Positions 1 through 64,000 of a DNA stretch of 64,000 nt are shown one piece after another. Location: contig NC_068991.1 in NCBI RefSeq assembly GCF_001194135.2, positions 77,067,413 to 77,131,412 on the forward strand, read 5' to 3'. This stretch comes from Octopus bimaculoides. Taxonomy: Eukaryota. Every line of letters starts with the position of its first letter. The first letter of the stretch is position 1. The notes below the pieces were generated by a model, which was not told the origin of the DNA, did no database searches, and worked only from the letters and a program-made list of their open reading frames with translations. A program made the position numbers and the translations under genes.

Positions 1-413
1 CAACCCATTAACAATACACTAACGAGGCTTATAATAGCTCTGCTGCATAACACTAACAACAGGTATTATGGCTTAGTCACAATGCACTAACAACAGCTAA
101 TAACAACTTAGCCACAATGCTAACAACAACACATTGAAACATAACCTTACCATAACACAACCACAGAAATAACAATTGGAAAAGATAACACATTCAGAAA
201 CCATGACCAACATCAAATCATAGTGGATGCTGAAGAGGTAATGATAAACACCTGACAGGTGAAGACACCTTGATATTTTCAGTTTGAAGTTGGCATGAAT
301 TTCTTTAATTTCCACAATTAATGTCATAGAGAAGATACAAAGGTTGTATTATCTCATTTTCCCAACTACCTTATAGTATACATTTGTTTGTTAAAATAAA
401 ACTGTTTGCCCCC

Positions 414-672
414 CCGTGCTGGTGGAACATAAAAAGCACCATCCAAACATGGTCAATGCCTGTGCCCCCTTACTGGCTCCTGTGCCAGTGGAATGTAAAA
501 AGCACCCACTTCACTCTCAGAGTGGTTGGCGTTAGGAAGGGCATCTAGCTGTACAAACTCTGCCTGATCAGATTGGAGCCTGGTGCAGCCGCTGGCTTTC
601 CAGACCTCAGTCAAACCATCCAACCCATGCCAGCATGGAAAACAGACGTTAAACGATGATGATGATAATGAT
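414..672 (+). mobile_element. Family A retroposon 3' portion (probable RTE-type tail, (GAT)n end)
   Basis: TGGTTGGCGTTAGGAAGGGCATC...CAACCCATGCCAGCATGGAAAACAGACGTTAAAC(GAT)n; the same body recurs at 7313, 10565, 52186 and in reverse at 1073, 16122, 29355. The RTE link is inferred. Confidence 0.85.
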
Positions 673-1072
673 ATGCAGTTGAATCTTACAAAACCAAGTC
701 AGATGACATTTCAAAAATATATATAACCATGTAATTCACTCATAATTATAATTTTGATTGAGGAAAAGCATAAGTTATATGTTGCTGGGGAGTAAATGAC
801 ATAAACGTTTTTTAACCCCTATATTTTTCTTGTAAGGATTCAATTGGTTTTTCAGAAGGATGAATGGAAAAGTGAACTCTAGTGTAATTTCAGCTCACAC
901 CAGAGTATGAAAATTTCAAGACTTTGAATAGCTGAAACATTCAGTTCAGTTTTGTGTTGTTTATGTCACTATAACAATGAAACAGTGTAAATAAATGAGT
1001 TGACAAGGTGTTAGAGAACCAGGTAAGAAGCCTGCAAATAGTATTTTATTGTGTTCTGATGATCTCACCGAC

Positions 1073-1376
1073 TTCATCATCATCATCATCACCGTCATGC
1101 TAGCATGGGTTGGACGATTTGACTGAGGACTGGTGGACCAGGAGGCAACACCAGGCTCCAATCTGATTTGGCAGAGTTTCTACAGCTGGATGCCCTTCCT
1201 AACGTCAACCACTCCGGGAGTGTAGTGGGTGCTTTTACGTGCCACCGGCACGAGGGCCAGTCAGGCGGGTACTGGCAACGATCTCGCTCGAATGTCTTTT
1301 CACGTGCCAGGAAGGCAACGTTGGTAACGATCCACGGCCACTCTCGAAATGGTGTATTTTACGTGTCACCTGCACA
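1073..1376 (-). mobile_element. Family A retroposon
   Basis: Reverse complement of the family A body with a (CAT)n tail at 1073-1090; three GTGCNGGTGNCACGTAAAA-like subrepeats at its 5' end. Confidence 0.88.
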
Positions 1377-1414
1377 AACTGTTGAAATTCAGTTCACTCA
1401 GATGTGAGCAGATA

Positions 1415-1615
1415 GTCGTTGTTGTTGTTCAGCTCAGATCAGCCCTAAGGGAGCAGATCATGATCAAATGTTCCATCTGTAATTGCTCGGTGGTTTTGGT
1501 ATGGTTACAGCAAAAAGACCACATCTTTTTGTATATCAGGAACTATATTGTCTGATATATCCAATATTTAAGATTATGATTTGAGAAAGTTTTGGCTGCT
1601 ATTAGTAATAAGTCC
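1415..1615 (-). mobile_element. Family F ~200-bp dispersed repeat (probable SINE, (AAC)n end)
   Basis: Shares GATCAAANNNNTTCCA and TTTGGCTGCTATT blocks with 2960-3150, 34870-35060, 49200-49412 and, inverted, 22140-22350. Strand inferred from the simple-repeat end. Confidence 0.55.
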
Positions 1616-2959
1616 TTGATTCAGATTTGCTTTATTTTACTTGCATTTAGGGTGAATTATTCATTACTGTAAACTATAATGACACTGAATAATTAATGAG
1701 TTATTTGTTGTTTTGTAGCTTTGAGTTCCGTAGAAAAAGTCACCTGTTATACATTGATATTCTAAACAGAGGAACTTTTGTCCTTCCTTTTTCTTAATAT
1801 TATAGAAAGATGAGAAAAGGACTGGCTCACTTGATTGTGAAAATTTATGATAGAAAATAATGACAGGAGTGGGTGGAAGATGAAATAATATTTTGCTAGA
1901 TTAATAGGATGTTTGCCTCCCAGCTGAAAAGTCAGCTGTTCATATTCCACTAAAAGTAATGTGCTGTGAGCATTGACATGACACTTTTGTTGGCTCCATC
2001 CATCTAATTGTTAATAGGTCCTATGGTAAATCACTTCTGATCTTTGTAGGCACCTTATAGATAATGACAAATCTACTGTTAGATTGTAATATTGAGTTCC
2101 AAATCCTTTGTGGTGTATTTTGAAGATGGATAAGTGTATCTAAATGAAGTTTTCAAAAAGACATTGTATGACCTAATGGTTTATGGGGCTTGTTTGTAAT
2201 GATTATAGCAATAATCAGGATGTTGATTTTTTTTTTGCATGCTTGAGTAGTCAAATTTATTGTGGAGCTCCAGTGATAATGTATGATACTAATTTATTTC
2301 TTAAGGGCATTAAATAATTAACTAATGTATTACTGAGAATCAAAAACCTCAGCCCACAGACAGATAACTTATAAATTATAGTAATTAGTGTATTCATGCT
2401 GTCAAAATGACAACTTTTTTAAAACTTATATTGAATTTATAATGAATTTTCTTTATAGTTGTTCAGTTTTAATTTTCCTTGATTATCCCCTGTATTATGA
2501 TGCTTAATCTGTGTTGTGTTTATTTCACTGTAGTATAACTTTGGAGTTGTACAATAAAAATCAAATGCAATAATTATAATTTTTTTTTTTTAGTTTTAGA
2601 CTTAACTCAAACTAATTAAATTTATAATTAATTTGAATTTCTTTTGAAAAAGAAAATTGAATTTTGTTGTTAAAAATTGATGAGAGAATTATATCTCTTA
2701 GGCACCAGCTTTAATGCTATGCTCCACTTGCCATATATAGCCTTATATAGCAATGAGGCTCAGTTTTGTGCTGAAATGTTACATGGATACAAAGATAAAA
2801 ACAGACAAATAACGAGTTTCGTATAATATTTAAAACTTCTTACATGATTGATTGACTGACATTCCTTTCAACATTGTATTCTAACAAAATCTTATTTTTC
2901 CTTACATGACCTAAAAAAAACCCAGAAAAGAACTGAAAGCCTAAAAGGAACTGACAGAT

Positions 2960-3150
2960 ATTGTCTAGCTTAAGACTAACCCTGATAAATAGAACTATGA
3001 TTGAAACCATTCCGACTGTGGTCATCCCATCTTTTTAGAGACATTCAGAACGGTGTGTCAATCATTTTTATGACACTGTGATGTGATTTGAGGGAGATAT
3101 AGTTGCTACATCTAGCAGGCTGAGCTGCTGCATAAAGATTCTCTTGTTGA
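2960..3150 (-). mobile_element. Family F repeat, degenerate
   Basis: CCCTGATAAATAGAACTATGATTGAAACCATTCC...ATTTGAGGGAGATATAGTTGCTACATCTAGCAGG is similar to the other F copies. Confidence 0.5.
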
Positions 3151-3844
3151 GGGATGTCTGTTACTGGGAATGTATTATTAGCTAATGCAAAGATCCAATC
3201 TTCGATGTTGTGAGAGAGCAAATTATAAGTAACTGAGTTTTTGCTTTAGCAGAAGCCGACTGTATGAAAGCACTGAGATATAAATGCTTTTCTTAAGGGC
3301 AACAGCATCAAAAGTAAAATGAAATTAATTGGTTTTAATCAAGAATTAAAACTGGTTCACTTACTGAGTTTGCTGTGAACTTAACTGTTACATCATCGTC
3401 ACACTACTAGTAATTATTTCCTTAGGTGGCATGAAAAAAAAATAAAGATGTCAGAACCTTAGTAAAGCTGATAATTAATACAATGTAATTAGACAGGCAA
3501 ATAGTTACTATGATGGTCACTATCTTCGTAAGGAACCAAGACTCAACGTCAGAAATAGAAGGAAATAAGAAGCAGCTGAAGATGAAGTTCGTTCATGTCC
3601 ACATGATTACAGAAACTTCAATAGGATAGAAATCAATAAAAACTTCTCAAGAACTGTTAATCTGTGACCCATCTAATTAGTCAAGGTTATTGTCACAGAA
3701 TTGTTATTTTTGTTTCAGCAGCCTTTGATGCATGAGTTGGACAAATAGAAGCAAGATGATGGCGAAGATACTGATCATGAAGGTTTGATGATGATTTTGC
3801 CAGAATCAGGATTATAATGATGACATTTATCATATTTTTAACTG

Positions 3845-3965
3845 CAGAGATGATGATGATGATGATGGCGATAATGATGATGATGACAAATAAAGATGAT
3901 AGAACTGATTGCAATAATGGTAGTGAAGGTTGAGTTGAAGACAATAACAATGATACTGATGAGAA
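3845..3965. repeat. Degenerate (GAT)n low-complexity tract
   Basis: Directly visible interrupted GAT repeats. Confidence 0.8.
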
Positions 3966-4228
3966 CCTAATGTTTCTGACTTCTGATGGTCAAACTGAAC
4001 ATCAAATGGTTTTGAGTTCAAATCATCCTAACTAATGAAGAGTGATTGAGCACTTCATTTCTCTGGCATTCAGAGAATCTGAACCAGTAATATACTAGTT
4101 GATTCAAGCACTAATATTGGTCTTCTTAAGAATGTTAACTACAGCAAAGACAAAGGCTATTTTTTCACTGATGAATGGCAGTGCTCAACTCTTATAAATC
4201 TATGATTTAATGTCAATGCAAAAACCAC

Positions 4229-4396
<168 letters not shown>

Positions 4397-4642
4397 GGAG
4401 ATGGCAAGCTGGCTGAATCATCAAAAGATTGAACAAAATGCCTGGCAATGTTGCTTCTAATTCTTTATGCTCTGAGTTCAAATCCTGCCAAAGCCAACTG
4501 TGCTTTGCTATTTTCAGGATCGATAAACTAAAGTACCAGTTAAGTACTGGGGTTGAAGGTGTCTACTAGCCATCTCCCTTCAAAATTTTTGGACTTGTAT
4601 CTAAATTAAAAGCTATCATTATTATTATTATCATTATTATTA
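4397..4642 (+). mobile_element. Family B tRNA-derived SINE, diverged
   Basis: A-box-like TGGCAAGCTGG, B-box GAGTTCAAATCC, AAGTACCAGTTAAGTACTGGGGT core and ATT tail; compare 23991-24203. Confidence 0.75.
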
Positions 4643-5479
4643 TATTGTCTTTGCATGGCTTCTAATGCTGGAGATGTACTACAGTGTCAGCTGTTCACTA
4701 CCAGCTGTTATATTTTGAGGTTGCTGGGATTGACTAACACATTACCCTAAATTTCTGGTTTTGTGCCTATATGTAAAATAATTATTTTTATGACAGTGGA
4801 GTAACAGAAATTGTAGAGCATTAGTGTCAGTGCCTAACACTTTCTAGTTTTGTCATCCTACATTTTGTGTTCAAACCCTATCAGATTAGATTGCAACTTT
4901 CTCTCTTCTACATTCAATAAACTGAGAACAGATTATTTGCAGGACAGGGAACATATATGCTACAATGATATTTCAAAAAAAAAAAAATTGGAGTAAGTGT
5001 TGAGAAGAAACAGGCAGATATCTTCTCTGTAAGCCGAATTCACAATTCCATTTCGATTCCTAACTAAAATCAGTTCATTTCTATTATGCTGCTAATGCCT
5101 TTTGAGGAAAAGACCTGCAGCACACAACTTCACAATTCTTTTCTAAAGTATAAGGTCTTTCTGGTTTATCAAAAGAAATCAATATTTCTAAATAAATGAA
5201 TTAAGAATAAAAGAACAGCAGAAATAATACTGGGTTCATCACCACTACCACCACATAAAAAAAAAAAAATCAACTCATTATTTTTCTGCAAATAAGAGAT
5301 AAAAGTTTAGCAGAGAATATGCAATAATTGAAAGGGATATTTGAGAGAAAAATAATCTAATTGTCTAACACTAATACTTACAGTTCCAACATTTTTTCCC
5401 TGTTATCTAATTTTATTATTTCCCTAAATTAGCTTAATTTAGAATGAAATTGGATAAAATTTATTCTGACATGCTATAT

Positions 5480-5860
5480 GAGATATATATATATATATAG
5501 GATATATATCTGTGTGTGTGTGTTTGTGTGTGTGTGCACACATACAAACTAGGGATTTCTATAAATGTATGTTTGAGCATATGTGTGCTTATGTAAGAGA
5601 GAGTATTGAAATTATGCTTGTTCATTTGTGTACGCGTGTGATTTTATATATATATATATATATATATNNNNNNNNNNNNNNNNNNNNNNNNNNNNNNNNN
5701 NNNNNNNNNNNNNNNNNNNNNNNNNNNNNNNNNNNNNNNNNNNNNNNNNNNNNNNNNNNNNNNNNNNNNNNNNNNNNNNNNNNNNNNNNNNNNNNNNNNN
5801 NNNNNNNNNNNNNNNNNNNNNNNNNNNNNNNNNNNNNNNNNNNNNNNNNNNNNNNNNNNN

Positions 5861-5894
<34 letters not shown>

Positions 5895-5900
5895 CATATA
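5480..5900. repeat. (TA)n/(TG)n cluster around an assembly gap (N 5668-5860)
   Basis: Directly visible. Confidence 0.9.
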
Positions 5901-6965
5901 TGTATTATTTATATGATACATAAATTTCTCTCTGTTGTCTTTCTCTCTCTCAAATTGACTTACACAAACATATATTTATATAAATACAGGTAATTTTTTT
6001 TACATGTGCCTGCATGTATGAGTATATATTATATATGCGTGCACACATGATATATGTCTGTATAATGTGTGTATTGTATTTAAAATGTCTATGTCTGTGG
6101 TTATATGTTATAAACTAAGATATTTATATACACACAAATGCACATGCATATTTTTAAAGCTATCACATACATGCACAAACAAACAATTACATGTATATAA
6201 TTGTGTGTCTATATCTATGTATTTATATGTTTATGTGTGCGAGTTTAATGTTCCCATATATATGTTTGTGTGTAATAAAAATAAACTGCATTCAGAAAAA
6301 TTTGTGAATGTTTGATATAAAATATATAAAACTATAAAATTGCGTTACAAACCTCACCTGCATCAAAAAAGAAAAAAAGGAGAGAAATATTGACAAAAGT
6401 AAATGGTAGATAAAATATGTTAAAATTAAATTGAAATGAAATGAAAAAACAATAGGTTATGTTTATCATGATTTAAATGCCCAAATAAACTGAAAATTGC
6501 ATAACGAAGATATTTTTTTTCCCTTTATCAATTCAGATCCATTATCTTGGATCCCTTTGTTTTGTGGTTAACATTGATTGTTGTCCCTTTAACATGAATT
6601 GATATTAACATTTAGCTTTAAGTCTACGATTGACTATTTGCAACTGAAGAGAAGTGGAAGACAAATGAAAGGCATATACAGTCATGCATATACACACACA
6701 CGTGTGTGTGTGTATGTGTTTGCGTGTGCATGCATGTGTGTGTATATGTGTCTGTATATATATACTATATGTGACATAGCTACTATGTATATGTATATAT
6801 ATTTAATATATGTGCATGCACATACATATATCATCATCAGTTAATGTTCACTTTTCTTCATAGAATGAATGTAGAAATAAAGATAAAAATAGCTGCAGTT
6901 CCATTATCCATAGCACTTACATAGCCTTACCTGCCACCTTGGGTCTTCTGGATACCAATGCCTCT

Positions 6966-6996
<31 letters not shown>

Positions 6997-7067
6997 CATA
7001 AGTAGAAAACATAAATCTGGAGAAGAACCACATTCTAAGATGTAGAGCAGTTTATATTTTAATGGGA

Positions 7068-7206
7068 AAGGCTGGTTCATGGGATTACCCTGGGTTTCAC
7101 GTCCATAAAGGGTTTAGCTTTATAAAGGTTTTGGGGTCTGACAATACGTCATGAAGCTAAACCATTTATGGACAGGAAACCCAGAGTAATCTCATAAACT
7201 AGCCTT
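7068..7206. repeat. Inverted repeat, 53-bp arms (46/53 identical), 33-nt loop
   Basis: Arm 7068-7120 aligned by hand to the reverse complement of 7154-7206 gives 7 mismatches and no gaps. Confidence 0.9.
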
Positions 7207-7312
7207 CTCTATTAAAATATGTGTGTATATATGTATNNNNNNNNNNNNNNNNNNNNNNNNNNNNNNNNNNNNNNNNNNNNNNNNNNNNNNNNNNNNNNNN
7301 NNNNNNNNNNNN

Positions 7313-7552
7313 TGCGGGTGGCACATAAAAGACACCATTTCGAGCGTGGCCGTTTTCGTGCGGGTGACACGTAAAAGCACCCACTACACTCTCTGAGTGG
7401 TTGGCGTTAGGAAGGGCATCCAGCTGTAGAAACTCTGCCAAATTAGACTGGAGCCTGGTGTTGCCATCCGGTTTCACCAGTCCTCAGTCAAATCGTCCAA
7501 CCCATGCTAGCATGGAAAGCAGACGTTAAACAATGATGATGATGATGATGAT
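7313..7552 (+). mobile_element. Family A retroposon, young, 5' end lost in gap (N 7237-7312)
   Basis: Nearly identical to the copies at 10565 and 52186; (GAT)n tail. Confidence 0.9.
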
Positions 7553-7899
7553 ACATATACATATAAATATATGAATTTAAAATTTTATAAAATTTTTAAC
7601 ACCTTCTCTTCTCCATCTTTAATTGTTTATAAAGGATGCGTGTTCTATAAATGCTCATAACATACTTTATACTTGTAACATTTTCATATTTAAAAAAAAT
7701 ACAATAGTAAGATACCAATTTAATTTGAAGAATCTTTATTAGAAAGCTAACTTCGGAACCCACTCAAAGCAAAAGATGAAATAGAACTCAACCTTTTCTC
7801 ATATATATATGCTGACACCCTAAACACTAAGCCACATATATATATATATATATACACGCCATCTTCTGCTTAGATTAATGGGGGGTCATATGGGTGCAT

Positions 7900-8640
7900 T
7901 GATAGAATTTTTACTTTGATCTTATTTATCAAACCACTAATGTTTCTCATTGACATGCTAATAGAGTGCAAATGTTGATTTCTTTTTACTTTTCATGCAC
8001 CAATGCTTTTCTATTCTTTTTGCTAAGTTAAGGTGGTGTTGTTGCATTCACTCTCCATGCAGCTCATATGGTACTCTACATTTCTAGTTTTACAATTTTA
8101 CCTTTAGATTCATTTTGTATACAAAACTATTGTTCTTGATACAGGTGGTCTTTTTGAAAGGGTGTATTTTATTTGTGATTTAATGTAACTGCTTAGTTTT
8201 CCAACGATTTCAATTTTCAATTTGCTTAATGCTCTCTTGAATTTATAAGCTAGTTCACCTTTGGGAATAACAACAGGATTTGTTCTTATTATACCGTGAG
8301 CTTGTCTTGCTTATTTATCTTCTTTATTCTTTATAATGTATTCAATGTCTTGCTCCAAACATACAGGCAGATTCCATTTGTATCATTTTTAATGTTGCTT
8401 TCTAACTTTTTTTTTTCATAGTTCCTTTGTACTCCCTGATTCAATTCTTTTGGTTATGCCTGAAGAATTGCATGTAGGGGAGGAAGTCTAATGCAAGCTT
8501 TTTCTTATTTCGCAGATTTGACACAATTGAGATATATTTCAAATTGTTCTTAGTAAGTTTGCTATTAGGATGTTTATTTTTATGTTTCCTGATATAACAT
8601 AGTTCTGAGGGATTAAGTACTTGGCAGCCATAGGTTTTGA
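7900..8640 (-). mobile_element. Highly decayed Penelope-like element (RT C-terminus / GIY-YIG region)
   Basis: Minus-strand translations across stops and frameshifts give KPMAAKYLIPQ..IKINILIANLLRTI, PVVIPKGELAYKFKRALSKLKI, KNNSFVYKM and RIEKHW..STFALY*HVNEKH*WFDK, in the order expected for PLE thumb-linker-GIY-YIG motifs. Similarity is weak. Confidence 0.42.
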
Positions 8641-10564
8641 ACAATGTGAATGGAGAAGCTGTTGTTGTTTATTGTTTCCAGTCAGAATTTCGTATCTAGG
8701 AGTAAATTGTTTTGATGAAACTTTCTGTCCTCAATAGAAAGCACAATTATTTAGAACTACTGTTTATAGTTGAGATGTTTGATTGTCAGTTTATAGTTGA
8801 GATGTTTGACTGTCAGTTTTTTTATTATGTGTTTGTGGTGAATAAAAGTTCAAAAAAGCATAATAATTTTAAATGTTTGTTAAAAACTGCTCCAGAATTA
8901 ACAACATTCCACATTAAAAATGAAGTATTTATTGCAAAGAATGCAGAGTTGAAATATTTCTTTTTTTATGAAATTGACACTAACAGAAGGTTGACTGTAT
9001 AATTTGAGGAATTTTTAAATGGCTAAATTAATTTTAAAAAAGGTTTAGAATAAAAGTTTGCTATTTAGCTACATTGGAGAATTGGAAAATAAACCTCTAC
9101 CTTATGATCTAAACTGGAATATCTTATTCTCCAAAGCTAATAAATCCTACATTAGAAACATGCAAGAAAAAAAAATGTGGGAGGTTGCATGTGGGAGGTT
9201 GCATGTGGGAATGTTTGGAAATCTTAGCATCAGTGACTTAACCTTAAATACACATTCTGAAAGGATTTCATCCCTCATACACATGGCTTTTAGGATTTTA
9301 CAAAAATTTTAAGCATATTAATTACCTCTACCACTAACATTACTCTGTCTTTCTTTGTTTTCACCTTTACATTTCAATCACAGGATATATATAATTATTT
9401 ACTCTCCAGTTAGCCATGACTCCTCTCATAAACTCACCATCTTCATTCATTCTTCCTCATTGTATAATCTTAATTCCAAATTTACACTTTTCTGTATAAA
9501 TTCCTTCTACATATTTATTCGACTTTGAACACTTTTTGTCTTACGTATTCCTTTTCCTAATTACTCTCCCATGGTTCCCGAACTAATTAAATACATTATT
9601 TCACATCTCTAAATTCATGTGCATTATAAAATTATCTGAATTTATTTTACTTGTTTATTTAATTTTGATCTCCCTTTCCAATTACACTTTCATGGTTCCC
9701 TAACTAATTAAATACAGTATTTTTATATCCTTAAATTGATCTATTACAATTTGTTTTCATATCCTTGCAGAGTTGGTCAATTTATATATACTGGAGCCTG
9801 AATTGATCTTTTTCTTCTGATTAACATAATTAAATCATGATTACAATGTACTACCCCTCCTACAAATTAAGTTACCACACTATAGCTTTAATATTTTATC
9901 TAATATTTTCTCATATCCTTGTTCCTGTAAATCTTAATTAATATGCTCTTTCACATTTTTCATCCCTCTTCCTATTATAACTTCATCAATGTTATTAGAC
10001 TTACTTCCTTTGTCACTGCCTTTCTCAATCTATTACCTTTCAATTTAAATCTAACAACATAATAAAAAAAAAAAAAAAAGAATTTAGTTAACCTTTTTGA
10101 GTCTATTCATCAAAAATATTAAGTCTACCTTTTAAATAAATGCCTGTTTACCTCTTAGCTTCATATAAATTTTGTCAAATTCATGAATCTTTTATGTCTT
10201 GTCTATATTTTAATCATATACACCTTTACCGTTTAGCTTTACTTCTTCAATTAACACCTTTCAACTTTTTATCTAGATAGAACCTTTTATCTAAAATAAT
10301 CGTCAATGTATCATTTACGTTCCCAGTCATATAGTTTATACAGTATTATTGTTCCAACTCACTTTAGTTTTACTTTCTCAATTATTACCCTCAAATCCTT
10401 ATTTAGACAGAATTCAAACCCCTTAAATAATAAATTTTTTTCTTATATTTTTAACGAATACACTTTAATTTATTTATTTGTACCATTCTTGATTTTCTTC
10501 ATAAAATTGCAATATTTTCTCAATATCGCCTAATCCTTTAGAATTTTTACCATTCAATATTGTT

Positions 10565-10689
10565 TTAGGAAGGGCATCCAGCTGTAGAAACTCTGCCAAA
10601 TCAGATTGGAGCCTGGTGTAGCCATCTGGTTTCACCAGTCCTCAGTCAAATCGTCCAACCCATGCTAGCATGGAAAGCGGACGTTAAAC

Positions 10690-10719
<30 letters not shown>
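10565..10719 (+). mobile_element. Family A retroposon, 5'-truncated, young
   Basis: Family A body and (GAT)n tail. Confidence 0.9.
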
Positions 10720-10720
<1 letters not shown>

Positions 10721-12703
10721 AATTACATATACATTACCATCTTTATATTAATTAATATTTACTCTTTATTAAATATCAAACGTTACTTTGTCTGGTAAAA
10801 TCTCTTACATCACTATTCAAATAAGTTATTCCCCTTGTACTAGTTATCTCGTGGTTAGATTTAGGAACACATCCAATGTTATTTCGAAATCAGTTTTATC
10901 CTCTTTTTCAAAATTATCCAAAACGTTCATCACACCACCTCCTTCAGTTTTCTTTTCTATTCTGTTTATGTTCACAGAATTATATTATATGTTGTTTTTA
11001 TTTGTCCAAAATTCCAAGAAAATGACTCCTGAACAAAACAGACAAAAGAAACACAAAGTTTTGCATATTAGTTTAAAATTAGAATGGAGAAAAAAAAAAG
11101 AGGAATGTTTTACGTTTTGGACAGTTTCTTCTTCATAAAAAAAAAGCAGAAAAAAGAGAGGAAAGAAAGAATAAAGAAAAGGAAGTGAGAAAGAAAAGAA
11201 TTACATGGAGTGGGATTGATTGTGTTATTAGTTTTGTAAAATGCTGTAAGTGGATGGTTGAAGAGAGGAAATAGAGGTAGTACAATGGGTTTTGCAGCTA
11301 AGAGAACAAAAATAAATGGGAGGCAATGGGGGAATGAGTTGTATGTGTGTGTGTGAGTTACGCCATGTGTATATGTGTATGTATATTTGTATGTTTATGT
11401 TGTGTGTTTGAGTATATTGTGGTAGTGTGGGGTGTGCACAGCTGCCATAGCTGACACAACCTGTATGTGTTTGTATTTTTGTGTGGGTGTATAGCTGAAG
11501 GAAAGATGGATATTTAACCCTTGGAGTAAAATTGATCTAAGGTAAAAGATAAATTTTAGCTTTTGTCAGACTGTTGAAACCAGGATGAATACAGAAAAAA
11601 GAAGAGAGAGAGAGAAAAATTACATGGAGTGAGATTGATTGTTTATGGAGAATTTGTGGTGTAAAATGACAGTCAAAATGGAGAGGCATTGACCTATGGT
11701 TAAACGAGCAGAAATGGTGGGAAATTGACAATACAGTGTTGTTTAATCAGGCTTCAAAGTAAACCTAGACAAGGTTAAGATTTTGTAAGCAGAATAGAAG
11801 ACAAAACTTTGCTACCTCAGAGAAATGTGCTTGCTATGCAGAAATGAAGTTGATAGAAATTCTAGAATAGTGGAATCACAGGCAGACTTTTAGTAAAAGT
11901 AGACTTTGTATGTGGCAGGTGAACTTGTTCATAACAAGAACACTTACTAAATAATTAAACACATCAAGAGAGCAGTCGTACATTATCCACTCCTTGTACA
12001 CAATAATACATAACTGAAACCTTGAAAAATTTGAACAAAAACTAGGTTTTGTAGCCTCCGATGATCTCTTATAACAAACTTATAACACTACCCAAATCTG
12101 CATTTTTGCAGGATGAGGAAATGCCTTAGATCTGGTGAGTTGCCAATTTTCTAACAAAGTTCAAATATGACCCACTTTGGAATAAGGGAGTGCTACATAC
12201 ACAAGCAACCTAGGCTGCATTAAATAAAAGTATATTTAGCAGATTGGGAGCATGTTACAACTGGCTGACAGATGCACTGTTTCTTTTCTCTGTCTGTTAT
12301 TTTCCAATTACAATGGGTTCTCTTCATTTCAACTAAAAGCTACATAACTCTCCTCTCTATGTTCATTCGCACAAATCTCTCCTCTTTTCATGATTACTGT
12401 GTCTTTATTAAAGACACAGTATTATTATTACAAAATCTTTTCAATCATTTTTCACCTGATTATTTCTCTTTAAATTTCCATTGCCATTCATCTTTTACCT
12501 AAAAAACATCAAACTACAGGAGTTCAGGCTTGATACTGCCATAGGTTAATGATAAAATTTTTGCTTTTATTTTTACTTTTGATACTTTACTAAACTTGTT
12601 ATCTAGTGATTTGCAAAATCTTTAATTTTGATGTTAGCTTACATTTGTATTGATAACTTAGCTTTAGATTTTAAATAATCTCTCTCTATCTCTACACACA
12701 TAT

Positions 12704-12840
12704 TGGTGTGGGCATAACTGTGTGGTTAAGAAATTTGCTTTGCAACCACCTTGGTCAAGTGTCCTCTCTTGCCTCCTCAGGTTGGTCAATGTCTTATGAG
12801 TAACATTTGACAGATAGAAATTATACAAAAATCCATTGTG
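12704..12840 (+). mobile_element. Family C SINE head/CORE-like fragment, degenerate
   Basis: GGGCATAACTGTGTGGTTAAGAA...CACCTTGGTCAAGTGTCCTCT, similar to 19711-19870. Confidence 0.6.
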
Positions 12841-12899
12841 AATGGAGAAAACAATAATAAAGCAGGTGATAATGAAGTGATGACATGCATGTTTGAAAC

Positions 12900-13368
12900 T
12901 GAGCAGCAATGAATAAATATATAACCTTGATATGTGATATCTCCAGTATCCAAAGCATGCTGCTGAGAATTCAGTGCAGATGGGTAGGACATGTTGTTTG
13001 AATGAAAACTGACTGCATTCCAAAAATGCTTTAATATGGCCAAAAAGCAGAGGGACGTCATGGCAAGGGAAGACCTGTCCTTAGATCCAAAGCCAAGTTG
13101 AAGCAATCGCTAAAGTCTCCACAGCTTAATGTGACATTTTGGGGAAGTCATTGCCTTGATTGATCTGCATGGTGTAGAATGTGTGATGATGCATCGAAAC
13201 AATTGGAGTTCAAAAAGACAGAACAACAAAAGAGTTATATCCTGCCATCAACAAACACATTTGTCCAATCCCAGCCAAAATCACAATCATCAGTGTTTCC
13301 ATTGTGACTTCACAGCAAAATCCATCCCTGGACTCCAATTACATTTACGCATCCATTGCAAATAGATG
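12900..13368 (+). mobile_element. RTE (BovB-like) LINE ORF2 3' fragment, pseudogenised
   Basis: Translation SIQSMLLRIQCRWVGHVV*MKTDCIPKML*YGQKAEGRHGKGRP...W...D*SAWCR, then a terminal C2H2 CFHCDFTAKSIPGLQLHLRIH; typical of RTE-clade ORF2 C-termini. Confidence 0.88.
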
Positions 13369-13729
13369 CAGTTTCTTTTATTCTTTTTTTTATTTTAAGG
13401 TGTTTTTTTTCTTTGTTTCACTTTTTTTTTAACCTTTTCCTTCAAACACTCATGCATTGAAATCACTGGGATGGCCATCATATGGATTTTTTCTATCTTG
13501 TTTCTAAATAAAAAGCATATCTGATAAATTTGAATATTAATATTTTTTTTCCCACATGTATCAATGATATATGTATATATATGTACATATATGTATACAT
13601 GTGTGCACACACACACATACATATGTGCACACACACACATACATATGTGCACACATGCACACGTTTTTATGTGTATATCAGATTATGTTGTAATAAATTC
13701 TAAGAAGTGTTTATCATTTTATATTTCTT

Positions 13730-13731
<2 letters not shown>

Positions 13732-13781
<50 letters not shown>
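13732..13781. repeat. (CA)n microsatellite
   Basis: Directly visible. Confidence 0.95.
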
Positions 13782-13785
<4 letters not shown>

Positions 13786-14726
13786 AAGAATGTGAAGTGA
13801 TATTGATGGGTGATTCAATCCACTTGTATTGCTTGTATTTATTTGATGGTGTTTTTGATTTAAAATACTTAAGTGGTTCAAGAGTAATTTGAACTCAGAT
13901 TTCAGAAACTCAAAATAAAATATTGTAAAACATCTGCCACAAAACTCCATATTGCATACTTTTTTTTCCACTGGAATATGCATGAGTTTATGTAATCAAA
14001 GAATATTTTATGTGTATATGTGTGTAATATGTGTGTTCACATGTGCATGCTCTCACACACATATGCACACATGTATATATATATATATATATACTTTAAG
14101 TATATAATTCTCTTGGTAGTATTGAGAGCTTGAGAAATATTCATTCATTTTGTTTCTTTTATTCTTTACAGCATTTGTCCATTTTTATCTTCTATAAAAG
14201 GAGAAATACTTTATTAATTTTTTTTTTTTATCTTTCTATTTTAGTTATGTTTTTACATCCTGTGCTGGATAAAAGTCACCCATGTTCCTGGTGTATACAA
14301 TGACTTACAAACAGGTATGTATGCATAGCATTCTCAGAACTGTGCTTCAATTTTTGTTTCAGATTTCTTCAAGTCCCTGTGCAGCATATTTGTCTCTTTG
14401 TTTCTTATATAGTTGGTGAGACAATTTCCAAAGAAACTTTTCAATAATTTCTATGTACAGCCTAGTTCTCAAGAAACATATATAATGGAGTATTGAAACC
14501 ATACAACCCACTAATCCAAAACATGTTTCTTATATATAAAACATAGTTTGTTGTTGTTGTTACTTACAGAAACCCCACCCTCCTGGCACAGCTGTCTGAA
14601 AAGCATTAATGTCACCCACAAGTAAAGCAATGCACTGGGACCCCCAACATTCATTTATTGACGGCATGTCACAGCATATATAGATTTAGCACTGGGTCCC
14701 TTGATCTCTGTCCCTACTTCCTAGAT

Positions 14727-15207
14727 CAGGGGGTCACCAAAGGGGGTCTGATGAAACCCCTAGGGCTCAGTGAGGAATTACAGGGAGTTGATGATAGCCA
14801 AGGAGTTGAATGGGGATCGGTGTGCAAAAGACCAGCTCACCCAGATGAACGTTTTGAAATTGTTTAGTCGGTGCTATGCTCATCCCTCATATTGATGTTG
14901 TCAATTTCAATAAAAGATATTCCAGCAATATAATGCATTTTTCACATTTTCTAACCGTGAAAACAATTTCATAAAAATTGAAAATTTAATAATGTATATT
15001 CGTAAACGTAGTTTTAAATGTAAAAAGTGTGTCATCGTCGATAGAATTTCTTAATTTGTCATACATGTATTTTTTAGCTAACATTGTAATTGCCAGCATC
15101 AGTACCCGGTACACATTTAAGATATGGTAAGGTAGGGTAGGATATTAAGATGTGGAAGGAGAAGTGGCTAAAGGGGGTCGATGGTTGAAAAAGTTTGGCA
15201 GCCCCTG
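14727..15207. mobile_element. Non-autonomous hAT (Charlie-like) element / MITE
   Basis: Left end CAGGGGGTCACCAAA; right end reverse complement CAGGGGCTGCCAAACT; 8-bp flanks TCCTAGAT and CCGTAGAT (6/8 identical), matching the NTCTAGAN-type target of hAT-Charlie. Confidence 0.75.
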
Positions 15208-15554
15208 CCGTAGATAAATGGTCTGTGTGCCTATATCTTAAGAGGGCACTTCCTCCTGGTGACTTTTGGTTTACTGCTAGGTAGTGTAATGTATATATAT
15301 GTATTATATATATTGTATATTTAATAAGAGTTTGACTCATATCCACATGACTTAAAGGTTCATAAGTATGTAGGGCAAATTCATCTCATCGGATAGACAT
15401 TCAGAGGCAGAGTGGAAGGTTTGAGAGAAATTCAAGATGGACTCTTGGTGTTTAGGCCTAAACGCAAAACCACATTGAACTGCAGACATGTCATTTGTAC
15501 AACAATTTGTTTGAAATACACCAACACGTTAAATATGTGTGTGTGTGTGTGTGT

Positions 15555-15695
15555 GCACATGTATGCAGCAGTTAAGAAGTTCACTTTGCAGTCACATGGA
15601 TTTGAGTTCAGTCCCACTATACAACACATTAGATAAGTGTCTGCTATTGCCCTGGGCTGACCAATGTCATATGAAGGAATTTGGGAGACAGAATC
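15555..15695 (+). mobile_element. Family C SINE head fragment, degenerate
   Basis: GTTAAGAAGTTCACTTTGCAGTCACATGGATTTGAGTTCAGTCCCACT...GGGCTGACCAAT. Confidence 0.6.
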
Positions 15696-16120
15696 TATTT
15701 ATATTTATACATGTTTGCGTGTGCATTTACATATACCATGCTTTTCATTGCTAGAATGAAGCGGTACTGATGTTGACATTCTGATGTCAAGACCAGTCAC
15801 AAGACATTCTGATGTCAAGACCAGTGGTTTTGAAGACCTGTGGAATAATGTTATCTCTTATATCGAAAACAAGAAAAGTATCTGTAGTTAAAATTCTGAC
15901 TCAGATAAATTTCTATCCAAACCCATGACAGCATGGAAAAATGGATGTTAATCAATTGAAAAATGAATGTGTGCATGTATACTAAGTACCTCATATGCTA
16001 GGCAAAATTTGAAAATATAATGTTAGACGACTCATAATGCAGTTTCTTAATAATAAAGTTAAAGGGTCACATTTACTTTTCATTACGCTGTTTGTATTGT
16101 GTATGTGTATGCATATCTAT

Positions 16121-16121
<1 letters not shown>

Positions 16122-16168
<47 letters not shown>

Positions 16169-16253
16169 GTCATTTAACGTCTGCTTTCCATGTTGGCATG
16201 GGTTGGATGGTTTGACTGAGGACTGGCGAGCCAGAATGCTGCACCAGGCTCCA

Positions 16254-16255
<2 letters not shown>
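16122..16255 (-). mobile_element. Family A tail fragment
   Basis: (CAT)n followed by TTTAACGTCTGCTTTCCATGTTGGCATGGGTTGG. Confidence 0.85.
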
Positions 16256-16340
<85 letters not shown>

Positions 16341-16570
16341 TATATGTATGCATGTATATTAGTATATGTGTATGTATGTGTATTCATACATATACATACA
16401 CAAATACACATATAAATGTGTGAGTATGTTTATATGTATGAATATAGATGTATGCATATTTAGATGTGTGTGTGTGTATACATATGTATATATATATATA
16501 CACATACATTTATGTGTGCCCGTGTGTGTTATGTGTGCGTGTGCATGTGTGCATGCATGTGTATGTGTGT
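16256..16570. repeat. Compound (TA)n(TG)n microsatellite / low complexity
   Basis: Directly visible. Confidence 0.9.
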
Positions 16571-18031
16571 AAAATTCTTAATGATAATTAGAAATTACTT
16601 TTCACATAGCTGTAAATATTACATGATACTGAAGAAAACCAATATGAAAATTATCCAATTGACATGTATAAAATATATCACTAATGGAAAAAAATCATCA
16701 AAATATAACTTTAAAATAAATGAATCTGATAACAAATGCAATTGCACCCTTTCAAACATATGCTCACTAAGCTCAATAACTGCAAATGTAAGAAAATCCC
16801 TGTTATTGGATTGATAGAAAACTCCTTCAAAAGTTTCTACATCAATCATACTTATAGCTTCCTCTGTTCTGAACAATTATGTTATATCTAACATTAAAAG
16901 AGAACAAACAATGAAGTTGGCAAATCCTATGTGAATATAATAATATTCACATACAATTTACTAACTCCACTGTTAAAGGAAAGAGAGTATGCAGTCTATA
17001 ACAAGCAAGAAAATATCATATCTTAACTCAGCTTGGTGAGGCCTTTACTACAAACGTGTTGACTTTCGTATGCAAGTACAGAAAATAGTATCATTTAAAT
17101 GGTTATACTTTGCAATGAGAATAGCCAAAATGCAGCATTGCTCTGCATGTCAGATGGTAACAAGGCATCTTATATCCCATCTAATGGCAGCAATAGACTT
17201 CATTTCCAAGACTACAAAAAAAAAAAAAATGCCATCATTGATGATTACAGCAAGATCACATGACTTGAAAAAGACTAATAAGGATGTGCTAAGAATCAAA
17301 CACTTTATTGTGTCATTACTTTTAGTTCGCTAAAACATGAGCAACAGAGCTGTGAAATTTTAAATCCTTACATATTTTTTATGTACATACAATATGTAAT
17401 ATTTATAGGCGAGTGGGATAACATTCCCATGGTGTAATATTCATGACTTTCAAAGACATTAGTGGCAACGGATAGGCAAAACAGTGAAATCTACAACTGA
17501 AATCCTTTCCAGGCTGCAGACACAGATCATTGAGAAATAGCTGCTAATCTATCACATTCCTAAAGGCTTATAGCTAGTGTCCAGAGTGTTAAAGCTCGAT
17601 TTATGTAATGAAGATTTGTGAATCGATTTCAGCTGTATAATTTGTATGTATGTGAATTTTATTACCTGAGCATCACTGGAAATTAATCCAGTTCAAACAT
17701 TTAATAAGTGAAATAATTTTTTCTAGCTTTTTATTTGGTGGTTGCAGAAAATAGATAGCTGGTTTAACACTTCACGGTATTTGTTCAGGACTCAAGATTA
17801 GAAATGCAAATTTTGCTATGGTTGACAGAGGTGTCAGTAATACATTATTAAAATCTGTTGCACCTCTTCCTAATTACAAAAAGAAACAAATAGTTAAGCA
17901 ATTGAAAATCACAAAATAACTAAAGCCTCATAAATAAATTATTCATATCAGAAATCACTCCAAGAATGTCATTGAAAGCAAATGAACAGTAATGGCCTTA
18001 AAGAGTAGAAAAAGCACATTTTGTTTGTGTA

Positions 18032-18131
<100 letters not shown>

Positions 18132-18494
18132 TGAGAGAAAGAGAGACTTGTAGGGAAGAATGCTCTACATATGTTCAGAGGATATGTGATATTAATTTAT
18201 GAGAAAAGCTGATTGTGTATAAACTGAGAAACAAATGATTGGCTCTGGTGTGCAGTAGAGCTACATGAAGATTGATACAACAATGTGAATTAATGGTAGA
18301 ATGTATCCATGGGAGAAGTAGTTCAAGCAGAATGAGACAAGTTCAAATCCAAGAATGTCCGTATGGATTATAGTAATAATTAACATGAGGAAATCTTACA
18401 ATTTGAGAAGAAATCAGTACCTCACCTTCCAAGAATATATATCAGATTCAAGATGTACAAATTATGACCATAATATATTTCAAACTGGAAATTT

Positions 18495-19018
18495 AGTCTG
18501 ATGCTGGAAGGAACATTAGTGGGGTGCAAATATACGAAGCCCAGTATACCCATCACGACTACCCGTCTGATAAGGGTATGCTAGGCACATGCATCACGAC
18601 CATATGTGCGCGACATGGTGATCTCATATCAAAATTAACAATGCATGACCTCGCAGGTGGGGCCCAGTTAGAATTTTCTTCAGGTCGAGTAGCCCATCCT
18701 GCTCAAAAGGTCCCTGAATAAGGGTTAAGGATGTTGAACAAAATGCCCATGTTTCAAAAGGTGAATTATTCAAGCCCCAAAGAATTCCTTTCAACACATG
18801 ATTATGATGCTCCCCCACTACTCCTGCTCATGATCAGAGATGCACATATCGGCAGCCACTAAAGGACATGCCCGACTTGTTAAGCAAATCTGTGGCATTG
18901 AGCAGAATATTTGCTGCAGTCCATCTTTTATGCCGAGACAAAGCAATGTACACGATAACACTTCCAGTCAGTTAAGATCAGAAGCCATGACAGCCACAGC
19001 TTGGTACTGCATCCGGGC

Positions 19019-19065
<47 letters not shown>

Positions 19066-19066
19066 G
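18495..19066. mobile_element. Unclassified GC/CpG-richer interspersed repeat abutting (ATT)n
   Basis: Abrupt rise in GC and CpG relative to the flanks, ending exactly at an (ATT)n run (19021-19066); no convincing ORF. Repeat status is inferred. Confidence 0.5.
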
Positions 19067-19710
19067 ATTCAGTCATATCTTCAGTAAACTTCTATCTAAA
19101 ATCTATTCTAAACTGAAATACAATGTATGCAATTAAGTCTTGACTTCTTCTGTTTTGATGAGTGAAAACTGATGTGTTTGTGAAAAGAGACGGAATCTTA
19201 AGATTGAATTCTTTTATTGAAGCTGTCATAACATCAGTTCTGATAAAATAGGTTCCTCAAACACAATGTTATTAGCAGTGATATGATTAGTGACACCTTA
19301 ATATAGCCAGAGGTGTCATTGATAGGTAGTAACAAGACAAATTATGAGAAAATAAAGAGAAGTGTATTGATTTGTACAGCTGCACATATCAAAATTATAA
19401 AAATAGAAATAGATCATTAAGCTATTTAGTCTTGGAATTTAAAATACGCAGTTCATTCTAAGATTGAGTCGCATCTCTGACCTAGATTTGATTCCCAGTT
19501 GAAGCCATTTCACTTCATTTATTTTACAATGCCCCTAAAAAAAATAAAAGATATGAATATTGATTTTGTATAAGAAATATTATATGTTTGTCAATAATAG
19601 TTTTAAGCAGTAAAGAAAAGTCTTTGAATCTTTGATTGACAAAAGGCTTGTAACATTGATGATTAAAAAAAATTAAACCTTCTGAAGAATTTTATGTAAC
19701 TGTGCTCATA

Positions 19711-19875
19711 GGCACAGGAGTGGCTGTGTGGTAAGTAGCTTGCTTATCAACCACATGGTTCTGGGTTCAGTCCCACTGTGTGGCACCTTGGGCAAGTGCC
19801 TTCTACTATAGCCTCGGGCCGACCAAAGCCTTGTGAGTGGATTTGGTAGACAGAAACTGAAAGAAGCCCGTCGTA

Positions 19876-19934
<59 letters not shown>

Positions 19935-20162
19935 GTGTGTATATGTTTATGTGTCTGTGTTTGTCCCCCCAACATCGCTTGACAACCGATGCTGGTGTGT
20001 TTACGTCCCTGTAACTTAGCGGTTCGGCAAAAGAGACCGATAGAATAAGTACTAGGCTTCCAAAGAATAAGTCCTGGGGTCGATTTGCTCGACTAAAGGC
20101 AGTGCTCCAGCATGGTCGCAGTCAAATGACTGAAACAAGTAAAAGAGCAAAAGAGTAAAGAG
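19711..20162 (+). mobile_element. Family C SINE, full length (tRNA head + CORE-like + (TA)n + tail 1)
   Basis: A-box TGGCTGTGTGG, B-box GGTTCAGTCCC, CORE-like GGCACCTTGGGCAAGTG, internal (TA)n, tail ending GACTGAAACAAGTAAAAGAG. Confidence 0.9.
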
Positions 20163-20948
20163 AATGGTTGTTGAGTTGTTTTGAAAGAAAAAAATGTAAT
20201 AAAAACTAAAGACTAAGAAACATTGTTAAAAAGTTATCAGGATTCCAAGAATTCTTGAATGTTCAAATAACTGAAATGTATTGTTGTTAATAAGATTATA
20301 ATTTTTGAAAAGTAGTCTCATCTTTAACAATGACAATATTTACTACATTATGTTTGATTACTGGTTGTAAAAAAGGTATCTTACTCTCAAGTATTCACAT
20401 AATACCAAGTTGGGTTTGAAGTAGGATCCTCTATTTCAAAATTAAGGGCAATGAATAGCCTGGTGTTGTACACAGTCAGGGATAAACACCTGATGACATT
20501 GAAAGTTTAAGCCAGTCAAAAACTAATAATGTAGATTTAAATATTGAACATTTTAAAAATTTCTTAGGATGAGATCAGTTGTTTGAAAAATTACAATCTT
20601 ATTCCAATGATGCTACTGTCTAGAGTGAGGCAGGGAGCTTCTGAATAAAATAAGAATTCTTCTTCAAATGAAATAAATGAGTGTGGATCTGAAAATTCTA
20701 GAGTGAGGCAGGGAACTCAAAAATAAATGCAAGATTTTTGAAGTGTGGAAGAAGTGAAGTGCTGTGAAATGAATGAGTTTGTTCCAGAATGAAAGTAACC
20801 GTTCTGAAGTGGAGTGAAGTTGAACAATTCTAGAGTGAGGCAGGAAAAATTAGAATGGTGTACACTGTTTCAAAGTAAAACTAAATGTTATAGAATAATG
20901 TGGAACAAAGCTCTGGATCTGATGTAACTGGAACAAGATATGCCCTTT

Positions 20949-20992
<44 letters not shown>

Positions 20993-21394
20993 GTCCATTT
21001 TTCCATGCTTGCAAGGGTAAGATGGAATTTGTTGAGGCGGATTTTCTTGTTGCCAATCCTCATGTATTTCCAAGTAAGGTAATATTTCCCTGTTACTCGG
21101 TATGTCTTGGAAAACTGGAAATGAAGGACACTGCTTGCATGATGGTGATGCTTACGTACATCTATCATGCAATGCCAAGGCAATAAGGTAGAAACACACA
21201 CATACACATGCATGCACGTGCACACACAAAATAGGCGTTTTTCAGTTTCTTTCAATCAAATCCACTCACAAGGCTTTGGTCAGGTGAAGGCTATTATAGA
21301 AGACCCTTACTCAAGGTGTCACATAGTGTGGGACTGAACCCCAAACAATGGAATTGGAAAGCAAACCGCTTACCACACAACCATTCTTGCACCT
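20949..21394 (-). mobile_element. Family C SINE with tail 2 ((GAT)n, family-A-like end)
   Basis: Minus-strand head/CORE at 21230-21394, CA microsatellite, then a tail homologous to 27850-28090 ending in (CAT)n on the plus strand. Confidence 0.8.
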
Positions 21395-21737
21395 ACTTTA
21401 TCAATGATAAAGAAAAAAAAGAAAAGATCTAATGTTTCACACTGAAGTTGTCTTCTGTCATTATGACATGAAGATAATTGAGGGAGGAATAAAAAAGTTT
21501 TATGTTTAGAGTTGCGAGTTTCAAAAATCAAATTAACAGTTTTGAATTGGGATGTTTTGGTCCTAGATTGATATTGCAGGCTTCAGAATTGTTGACTTCT
21601 GATTAAAAGGTTGATGAAGCAAATTAATTAAACAAAACTGAAACAATACACAAAATCTGCCACAGCAATTACTACTTTTGCTATTTTGAATATCGCTAAT
21701 TTTATCATTACCATGGAAACTTCTACGAGTAAATTGA

Positions 21738-22130
21738 GCAGGCATGGCTGTGTTGTAAGAAGCTTTCTTCTCAACCACATGGTTCTGGGTTCAGTCCCAC
21801 TGTATGGCACCTTGGGCAAGCGTCTTCTACTAAAGCCTTGGGCCAACCAAAGCTTTGTGAGTGAATTTGGTTGATGGAAACTATAAGAAGCCTGTCATAT
21901 ATATATAAATATATATATATAAGCATGTGTCTTTGTGTCTGTGTGTGTGTTTGTCCCCCACCATGGCTTGACAACCAGTGTTGGTGTGCTTATGTCACTG
22001 TAACTTAGCAGTTCAGCAAAAAACAACAAAGTTTGATAAAATAAGTACTGGGGTCAATTCATTTGACCAAAAGTTCTTCAAGGTGTTGCCCCAGCATGAC
22101 CACAGTCTAATGAATGAAAGAAATATAAGA
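21738..22130 (+). mobile_element. Family C SINE, near full length, tail 1
   Basis: Colinear with 19711-20162. Confidence 0.88.
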
Positions 22131-22139
22131 CAAGCCACG

Positions 22140-22350
22140 GCAGCCTCTGAACACTCACTCCAGCCTTCTTGAAATAGCAGCCAAACCTTTTTCAAAGCAC
22201 AACATATAACCTTAAAAAGTAGGAGAAACATTTGATAATGTAGTCCTAGATAACCCTAGATAAAAAACAAATGGTATGATCTGAGCTGGAATGTAATTGA
22301 TTGCAAGTCTCCTCATTCAGAGGGGACCTGAGCCAGATCACAACAACATG
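22140..22350 (+). mobile_element. Family F repeat
   Basis: GAAATAGCAGCCAAA...ACAACAAC is the reverse complement of the F blocks at 1415-1615. Confidence 0.55.
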
Positions 22351-22525
22351 TCCAGTTTCTCATTAAAAAGGTGAAAACATGTCTTTTCTGGTTGTTATGA
22401 CAGTCGAATTCATTGTTGTTCAAATATTCTTAATTAGTGAAGAGATGAAAAGACCAAAAGACTGCCAGCTCATATGACACACATGTCTATTTTGGTCTGG
22501 GTTGAAAATGAAACAGTTTTACATC

Positions 22526-22573
<48 letters not shown>

Positions 22574-22575
<2 letters not shown>

Positions 22576-22954
22576 AGGCGCAATGGCCGAGTGTTTAGGG
22601 CAGTGGACTCGCAGTCATAGGATCATGGTTTCGATTCCCAGACTAGGTGTTGTGAGTGTTTATTGAGTGAAAACACCTAAAGCTCTACGAGGCTCCAGCA
22701 GGGGGTGGTGGCGAACCCTGCTGTATTCTTTCACCACAACTTTCTCTCACTCTTTCTTCCTGTTTCTGTTGTACCTGTATTTCAAAGGGCCAGCCTTGTC
22801 GCACTTTGTGTCATGCTGAATCTCCCCAAGAACTACTTTAAGGGTACACATGTCTGTGGAGTGCTCAGCCACTTGCATATTAATTTCATGAGCAGGCTAT
22901 TCCATTGATCGGATCAACTGGAACCCTTGCCATCATAACCGACAGAGTGCCGTA
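22574..22954 (+). mobile_element. Family D tRNA-derived SINE inserted in (TG)n
   Basis: tRNA-like head GGAGGCGCAATGGCCGAGTG...GGTTTCGATTCCC, ~300-bp unique body, (TG)n on both sides. Confidence 0.75.
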
Positions 22955-22958
22955 GTGT

Positions 22959-23025
<67 letters not shown>

Positions 23026-23712
23026 CAAGAGATTGTTAGTTGCTAAACACATATAAGCTATACTGCAATAGCAAAAATAAGAATTATATTGGAAGTCTCC
23101 TGTAGAGTGTGCAGCAGGGAAATACACATTGTTTTAATCCTGAATGTAATCATTTATACCTTTCAGCATTTGATTAAAATATTAACAATACAAACTTAAT
23201 TCAAGTGCATAAATAATTGTGAACCTCTTGCTCAGTTAAATTTCAGGCTTTCATTTTCAAATTGTATTATTTACAAATGTATATTGGCTAATATTATTTA
23301 TATAAAATCTCATTTATGGTTTATTATATTTTGTATATATTGAAACCCGGATGTGTGTGCATGTGCTGTTTGTATGTGATTAATTATCTGAGTAAATGTA
23401 ATGAATTGAGCATACTTCAGATTATGCGTGCTTGTTTCGATTAAGTATTCCACCAGAGACACTTAGAATCAAACTTCCTGTTATTAAAATCCTTTTAGAG
23501 TGTGTATCTCTGAATCTCACTTTTGAGTTATTAACTATGTTGTCCTCTTTCATCAAACAAACTGTCATCAGTAGCAACAAAACCACCTCATTAACGAGCA
23601 CATAAGTATACTCACTGAAACAAAAGACATTAATAACTGCAATCTTGATGACCATTCTAACTGCAAGATGAATAAACAAAAACACTCTGTACCAATATAT
23701 GCATTCGTTATG

Positions 23713-23744
<32 letters not shown>

Positions 23745-23849
23745 GCAGCTAACAGTACACACGGTTTTTGTTTGAATTTCTTGGATGAAGAATTATCATT
23801 GTTATACAGTTTGGACTAAATTCCTCCACATGATTGTTAGAGTCACAAT

Positions 23850-24770
23850 GTTTCAGCTATTGTGTCCCCCATAAAATAGATGATAGTAAATGAAAGTCTT
23901 AAGCATAACGATTCTCTGGTCTTCAGTTATAATGTTCTTTGTTAATTAAAGGTGTGCATATGATGTTCATCTTAATATTAGTCCTACTGAAGGTGGCGAG
24001 CTGGCAGAATCGTTAGCATGCCGGGTGAAATGCTTAATGGTATTTTGTCTGTCTTTACGTTCTGAGTTCAAATTCCGCCAAGGTCGACTTTGCCTTTCAT
24101 CCTTTCAGGGTCAATAAATTAAGTACCAGTTGTGTACTGGGGTCGATGTAATCGACTGGCCCCTCCCCTCAAAATGTCAAGCCTTGTGCTTAGAGTAGAA
24201 AAGAATATTAGTCCTACTGATGAGGTTATCAAAACCTGACATATGCCCTGATTCTTTCAATTGTTTTATTTTCCAGTCTTGTTCCTTGTCTCTTATCTTC
24301 AGATTGTTCTACATTGGTGACATGTCCTTTCTCTTTTTGAATATTATTCTAATGTTGTATGGATTGCAGATCTAATTTTCAACAACCTTTTAAGTAAAGT
24401 TCATACAATTCTTTCAGCTTTCTGACTAATATTCCTGACCCTTATATTTTTGCTCTTAGAAGCTGATACTATGCTAGCATAATAATACAATGAAGGGCCT
24501 CAGCATCTCTTTTGGTTTACGTCTGAGATGCTATGAGTTTTGCTCCCTGTTGTAGGTAATAGTTCCTTCCTCCATATTACATGAATGGTGGGAATCAAAT
24601 CAGGTACTGTCCAGTGAATGTCAGCTGGAGACATAAATCTACACAGTGTGTGAATTATTAGTACATCCAGGAAGGCCAGTTTATTGTCTATTCCCTTTTT
24701 TATTGTGAACTGTGTTGACAGTCTTACTGAGTTTACAAAGTCCAACAGTAGTTACTCTTCTTCCTGATGA
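23850..24770 (-). mobile_element. Decayed Penelope-like element (RT C-terminal part), interrupted by a SINE
   Basis: Minus ORF 24500-24745 reads LDFVNSVRLSTQFTIKKGIDNKLAFLDVLII, matching the PLE RT motif (F/L)N...I.FT.E.E....L.FLDVLI. The left boundary is uncertain. Confidence 0.7.
23991..24203 (+). mobile_element. Family B SINE, full length, 17-bp TSD
   Basis: AATATTAGTCCTACTGA at both 23974-23990 and 24204-24220; A box GGCGAGCTGG; B box GAGTTCAAATTCC. Confidence 0.93.
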
Positions 24771-25029
24771 GGCTAGATTAGAAAGGTAACTTCTACATAG
24801 CTTAGTTATATGTTTGATTTGAACTGTATATCCATCAATAATAACATGCACTTATATTTCTGATATTTTTGACAAAAAACAGTGTAGATTTTCTACAAAT
24901 TTCAAATATCATATCCCAAATTATAGGTTTTGATTATTTACCACACAGTTACGAATAGCAAGGAACCTCATGAAGGGCAACTGCTTTTCATTAATAGAAA
25001 CAGTTGTAGTCCAAAGTGTCATAAAATGC

Positions 25030-25230
25030 AAATGGCGAGTGAACTAGTAGAATCGTTAGAGTGTTGGACAAAATTCCTTGCATTTAGTTACAGTCCCTTA
25101 CCTCCTGAGTTGAAATCCTGCTTAGCTTAAAATTGCTTTTCATTCTTCTGGAGTAAATAAAGTACTGTGGTTGAATTAATTGTCTATATACATTTATCAA
25201 AAACTGAGGCCATGTACCTATGTTAGAAAT
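25030..25230 (+). mobile_element. Family B SINE, degenerate
   Basis: GAACTAGTAGAATCGTTAGAGTG...GAGTTGAAATCC...AAAGTACTGTGG. Confidence 0.6.
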
Positions 25231-25859
25231 CACCATTGATAAAGTGGAATATCTATGAATTTGTGATAAGTTATAATAATAGTTTAAATTGTTTGGATGG
25301 TTAACATTATCTTTTATGTATATATGTATGTCACAATATGTTTCAATCAGTCCAATCTTTGGTTATCAATATTATTATTATTACATTTATTGGTTGATTC
25401 CAGCAGTGGCAGACAGAGGGGAGGGGATGAAAAGTAATAGTCTTTGAAAGTTGCTGGCTCTGCATTGCTGTATGCATGTCTCTACCTAGAGGCCAAACCA
25501 TGCGCTTAGAGGTTAGCTTTGTAATCTCACTCCCTTTCTCTTGAGGCAAAATGAGAAAACACACACTAGAAAAGAAACTTGAAAATAATACCACATTAAT
25601 CCATAAACTAACAAAAATAGAATGCGGAATAATTACTGAATCAGTGCTTATCTATTGTTAAAACAGAATTTAAATCCATTGTTAAACAATTATGTTCACT
25701 TTGAAGATTTTTATGGCTCAGAGACAAACCCTCTAAATATTGACTCATTTATAATGTGCACTTTCATTGTATTAGAAGGATATTATTGTTTTCCCAAAAC
25801 GTATTCTAACCATTTCTTAATTGGTCATTCTGCTATGTATATGTATATTGCCTCACACC

Positions 25860-26517
25860 CTGTCTCATTACTTCTTTCTCTCCATTTCTCTTGGTTTTGA
25901 TTTTTACCATCTCTTCTTCCCATACCTTATTTTTACTCCTTTCTAACTTATATACAAACATATTCCATTCTCTCATTCCACTTGTTTTCATTATCATCTT
26001 CTCAACTTTTCTAATTCCTTTTCCTATCTTTTTCACTTGCACCTTTCTCTCCCATCTTCTACCACCTCTCTCCTACCCGCTTCCCATCTTGTGCAACACA
26101 CTCTTCTCATTCTCTCTCTCTCTTTCTCTCTCTCTCTCTTGTTCTCTTTCCACTTTCATCATTATCTCTCTTATACTTTCACTCCCTCCTTCATCCTTTC
26201 CTCTCTGTTTTTTTCTCTCTCTCTTTGTTACTCTTTTATTTCTCTTTCAGATTTCCTTCCTTCCTCTCGTTTTCTTCTCTTCTCTAATTCATTCATTCTT
26301 ACTTGAACTTTCTCCTTCACTGACCCTAACCGTTTCCTATACTTTTCTCCTTTCTCCTTATCCTGTCTCTCACTTTCAATCCTCTTTCCTCCCCCAAACT
26401 GCGTTGGCTCTTTCATCATATCCTTCTATCCCCTCATTCACCCCCACCATTACCCATTCTCCATTTTTACTGCATCATTTCTCTTTACTCTCTATTTCAA
26501 AGCTCTACCTCCATTGA
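25860..26517. repeat. Polypyrimidine (CT-rich) low-complexity tract
   Basis: Almost G-free plus strand; explains the 208-aa L/S/F-rich ORF. Confidence 0.85.
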
Positions 26518-26654
26518 AATGGTAGGACCCTATTACAGTCAGCTGATTCTGCTGCAGCTCCCTAAGCAGCTGACTGCAGATGCACTTTTATAACAACTTG
26601 CTATAGTTCTGGCTACTGTAAATACATCCATATTACACCCTTAATTATGCACGT

Positions 26655-26693
<39 letters not shown>

Positions 26694-27479
26694 CACACAC
26701 ACACACACGCGCACCATATATTCATGCTTGTATTTCAGATTGTATATAAAGGCTATATGTATAAATGTGCATATGTTTTATACATATATGTGTCTATGTG
26801 TGTGCATGTGTATAGAACATTTTTGGCCATAAATATTCTCCTCTCTTTTTGTATATGTCTAACTGTGTCTACTGGAGCCAGGGTAGTTAATGCCACGTTG
26901 ATAACTCCTACTGAGACAGAAGCATGTATTAACACCTGTACTCTTGTTCCCAGAAGGGAAAAAAAAGACTTTTCTTTGATTCCAGAAAATTGTTGATTGC
27001 TTGAGACTACTTCCCCTCTCCTTTCAGAGTAAATAAAAATTTACATACACACATGTAGATACACACACACACACACACTAGTATATTAGTGACAAACTGC
27101 AAGAATTAGCCCAACATTGCATGGGTGGATAAATATTCTTTGAATGGAAATCAGGGGCCTGGATTTCATTTGTCTTGTCATTTCAATACCACAGTATCAC
27201 TATCTGAAGGGTAGATTTGTCACCCATTCTTCACATTCTGATTAAATAACTGTGAACACAATCGCATGAGACCTATAATATTGAAAGTGTGTGTGTACTT
27301 AAAACCAGACCATAACCATTTCTCACAAGTATGGTGACTTGGGAGCATCTACCATGCTTTTGCCAATGGCTTTCGGTTCCTTTGTAGACACAGGCTGGCA
27401 ATGATATCTCTTTGGCCCACCCAACCTCGATCCAGCAGAACATTGAGGATGTAACTGATAGAGGAAGAGATGACTGCAC

Positions 27480-27620
27480 CAGCCCCTGACTGGTACTCAT
27501 TTTCAGCTAAGTAGACTGGGGCAATGTGAAATGAAGTACCTTACTTAAGGACACAATGCAGTACACAGCCAGGAATTGAACCTTCAGCTTTATGGTCATG
27601 AACTAACCACTCTAAGCCCT
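27480..27620 (-). mobile_element. Family E tRNA-headed SINE with CORE-like segment, degenerate
   Basis: Minus strand GCTTAGAGTGGTTAG...GGTTCAATTCC...GTGTCCTTAAGTAAAGGTACTTCATTTCACATTGCCCCAGT. Confidence 0.6.
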
Positions 27621-27649
27621 AATCTCTAGGCTATGTGTGTGTGTGTGTG

Positions 27650-28090
27650 TGCAGTTGTGTGATAAGAAAATTTTGTCCCAGCCATATGGTTCCAGGTTCA
27701 GTCCCACTGTATGGCACCTCAGGTAACTGTTTTCTACTATAGCCACAGGCTGACCGATACCTTATGATTGGATTTGGTAGATGGAAACTGAAAGAATCTC
27801 ATCATATGTGTATATATGTATATGTGTGTATGTGTGTGCATTGTGTGTGTTGCTGTCTCCTGGCCTTGATATCATGTGATAGTTGTAAATGAATGTCACT
27901 GTCTTGCAAGCAGTGTCATTTGTTTCCAATCTCCTGTGAAAACATGTCTGGTCGTGAGGAAATATTACCTTACTTAGAAATAAGTGAGAGTTGGTGACAG
28001 GGAAGACATCCAGCTGTAGAAAATTTGCCTGAACAAATTCCATCCAACTCATGTGAGCATGGAAAAGAGGAATGTTAAAACGATGATGAT
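27650..28090 (+). mobile_element. Family C SINE with tail 2
   Basis: Head/CORE at 27650-27800, TG microsatellite, tail ending GCATGGAAAAGAGGAATGTTAAAACGATGATGAT. Confidence 0.82.
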
Positions 28091-28099
28091 ATGCATGCA

Positions 28100-28310
28100 T
28101 GTGTTAATGATGGACCACAAATAAGATAAAAGAAAAACTGAACCTGCCAGGAGTCAAATGTAGTGCGGGAGAGAGAGAAGACTGCATTCATGTGGGTTGG
28201 ACATGTGATATTAATGGAGGAGGCCAGCTGTATAAAGAAGTGCTGCACATTGAAGTGAATGGATCCTGTGGAAGAGAGAAACTTGGGATGCCCTGCTCTT
28301 TTATCCAAGC
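28100..28310 (+). mobile_element. RTE LINE ORF2 C-terminal fragment
   Basis: Frameshifted translation IKEKLNLPGVKCS..ERRL...VGHVILMEEASCIKKC..VNGSCGR. Confidence 0.7.
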
Positions 28311-28324
28311 ATAGAAACTGGGAT

Positions 28325-28402
<78 letters not shown>

Positions 28403-28764
28403 NNNNNNNNNNNNNNNNNNNNNNNNNNNNNNNNNNNNNNNNNNNNNNNNNNNNNNNNNNNNNNNNNNNNNNNNNNNNNNNNNNNNNNNNNNNNNNNNNN
28501 NNNNNNNNNNNNNNNNNNNNNNNNNNNNNNNNNNNNNNNNNNNNNNNNNNNNNNNNNNNNNNNNNNNNNNNNNNNNNNNNNNNNNNNNNNNNNNNNNNNN
28601 NNNNNNNNNNNNNNNNNNNNNNNNNNNNNNNNNNNNNNNNNNNNNNNNNNNNNNNNNNNNNNNNNNNNNNNNNNNNNNNNNNNNNNNNNNNNNNNNNNNN
28701 NNNNNNNNNNNNNNNNNNNNNNNNNNNNNNNNNNNNNATATATATATGTATATATATATATATT

Positions 28765-28801
<37 letters not shown>

Positions 28802-29354
28802 ATGCATGTATGCATATGCATGTATGTATGTGTATGTATATGCTTACCATCAAGTATACATGATTGGCCTCTGTGTTTCTGACAGCTGCACCTCTTCCCT
28901 AGCACCCTAACCCCTCTATTACACATCTCTCAATCACCATCATTCATATCGTTGTCATTCACTCAGTGTAATCTATTTAGGCTTTAGTCGGGGTTGAGAG
29001 GCCTCTCTAGCATTTTTGAAGACCTAACAACCTCTCTAGCGCTGCTACCATCAAAAGTGAACCCAGTTCTTTTGATTTTACTTGTTTTTCCATGCTAGCA
29101 TAGGTCCATCGGTTAGACAAATGAATATATTACTATGGCATTCTCTTACAATTGGATGCCCTTCCTGACACTGACCCTAATTTTTGATGTAAAAGTCCTT
29201 TTACTTCGCATATCTTCAAAGGCAGGAAACAAAAGGACAAATATTGGTAGGAGAAATGCAAAAACCAACATGCTCAAATGTCACAACTTTTGCACATAGG
29301 AGCATAGATGTAAACAAGTACAGGCACACATATGTGCTTGCACACTTTCATATA

Positions 29355-29762
29355 CATCATCATCATCACCATCATCGTTTAACGTCCGCTTTCCATGCTA
29401 GCATGGGTTGGACGATTTGACTGAGGACTGGTGAAACCGGATGGCAACACCAGGCTCCAATCTGATTTGGCAGAGTTTCTACAGCTGGATGCCCTTCCTA
29501 ACGCCAACCACTCAGAGAGTGTAGTGGGTGATTTTACGTGTCACNNNNNNNNNNGGCTCCAATCTGATTTGGCAGAGTTTCTACAGCTGGATGCCCTTCC
29601 TAACGCCAACCACTCAGAGAGTGTAGTGGGTGATTTTACGTGTCACCCGCACGAAGGCCAGTCAGGCGGTACTGGCAACGGTCACGCTCAAAATGGTGTA
29701 TTTTATGTGCCACCTGCACAAGAGCCAGTCCAGGGGCACTGGCAACAATCTCGCTCGAAAAT
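29355..29762 (-). mobile_element. Family A retroposon, young; contains a 10-N gap with duplicated flanks
   Basis: Reverse complement nearly identical to 7313-7552. Confidence 0.9.
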
Positions 29763-30569
29763 CCTACATATGTATGTATAGCTATATGCATGTAACATAT
29801 AGAAGTAGAGTAACTTATTGATATAGTCTTGATATAACATAGATCATTGTTACTTGGTGTTCTACTTTCGTCTTATTCTAGGCATTACATGCAAAAACAT
29901 ACAAACATACACATGCACACACTCTCTCTCTCTCACGCACATACATACATTAATTATTTATATCTACATTTTATAAGTATAGTCCCAACAATCATCAGAA
30001 AATAAACACTCTGCTATTTCATTTATATTTAAAATAAAGAACAGAGTTAAAATTCTATACTTATGTCAAATATTTTAATTATATTCCGTATGTATGCTCT
30101 TACCATAAGAAAAAACTATTAAATTATAAATGCATAAACACTTTACTTATTTAACAAACAATTATTTTTATCAATTAATATCATAACTATAATAATAATT
30201 ATAACAATTAAGCTAATTAAAATTCATTGAATAAAATATTGTTTGCCTGAATAATATATGTTCAAAATATTTATTAGTTTGTGAAAAAGCTTATTATTTT
30301 ATAGTAAACTGAATGGTGCCTATGATATAGCTAGAGGTAACTAGTGATTTACAGAATCATCTGTAGTTGGGTATGGAGTTACACCATTCATAGCAGTTGG
30401 AAGACACAGGGTACAGAATAAAAGATAGAAGACAGAAATGGTGTAGCTGTTAATGAACTACTAATGGATTAACCATTAGTGAAATGAGTACAGGCCTTTA
30501 ATTTGAAATATTTCTCTGGTTTATTGATATTATTGTCATAAAATAGCAATATCATCTCTTACAACTGTA

Positions 30570-30740
30570 TATGTATGTATGTATGTATGTATGTATGCAT
30601 GTATGTATGTATGCATGCATGTGTGCATGTATGTATGTATGTAATGTATGTATGTATGTAANNNNNNNNNNGTAATGTATGTATGTATGTAATGTATGTA
30701 TGTATGTATGTATGTAATGTATGTATGTATGTATGTATAT
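30570..30740. repeat. (GTAT)n tetranucleotide repeat with a small gap
   Basis: Directly visible. Confidence 0.92.
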
Positions 30741-30749
30741 ATGTTCGTT

Positions 30750-31385
30750 CCTCCAGCTCCCCAGCACTGCTTTGTCCTAGCCTCTGCTAACTATATCATT
30801 GCTGTCCTGCCACACCCCTATCCACCCATGCTCACCATTTGCTACATTCCCCTTTCCCCCCTCCCTCTATTTTCTAGTCTCTTCTTAAACTCCTTTGATC
30901 GCCTTACTCACTCACCCTGCCCAGTCCACTGTGCCACTCCACTTACATTCACCTCCCTGAGCCTGAGGGTATTCCCTGGCACAACTTCACTACCACCCCA
31001 TTTCTCTCTCTCTTTCTGTCTGTCAGTCTGTCTCTCTCTCCTCTGACACTTGTACCCATGTATCTCCTCTACAAAAAGATACCTGCTTCTGTCCCTCTAT
31101 CATAGCTTAACCTTTCATCCCCTGGCATACAGCCACCTCTCTCAATACTATTCTTCTCTTAGTTGAGGAATCATTGTCTTTGTCTTGCATATCATTTGGT
31201 GACCTCACCCATGCTGGTGCCATATAAAAAGCACTCAGTACACTCTGTAAAACAATTGGCTTTGGGAAAGGTTTCCAACCATAGAAACCATGCCAAAGCA
31301 GTCAGAAGAACTTGGCACAGTCCTCTGGTTAGCCAGCTCCTGTCCAACCATCCAGCCCCTGCCAATATGGGAAACATGGTCATTA
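30750..31385 (+). mobile_element. Long family A-related copy (CT-rich body + diverged A tail)
   Basis: AGATACCTGCTT...AACCTTTCATCCCCTGGCATACAGCCACC (31077-31140) is homologous to the reverse complement of 39935-40000; A-type tail at 31200-31380. Confidence 0.65.
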
Positions 31386-31469
31386 TATATATGTATTACA
31401 AGAGAAAAAGAGAGGGAAATAAACTGTTTTCCTCTTCTGTAGGTTTTACTAATTTGGTGTCCTTAGTAC

Positions 31470-32080
31470 TTTAGTATGCAGCAGTCATTTCTCATACACA
31501 TCATACATCTGTACCAGTGTAGCCTCTTCTTTTACATATCACATGTGATAACTCTTATCCCCAGTTTTCCTCTCAGCTCAGGAATACTTTTGTGAAGCAT
31601 GCTGACTTCATTTCTTTCTAGTCTTTGTAAGTTTCATGATTTCCTACCATGCAACATTATGGATCTAACACAAGCATCAAACAGTCTTCCTGTCACTCAG
31701 AAAAATTTTTGTTGCCAGCTGCGGTAATATCTCCTTGAATTTTTTCCAGTTAATGCTTAGTCTGGCCTCTGTATTTTCTGGGCAACTTTCTCACCTGCTG
31801 ATTATGTCTTCTAGCTAACAGAAGCCATCAGCTACTTCTAGTGAGCCATTTGGGCATTTACGAAAATCTATTTTTGATATGTTCCTAGTGTGTATATTAC
31901 TCCAAAACAACTGCTACATTCAGAGCTTGTGTTCCCTTTTAGCCTGCCTCTGATTTCACTCTACTTCCTGTGTGCCCTTAGCTTATATTGAGTTCAGCAT
32001 ACCTACTTCTTTTTTGCATAATGAGCAGGGCCATTTCCATGATGATACTGGGGCCCTATCGTCTTTCCTTCTTACTAACA
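31470..32080 (-). mobile_element. RTE LINE ORF2 fragment, pseudogenised
   Basis: Minus translation KWPCSLCKKEVG...LEVADGFC*LEDIIS...EARLSINWKKFKEILPQL...GRLFDACVRSIMLHG...RLERNE..MLH...KRLHWY, the RTE post-RT motif series. Confidence 0.9.
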
Positions 32081-33904
32081 CCTATTAAATATTATGTATG
32101 TTAAATGTTTGCCATAAACTCAATGAACAGCATACCTCAGGCTTTTATATTAGAGCTCTCTGTCTCTTGTACTAATTGCCTTCACCATGGCTTAGAGATC
32201 AACCCACTCTGGTTGGCTAAATGAGCACCTAGGCATCAAACCAGGTATTTCCAAGCCCTCATGCATATATTCTAAATATATCCTGTAATTGGTCGGCTGC
32301 TGACTCTTTTGAGTTCCACTACTTTTTGACATGTCAGGTTTTCCATTCCACTGGGAATCCAAACGCTATCTTACTCACCAAGCAGGCTGGGTGGTATTGT
32401 TGATTTAGTCAGCAATGGTCCAACCATTGCAATGGGCTGTACTGGGTTATGTGTTACCAGTTGCACTCAATAGCAGTAATGTGTGTGTGTGTGTGCATGA
32501 GGTCAGCTCAAAACTTACCTGCTTCTGGTCATTTTGTAAATCCTCACCACTTGTTTCATAGTTGAGCCAATGGCTGCTGAAATGGTAATGCTACTCCCAG
32601 TTCTCCCGTGTATTGCTGACAAATCTTTAAAAAATAGTATCAGAAAACACACAAGCATGCATGCATGTGCATGTGCAAAAATTTCAGTTTAAATTTCAAA
32701 TATTTCTCTCCCTTTTCAGGTTGAAGTTTTGAACAGGTAAATGAAAAAGATTTCCATATGTGATAATAGGAATCTCAATTTGAAAAAGAAAAAAAAAAAA
32801 AAGGAAAAATTCAAATTCAAAGTTGTGTTGAAATTTAATTTAGAAAGAAAGACAAAACAAAATCAAATCAATAACAAGGTTTCAGCTTGTATCTGAATGC
32901 TGGCTTTAATTATAGTTTTAATTTCATCTTTTTTCTCTTCCAGCTAATTTTGGTTTATGAAAATGACTTAGTTTTATAATTTTGAAATATCAAACTTTAA
33001 AAAAATGTAAAACTTCAATCAAAACGCCTATTCACAAATGAGCTTATATGTGAATGTATTTATATCTAAAAAAAAACAAAAAACAAACCCCAAAAACTAT
33101 ATATAAACATATTTAGCTGTATATATATTTATTAAAATTGTATATTAAATAAATAGATAAATAAATCAACTCTATACTATACATTGAGTACACTTTCTTA
33201 CTAGTGCAACATAATCTATTGGTACACACACATACATGCATATTTGAATAAGTTTTGAATTAATAACTAAGATTTTTAATATTCAATATATTAATGGGCA
33301 CACATTTGTAGACAACAATTCAAGAGCAAAATGTAACCATCTGCTGATAGAAATTGAACTGTTTCTTACCTTACCAGCAAAATGTACTAGTATTTCACCT
33401 CAGGAGTTTTGCATAGTTTCTCTTTCAGATTGAACTACAAATGTTTTATCTGCAGTGTCAACATTTATTGCAACACAGAATAACATGTGTCACCTGGAAT
33501 TAGCTAAGTAACTTATCGAGAGAGAATAATGCATGCAGTTTAATATTGTATATATTTTCTTCAGAATGCATCCCTCATTCAGTTTCTAACTTATAATAAT
33601 TCATGGTGACTGGAGTGGTTTCCTATTACTTTCTCTAGGTAGGCATGAAGCTTAAAGTTTTTATGGCTGGGGGAAATATCATTTTTTATGATTATGCCTT
33701 TTAAAAAGTGTTGGAGATTTGGTTTGCCAAAAGTTAATATTCTACACCTGGGTGCACACTCCTTTATACGTATCTTTCTGTGCACATGTGCATCTGCATA
33801 ATGTATTTTGGAATAGTTATCTTTACCAATAATTTGCTAATATCTAATGAAACCTACATGTTATTATTCATGATATGCATGAATGTTTTACATTTGGAGT
33901 GAAT

Positions 33905-34222
33905 TTCCTTGACACTAGGTCACAACCAGTTTCCTTAGATATCAAGGACCTTTTTTACAATACTCGCTGTTCTCAACAGAACAGATTTATAAATTAATGC
34001 AACTCTTGTAGTTACACCAAATTGAATAAGAGAAATGTTAAGTCTGTTGGTGACAGTACTTAAAGCACCTCTAACAACTGGGATTACTTTTTTAGGAACC
34101 CTCCAGAGTTTTTATATTTCCCTAACCAAATCCTATTTTCTCCTGTTCTTTGACTGCTACATTCATGTCTACCGATAAAGCCACATCTATGACAATGCAC
34201 TCTTTTTTTCCCTTGTCCAGAA
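33905..34222 (-). mobile_element. R4/Dong-like LINE 3' fragment (restriction-like endonuclease end), old
   Basis: Minus translation ILDKGKKECIVIDVALSVDMNVAVKEQEKI..KVIPVVRGALSTVTNRL..KSVLLRTASIVKKVLDI*. Confidence 0.8.
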
Positions 34223-34224
34223 TG

Positions 34225-34275
<51 letters not shown>

Positions 34276-34284
34276 AAAAAAAAA

Positions 34285-34596
34285 ATTCAGACAAATACAT
34301 AACAAAAACACCAGGACTTACAAATATATATAACATACAGAAAATTGCACTACTGGGTACTGCACACATTCTATGCAAAGCACTTTCAATACAGTAAACA
34401 TAAGAGCACCACAGCAAACCNNNNNNNNNNAACATACAGAAAATTGCACTACTGGGTACTGCACACATTCTATGCAAAGCACTTTCAATACAGTAAACAT
34501 AAGAGCACCACAGCAAACCACAGCACATACCCAAGGCGCACAGAGCTGCGCTCGGTAGTGAAGTGAAAGCACGTTATAAAAATAAAACTACTGAAC

Positions 34597-34632
<36 letters not shown>
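34285..34632 (+). mobile_element. R4/Dong-like LINE 3' end between two (AAT)n runs
   Basis: Translation KTPGLTNIYNIQKIALLGTAHILCKALSIQ*, short 3' UTR, (AAT)n at 34221-34270 and 34597-34632. Confidence 0.88.
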
Positions 34633-34869
34633 TGATAATGTATGTAGCTTTACATCCTAAAACCTGACAATGTATAGCTGGGCATGTGAAACAAAATGTG
34701 CTCCCTTGGTATATAAGTGTGTTGGTGTGTGTTGTTTAGAATATAAAAGGAGTTTAATTGCATCTTGTCTTATCTATATTGTTTTAGTACCAGGATGCAG
34801 TGTGCACATTGGAGTTTCCTTTGATGATGTTGGGTCGTGTTAAAGTATATAACTTGACGGGATGGTATT

Positions 34870-35060
34870 TCAGTTGCAAATCAACTGTGTAGACTTGTGA
34901 TCAAAGACATTCCAACTATGACTGTCATCACTTGTTTCAGACATATCCATTTCCAAGGCTGTAGTGCGTGTGTGTGNNNNNNNNNNGTGGGGGGGGGGGT
35001 GAGGATATTTAGCTGCCATTTCTAGCAGATCTTGTGATTGTATAGAGTCTCCCTCATTGA
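34870..35060 (-). mobile_element. Family F repeat
   Basis: GTAGACTTGTGATCAAAGACATTCCAACTATGAC...TTTAGCTGCCATTTCTAGCAG...TCTCCCTCATTG. Confidence 0.55.
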
Positions 35061-36540
35061 ATCTTAGTATGATGGTTCATGAGAATTTTGGTGGTGTGTA
35101 CATATTAATGTTTTTGCTGGCTTTTATCTGGTATACTCACATTACTCACGTGTTGCTATGTTGCATTTGTGAGTGTGTGTTGGCAGCATCTATATTCTAA
35201 ATGCTTATTATGTATGTTATGAGATACCTGAATGGTTTATTTTGTCCTGGCTTATTGAGGTATATTATAGATTTGAAGGTACTATTCTTGGGGTTCAGTT
35301 TTATGTCATTACAATATAAATGTCATGTGTGATAATTTTTTTAGCACGAACATGTTTTCTTTGCTGTTTGTGTCATACATAAATATGTTAGACTTCTTTC
35401 ACAACTCACATGCATACACATGTTATATAAATATCCGTGCACTCTAAATATGTGTATGTATATTAAGCTTATGTTTTAGATATATTTTCATGACATATTC
35501 ATTTATATTTGCATGTGCATACCACACACGCACACTCAAATTCACACACATACACACAAATTCACACACATACACAGAAATTCACACACATACACACACT
35601 CTTGTATGAAGGAAAATGAAACTTTAAAAGAGCATGTCAACCAGCTGACACAGCATGCTTTTCACTGCAGTGCTGTGCATGGATTACCTTAACTGTCTTT
35701 CTAATAATATCCATACCACACTGTCAAATTAGTTGTTCTTATACGTGAACCAGAGTGTTTGGCTTTGTTTGTTGCAAGGTGAATAATGAAAAGATTTGCA
35801 AGGACAACATATTTATGTGAAATTTTGTTTCAGATGGAGAAAACGTTTTACAGGGACTTGTTAAATGTTGAATCTGGTTTATGAGGAGGATTGTTATCAC
35901 TAGTATTACCAGTGTTTCAAATAAAAAACATTCACCAAAGGTGATCCCTTATTTGGATAGCTTTCCATGACAATGGGCAATATCACATTGATAAGGTTCA
36001 CGCTGGCATCATTGAAAATCATTGCATGACTCTCTTTGAAATTTCTAAATATACAAGAATCTGTAAAAGTCTGTGACATATGATTTTAAAATGAAAATTA
36101 AAGATTTAACATATTTATTATAGGTATGTGCATATTTGTCTATTATCAATGTATTACACTGTTTGTATCTGTTTTCTTTTTGTTTTTTTTCCTCCCTTCT
36201 GTCTTTAGTCGTCATGTTGTGTGATGTGGTGGTGGGTGTTATTGTTCCATTCGTGTTTTCTGTTGAGGCTTGGTTTATCTATTGCTATGTGTGTAGCCTC
36301 TGTGACCTGTCTAAATGTCGTGTCAGTTCTCTGCATTGATAATACTTTAATCTCACGCATCCACCACCACACCACATGACGATTCGATTAAAGACAGAAG
36401 GGAGAAAACCCCCTCCCCAAAAAACCTACAAACAGTGTAATACACACACAATAGACAAATATGCACATACCTATGATAAATATAAGAAATAGAAATATAT
36501 ATTAAAAAAAACTGTATAAAGATTTAACAGATTGCTGCTG

Positions 36541-37260
36541 AACTTATTTACTGATGAACAGAAAGAGAACTAAATCACAGTCAATTAGGAGCTGTTTTGG
36601 TTGTTTGAAGGCTGATGTAAACATTCTGCAAAGTGTCATAACAAGTAGCAAAACATAGGTGCACAGCCATGATGTTGAAAGAAGAAACACAATCATTGCA
36701 GAGAGCTTGAAAATTGTCACTGCAACCAAAGAAAGTTTGTCAGACTTGCTCAGACATGAAAATGATGTTTGTTGACTTTTTTGATTTGAAAGAATTTGTT
36801 TTACATATTCAACTGATCAGTAAAAAGTTTTATTTGAATGTCTCGAGGGATGGGATTGATATGAGGCAATGCAAAGAAAAAGACGATGATGAGACAAAGA
36901 AAATGTAGATGCTGCACCACAACAATATATTTATTATGTGTCAATGTTTGTCTGTCTTTTTTGGCAAAGCACGAAATAACTCTCATCCTTGGCTGCCTTG
37001 TTCTCTAGATTTTGGCCCCTGCTCTGTTTTTTTTTTTTTTGTTTCCAATATGGAAATCAACTATGAAAGGTTGCTGATTTCAAATGATGAAAGGTAAAGA
37101 TATTAAAGAAAATTCACCGCAAAGGTTGCACACTACCACTGAAAATGTATCTCAAAGCAGATTCCAAAAACGGGCAACTAGGAAGAATGCTGGAAGTGGT
37201 GTATCAACAGCAGCAGGAACGGTTTTCAAGGAGAAAAGTCTGATTAAATTATAAATAAAT
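36541..37260 (+). mobile_element. Mariner (Tc1/mariner) transposase pseudogene, 3' two-thirds
   Basis: Frameshifted translation LFTDEQKEN*ITVN*EL..ADVNILQSVITSSKT*VHSHDVE..MLHHNN..HPWLPCSLDFGPCSVFFF..ECWKWCIN..GFQGEK, the decayed ITGDETW / LHHDNA / HPPYSPDLAP series. Confidence 0.87.
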
Positions 37261-37305
37261 TGGCTTTTTTAAAATTTTAATTTCATTTCAGATACATGCA
37301 CGCAT

Positions 37306-37375
<70 letters not shown>

Positions 37376-37444
37376 CAATTTCCAGTATTGTGCAGGTTTG
37401 TAAATAACTCGTATATTTACACCTGTGAATAAAAAGACTAAGAT

Positions 37445-37606
37445 GCAGGCATGGCTGTGTGGTTAAAAAGATTTCTTTCCAGCCATGTGGTTTTAAATTC
37501 AGTCCCACTGTGTGGCATCTTGAACAAGTGTCTTCTACGTACGGCACCAAAACAACTAAAACCTTGAGAGTGAGTATAGGTGGAGAGAAACTGAAGGTAG
37601 CTTGTC
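37445..37606 (+). mobile_element. Family C SINE head/CORE, degenerate
   Basis: GCAGGCATGGCTGTGTGGTTAA...AATTCAGTCCCACTGTGTGGCATCTTGAACAAGTGTCTTCTAC. Confidence 0.75.
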
Positions 37607-38360
37607 ATCCTCCTCATCATCATCAACGTCATTATTTAATGACTATGTTCACTGCTGGCATGGGTTAGATTGTTTGACAGGATTCAGTGGGCCCTAGGTC
37701 TGCATTGTGCCACAGCGTCTGCTTTGGCATGGCTTTTACGATGCCCTTCCTAACACCAGCCACCCTCCATCATGCAGTGGGTGCTTATCTTTGTGTCAAT
37801 AGCACTAGTGAGGGGTGCCATGCAGGTTGAAGAACTACAAACCCTATAGGAGCAACATTATTCTGGGAGATGAGGAATAAAGAGAGGTGAAGTAGAGAGA
37901 AAAAGGTCTGAGGAGAACAGGTTTCTAGTTGTGGAAGAGCTACAAGGCTACTCACATTTTAGATGGTGGGTGTGATCAGGTGGAGCTGGGAAACAATAAA
38001 AATAGTGATGGTAGAGCCTCAAGGAACGAAGTAGGCAGGAATGGTTGGAGCAGAGAGATACAGCTAACACAAGAAGGATGAAAGAAAGATGACATGATGG
38101 GTCGGTTGCAGAAGTGGATGGGGAAAAGAGAGGCAGGTGTACTGTATGAGGAGGATGGAAGGTATGGTGGGAGGGGAGAAGATGTGATTTGGTGGGTCAG
38201 TGGGGGAAAGTGTAGATGGAGTGAGCTGTATTAATGGGTAACAAGTGTAATGGTTCTGAGTTGTAAAAAAAAATACATGGTATCAAAGAAGAACTGCAGT
38301 TAGGGAGGTAATGGGTAGTGGTTGTGATGGTTGGGTGTCTTGAAGAAGAATGAAATTAGA
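37607..38360 (-). mobile_element. Long family A-related copy, old
   Basis: A-type tail (GCTGGCATGGGTTAG, GATGCCCTTCCTAACACC) followed by a ~550-bp GA-rich body on the plus strand. Confidence 0.6.
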
Positions 38361-38512
38361 TAAAGAGCCCTATGTTACATACACACTCACACACTTCTAC
38401 CAGAACTCTGCCAGTTTCTACCAGTGGTGGATGTGTCTTCTCAAGAATTCTCATCAATCATTCCAGTCTTTTCTCATCTCTTCCATGAAGTTCAAGAACC
38501 TGGGATCAGCCA

Positions 38513-38548
<36 letters not shown>

Positions 38549-38624
38549 CATTTTGCATCTAGCCCATTCTCCCCACCTCTCTCTCTCTCAGTGTATATAT
38601 GTGTGTGTGTGTGTGCGTGTGTGT

Positions 38625-38868
38625 GTATGTCTTTGTCTTGACATCATGAAATAGTTATAAACAAGTGTCACCATCATACAGGATGTGTTGTCTTCTTCCA
38701 ATTTTTTGTGAAAATATGTCTAACGATAGGGGAAATACTACCTGCTTGGAAACAAGTGAATGTTGGTGATAGGAAGAACATCTGGCAGCAGAAAACCTGT
38801 CTCAGCAAATTATTCCTGACCCACACAAGCATGGGAAAGTAGATGCTGAAACGATGATGATGATGATG
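38625..38868 (+). mobile_element. Family C tail-2 segment
   Basis: Colinear with 27850-28090; (GAT)n end. Confidence 0.75.
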
Positions 38869-39138
38869 TTCCTCATCTTCATATATATTCTTCTCCTCAA
38901 ACATGATTACTTTTACGATTATTGAAAGAAATGCCTAATATTTGAGGAACTATTTCAGATGATATTGTATATGGATTATTGTAGTACAGATAGGAAAAAT
39001 GCTAAAATTAAAGAAAATTTACATATTACTACATTAAAAAAAGAACTTTGTTTACTTTCATCGTAAAGTTGAATTTAACGTTAGCGTCTTATGAAGCTAT
39101 ATTTATAAGTTCTAAAATTGCAGAAGAATTTGTTGCTG

Positions 39139-39212
39139 GGCAGTTTGGTTTAATGGTAAAACACTTGATGCGTTAATCACAGACATTTGAGTTCGAGTCT
39201 CATGGCTAGCCA
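39139..39212 (+). pseudogene. tRNA-like sequence (isotype uncertain; pseudogene or solitary SINE head)
   Basis: A box TGGTTTAATGG, D stem GTTT/AAAC, T arm TGAG-TTCGAGT-CTCA, partial acceptor pairing, T5 run at 39221-39225. The anticodon arm is irregular (3-bp stem, 8-nt loop containing GTT-AA). Confidence 0.55.
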
Positions 39213-39640
39213 GTAATGTATTTTTCTGCAATAAATGGATAATTTATCCTCATCACGCAATTTATAGCATTATCACGCATTTGAGAAATAGATTTATTTC
39301 TGTATCTTACAATACATCTCAACGCTTCTAAAAACAAAACAAGCTTTGTTTACTTTCATCGTAAAGTTGAATTTAATACTAGATGTTTTTGTTGAGAAGA
39401 ATCATTTTTAAAAAGTGAAGTATACAAGTGAAATGTTATTGTATCAAAAATAAAAATAAAAACATGCACATGGAAATCCGTTTACATATATGCAGTAAGT
39501 AAATTGATATGTGATATTTAAAAAGAAAATTATTTATAAAAAGAATTGTACAATAACTAGATTAAATATGAAATAGTTTTGTTGTGTAATTTAGTAGATG
39601 TCTTGATTCATCTAGATAATCTTCAACTGTAATATACAAC

Positions 39641-40624
39641 AGCATCATCATTTAATGTCCATTTTTCATGCTGGTATGGGTTGGACGGTTTGAAAGGATC
39701 TGGCAAACGACAGGGCTGCTCTGAGTTCAAGTGTCAGCCTTAGCATGGTTCCTAAGACTGGATGCCCTTCCTAACACCAGCCACATTACAGTGTGTGTAC
39801 TGGGCGCCGCCTGTACGTGCCATTGGTACTAATGAGGATGCTGGGTAACTTACAAGGCAGGCAAAAGAGGAAAAGGAGAGAAGCCTCCCACTACCGTCTG
39901 TGTGTGAGGGGGGAGTATTTGAGAGGGGGAAGGGGTGGCTTTATGCCAGCTGTTGAAAGGCTTAAAGTACAATAAAGGGTCAAGCATAGGTATCTTGATA
40001 TGGAGGAGGTACATGGCTGCCACACATATAGGGGTGGGTGGAGGTAGTTGGGGGAGGAGATAAAGATGGTAGTGATGGCATTCTCAAGGTATGAGAAGAA
40101 GGTGAGCATAGGAGAGGATAGAGACAGTGGATCGGGGGGAGGGGAGGAGAGCGAGGGGGGAGAGTAAGAGATGGTTGGAGATGAGGGTAGAAGTGAATGT
40201 GATGAAAGATGAATAAGGGTGGAGGCACGGTTGATGGGAAATATCAGTAAGGAGAGAGAGAGAGAGAGAGAGAGAGATAGAAGTGGTTGAGGAAGAAGGT
40301 AGGGAGGTGATGTGTAAGGTGTAGGAGTTGTGAGGAGGAAGATGTAAAGGTACTTAAATGTAGCCCTAGGGAGTTGGGTGTGGTAGTGGATATGAGAGGG
40401 TGCTGAGAATGAAAGCGGGTATGTGGTGTTGAACGGAGTATTGCAGAGGAGAGATAACTGATGGCACAGGAAAGAGATGATTGGTGCAGGTGGGGAGAGG
40501 AGAATAATGGAGGAAAGGGATGTAATTGGTGTCAGTGGGGAGGAGACAAGTGGTAGGGCAAAGAAAGAGGGACGAGTGGTAGGTGCCAGTGCGACTGTCA
40601 AGTTGTGCCATAGATTGAGGAGCT
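39641..40624 (-). mobile_element. Long family A-related retrocopy (~1 kb; CT-rich body, A tail)
   Basis: Tail CATCATTTAATGTCCATTTTTCATGCTGGTATGGGTTGGACGG...GGATGCCCTTCCTAACACC; body homologous to 30750-31140. Confidence 0.75.
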
Positions 40625-40709
40625 CTACCACCGAGATCTGCACCTGCGGTCGGCTTCACCCGGGCTTGCGCCCGTGGCTTCCATGCGCACTGCGGCACCC
40701 TCTCACTCG
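40625..40709 (-). rRNA. 28S (LSU) rRNA fragment, 85 bp, non-functional insertion
   Basis: Minus strand CGAGTGAGAGGGTGCCGCAGTGCGCATGGAAGCCACGGGCGCAAGCCCGGGTGAAGCCGACCGCAGGTGCAGATCTCGGTGGTAG aligns to the conserved metazoan 28S segment CGAGTAGGAGGG...GAAGCC...GCCCGGGTGGAGCCGCCGCAGGTGCAGATCTTGGTGGTAG (recalled from memory); a GC/CpG island in AT-rich flanks. Confidence 0.88.
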
Positions 40710-41889
40710 AATGATGCAGTGCTGGGTGTCAGGAGAAATGAAATACAAGCATATAGAGAATGCTTTTAGGACATCATTTTTGCAGTGGTGGATGGGCCTT
40801 TTAGAGCACAGCAAACTGCCAATCACCTCGGTCCTTTGTCACTTCCTCTGAAATGTGCAGCATCTTGAGACCAGCCTTCACTTCTTTGTCCCATGCATAG
40901 ATGTATATGTATAATAACAGTTTGTTACAGATCCACATTAATTTAAAGTTTTGTTGGCACAGAGCATATCCATATCATCAGATGCTCAGAGTTAGAATGA
41001 AGGGAATTCAAAAGGGTTTCTGGGTTAGAGTATTTAGGCCACCACTGATCAGTTCATGTCATGGGGTTGTTTTAGTTATCTTATTGGTGTCAGGTCTTTG
41101 ATTGGAAGAAGACTAGATTTTGGCATTGAGCAGTGTGTGATAGATGTTTCAACAATGTCAGTTCTTACATTGCATGTTACGCATGGCAGAGCAGTCAGAA
41201 TGTTGGTAACAGACAGTTTTCAGCAACAACAGTTCCCACATGAGCAGGTAACCAATTTGATGGTGTCATGTTGCATATGAGTTTGTGTGACCAGCTTGAG
41301 CGATCGTAGGATGTAATCTCTGCAAGGTGCAGGGATTTTATATATATCTGCCATTGTGTGTGGGCCACATAGGTCTAGAGTACTACTTTCTTTCATTTAT
41401 CCACTCACTCCACTCATATACATATATATGTTAGAGGGACACTCGTAGTCATTTGAAGCTTTCATGCCTCTATTGCCACACACACACATGACTTCCATTG
41501 CAAATTTTGAACTGAATTAACTTATTTGGGTCTTGTTTTAAAATTTTTATAGTTTTAAGTAAAACAGACTGAATTTTGCAAGGTATTTTATAATGATTGA
41601 TTTTGCTTTATACGTAGTGACAAAAGCCCTGCTCTGGGTGTTCACCTAGTGACTGATGAGAAGGGATTATGTATGTGTGTGTTTATGTCCTCAACTCACA
41701 GACAGAAAGTGTTTTATCTATTTATTAATCAGTTTTTATGAATTAGAAATTTACAAATGGATAATTGAAAACAGAGAAGAGGAGAGAAATGATGGAGAAG
41801 ATGCAACCAAAAAGACAGAGTAAAAGATGGATTGTGTTAAGATAAATTAGAATGTGTCTCTTCTAAGAAATAGTGGAAAGAGGGAGAGA

Positions 41890-42641
41890 AAAAAAGAGAG
41901 AAAACAGTCCCAATTCCAAATTATTGCTGTTATATGATTTTTTTTCTACATTTCATTTGTTCCTGCTTTCCTCCCCCCCCACTCTCTCTTTTCCTTCTCT
42001 CTCTCTCTTTACATGATTTTCTATTTCCTCCCCCCCTCCTTTTCTGTTACTATCTTTTCTACTCTCTTCTTCTCTTTCTCCCTCTCTCTTCCTCTCTCAC
42101 CCTCTTTTCACTGTCCTTGAATCCTCTCTCTCATTTGAAGTATTCCCTCACTCAATTGTACTTTTCTGTCCCTTTAATTAGAAACCTCTCTAAAGTTCAC
42201 CCTTTACATAGTCTCCCCCCTCCCTCTTATCCTATCTTTTAATCTTCCCCAGTTTATTTTCTCTAATTAGAGATGTAGAAGCTTTCCTTTACCTCATTGT
42301 TTTTATAACTCTCTGGGTTCCTTTTTTTCTTCCGTTTTAGTTAAAATGATCTGAAATCTTAGCAACTCATTTGTATTGTCCCTTCTCTCTCTCCGTTTTT
42401 AATTAGAGAACTATAGACAGCCTCTCTAACCAGCACCCAGTTCCCTGACTAATTAGAGAACAAATGAAGACTTTGTTTCCTCTTTCTAAACAGACGCTTG
42501 CTGACTCTTTCTTTACCCCTCTATGTTTCATTAGAAAGGTCTAGAAGACCTCTCATTGATTAAACACAGAAGAAATTGGGTGCTAAGAAGGAGAGTAAGA
42601 TAAAGGTCACAGGTTTACTAGTTAAAGAGAAAAGAGAGATG

Positions 42642-42681
<40 letters not shown>

Positions 42682-42781
42682 GAAAAAAAGAAAGAGTGTA
42701 TCATCTTCCTCTTTCCTTCTCTAGAGAATCTTCTTTAGAGAGGAGAAACAGGGGATGATAATTTCTCTCTAGAGGATCATA

Positions 42782-42826
<45 letters not shown>

Positions 42827-42830
42827 TTCC
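41890..42830. repeat. CT-rich then GA-rich low-complexity region with (GA)n/(CT)n
   Basis: Directly visible. Confidence 0.75.
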
Positions 42831-44752
42831 TTTTTTAACCACCAATTCTGTGACTGTTTCATGTTCCCTCTTCTCAGTTTTTGACATTTTGGTGTCAACT
42901 TCTTCAAGGAAGCAGTCAACTGTTATATAGTGTTATTATATTGGCTGAACAGCCCTATATAAAGTTGCCATTCAGCCTGCTGACTTTCCAGCTAGTATGA
43001 TACTGAGACCCCATCTCCCAGCACCCCAGATCATCACAGACAGCTAATCATAAGTCTAATATTTTACCAACAGCCACTCCTACCTGTCTGACCACTCCTA
43101 TGTGTCTGTCTGTACTCCCAACGACCCATCAACTCACTCTGTTTATAAAGCTCTAAAACCAGATATATCAAACGCTTTTCCATGAAGCTAGTCTGAGAGT
43201 CTACCTGTACCCAGATCTAAGCATCTTAAGAAACCATCCAATCAGCAAATATTTACTCACTCCTTCTATGAAGCTTTACCAATCAGCAAATATTTTATCA
43301 CACCCCTTTTGAAGTTTATCCAATCAACTGCCACCATATCTAGTCATCTATCAGAACATCCATCAAATTTTTCATTCATCTAAAACTTCCATGTAATCCA
43401 GCATTCCACCTAGATAGCGATTCATTCACACAGTTAAATTTTTATCATTCTAACTAACCCACCCACCTAACTATATTCATATAGTCATCCAGTTATGTAT
43501 CTAACCAATTCGTTGGTTACCACAAACTCTACCCTACCACATCTCTCCCTTGCATTTTGATAGTTAAGAAATATTGGTGGTAGTGTTTAGTAATGGATAT
43601 GGTGGTATTGGTGGCAGTGATCATTATGAAGGTGTTGTCTAATGTCTGCCTGTCAAACAACAAAGAAAACAGAAATACCTTTTACTGCTACTGCTGTTGG
43701 TTTTATTGTTGTTATACCACCACGAAATTAGTTTCCATTCTGTCTAATTAAATCATCCCTCTTCAAAATCTTCAAGTGTCATTTCCATGCTATTCATTTG
43801 AGGATGACAAAGTAATGAAGTAATGAAATACATGCCACTTACACAGAGCCACAGCAAAGCTTTGGGCCTTGCTTTAAGACTATGAATAGAGGTGCATGAA
43901 ATAGAACTATCCTCTATCTAGAGGATAATTGCAGGTATGGGAATAATCTTGATTCGTGACATACAATTTGCCAAGTCTCCTGCCAGGTTTATTCGTTTAT
44001 TTATTCATGGTATGAGTGGAAGGGTATACTGTCAGCATATTTTGGGTTGTCAGATAAATATGTTCATTCCATGCCCACCACCATTTATTTTAATCCTTTT
44101 TTTTATCAGCAGTTAAAAAAAAAACAGACAATAATATATTTTTCATCACTGTCTGCTACTTCTTGCCAACTTTTCACTAGCTTGTCAATGTTTTGATAGT
44201 AGAAATGTTTTGGTAGCCTTGATTTGAAGAATTCATTAAGCCACTTTTACAGTTCCATATCATTGTTGAATAAAATGCCTTGCAGACTGATGGGGACAAC
44301 CCAAAAAGTTGATAATCTGAAAGTACTATATCTCAAGAATGCAACAATTACAGTGGAACTTCCCAGCTGAACCCATGAATAGCTTTTGTTTTCAAATTAG
44401 AAATCTACTACTACTACTACTTGAATTGTAATAAACTGAAGCCTTCTATTGGTTCCAAGAGAAAAGCATTGATGCTACACAAATCCGTGAGGATAATTTC
44501 TTGGTGAAAAGGCTTCTCCTTGTTCATTCTTCTGGCTTTCACTGGGAATGGTCTTTTCTTTCTCCTTTCCTGTCTCCTGTATTGTCTTCAACAAACTTTC
44601 ACTCCTGCATACTGTTCATGTTCCCATTAATGAAAGACATTGAGGTGGCACTACTAGTTGTGGCTAGGAAAAAGGAAGGATCCCTGGTTGCTGACTTCTT
44701 GCTCTGGGGTGAGGTGACTTCCTTGATTGTCTTTAGAGTTGCACCTGGTGGT

Positions 44753-44915
44753 ATTCTTTTCTACTCTTGGCACAAGGCCCAAAATATTTATCGGCCCCGA
44801 AAGGATGAAAGGCAAAGTCCACCTCAGCGGAATTTGAACTCAGAACATAAAGATGGATGAAATACCACAATGCACTTCGCCCAGCGTGCTAACATTTCCG
44901 CCAGCTTGCTACCTT
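44753..44915 (-). mobile_element. Family B SINE with internal deletion
   Basis: Reverse complement matches the 23991 head and GCCTTTCATCCTTTCGGGG, then jumps to the 3' end. Confidence 0.82.
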
Positions 44916-46364
44916 GAAAGGCTGGTGGTATTGTTGGAACAGCAGCCTCTATCTGGGACAGCAGCCTCTATCTGGGACATCCTGTTGTCATTGCACATTC
45001 TTTTACTATCCACCACTCTCTCTTTCTCTCTCTCTTTTATTTTTATTTTGTTGGGGCAGAAAAACCTCAAGTGACTTACCACAATACTACAGTTGTGCTG
45101 TTTTCCTTGCACTACCAGTCTCATTAGTTTTCATTCTGTGGAAGTGTAGTTTTCATTCTGTGTACTCAAAACTTGCCTATGTTGCTCTAGAAAAGGGACA
45201 ATGAGCCAAGGGTTCAATGTTATAACAAATGCTGCAGATTGTCATACTTGTATTATAGTGGCCCATATATTGTGGTATGAGCATATGGCAGCTTTGTGTC
45301 ATACCAAACTGGCCTGTGGTATCACCTTATGCTTAGTGTTAAAGATCAAGTAAACACCCCCATATATTTTGCTGTGGATGATGGAAATCACAACTTTCAT
45401 CACTTTAGTTAGTGGTTCCTTGCAATTATTCTTTTAAATGTATTTGTAAACCAGTTCCATTTCTAATTATGCAGAGGTATGTTACCCTTTTTTTGCCTGG
45501 TCCTCTCTCTGTTGCTTGATCAAGAAAGATCTGTCTCTCATAATCTGGTTGTTTTGAATCTCTTTTGATTTGGGCCACATGTGACTTGCCACACGAGAAA
45601 AACTCATTTTGTTTTCTGTAAGTTAATTATTTTTTATTTGTCATTTTTGCTATATCTGCTTAACGAATGCCATTTGTTCAGTTTTTTTTTTTTTTTTTAA
45701 CTTGGTATCAATAAACTTTGTATATGTGTCTGAGAGATGGAACTGTTAATATTTGTTAGTACCGCTGTGGCAAACACATCTCACTACCTCTCCACAAGAC
45801 AAAGCTGTGTTTAACTACAAATGAGTAAAGCAGTTACAAGATATAAAATGCAAAAATTCCCTAAGTTAGATCTTATTATTCTATCTCAAGGTAGTTGGAG
45901 CAGGCAATGAAACATTCCAAATTCTACAAGGAAAATTATCGAAAGGAAGCAATTTTTTTTTTATTAAATGCAAGTATAGTAAATCCAATTCGTCTTTGGA
46001 ATCAATTATTGGAGAGGTAAAAGTAAGGCCAAAGGAATTCAAAAGACAGAGCATCGGTGAAAATTGCTGTAATGGATACAATAAATTTAAAACTAGCTCA
46101 CCAAGAGAATGTGGGATGCCTTGTGGCATGTTCAATTCAAAAAATAATAACGGGTATGTTTGGGTGCATCAAGTTTCTGTATTAGTGGCGGCATGCAAAC
46201 AAACAGAAGGCAAGTAAAAAGTATGAGACGCCTTTGAGTTCAAGTTCATGGTTCTTTGCAAAAGAAACAAAAACTAATAAAACTAATAAGCTGAAGGAAG
46301 ACAAAGAGAGAAGCAATTTGTTGAGTTTGGGAAGAGATGGTCTCTCTAATTATGTGAAATAGCC

Positions 46365-46587
46365 AAATAATCTTTTCTGCTCTAGGCACAAGGCCTGAAA
46401 TTTTGGGGGAGAGGGCCAGTCGATTAAATCGATTCCCAGTACGCAACTGGTACTTAATTCATCATCCCCGAAATGATGAAAGGCAAAGTCGACCTCGGTG
46501 GAATTTGAACTCAGAGCGTAGTGACGGGCAAAATACCACTAAGCACTTCGTCCAGCACACTAATTTTTTCTGCCAGCTCACTGCCTT
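46365..46587 (-). mobile_element. Family B SINE, full length
   Basis: Reverse complement colinear with 23991-24203. Confidence 0.88.
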
Positions 46588-47042
46588 GAAATATCCAAAT
46601 AATGGACTGGTAGTAAAAATCACATGAGCAGTCTATGAACTGCTACTGTGCCATTTCCCAGAGGATGTAGAAGATGTCATACTCAGTCTGATACCAAAGA
46701 TACTCACAGGCACCTCTGAGTCTAACAGTTTCAACAAGTGGTGGGAGGCCTGTGATGTGGGGTACTCTGATCCAACCTAACTAATAGGTTGTCACATCTT
46801 GAGGATGGACTATGTTAAATGTTTTTCCTGTTTTTCTTTATATAATCTTATATTTGGTCTGTGTTAATAAATCCATTGTATAATGTCCTTGCTTATCCCC
46901 TCACTTTTCGTATAACTTATTGTCTATCCCAAAGTGATTGGTTGAAATTACCGAAACATGACAATTTTAACACGAAATAACTTTAAAAAGATAAGATTTT
47001 CTCAATAACACCAAGAGTAAAAGATGTTTTATATGACACATT

Positions 47043-47994
47043 CTACCAGTGTCCCAAGTTTGAAAGTGTTTTGTTAAGAAAACAAGTGGCGCCCGCCAAA
47101 TCAGAAAGATCCTCTTTGTCTGCTACTACTAAACCATGTTTTCTAGCTTCTATTACTCTGAATGTTAAAGTCCCACAACATCTTATATTTTTTTTACTTT
47201 CTACTACTTTACTAGTTTCATGTTCATACCATTTATCAGTGTGGTGAAATCCTAGCGTTCTACATAACTCCCAGTGGATTATTCTCCCTAGGTTGTCATG
47301 TCTTTTCATGTATTCTTTCTGTGCCAGCATGCTACATTCACTTACTACATGAGTAACACTTTCTCTTTTGATTTACATAATCTCCATTGGGAATTTGTCT
47401 GGTATCTGTCTATCTTAGTTAATTAGCCAATTAGTCCTCAATGCTTGATCTTGTACTGCTACTAACAAACTTTCTGCCTCACTTTTCAGCTTCCCTTTCT
47501 ACAACCATAACCATGTCTAACTATTACTATTTCCTGCAACTATTTTTGGGAATCTACTCGGAAAAGCCATCTCTTGCCAGTCAGATAATCATTCTTCTTT
47601 TTTTCTGGTTTTTAACTTCATTTTTCATTCCCCCCGTGTACTACTATGACTCTAGCAGCTTTTCATAAACTGTCGTCACCTTTACCCACATAGGAGTCTA
47701 TATCTACTCTAGCTAACTCCACACAGTCTTCTACTGATATTAACTCTTTACCACCTTCCTTTCTTGCTACTCCTGTTCTTGGATGAGGTTCTCCATTCAT
47801 ATTGAATTCCTTCCTAGTTCTTCTGTCTTGATTTCTTAATTCAGATTTTGTCCAATTTACAAAAGCTGCTGAGTATTTAAGTAGCAATACTGCCCAAGTA
47901 TTTATAGCCTTTATTAGCTTCCTTGCCATTCTGATATACTCCTTCTCAATTTCTCTTTTCATTTTTCTAGTTAATACTCTGTCAGATTCTATTA

Positions 47995-47998
<4 letters not shown>
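47043..47998 (-). mobile_element. R4/Dong-like LINE fragment (RT thumb, CCHC, start of RLE), pseudogenised
   Basis: IKAINTWAVLLLKYSAAFVNW..RKEGGKELISVEDCV; WLWL*KGKLKSEAESLLVAVQDQALRTN; THVVSECSMLAQKEYMKRHDNLGRIIHWELC..KWYEHE. The 5' truncation abuts (AAT)n. Confidence 0.92.

Positions 47999-48050
<52 letters not shown>
47995..48050. repeat. (ATT)n microsatellite
   Basis: Directly visible. Confidence 0.95.
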
Positions 48051-49199
48051 GAATTTTACCCCAAGAGATTTGGATTATCATCAAGTTTACAGGAGGAATT
48101 TTCTATCTTAGATTACTTTGCAAACATGGTGGGGATGGCTGTGCAATCTTTGTGATATGTGAACACTTGTGTCTCAATACCTGGGATAGACAAAATGTCT
48201 GTCTTTTAGATATAATTTTATTTTTCTGAATAACTTTTCTTGCATTTTACCAATACAGTTTCTATTGGAGGAGTAGTAGTAGGTACAAAAGAAAGGAAGT
48301 AGCTCTGCATAAAGCCTCCATTCCTGAAAGTGTTGATACAAATTTTGAACATATCAAAATGCACTTAAAAACCCTCAGAAAACAACTTTAAGACAATGGA
48401 AATAATAACCAAAGAATCAAATACTTGCAAACACAGACAATCAAAATTTGACATCCAAAAACACAAATCTGTGCACAAATATAAGCAAAAATATTGAAAA
48501 CATTAACATCAATGCAAACTTTCACTATATTAACAAACATTCTGACAACTTCTTCATCAGCATTACAAGCCATAAGAAAGGTTTTGAGATGTACTGAGTC
48601 AAAGAAATAGGTATTACAATATTATGTAACAAATATATCTCATTGCCAGAGAAATTCTTCCAAAAGTGGATAAAGTGGAAGCTGATATGCCTCTACCTTG
48701 AGAAGGTACAAGGGAGCTGCTATATATATCCTAAAAAGAACGCTAAAAGGGATATCTGGGCTATGTATGGCATGATGTCTACTTCATTGATAGGGTATAT
48801 GAAGATGTGTACCCATTCTCCAAAACTGAGAGTGAGACAAGAGAGCAAGCCTATCGGCTGCAGTTGTAGTACATGGGGTGATACAGCTTGAGAGTTACAT
48901 CAAGGGAAATTCATGGCAACATTGACTTCTGACTCCTTGTTTGTCCCTTTTGTGACACAGTATAGGCAGGATATAAGTCCTGGTGATCATATGAGTCCTG
49001 GTGATCTCCAAAGACCAAGATAATACTGGAGATGTGTCCTATTATGAGTTCTGAGAGAAATTTCATAAAACTGGATGCAAAGTAGAAATCTTCGCTGTTA
49101 AATGCATGGCAGTCAGAAGCAGTTTCTTGCAGGTTATTCCTGCCATCTTCAAACTAGTTCTTGTAGATAACTGCATATATCCCATGGATTTCTTGTATG

Positions 49200-49412
49200 T
49201 ATGATGATGTTGATGAGCCCGAGTTAGCCTTAAAGAGACTCCTGATCAACTCTGTTTCAGTCTTGACTATCCCCAGCCTTTTTGTATATCCTTGAGTATT
49301 TTATCCAGTGTGTACTTAATTTGTGTTTTTTTATGATGCTAGGTTGTTATTTGAGGATATTTGGTTGCCACTTCTAGCAGGTCGAGTTATTTTCGTAGAA
49401 GCTTTCTCATTG
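49200..49412 (-). mobile_element. Family F repeat
   Basis: TTTGAGGATATTTGGTTGCCACTTCTAGCAGGTCGAG...GCTTTCTCATTG. Confidence 0.55.
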
Positions 49413-51484
49413 ATTCATTGTTGAGTTCTAGAAACTCTAATTTGGTCGCCTGGTGGAAGTGATTCAAATAGGATTTAAAAAAATGTTTATGGAAATGCTT
49501 TTCATTTGTTTAATGAAGTACTGAGATTATGAGCAGATAGGTGAAGGAGAGCAAGGGGTTCATTTGCTACATGGCTGGAATGCTTAGATATGAGGAGCAG
49601 AAAGAGATATCTGGAGACGAATGTTTTTAGTTAGTTTAATGTGGCAGTGGTGTGTTGGTTGGTGTGGAGTTGTCTAAAAGAAATTTAGTTATGATACTAT
49701 TATTGGCTGTTCTCTTTTATGTTACATGTACTGTTTTCCTACCAGGATGTGAAGTGTACATTGAATTTTTTCCAGTGATGGCATTTAGGCATGTGTGAAG
49801 TTGTTAGAACGAGGTTGGTGGTGCTGTGTCTCAGTTTATTATATAATGTTTTTTGTTTTCCTGGATTTTATCAAGAGTATTTGCCTTTTTTAGAGTATCG
49901 TCACACTGTGTGGTGGGTGTGCACATTTGATTTATATGTACTCCATGAATTTCATGTTAAGAAGCCTCACTGTTTTGACCTTACCTGCCTTAATGGTATT
50001 TAATTAGGGCTTGAAGAGTCCTGTTTTTGGTAACTAATTTGTTTCCTGTATCATTGCTGTAAAGTGTTTTTTTTTTTTAGTTGCATGAAAGTGATTTTCA
50101 CATCATTAGTGTTGTATTGTAGTATGTTAAATGTGTGTTATATGGTGTATATTGGCTACTTTTATGTATGTTTGCATAATACCCCTTTTTTTTGGTGGTG
50201 GTGGTGGTGGTGGTGGGGTATGTTAATTGTTTTTTATTTTTATTATTATAGTAGGTTCATCAAGATCATTGTTGGATGCCAGTGGTTTAAAGATTTTCAA
50301 AGAAACATAAGTGATACTTCCAATGCTTAGTGATTTTGTGTATGTTTAGGTGAAAGTTTGGGTTTGCCGTCTGTGTATAAATAGATGTGTTACCGTTTCT
50401 ACTGTCTCTTTCATGTGCAGTTATTACCTTTGAATTTTCCTAACTTAATAATGATTTATAATTTTTTTTGTTTTCTTTCCTTCACCAGACAAGCAAGCAT
50501 TCGGTGCGACCACCCTGTAAATATGTAGGTTTGAGTATATTCTTTTGTTAGTGTGTGTGCGTGTGTGTGAGTGTGCATACATGTATCCATGCATGTGTGT
50601 CTCAAAAGACACAAACCGTTCTGCTCTCAAAAGACAGTAGGGAGATATACTGAGATGAATGCGGGGATTGTTGATACTTGATGGGTTGAGTAAGGCTCTG
50701 TAATACCGCATCGCTGTAGCTTATCCTAACTGGCTGCACTGGCAGATTCTATAACCTAATCACATCTAACTCTGTCTTTTTAGCTTTCTAGTCAGCATCT
50801 TTTCTTCTCACCTTTCCTTAACATACTCCATTTCACTGTCTGACCTTCCTCTCAGAATCTGATATTTGATACAGCCTCTGCCCACTTTAATGCCACTCCC
50901 TCCTTTGTTCACTTGTCTCTTTTTAAGGTGAGGTTGGTGGGAGGAAAAACGAGATTATGGATGAAGACAGTTTGTGAACAATGACTTACTGTTATTGTGA
51001 GCCATTTAATTATAGTGTGAATGCTTTTTGCTTTTAAATTTAGATTCTTTTTTATGTCGTCTCAGTGATGGGCAAGTCAGGATTGAATCTTAAATGTTTG
51101 TTTGCAGTTTTAAGATTGTGTGTTTTTGTACGGATTTACACATTTTTATACTTTCTGTTATCCTATTCTTGAGCCAGGAATGGGGAGGTAGGAGGTGAGT
51201 ATAGTGTGAATACTAAGACAGTGGGTGGCTTGGGGTGGTGGTGGTGGCTGGTGCTTGTTTGTTATTGTTACTTTCTGTTTTTTTTCCCTCCCCTAGCACA
51301 GATAATGTACACACACTGTCAAACATACATACTCAAACACAGACACATACACAAAACACACAGTGATACACTCATGCATGACTCACACATGCTCTCTCTC
51401 TCTTTCTCTTTCACATACATATGCATGTGCAAAAACGCATGCTGGTAGGCATTTTCATCAAAGCATGAATGCAGATACAAGGCT

Positions 51485-51620
51485 GCATAATGGCTGTGTG
51501 GTTAGGAATTCAGCCTTGCATCTCTGTGGTTCATTCCCACTTTATGGTTACTTGAACAAGTGTTTTCTACTGCAGCTCTTGTCTTGTAAGTGGAAGTTAG
51601 AAGATGGACACTGTATATAT
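51485..51620 (+). mobile_element. Family C SINE head fragment, degenerate
   Basis: ATGGCTGTGTGGTTAGG...GGTTCATTCCCACT...TTGAACAAGTGTTTTCTACT. Confidence 0.65.
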
Positions 51621-52185
51621 TAGTGAAAGATTACTGATAAATCAGTATATTGAACAAAAATATCTTGTGATGCTTACCTTTTTTAAAAAGCAGTCAATAA
51701 AATTAATAGTAGATGAAGTATTGGGACCAATGTAATTGATTAAAATGACTAAAGGAATACTCTTGTCTGGCCACAGTCCAAAGACTAAAACCAGAAACAA
51801 ATTAAAAGAATGATTATATGAATAACAACATACATATCGCTCTTATAATAAATGCTGTTGAGTATTTATATATTTTGTGTCACACAAATATAGGTTTACT
51901 GGAGTTATTTCCCTTGGTTATTATACACCCTTTCCCTTTTTTGGCATAATTTGAAAATGTGATCCTCTGGCTACTGATCATGCTTTCATGTTAACATTGA
52001 CTTTTCTTGCCAAAAGTTTTTAAGAAGCCATTCTGACATATGAAGGTTATAGTGCTGTTCCGTAATGAAATTCCATCATTTCTCATGCATACCTATCAAG
52101 AAATACCAAATGTAGAACTCCCTTATACCAGTCACTGTGTTTTATCAAATAAGATAAGATATGTATATGCATATATAAATATATA

Positions 52186-52320
52186 TGGTTGGCGTTAGGA
52201 AGGGCATCCAGCTGTAGAAACTCTGCCAAATTTAGATTGGAGCCTGGTGTTGCCATCCGGTTTCACCAGTCCTCAGTCAAGTCGTCCAACCCATGCTAGC
52301 ATGGAAAGCGGACGTTAAAC

Positions 52321-52359
<39 letters not shown>
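52186..52359 (+). mobile_element. Family A retroposon, 5'-truncated, young
   Basis: Nearly identical to 7396-7552; long (GAT)n tail; inserted in an AT-dinucleotide patch. Confidence 0.92.
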
Positions 52360-53211
52360 ATATATGCATGTATGGGTACAAGACGTCACCAACTGTAAAC
52401 AACATGAAGTCCAAAAACAAGCGAGTTAAATATGCAAACAGTGAGAGAAAAAGAATTGAAAACAGGACAAGTAACACAAAGAATGACCCTTCATCAGTTG
52501 TTGGCTGTCTATCTACTCCTCATTTCGAGCATTCAATGACAATATGAGTCTTCAAAGACAGTTGCTCCCATAAATTCTAAAATAAATTTCGAATTTTATG
52601 GAGGGTCAAAGCTGGGAACAGAAACAGGACAGTGGAGACATACGAGGAAACCAATTGAAAGCAGACATGGAGAGTCATTAGCCCAAAATGAGGGGTAAAT
52701 TAGTGAACACTGGAAGAAATATAAGAAAACTGTACCATGTTTCTGTGTAGGAAGTAACAAGTGTTCAGCTTCCCAAAATTTCATCCAGTTCCTGTGAAGT
52801 GTGATTTTGTGAAAATAATATACAAACTACGGAAGGATTACTCCGAGGAAGGTGTCACAAATGCTTGTGATATACAGTTTATTTTGATCTTCCAAGAAAC
52901 ACTGGTAGAACTTACTCATCAAAACATCCACCAGATACAAACTTAGTATACACTCAACTTAATTATTTAGGAAGAAAAGAGAAAAGTTTCAATGTAGTGA
53001 GAATTAGCTGTCCAGTAGATGTGAACATCTAATATTAAATTAGAAAAAGAACATTTATTAGAAATTGCTGCTAAATTTACACTGACTGTTTCTTGAATAT
53101 AAAATTAAGATGAAATATTAAAATTTTTCCAAATTTTCTTTTTTATTTGAGTACAGCTTTAATCCCTGACGTCATCATTGCCATCGTCATCATCATCACC
53201 ATCATTTTTAG

Positions 53212-53395
53212 CTTGATGAGTTGGCAGAATTATTAGGGTGTCAGAGAAAATGCTTGGCTGCATTCTGTCCAACTCTTTATGTCTTGACTTCAAATCCAAC
53301 TGCATTTATCCTTTCGAGATCTTTAAAACAAGGTACCAGTTAATTGCTGGCATCAATGGTAGCAACTAAGCTCCTCCCGTCAAAATTGAATTAGC
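53212..53395 (+). mobile_element. Family B SINE, degenerate
   Basis: GAGTTGGCAGAATTATTAG...GACTTCAAATCC...AAGGTACCAGT. Confidence 0.6.
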
Positions 53396-54156
53396 AGCCA
53401 CCACAACCATGACCACCACCACCAGCATCATCATCATCATCATCATCATTCATCCACAAAAGTGGATGGATATATCAAGTTCAACTTTTAGTCACTCACA
53501 AGCACTTCTAGGCTTCATCACTAATTCAGTTCTCAACCAAATTGAATGCAACATTTTTAGCAATGATGGTCAGGTCCTAAACTTCATTTTGAGATAAAGT
53601 AATTGAAATTTGGTTTATTAGAAAAAGAAAAAAAGTTTGGTCAAAATAAGTGAGGTCAAAAATGGGAGAGTAAGGTGAAAAATTGACTTTGAATCAAAGT
53701 ATCACAGTTTTTTTAAAAGAAAATTAAGAAGTACTGGAAAAGGTGTTGAAATGCTTCATCAACTTCAAAGAAAATCATCTGAAAAATTTACCAGTGATTA
53801 CAGTCGTTTGTTGCTTTTAATATGGCAAGCAAGTGTTGACTCTCAGTATATTGGAAAAAACAGTATGATATTGACCTTGTGGCTAGCTACCAAACAGAAG
53901 TTGAGAAAAATAAAGTTGAAGGTACTTGGGAAAATTTGGATCAAAATAAATTTCTGAAATTGTTCATCAAATAGTGTGTGCATTTTTTTTTGTTTTTTTT
54001 TAAATATAATTTTTGCATTTTATTGCATTTAAAAAAAAAATAGGTTTAATATTTTTGATTTAAAAATTTCTTTGTATTAAGCTAAAACATTTCTGTCTTA
54101 TTCTTAGTGTCATTAGAATGAAAAATATAAAGGAAAATATTATTAATTATAATAAT

Positions 54157-54570
54157 AGGCATGGCTGTGTGGTAAGAGACTTGCTTTCCAACCACATAGT
54201 TCTGGGTTCAATCCCACTGCATGGCACCTTGGGCAAGTGTCTGACCAAAGCCTTGTGAGTGTATTTGGTAGATGGAAACTGAAAGAAGCCTGTTGTATAT
54301 ATGTGTGTGTGTGTGTGTGTGTATTTATGTATGTGTGTCTTTGTGTATGTCTTTGTCCCCTACCACCACTTGACAACCGAAGCTTGTGTGTATACATCCC
54401 CATAACTTAGTGGTTCAGCAAAAGAGGCCGATAGAATAAGTGCCAGGTTTAAAATAATAAGTACTGGGGTCAATTCATTCGACTAAAAAATTCACCAAGG
54501 CAGTGCTCCAGCATGGCCATTGTCTGATGACTGATAGAAGTAAAAAATAAACGATAAAAGATAGAAAGAA
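54157..54570 (+). mobile_element. Family C SINE, near full length, tail 1
   Basis: Colinear with 19711-20162 and 21738-22130. Confidence 0.88.
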
Positions 54571-55350
54571 AAATGTGGGAGCAGAGTGTTAGAATATTCT
54601 TAAGTATTGAACCGGGGGAAAATACTGGACAAGCAGTAATTAAGCCTAGCAAAGTACAGGACAAGAAGAAAAAAACTTAAAATATTGCTGCTGCAGTTAG
54701 AATTTAAAAACTAAAATAATAATAAAAGCCCTTTTATAATTTTTATTTTTATATAAAAGTTTAAATTGAAATACTCAGGGAGCTATTTATTTTCAATTTT
54801 AGTGAAAAGACTAATTGCCTACAAGTTTGAACATTAAAAATTTAATATTACAAATTTAATGCTATATATATTTTTAAAAATCACATAATAACAATTTAAG
54901 CAAAACTGACAATGCATCATAACCCCTAAGTTTTTACTTTTTTTTTTAAGTTAGAGAGCCATATCTACAATTTGCACTCAATTTGTTCATTAGCTTTCGT
55001 TTTTTAAAATATTCTTCTGACTATAAATAGAAAATTCTTTGTTATCTTATTATGCAAACTTTACAGAAATTAATTCTTTTGATTCTTTAAAAATGTTTTT
55101 TTACAATTTTTTACTTTTATTCTTGAATTACATATATTCTACATGAATTTAGTTTTAACAAATATCTGTGATTTAAAATTTTTGGATAATTAGTTTTAAG
55201 AAAAGAAAAACTTAAAAAGCAATACTAAAAGTAATACTAAAATTAAGACAGAAATATTTTAGCTTGATACAAAAAAAATTTTAAATTAAAATATTAATTT
55301 AAATATTAAAAAATTGCAATAAAAATAAGAAAAAAAACCTCCAAATAATA

Positions 55351-55572
55351 ACAAAACGAGCACTCAGAGAGTGCAAACCTCTGTTAAAGCGACACCAACA
55401 TCCTCTTAATGATTAGCTGAATCTAATCAGTTCATGCCAGTCATGGGGCCAAACATCCCTGAAAGTTTCATCCAAATCCTTCCAGCAGTTCTTTAGATAT
55501 CCTGTCCATGGACAAACAAACAAACAAACATAACTGAAAACAATACCTCCACCTTCGCTAAGGTCGAGGTAA
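55351..55572 (+). mobile_element. Helentron-associated (HINE/DINE-1-like) element, short copy
   Basis: 5' GAGCACTCAG..AAACCTCTG, AAAGTTTCATCCAAATCC core, (ACAA)n, 3' hairpin TACCTCCACCTTCGCTAAGGTCGAGGTA. Confidence 0.72.
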
Positions 55573-55936
55573 CAAGAGCACTCAGGGAGCACAAACCTCT
55601 GCCAAGGCAATACCAACATCCTCTCAATGATTTGCTGGGGATGATTTTTAAAATGAGAATATCTGAAATAAACTCGACTGCTTTCACAAATGAGAATACT
55701 AAAAATGAATCTGACCGTTTTCAAACATTAAGTAAAAAAAATCAGAAAAACAATCCAGAATCCTTGTCGAATACTGGATCGATCCCAAAATCTAATCAGT
55801 TTGTGTCAGTCACAAGGCCAAACATCCCTGAAAGTTTCATCCGAATCCATCCAGCGGTTCTTGAGATATCATGTCTATGGACAAATAAACAAACACAACT
55901 GAAAACAATACCTCTGCCTTCGCTAAGGCAGAGGTA
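55573..55936 (+). mobile_element. Helentron-associated (HINE/DINE-1-like) element, longer copy in tandem
   Basis: Same ends as the preceding copy; perfect 12-bp stem TACCTCTGCCTT-CGCT-AAGGCAGAGGTA (55909-55936); 5' subterminal ACCTCTGCC complementary to the 3' arm. Confidence 0.78.
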
Positions 55937-56076
55937 AAAATGTGCACACGCTATTTGATGAACAATTTCATAAATTCATTTAGCAAATTCTAGTTTTTTC
56001 TTCTTGTCCTGTACTTTTCCAGGTTTAATGCTTAAGAATATTCTTGCACTCTGCTCCCACATTTTTCATTTCAGTT

Positions 56077-56285
56077 GAAGTAGCGGATTGGTAGAATCAT
56101 TAGATGGTTGGAGGAAATGTTTTACAGTATTTAGTTACAGCTCTTTACATTCTGAGTTTAAGTTTTGGTTGGGCCAACTGTACTTTCTTGCTCTTTTGGG
56201 ATCAATAAAATAAAATACCAGCCAAGTAGTCAAGTTTTAATTGATTAACTCTGTCTCACAGCGTGGCCAGAAACAATTATTACTG
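56077..56285 (+). mobile_element. Family B SINE, degenerate
   Basis: GGATTGGTAGAATCATTAG...TACATTCTGAGTTTAAG...AAATACCAG. Confidence 0.55.
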
Positions 56286-58220
56286 TTAATATTTTTTGCC
56301 CTGTAACTAGACCAGCTTTGATAAGAAAATATGGATGAGATGCTAAGCGTTATAGAACTAGATGTATCTTCAGTTCATATCCACTACAAACATTTTGCAC
56401 TTCATTATGTATTATTTGGACAGTATTCTTACTTCTATGTAACCCAGACACCTGATTTGATTGTTTAACAATGCTATGTAAGATAGATTGGCAAACTATC
56501 CAGTAAGAGACTTTTTTCTCTCATCGACCTAATATCTAAACACTAGCTTACCCTTAAGAAATCTATTTGAGACATTGAAAGAATTTGTCTTTTTCTTTTT
56601 GTTACTTCAACTTTTTAAACATCAATTACTTTAGCTGCTTTAATAATATATTTCAATGAGTTACAAAATATGTGTTTCATGAAATGCACAATATACCTGT
56701 GTATCATAAATATATTCTTTAATGACAGTTTCTGCTCAAATTACTACATATTTGTTCTTGCTGCCTATTTATTTCAGTATTTAGCTTTTACTAAGTTGAC
56801 ACCTGTCAACATAAACCAACATTAGTCTCTTCAATTTCAGCTGATTATATTTGATTATCTCATCTATTATCTGGAAATGGGTTGTATCTGTAATTAGAGT
56901 AATTTCGTAAAGATACTAAATATTTAGATTATAGTCTTGAAAAGTTGGCCTTCTTGGACAAAGCAAAATATATGCATAATCTGTTTATTACAAATTTGGT
57001 CCGTAACAAGGAAAATATAAGATGGTTGTTAGAGTTTAAAACTTCAATGTTGGTTATTTGCTTCTTCCAATGAAACTATCATTAGAACAGAGTGAAATAG
57101 GAGTACCTGATGGAAGTAGTGACGGAGGGTTTGCTTTGGCAAAGAGAAAATACAAAATATTGTGTAAATGGAATAAATTAAATCGCCTTGTGGTGAACTA
57201 ATTTGCTTCACTCTGTGAACTTTATTAATAGAGCAGTTTGGGACACAGTAGACAGTTGCATCACTATGAAATCCTTTTATTGCATATACTATTAAATCTT
57301 TCAATTAGATTATTGTCTAATAAAACCTGATTAGATTTATCCAAGAAAACTTAGCTAAAGCATTAATAAAGAATCTATTACTCTCTAATTACTGTGTATT
57401 ACGGAATATCAAAGCTACTAATTAACAAGAAAACCATCATTAACACTATTATAAAGACTTTATAAGTCATTTATCCTTTATCTTTGAAGAATTACGCAAA
57501 TGGTTATGTTGTTGTTATTACTACATCTGCTGCTGCTGATGATAATTAGAATGTGTAGCTATTGCTTTTATTTTCTAGTGTGGTATATCTATAGCTATTT
57601 TACTTTGATTTCGCCTTATTTTAGACTCCGTAGCTCATTCTTATAGAAGTGAAATATTTGTGTAAGAGAAAATGCAAGATGTATGTTTGTGTGTTTGTGA
57701 ATGTGTATCAATGCATTTGTACAGACACACACTTACATATACACTTATATACATGTTATGTTGTATATACATGGTATAGATATGTATAGCAAAATATATG
57801 GTTAACATTGTAATAAATGATTGGACTACAGTAAGGGCTAAACCTTAAATTTGTCACATCCGTGTGGGATTGCAACTCAACAAATATTTTGTGCGATTTC
57901 AAATTTTCACCTGGGCCAATCTATTTTGGTATAACTGCATGTAATTTCCAGGTGTTCTGACACTATCAAATGATTTGTAATATCAATTATGTAAATATTA
58001 AAGAAATAAATCATATCTTGCCTATTTATTCACACAAACACACACACACACACGCGCATGCACGCATGCAGACACACACACTCACACACAATTTTAACAG
58101 ATTTTTATGTAAATTAATTATTGATATGCATATGTAAACAAATATATTTGATATAACACTTTAGTTCTTTCAATGCTTATATTTTTTATTTACATATGTC
58201 TCTCAATTTGTTTCTATACA

Positions 58221-58225
<5 letters not shown>

Positions 58226-58289
<64 letters not shown>
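58226..58289. repeat. (TA)n microsatellite
   Basis: Directly visible. Confidence 0.96.
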
Positions 58290-58311
<22 letters not shown>

Positions 58312-59029
58312 CTCATTTGTAAAGAAGTAATGTATACATTCAATGATGTTCATATAAAAGTTTTTGATATTAATCTATAATTGATTCTCACATGCGTGCG
58401 CGCACAAACACACACACGCGTGTACACATACACTTACACATTTAACATGCAAACAATATATTAATTTAGGCAAGTATGAGCAACATACAATGCAATAATA
58501 AGAAATATAGCAGCTGAATGCTAGCTGTAGTCAATTAAGCCATAGCTATGCTGACTAACTTTTCAATGAATGAAAAACATTTCTGAACAAATCTTAATTA
58601 TCTTACCAAATACACATGTATGTACATTATGTATATATGTATAGCTATACCTGCTAACATGTATGTGTGGCAGCATATGTAAGCATGTGCATTTGTGTAG
58701 ACACACGTGCTGACATACATGTGTAAGTACATGTACACATGCATATTTATATGCATACATGTGTGTGCATATGTCTATACTCAAATACACATAGTTACCA
58801 ATTTAATATAATAAATCTTTAATGGGACAATTGATAAAAAGCAGTGGGTAATGATTAAATCTCTCATTACACTCCCTCAAATGTATTCATCAAAATCATT
58901 AGACCAATACATTATCATATTTAACATAATGAAATCAATTGGTTGCTTTCAGTAAATCTGTATTTTTATTTCCATCTCCCCTCCTTTTTCTCCTTCACAT
59001 TGTCATAACTGTTGTCATAATCATAGCCA

Positions 59030-59430
59030 CCACCACCTCCACCACCACCACCTCCACCNNNNNNNNNNNNNNNNNNNNNNNNNNNNNNNNNNNNNNNNNN
59101 NNNNNNNNNNNNNNNNNNNNNNNNNNNNNNNNNNNNNNNNNNNNNNNNNNNNNNNNNNNNNNNNNNNNNNNNNNNNNNNNNNNNNNNNNNNNNNNNNNNN
59201 NNNNNNNNNNNNNNNNNNNNNNNNNNNNNNNNNNNNNNNNNNNNNNNNNNNNNNNNNNNNNNNNNNNNNNNNNNNNNNNNNNNNNNNNNNNNNNNNNNNN
59301 NNNNNNNNNNNNNNNNNNNNNNNNNNNNNNNNNNNNNNNNNNNNNNNNNNNNNNNNNNNNNNNNNNNNNNNNNNNNATTATTATTGCTGTCGTTGTTGTT
59401 GTTGTTATTATTATTATTATTATTATTATT
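59030..59430. repeat. (CAC)n / (ATT)n / (GTT)n repeats around a gap (N 59059-59376)
   Basis: Directly visible. Confidence 0.9.
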
Positions 59431-59624
59431 AGAAATGCAGTAACAAAATGAAAATAAATAACAGCAAAAGAAGGGGAAAAAAATCTGCTTACTGCTATTT
59501 TTTCCTCCCTGCCATTACATTTTTATTCATCAGATATTTTAGCAGCCGTCCTTTAACTACTCTACCGTCTGATTAAGCAGATGTTTTATACAGTAAATTT
59601 TTCAATTTATTACATTTACTTTTT

Positions 59625-59670
<46 letters not shown>

Positions 59671-59884
59671 CACACATATACACACAAATATATGTATGTG
59701 TGTGTATGGGTATATATGTGCACACATATATACTCACACACACACACACACACGTGTATATGTTTACTTTGGTTCTACTCACCACTGATTTACATTCATA
59801 GGTTCAAAAGAAGCAAAATGCCTGGCTAGATAATATACTGCCCTCACCAGTTCATAGATCTTGAGTTCAAATCCCCCAAATATA

Positions 59885-60148
59885 TTGTGTTGAGTCAAAA
59901 GTTTTGCTATATTTTCGTAGCTTATGGCTCACTTCCTGCGCTTACAACACTTCATCAACCAAGAGGAGGTGGAAGCTTCAGGGAAGAAGTTCTTCTCCTC
60001 AAAAGACAAGAACTGGTATAAGCTTGGGATCAAAGAACTGGCAGAAAAGTGGCTTCAGACAGTGCAACATGATGGCCCTAATTTACGATGCTTGATGAAT
60101 AAAACAAAGAAGTTACCAAAATATTGCAAAACTTTTGACTCAACACAA
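59885..60148 (+). mobile_element. Internally deleted mariner (MITE-like) with intact TIRs
   Basis: TA|TTGTGTTGAGTCAAAAGTTTTGC...GCAAAACTTTTGACTCAACACAA|TA (perfect 23-bp TIR plus TA TSD); the inside encodes a transposase C-terminus MAHFLRLQHF..FFSSKDKNWYKLGIKELAEKWLQTVQHDG. Confidence 0.93.
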
Positions 60149-60874
60149 TATTTCATTGTTCACATATTTCACTAAGCTGTTTTGAATAGGTGGTAAAACT
60201 TTTGGAAATATTAGCTGTAAGCTGGATGATAACCATCCATCTGTTTAATGCCATTCAACCAGATTTTAAGCCTATTATTTGTAATGTCTCATTTCCATTC
60301 TAGTGGGAAAATCTATTTTAACCCAATGGGCATCAATTGTAATTCTTTTCTACTGCTACACATGACCTCTTCTTTTCTGAATTTGAATATTATATTTATA
60401 CTTAAATCCCTGTAGTAACCTTGCTTCTCCATCATCTGCATCTTATAATATGTCCTTACACTCCCTTCCAAACATTCTGATGTCCTTCTCTCTTCAGAAC
60501 TATGTTTGTCTCTTCCAGACCAGATTTCCTCTCCTAATATGAATCTTAATAGTTAAGCCTGAACATTAACTCTAAGACGGTTATAAAGTAATTTTAATTC
60601 ATTACTAATGAAGAGTTCTGAAGACTAATGACTACTAAAAAAAAAAAAGTTTTAGCAAGGTTTCATGCCTCAGTTTGTTTCAGTTAAAACATATGAAAAG
60701 AAAAAATTGTAGATTTTTATGGGGATATTAAATCATGACAATCAGTCATAGAAATGAAGCGATTCAGCCGATATTCAAAATTTGGTGATGCCTTGTTTTG
60801 CCAGGTGCCTTTATTGATGTACAGTATTCATTGCAGTTACTTAAATGTTAATCTTCTAACGAATTTTAAACAGC

Positions 60875-61005
60875 TGGTTGGTGTTCGGAAGGGCATCCAG
60901 CCATAGAAACCTTGCTGATTCAGATTGGAACTTGGTGCAGCTCCCTGCCTTACCAGTTTTCAGTCAAACCATCTAACCCATGCCAGCATAGAAAAACGGA
61001 CGTCA

Positions 61006-61035
<30 letters not shown>
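60875..61035 (+). mobile_element. Family A tail, diverged
   Basis: GGAAGGGCATCCAGCCATAGAAACC...AACCCATGCCAGCATAGAAAAACGGACGT(GAT)n. Confidence 0.82.
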
Positions 61036-61036
<1 letters not shown>

Positions 61037-62100
61037 GTTTGGCTAATGGTCAACCCTTGTTTTATGTGTTGATAACTGTCCATGATGTTGATCTGGTATT
61101 GACAGTTGATGTACAGGAGGTAAAGCGCTGGCTCTCATACAGTAATGTACTTCATATTGTAGTAGTAGTAGTAGTAGTAGTAGTAATAGTATCTGTTCTT
61201 ATAAGAAAAAAACCCACAAAAACAAAAGCAGCCTAGTACCTACTCCTCCACAGATCAGTGTAGTAAGATAGTGTAAAGGGAAATGTTCTATTCTGAAACA
61301 ATGAAATGTTTCATCATTTTGCCTCTATATTTATCACAAAGAACATCACAATGACAAGATCTTCAGTAATATTCCAAGTTCATGTTATTGTATGGGATCA
61401 AAACTGAATTCAGTTATCTGCGATTGATAATATAATACTTAATATATTAGGTTAAAGGGTGAACATCTTGGCATAACTTAGAGAATTGCATTTCAGAGTC
61501 ACTAAGAACAATTACAATATCTGTTTCTGTGCTGCAGACACGCTCGATCAGAGTCATCTAATAATAAGTGACTTTGATGGTGAAATATGGATGGAAAAAC
61601 TGGAGGATTTGCTGTAACAGAAGTGTGATGTACAATAATTGGATTAATATACTATAAGAATTTGAGAGATAGGTATAAGTGTGTATATAATGAAAACATA
61701 GGCTGATGAACGAGCATGTGTATTAAAGGCCTGGATTAGTGAATGATCGTGAGCCTATATGCATTATGATATGATTTGAATTGATTCATATAGTTTCCAT
61801 TTATAGCCTAACAAAATGTTTTTTCCATTTGAAATATAGAATTTATCTGTGTTAGTTTTGAATGTAGAAATATTACAGTGAATTAACAATCTCAAAGGAT
61901 TTCATAGTGATAATAATTAAGATAAGAATATTCTAGATTGGGAAATGCAAAAATGATTCAAACATTTGAATGAGTTTGTTAAAAATAAACTGGAAACAGA
62001 TGAAATCGTTAAAAATAGGCTAGAATTTGCGTGACATAATTATGATTGATATAAAAACTTTAGAAAGCTATTAAAGAGTGCACTAAAATGATGAATAAGT

Positions 62101-62257
62101 TTGTTAAAATTGACTTCAAATACCAGTTAGTAATCCAAGTGTTGATTAAAATAAATAAATAAATAAAGAGATGGCCAAAATTAGAGCTACGTAGCTCTAA
62201 TTTTGGCCATCTCTTTATTTAGATTACTAACTGGTATCTTAAGTCAACTTTTAACAA
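62101..62257. repeat. Foldback with a perfect 62-bp central palindrome
   Basis: 62160-62221 is its own reverse complement (centre GCTAC|GTAGC); outer arms 62101-62138 and 62219-62257 also pair. Confidence 0.92.
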
Positions 62258-63892
62258 GGCTACTCAGCTTCACTGTAAATATCAACATCTGCATTGGAGA
62301 GATGATAAATTACAATTTGTGTATGGATTATTTGAAACTATGTAAGGGATGACAACTTGACTGAAATTTTACTTCAGTTTAATTAGGGATCACAAGAAAG
62401 AACAAAAAATAAAAATATTTTACATAGATAAAGAGACAATTAGATACAGCATAGAGGTTAGAAATATGCAGGTATATGAGTACATCTGCTGAAGAAAACC
62501 CAACTAGAACAAAATAATGTCTGAAATAAAGTCTTGAGGACAAAATTAAAGTGCTGAAAAAGCAAACCTATGTATGGTCAGTATCTGGCAAAGCTAGGAA
62601 GTAAACTAACTCAAAGCATATAACTGATTAAATGGATGGTAGTGAATGTAGATTATTTAGTGGACACAATGGCAAATTGAAGACATTGTCTCTAGCCTTA
62701 GATAGAATCTGAATGTGTATGCATACGTTGCCAAGAAGGTAATTATATTCAATGGGGAAAATGCAAATTACTAAATAAAACAGGCAACAAAACTATAAAT
62801 GTTTACCAAAGCTGTCAGTGAAAACAGCCAAGTTGCAATACTGTGGGATATGTCCGAGCATTATTATTAAAGATAGAAGAAAGAGTGGATGTCTGTTTGT
62901 CTTCATATCAATCCTTTTCTGATTACAACCTTGCCCTGAAGGAAATAGAAGAATTATCAAAATATAAGGATTTAGAGATAAATGTGGCAGTGTGCGTGGG
63001 TGGGTGAGTGCAAAAACTGTCTTTGTGATAAATGGAGCATTAAAAATAGCTAAAATATAAAAATTAAAAAAAAAACAAATAAATTTCCAGGCATCATACC
63101 TCTGCACATACTAAAATAAATGGCATTAATAGGTGCAGCATATTAAACCTCAAAATGGCAGAACGTTTTGCACACATACACACATACACGGGCTGCACCT
63201 AATGAAAAATGCATTAAAAGAAGAATGATAACACTACTTTAAAATATAAAGTAATCACAGTAGGCCACTTGGTAATTATTGGTGTAGCTCATGTTTATGC
63301 TAATTCGTTTGCTTTTACATTTAATTCTGTTTCTAATCTGATTTGCCTATCGTTTCTTTCAAAGTTTTTCCATTCTTTTTTGAGCACACTGGATGTTTTT
63401 AGCATCATTTTAAATTTAAATTTTTTAAAAGTTTTAATTAATTTTACATTACACCCATAGTGAGGAGAAAAAAAAATGACCTTAATTACTAATTCTGGTC
63501 AAGAAAGGCAGGGAGGTGATCCAGTAATTTAAATTAATTAAAATTAATTAAAAATCGAAGAGTGTGTGACTGGGTCTGATCTTAGGCAGAACAGTGACAA
63601 ATCCAGTCAACCCCAGTCTTGTTATGATACCCCAGGGAAAGGGTAGGATCAGATGAAGCTGTTGGAGCTGATTATGCTATGGGTCCCTGATATCACTGTG
63701 ACAGTCTACTTTAAATTTATTTGAATAAAATCCCAAGGTTGTCCTCCTTGTTGACTGGAATTAGTCTTTATGATAATTATTTTTTCTTTGTCTCTCAACT
63801 AAGGGTAAAAATATTCATGAATTGAAATAATTTTGGTTCAGTACATTATGTTGTTATCCACTTTATTATTTGGTTTATTGCTGAGGCATTTG

Positions 63893-63947
63893 CGGGTAAT
63901 TTTCATTTGTGGAAAGCAAACTTCTTACAGCACAGCCATGCCTGCAC

Positions 63948-64000
<53 letters not shown>
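63893..64000 (-). mobile_element. Family C SINE head fragment followed by (CA)n to the window end
   Basis: GGAAAGCAAACTTCTTACAGCACAGCCATGCCTGCACCT is the reverse complement of the C head; (CA)n at 63949-64000. Confidence 0.7.

What the first reader, a model, noticed from the sequence alone, without database searches (positions are those of the whole stretch)
39641..40709. 28S rRNA fragment fused in sense to the 5' end of a ~1-kb retrocopy: possible rRNA-LINE chimera or 28S-headed SINE
Seen: on the minus strand an 85-bp GC-rich piece matching 28S rRNA (40709-40625) runs directly into a CT-rich body and a family A (GAT)n tail, all in the same orientation. The 28S match stops sharply at both ends. 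Homologous long copies at 30750-31385 and 37607-38360 show no 28S piece, though they may be truncated before this point. Established: LINE reverse transcriptases can switch templates and fuse abundant RNAs (U6, rRNA pieces) to the 5' end of truncated copies, and 28S-derived SINEs are known from vertebrates. Inference: this is either a one-off template-switch chimera or one member of a 28S-headed retroposon family; I do not recall one described from cephalopods. No convincing TSD was found.
Basis: partly seen in the sequence, partly recalled or inferred. Interest (0 to 1): 0.75.

Follow-up and report, generated by a model that had tools for sequence, protein, structure and literature searches.

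The report
28S rRNA scrap inside a retrocopy
About 90 bases of large-subunit ribosomal RNA really are embedded here, but they sit inside an old LINE-type retrocopy rather than at its head, so this looks like a one-off patch of an abundant RNA and not a new 28S-headed mobile element.

Summary
The 28S match is real. On the minus strand, window 40712-40622 (core 40709-40625) matches Rfam LSU_rRNA_eukarya positions 1375-1464 (32.4 bits, E 8e-7). It is in sense with the CT-rich body and the (GAT)n-tailed 3' end, and it stops sharply on both sides.

The repeat family continues upstream of the piece:
- 40877-40783 aligns with copy B (38512-38422): z 6.5-7.7, 0 of 500 shuffles.
- 40754-40716 aligns with the 5' end of copy C (30731-30770): z 7.4, 0 of 500 shuffles.
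- The upstream part ends in a 29-codon frame that looks like a LINE ORF2 C-terminus, with its stop at 40803-40801.

So the piece lies about 90 nt into the 3' UTR of a ~1.25-kb copy (40890-39643). Copy B spans that point and lacks the piece; copy C appears to span it too. The piece occurs once in the 64 kb.

No target-site duplication (TSD) flanks the piece or the whole copy. The piece keeps all 9 CpGs (observed/expected 0.96). Its flanks are at 0.10-0.44 and the window at 0.26, which suggests the piece arrived later than its host.

Most likely it is a locus-specific, RNA- or DNA-templated patch. A three-part template-switch chimera or a subfamily module remain possible. Interest is low to moderate.

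The parts
40801..40890 (-). 5' end of the retrocopy. A 29-codon open frame plus a taa stop (DKEVKAGLKMLHISEEVTKDRGDWQFAVL*) that looks like the C-terminus of a LINE ORF2. It abuts a TA-rich stretch (40895-40925).
   Evidence: Translation. 40877-40783 aligns with copy B 38512-38422 (score 19, z 6.5-7.7, 0 of 500 shuffles; BLAST E 4e-6). The ORF2 reading rests on my recall of the DRxxW-type C-terminal motif and was not tested.
40713..40800 (-). Proximal 3' UTR of the retrocopy, directly upstream of the 28S piece.
   Evidence: 'catccaccactg' and 'atttcatt..gacaccca..catca' are shared with copy B. 40754-40716 aligns with the 5' end of copy C 30731-30770 (score 17, z 7.4, 0 of 500). Family homology is traceable to 40716. 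The 6 nt at 40715-40710 (ATCATT) are unassigned.
40622..40712 (-). 28S (LSU) rRNA-derived piece in sense with the retrocopy. Core 40709-40625. It corresponds to the conserved block and hairpin just 3' of the D7a expansion hairpin.
   Evidence: Rfam LSU_rRNA_eukarya 1375-1464, 32.4 bits, E 8.1e-7. Boundaries. rDNA-antisense ORFs hit only this stretch. GC 66%, 9 CpG, CpG o/e 0.96. Only one copy in the window.
40584..40621 (-). 38 nt of unassigned sequence between the 28S piece and clearly family-like sequence. It could be filler or family sequence that copy B lacks.
   Evidence: No LSU match. No significant match to B or C. Placed as part of the insertion relative to B by eye and by the global alignment. 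Weak.
40020..40583 (-). CT-rich body of the 3' UTR, including (CT)15 at 40281-40252.
   Evidence: Composition C 43%, T 32%. TRF. Only weak collinear matches to B (40345-40279 vs 38185-38110, E 0.002) and to C.
39808..40019 (-). Pre-tail segment shared with long copy C.
   Evidence: 40016-39931 vs 31056-31140, 74-76% identity, E 1e-11. 40016-39650 vs 31056-31388, E 2e-23.
39643..39807 (-). Family 3' tail, shared with long copies B and C and with the young SINE-like copies. It ends in a short (GAT)2.3.
   Evidence: BLAST to about 10 copies in the window at 67-75% identity. Alignments.
37607..38512 (-). Comparator copy B. Same layout (ORF2-end-like segment, CT-rich body, tail) but no 28S piece.
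30745..31385 (+). Comparator copy C. It appears to start about 30 nt upstream of the point where copy A carries the 28S piece, and it has no 28S piece. Possible 9-bp TSD TATATATGT.
   Evidence: An alternative weaker placement of its 5' end downstream of the piece exists.

Best explanation
An old, CpG-poor copy of a LINE-type retroposon spans minus-strand 40890-39643. It consists of the last ~29 codons of ORF2, a ~1.1-kb pyrimidine-rich 3' UTR, and the family tail ending in (GAT)n.

About 90 nt downstream of the stop codon it carries a locus-specific insert. The insert is an ~88-91-nt sense copy of 28S rRNA from the conserved block and hairpin just 3' of the D7a expansion hairpin, possibly followed by ~38 nt of filler.

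The most likely history, which is inferred and not shown, is this. The retrocopy was already in place. Later a break inside it was repaired with a short templated patch copied from ribosomal RNA (through cDNA) or from rDNA. That left no target-site duplication and no tail of its own.

The piece has no function. It is not the head of a mobile element.
For: Shown:
- The piece is 28S with sharp ends.
- Repeat-family sequence continues upstream to within 4-6 nt of it.
- Copy B spans the site without it, and copy C appears to.
- It occurs once in the window.
- There is no significant direct repeat around the piece (136 of 1000 shuffles do as well) or around the whole copy. The piece has no tail of its own.

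Support for 'later than its host':
- The piece has 9 CpG, o/e 0.96. The flanking parts are at 0.10, 0.44 and 0.28, and the window at 0.26.
- Among the SINE-like copies in the same window, consensus CpGs are lost roughly 7 times faster than other sites: about 86% kept at ~1% divergence and about 43% at ~11%.
- Copy A keeps 1 of 6 tail CpG sites, with 4 now TG or CA.
- Its (GAT) tail is only 2.3 units, against 7-13 in young copies.
- 15 of 17 pairs of the 28S hairpin are still canonical.
Against: - The CpG-poor state of the LINE parts may have been inherited from its master rather than acquired at this locus, so the age gap is not proven.
- Sense orientation is required by the RNA-chimera models. 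Under break repair it is only a 50% outcome.
- The piece starts right after the D7a hairpin, where protostome 28S is naturally cut. That would fit run-off at a natural RNA 5' end during reverse transcription.
- Up to 5 of 39 positions that are highly conserved in the Rfam consensus differ, which sits badly with a very young age. At least one of them (CUC) is a natural variant elsewhere.
- No empty or orthologous site and no genome-wide count could be obtained.
Confidence: 0.45

Rival explanations
1. Three-part chimera made during retroposition. The reverse transcriptase, or an RNA ligase acting beforehand, joined the 3' part of the LINE RNA, a short 28S fragment, and the upstream part of the LINE RNA. 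The mosaic was then inserted in a single target-primed event.
For: - The piece is in sense orientation, as this model requires.
- 28S/LINE-1 chimeras are documented in primates: n=18, 50-482 nt, 83% sense (bioRxiv 10.1101/2025.02.02.635956).
- Double template jumps giving tripartite chimeras are documented in Magnaporthe (PMC2104539, title and abstract).
- The piece begins directly 3' of the D7a hairpin, where the protostome hidden break creates the 5' end of 28S-beta. That would fit run-off at a real RNA end. This is a lead only.
Against: - It needs two switches that land back on the LINE at about the right place.
- The piece keeps all its CpGs while its host is strongly CpG-depleted, has a shrunken tail and has no TSD.
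- The position of the break in this species' own 28S is not known.
Confidence: 0.22
2. The 28S segment is an inherited module. A LINE, or a ~1.3-kb non-autonomous derivative, captured it in its 3' UTR, and copy A is one of several or many copies that carry it.
For: - Copies A, B and C are only 60-75% alike and differ by many indels, so A may come from a subfamily not otherwise sampled in this 64 kb.
- A and B start at the same family position, which hints at a defined element rather than random truncation.
- TEs carrying rDNA pieces are known, for example SINE28 and Pokey (PMC10946416).
Against: - There is no second copy of the piece or of either junction in the window.
- Two long relatives lack it.
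- No junction-spanning ORF turned up in two library-wide protein searches, and there were no junction hits in metagenome contigs. All three are weak negatives, because this genome is not indexed there.
- Full CpG retention argues against long propagation in a CpG-depleting germline.
Confidence: 0.2
3. One reading: the 28S piece is the 5' terminus of the retrocopy, either as a U6/L1-style template-switch head or as the head of a 28S-derived SINE.
For: Sense orientation and sharp ends. The phenomenon is known in mammals (SINE28, PMC4994717).
Against: Family sequence lies directly upstream: A vs B z 6.5-7.7, A vs C z 7.4, 0 of 500 shuffles each. It includes an ORF2-end-like frame. No TSD starts at the piece.
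Confidence: 0.04
4. Artefact: a chance GC-rich look-alike, or an assembly mis-join that pulled rRNA-derived reads into this contig.
For: The assembly has N gaps and exact duplications around gaps elsewhere in the window.
Against: - E 8e-7 with a contiguous match to 90 model positions and a preserved hairpin, plus independent protein-level hits.
- There are no Ns near the piece.
- The piece differs from the consensus at several positions and both flanks are unique sequence, which is not what a collapse onto rDNA would give.
Confidence: 0.04

Closest known systems
[quoted passage not shown]
   Same: A short 28S fragment (there 50-482 nt) joined in sense to LINE sequence. An abundant non-coding RNA copied by, or alongside, a LINE reverse transcriptase.
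   Different: In primates the rRNA piece is at the 5' end of the truncated L1 and the whole unit shares one TSD. Here LINE-family sequence continues upstream of the piece, no TSD is detectable, the host is a different LINE type with a (GAT)n tail, and the piece comes from a different part of 28S.
Tripartite chimeric retropseudogenes from double template jumps (Magnaporthe grisea, PMC2104539)
   Same: Three segments joined head to tail in one orientation, with LINE sequence at the 3' end.
   Different: Those join different cellular RNAs. Here the two outer segments are parts of the same element, so the reverse transcriptase would have had to return to its original template. This was not shown here.
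SINE28, the 28S-derived SINE of mammals (PMC4994717)
   Same: 28S-derived sequence inside a retroposed element.
   Different: SINE28 is a multi-copy short element built from 28S sequence. Here there is a single copy in the window, the piece is not at the head, and the host is ~1.25 kb of LINE 3' end.
Templated or filler insertions at repaired double-strand breaks (from my own knowledge; no paper read here)
   Same: Short insert copied from an abundant RNA or distant DNA, with no TSD and no poly(A) or tail, sometimes with extra filler of unknown source.
   Different: No empty allele or microhomology could be demonstrated here, so the resemblance is by exclusion.
rDNA-specific LINEs (R2, R4 and relatives)
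   Same: LINE sequence physically joined to 28S sequence. Dong-R4 elements are abundant in Octopus vulgaris (PMC13282606).
   Different: In those elements 28S flanks the element at its target site. Here 28S is enclosed by element sequence, lies in a non-rDNA, AT-rich context, and comes from the D7a-proximal block, which from my recollection is not among the known R-element target sites.

Membership tests
5' template-switch LINE chimera (U6/L1 type, 28S/L1 type) | The foreign RNA piece forms the extreme 5' end of a 5'-truncated LINE copy | tested here: not met
   Family homology lies upstream of the piece: 40877-40783 vs copy B and 40754-40716 vs copy C, 0 of 500 shuffles each.
5' template-switch LINE chimera (U6/L1 type, 28S/L1 type) | The piece is in the same orientation as the LINE | tested here: met
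   Rfam hit on the minus strand. Body and tail are on the minus strand.
5' template-switch LINE chimera (U6/L1 type, 28S/L1 type) | One TSD flanks the whole chimera | tested here: inconclusive
   No direct repeat above shuffles (694 of 1000 do as well). Even young copies of this family sit in TA-rich repeats with ambiguous TSDs.
28S-derived SINE / 28S-headed retroposon family | Many copies share the same 28S-to-body junction | tested here: inconclusive
   There is one copy in 64 kb, and the long relatives B and C lack it. No junction hits in metagenome contigs or the protein libraries. The species' genome could not be searched.
28S-derived SINE / 28S-headed retroposon family | The 28S part is the 5' head of a short (<~600 bp) element | tested here: not met
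   The piece lies ~180 nt inside a ~1.25-kb copy.
LINE/SINE family with shared (GAT)n-ended 3' tail ('family A') | 3' tail homologous to the other copies and ending in (GAT)n | tested here: met
   39807-39643 matches about 10 copies at 67-75% identity and ends in GATGATG.
LINE/SINE family with shared (GAT)n-ended 3' tail ('family A') | The long copies derive from an RT-encoding LINE | tested here: inconclusive
   Only a 29-codon ORF2-end-like frame is present. There is no RT domain in this copy, and the clade was not determined.
rDNA-specific LINE (R2/R4-like) carrying target sequence | 28S sequence flanks the element's ends at a fixed rDNA target site | tested here: not met
   The piece is enclosed by element sequence on both sides. 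There is no other rRNA match in the window at Rfam gathering threshold.
Templated/filler insertion at a repaired break | Short insert without a TSD or a tail of its own | tested here: met
   Flank repeat not significant (136 of 1000). No A-rich or (GAT)n run follows the piece.
Templated/filler insertion at a repaired break | An allele or orthologue exists that carries the host sequence without the insert | not testable with these tools
No cephalopod genome collection was available.

The most novel reading that the evidence does not exclude
The piece is the 5'-terminal ~90 nt of 28S-beta, the fragment created by the protostome hidden break in the D7a loop. In this reading it was stitched at the RNA level, by ligation or end-to-end template jumping, into a broken LINE RNA that then retroposed. 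Natural rRNA processing ends would then feed directly into LINE-mediated genome change in a cephalopod, possibly recurrently.
Probability: 0.12. Interest if true: 0.55.

Novelty: new member of a known kind. Interest (0 to 1): 0.25.

Why it matters
This finding corrects a tempting reading. There is no evidence here for a 28S-headed SINE or a classical 5' chimera in a cephalopod.

What remains is a clean example of rRNA-derived sequence ending up inside a retroposon copy in an invertebrate genome. Such events have mostly been catalogued in mammals.

If genome-wide searches showed recurrent insertions starting at the same 28S position, just after the hidden-break hairpin, it would link rRNA processing ends to reverse-transcriptase template choice. 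As a single locus it has no functional consequence.

Tried and rejected
- Rfam at gathering threshold on the whole window and at E-value threshold on 1.6 kb found no LSU hit. The hit needs the stretch cut to the piece.
- Extending the 28S match: by eye the 38 nt after the piece resembled the next 28S bases. Rfam gave no support, and comparison with rDNA-derived ORFs gave about 40% identity, which is chance level. Rejected.
- Exact look-ups of two ORFs across the piece were not on record.
- A word-indexed protein search with the antisense ORF found nothing. A full HMMER search of representatives found only rDNA-derived ORFs over the 28S part and one low-complexity hit.
- A metagenome scan for the 3' junction gave 0 hits. 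A scan for a 17-mer of the piece returned only bacterial chance matches.
- I tried to sample the same genome through a LINE ORF in the window. It gave 3 distant hits, and loci L121-L123 carry no family-A repeats.
- A search for host exons, to fetch an orthologous locus, found no convincing exon among ORFs of 70 aa or more.
- TSD searches around copies A and B and around the piece were not significant.
- ARAGORN found no tRNA-like heads.
- The octopus H88 break (PMC13321053) is in a different part of 28S and is not relevant to this piece.

Full report
**What is there**

Read on the minus strand, window 40712-40622 is a GC-rich (66%) island in an AT-rich window (34% GC).

When the stretch is cut to the piece, Rfam places it on LSU_rRNA_eukarya positions 1375-1464 of 3401, at 32.4 bits and E 8.1e-7. 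The conserved run GUGCAGAUCU(C)GGUGGUAG and a hairpin with 15 of 17 canonical pairs are both present. Whole-window and 1.6-kb scans miss it, because a short internal fragment of a 3.4-kb model is only scored when the ends of the stretch allow truncated alignment.

A separate HMMER search of 1.8 billion representative proteins used the antisense ORF 40462-40848. Apart from one low-complexity hit, it found only ORFs that are read off rDNA. These matched query residues 50-84 only, which is the same ~90 nt.

The match does not extend 3'. Extending the stretch 5' lowers the score to 23.7 bits.

**The surrounding element**

The last ~165 nt (39807-39643) are the family tail. It recurs about ten times in the window at 67-75% identity and ends in (GAT)n.

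Several short copies are nearly identical to each other, carry long (GAT)7-13 tails and are CpG-rich. These are recently active SINE-like elements. Three long copies share more than the tail:
- copy A, the finding;
- copy B, 38512-37607, minus strand;
- copy C, 30745-31385, plus strand.

**The piece is internal, not terminal**

Upstream of the piece, A 40877-40783 aligns with B 38512-38422. The local score is 19 against a mean of 9.7 for dinucleotide shuffles (z 6.5-7.7, 0 of 500; BLAST E 4e-6).

A 40754-40716 aligns with the 5' end of C, 30731-30770 (score 17, z 7.4, 0 of 500). In C this segment runs straight into the body and tail with no 28S sequence. A weaker alternative placement of C's 5' end exists.

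In the A/B global alignment, family similarity ('atttcatt...gacaccca...catca') runs to within a few bases of the piece.

The upstream segment contains a 29-codon open frame ending ...EEVTKDRGDWQFAVL*, with its stop at 40803-40801. It resembles LINE ORF2 C-termini, but that is my recollection and was not tested.

The copy is therefore about 1.25 kb (40890-39643), and the 28S piece lies about 90 nt into its 3' UTR. The piece occurs only once in the 64 kb. B spans the site and lacks it.

**Junctions**

Family homology is traceable to 40716, and 28S homology starts at 40709. Six bases (ATCATT) are unassigned.

On the other side, 28S ends at 40625-40622. The next 38 nt match neither 28S nor B or C.

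No direct repeat flanks the piece: the best candidate is 12 of 15 matches, and 136 of 1000 shuffles do as well. None flanks the whole copy either. There is no A-rich or (GAT)n run after the piece.

**Relative age**

CpG observed/expected values are as follows:

| Region | CpG o/e |
|---|---|
| Whole window | 0.26 |
| Upstream part of copy A | 0.10 |
| Body | 0.44 |
| Pre-tail plus tail | 0.28 |
| 28S piece (9 CpGs) | 0.96 |

Within this window, the SINE-like copies lose consensus CpGs about seven times faster than other sites. About 86% are kept at ~1% divergence and about 43% at ~11%.

Copy A keeps 1 of 6 tail CpG sites, with 4 now TG or CA. Its (GAT) run is only 2.3 units.

These observations suggest the piece has resided here for a much shorter time than its host. 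The caveat is that the LINE lineage may already have been CpG-poor when A inserted.

Up to 5 of 39 positions that are highly conserved in the Rfam consensus differ in the piece. At least one of them (CUC for CUU) is a natural variant in other organisms' rDNA. The true divergence from the source 28S is unknown.

**Mechanism**

I favour a locus-specific patch. An existing retrocopy suffered a break that was repaired with a short sequence templated from rRNA (through cDNA) or from rDNA, plus some filler (confidence 0.45).

Rival 1 is a three-part chimera made at retroposition, with two template jumps or a prior RNA ligation (0.22). It is supported by the obligatory sense orientation, by documented 28S/L1 chimeras in primates and by tripartite chimeras in a fungus.

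There is also an untested lead for this rival. The piece begins right after the D7a hairpin of the model. The protostome hidden break cuts 28S in that loop (PMC6925239), so the piece could be the 5' end of 28S-beta.

Rival 2 is that the module was inherited from a subfamily master (0.20).

**Comparison with what is known**

The locus works like known rRNA/LINE chimeras or templated insertions. It fails the defining feature of 5' chimeras and of a 28S-headed SINE, which is terminal position. It is also not an rDNA-specific LINE junction.

Neither paper search turned up an rRNA-in-LINE insertion from a cephalopod, and the octopus repeat paper I read does not mention rRNA. The kind of event itself is known.

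**Limits**

Copy number, empty sites and assembly correctness could not be checked.

Noticed in passing
window 7313-7565(+), 10562-10730(+), 29364-29760(-), 52183-52360(+), 1066-1400(-), 420-690(+): Young SINE-like copies with long (GAT)7-13 tails. Two are ~1% from their consensus and CpG-rich, so the family was recently active. ARAGORN finds no tRNA-like head.
   Followed up: partly
flanks of most family copies, e.g. 52150-52190 and 52350-52370, 16230-16330, 30672-30745, 38517-38548, 40895-40925: Copies abut TA/TG-rich microsatellites at one or both ends. This suggests a TA-rich target preference or microsatellite growth at junctions, and it makes TSDs ambiguous.
   Followed up: partly
window 40877 (copy A) and 38512 (copy B): Two long copies begin at the same family position, just inside the ORF2-end-like segment. 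This hints at a defined ~1-1.3-kb non-autonomous element rather than random 5' truncation.
   Followed up: no
window 29453-29544 = 29555-29646; 34332-34420 = 34431-34519: Exact 92-nt and 89-nt duplications on either side of 10-N gaps. These look like gap-closure artefacts of the assembly.
   Followed up: no
window 47043-47998 (-): Fragment of a different LINE ORF2 (frames of 111 and 95 aa). Only three relatives at 53-58% aa identity were found in the 5.8-billion protein library, one of them on a 4.4-Mb eukaryotic contig of an ENA metagenome assembly.
   Followed up: partly
window 59865-60172 (+): ORF fragments that read like the C-terminal part of a mariner-type transposase. Judged by eye only.
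   Followed up: no
window 36104-36490: A ~390-bp palindromic element: 72-nt arms 85% complementary, plus inner 51-nt arms. MITE-like or hairpin repeat.
   Followed up: no
whole window: Strong CpG depletion (o/e 0.26), with CpG-rich islands only in young repeat copies and in the 28S piece. Repeat age in this genome can be read from CpG retention.
   Followed up: partly
proteins P0005-P0008 (library hits, not in the window): Spurious ORFs read antisense off 28S rDNA are present in public protein collections. They encode TTTEIC, which means the sense strand reads GATCTCGGTGG, so the 'CUC' variant of a near-universal 28S motif occurs naturally in some organisms.
   Followed up: partly
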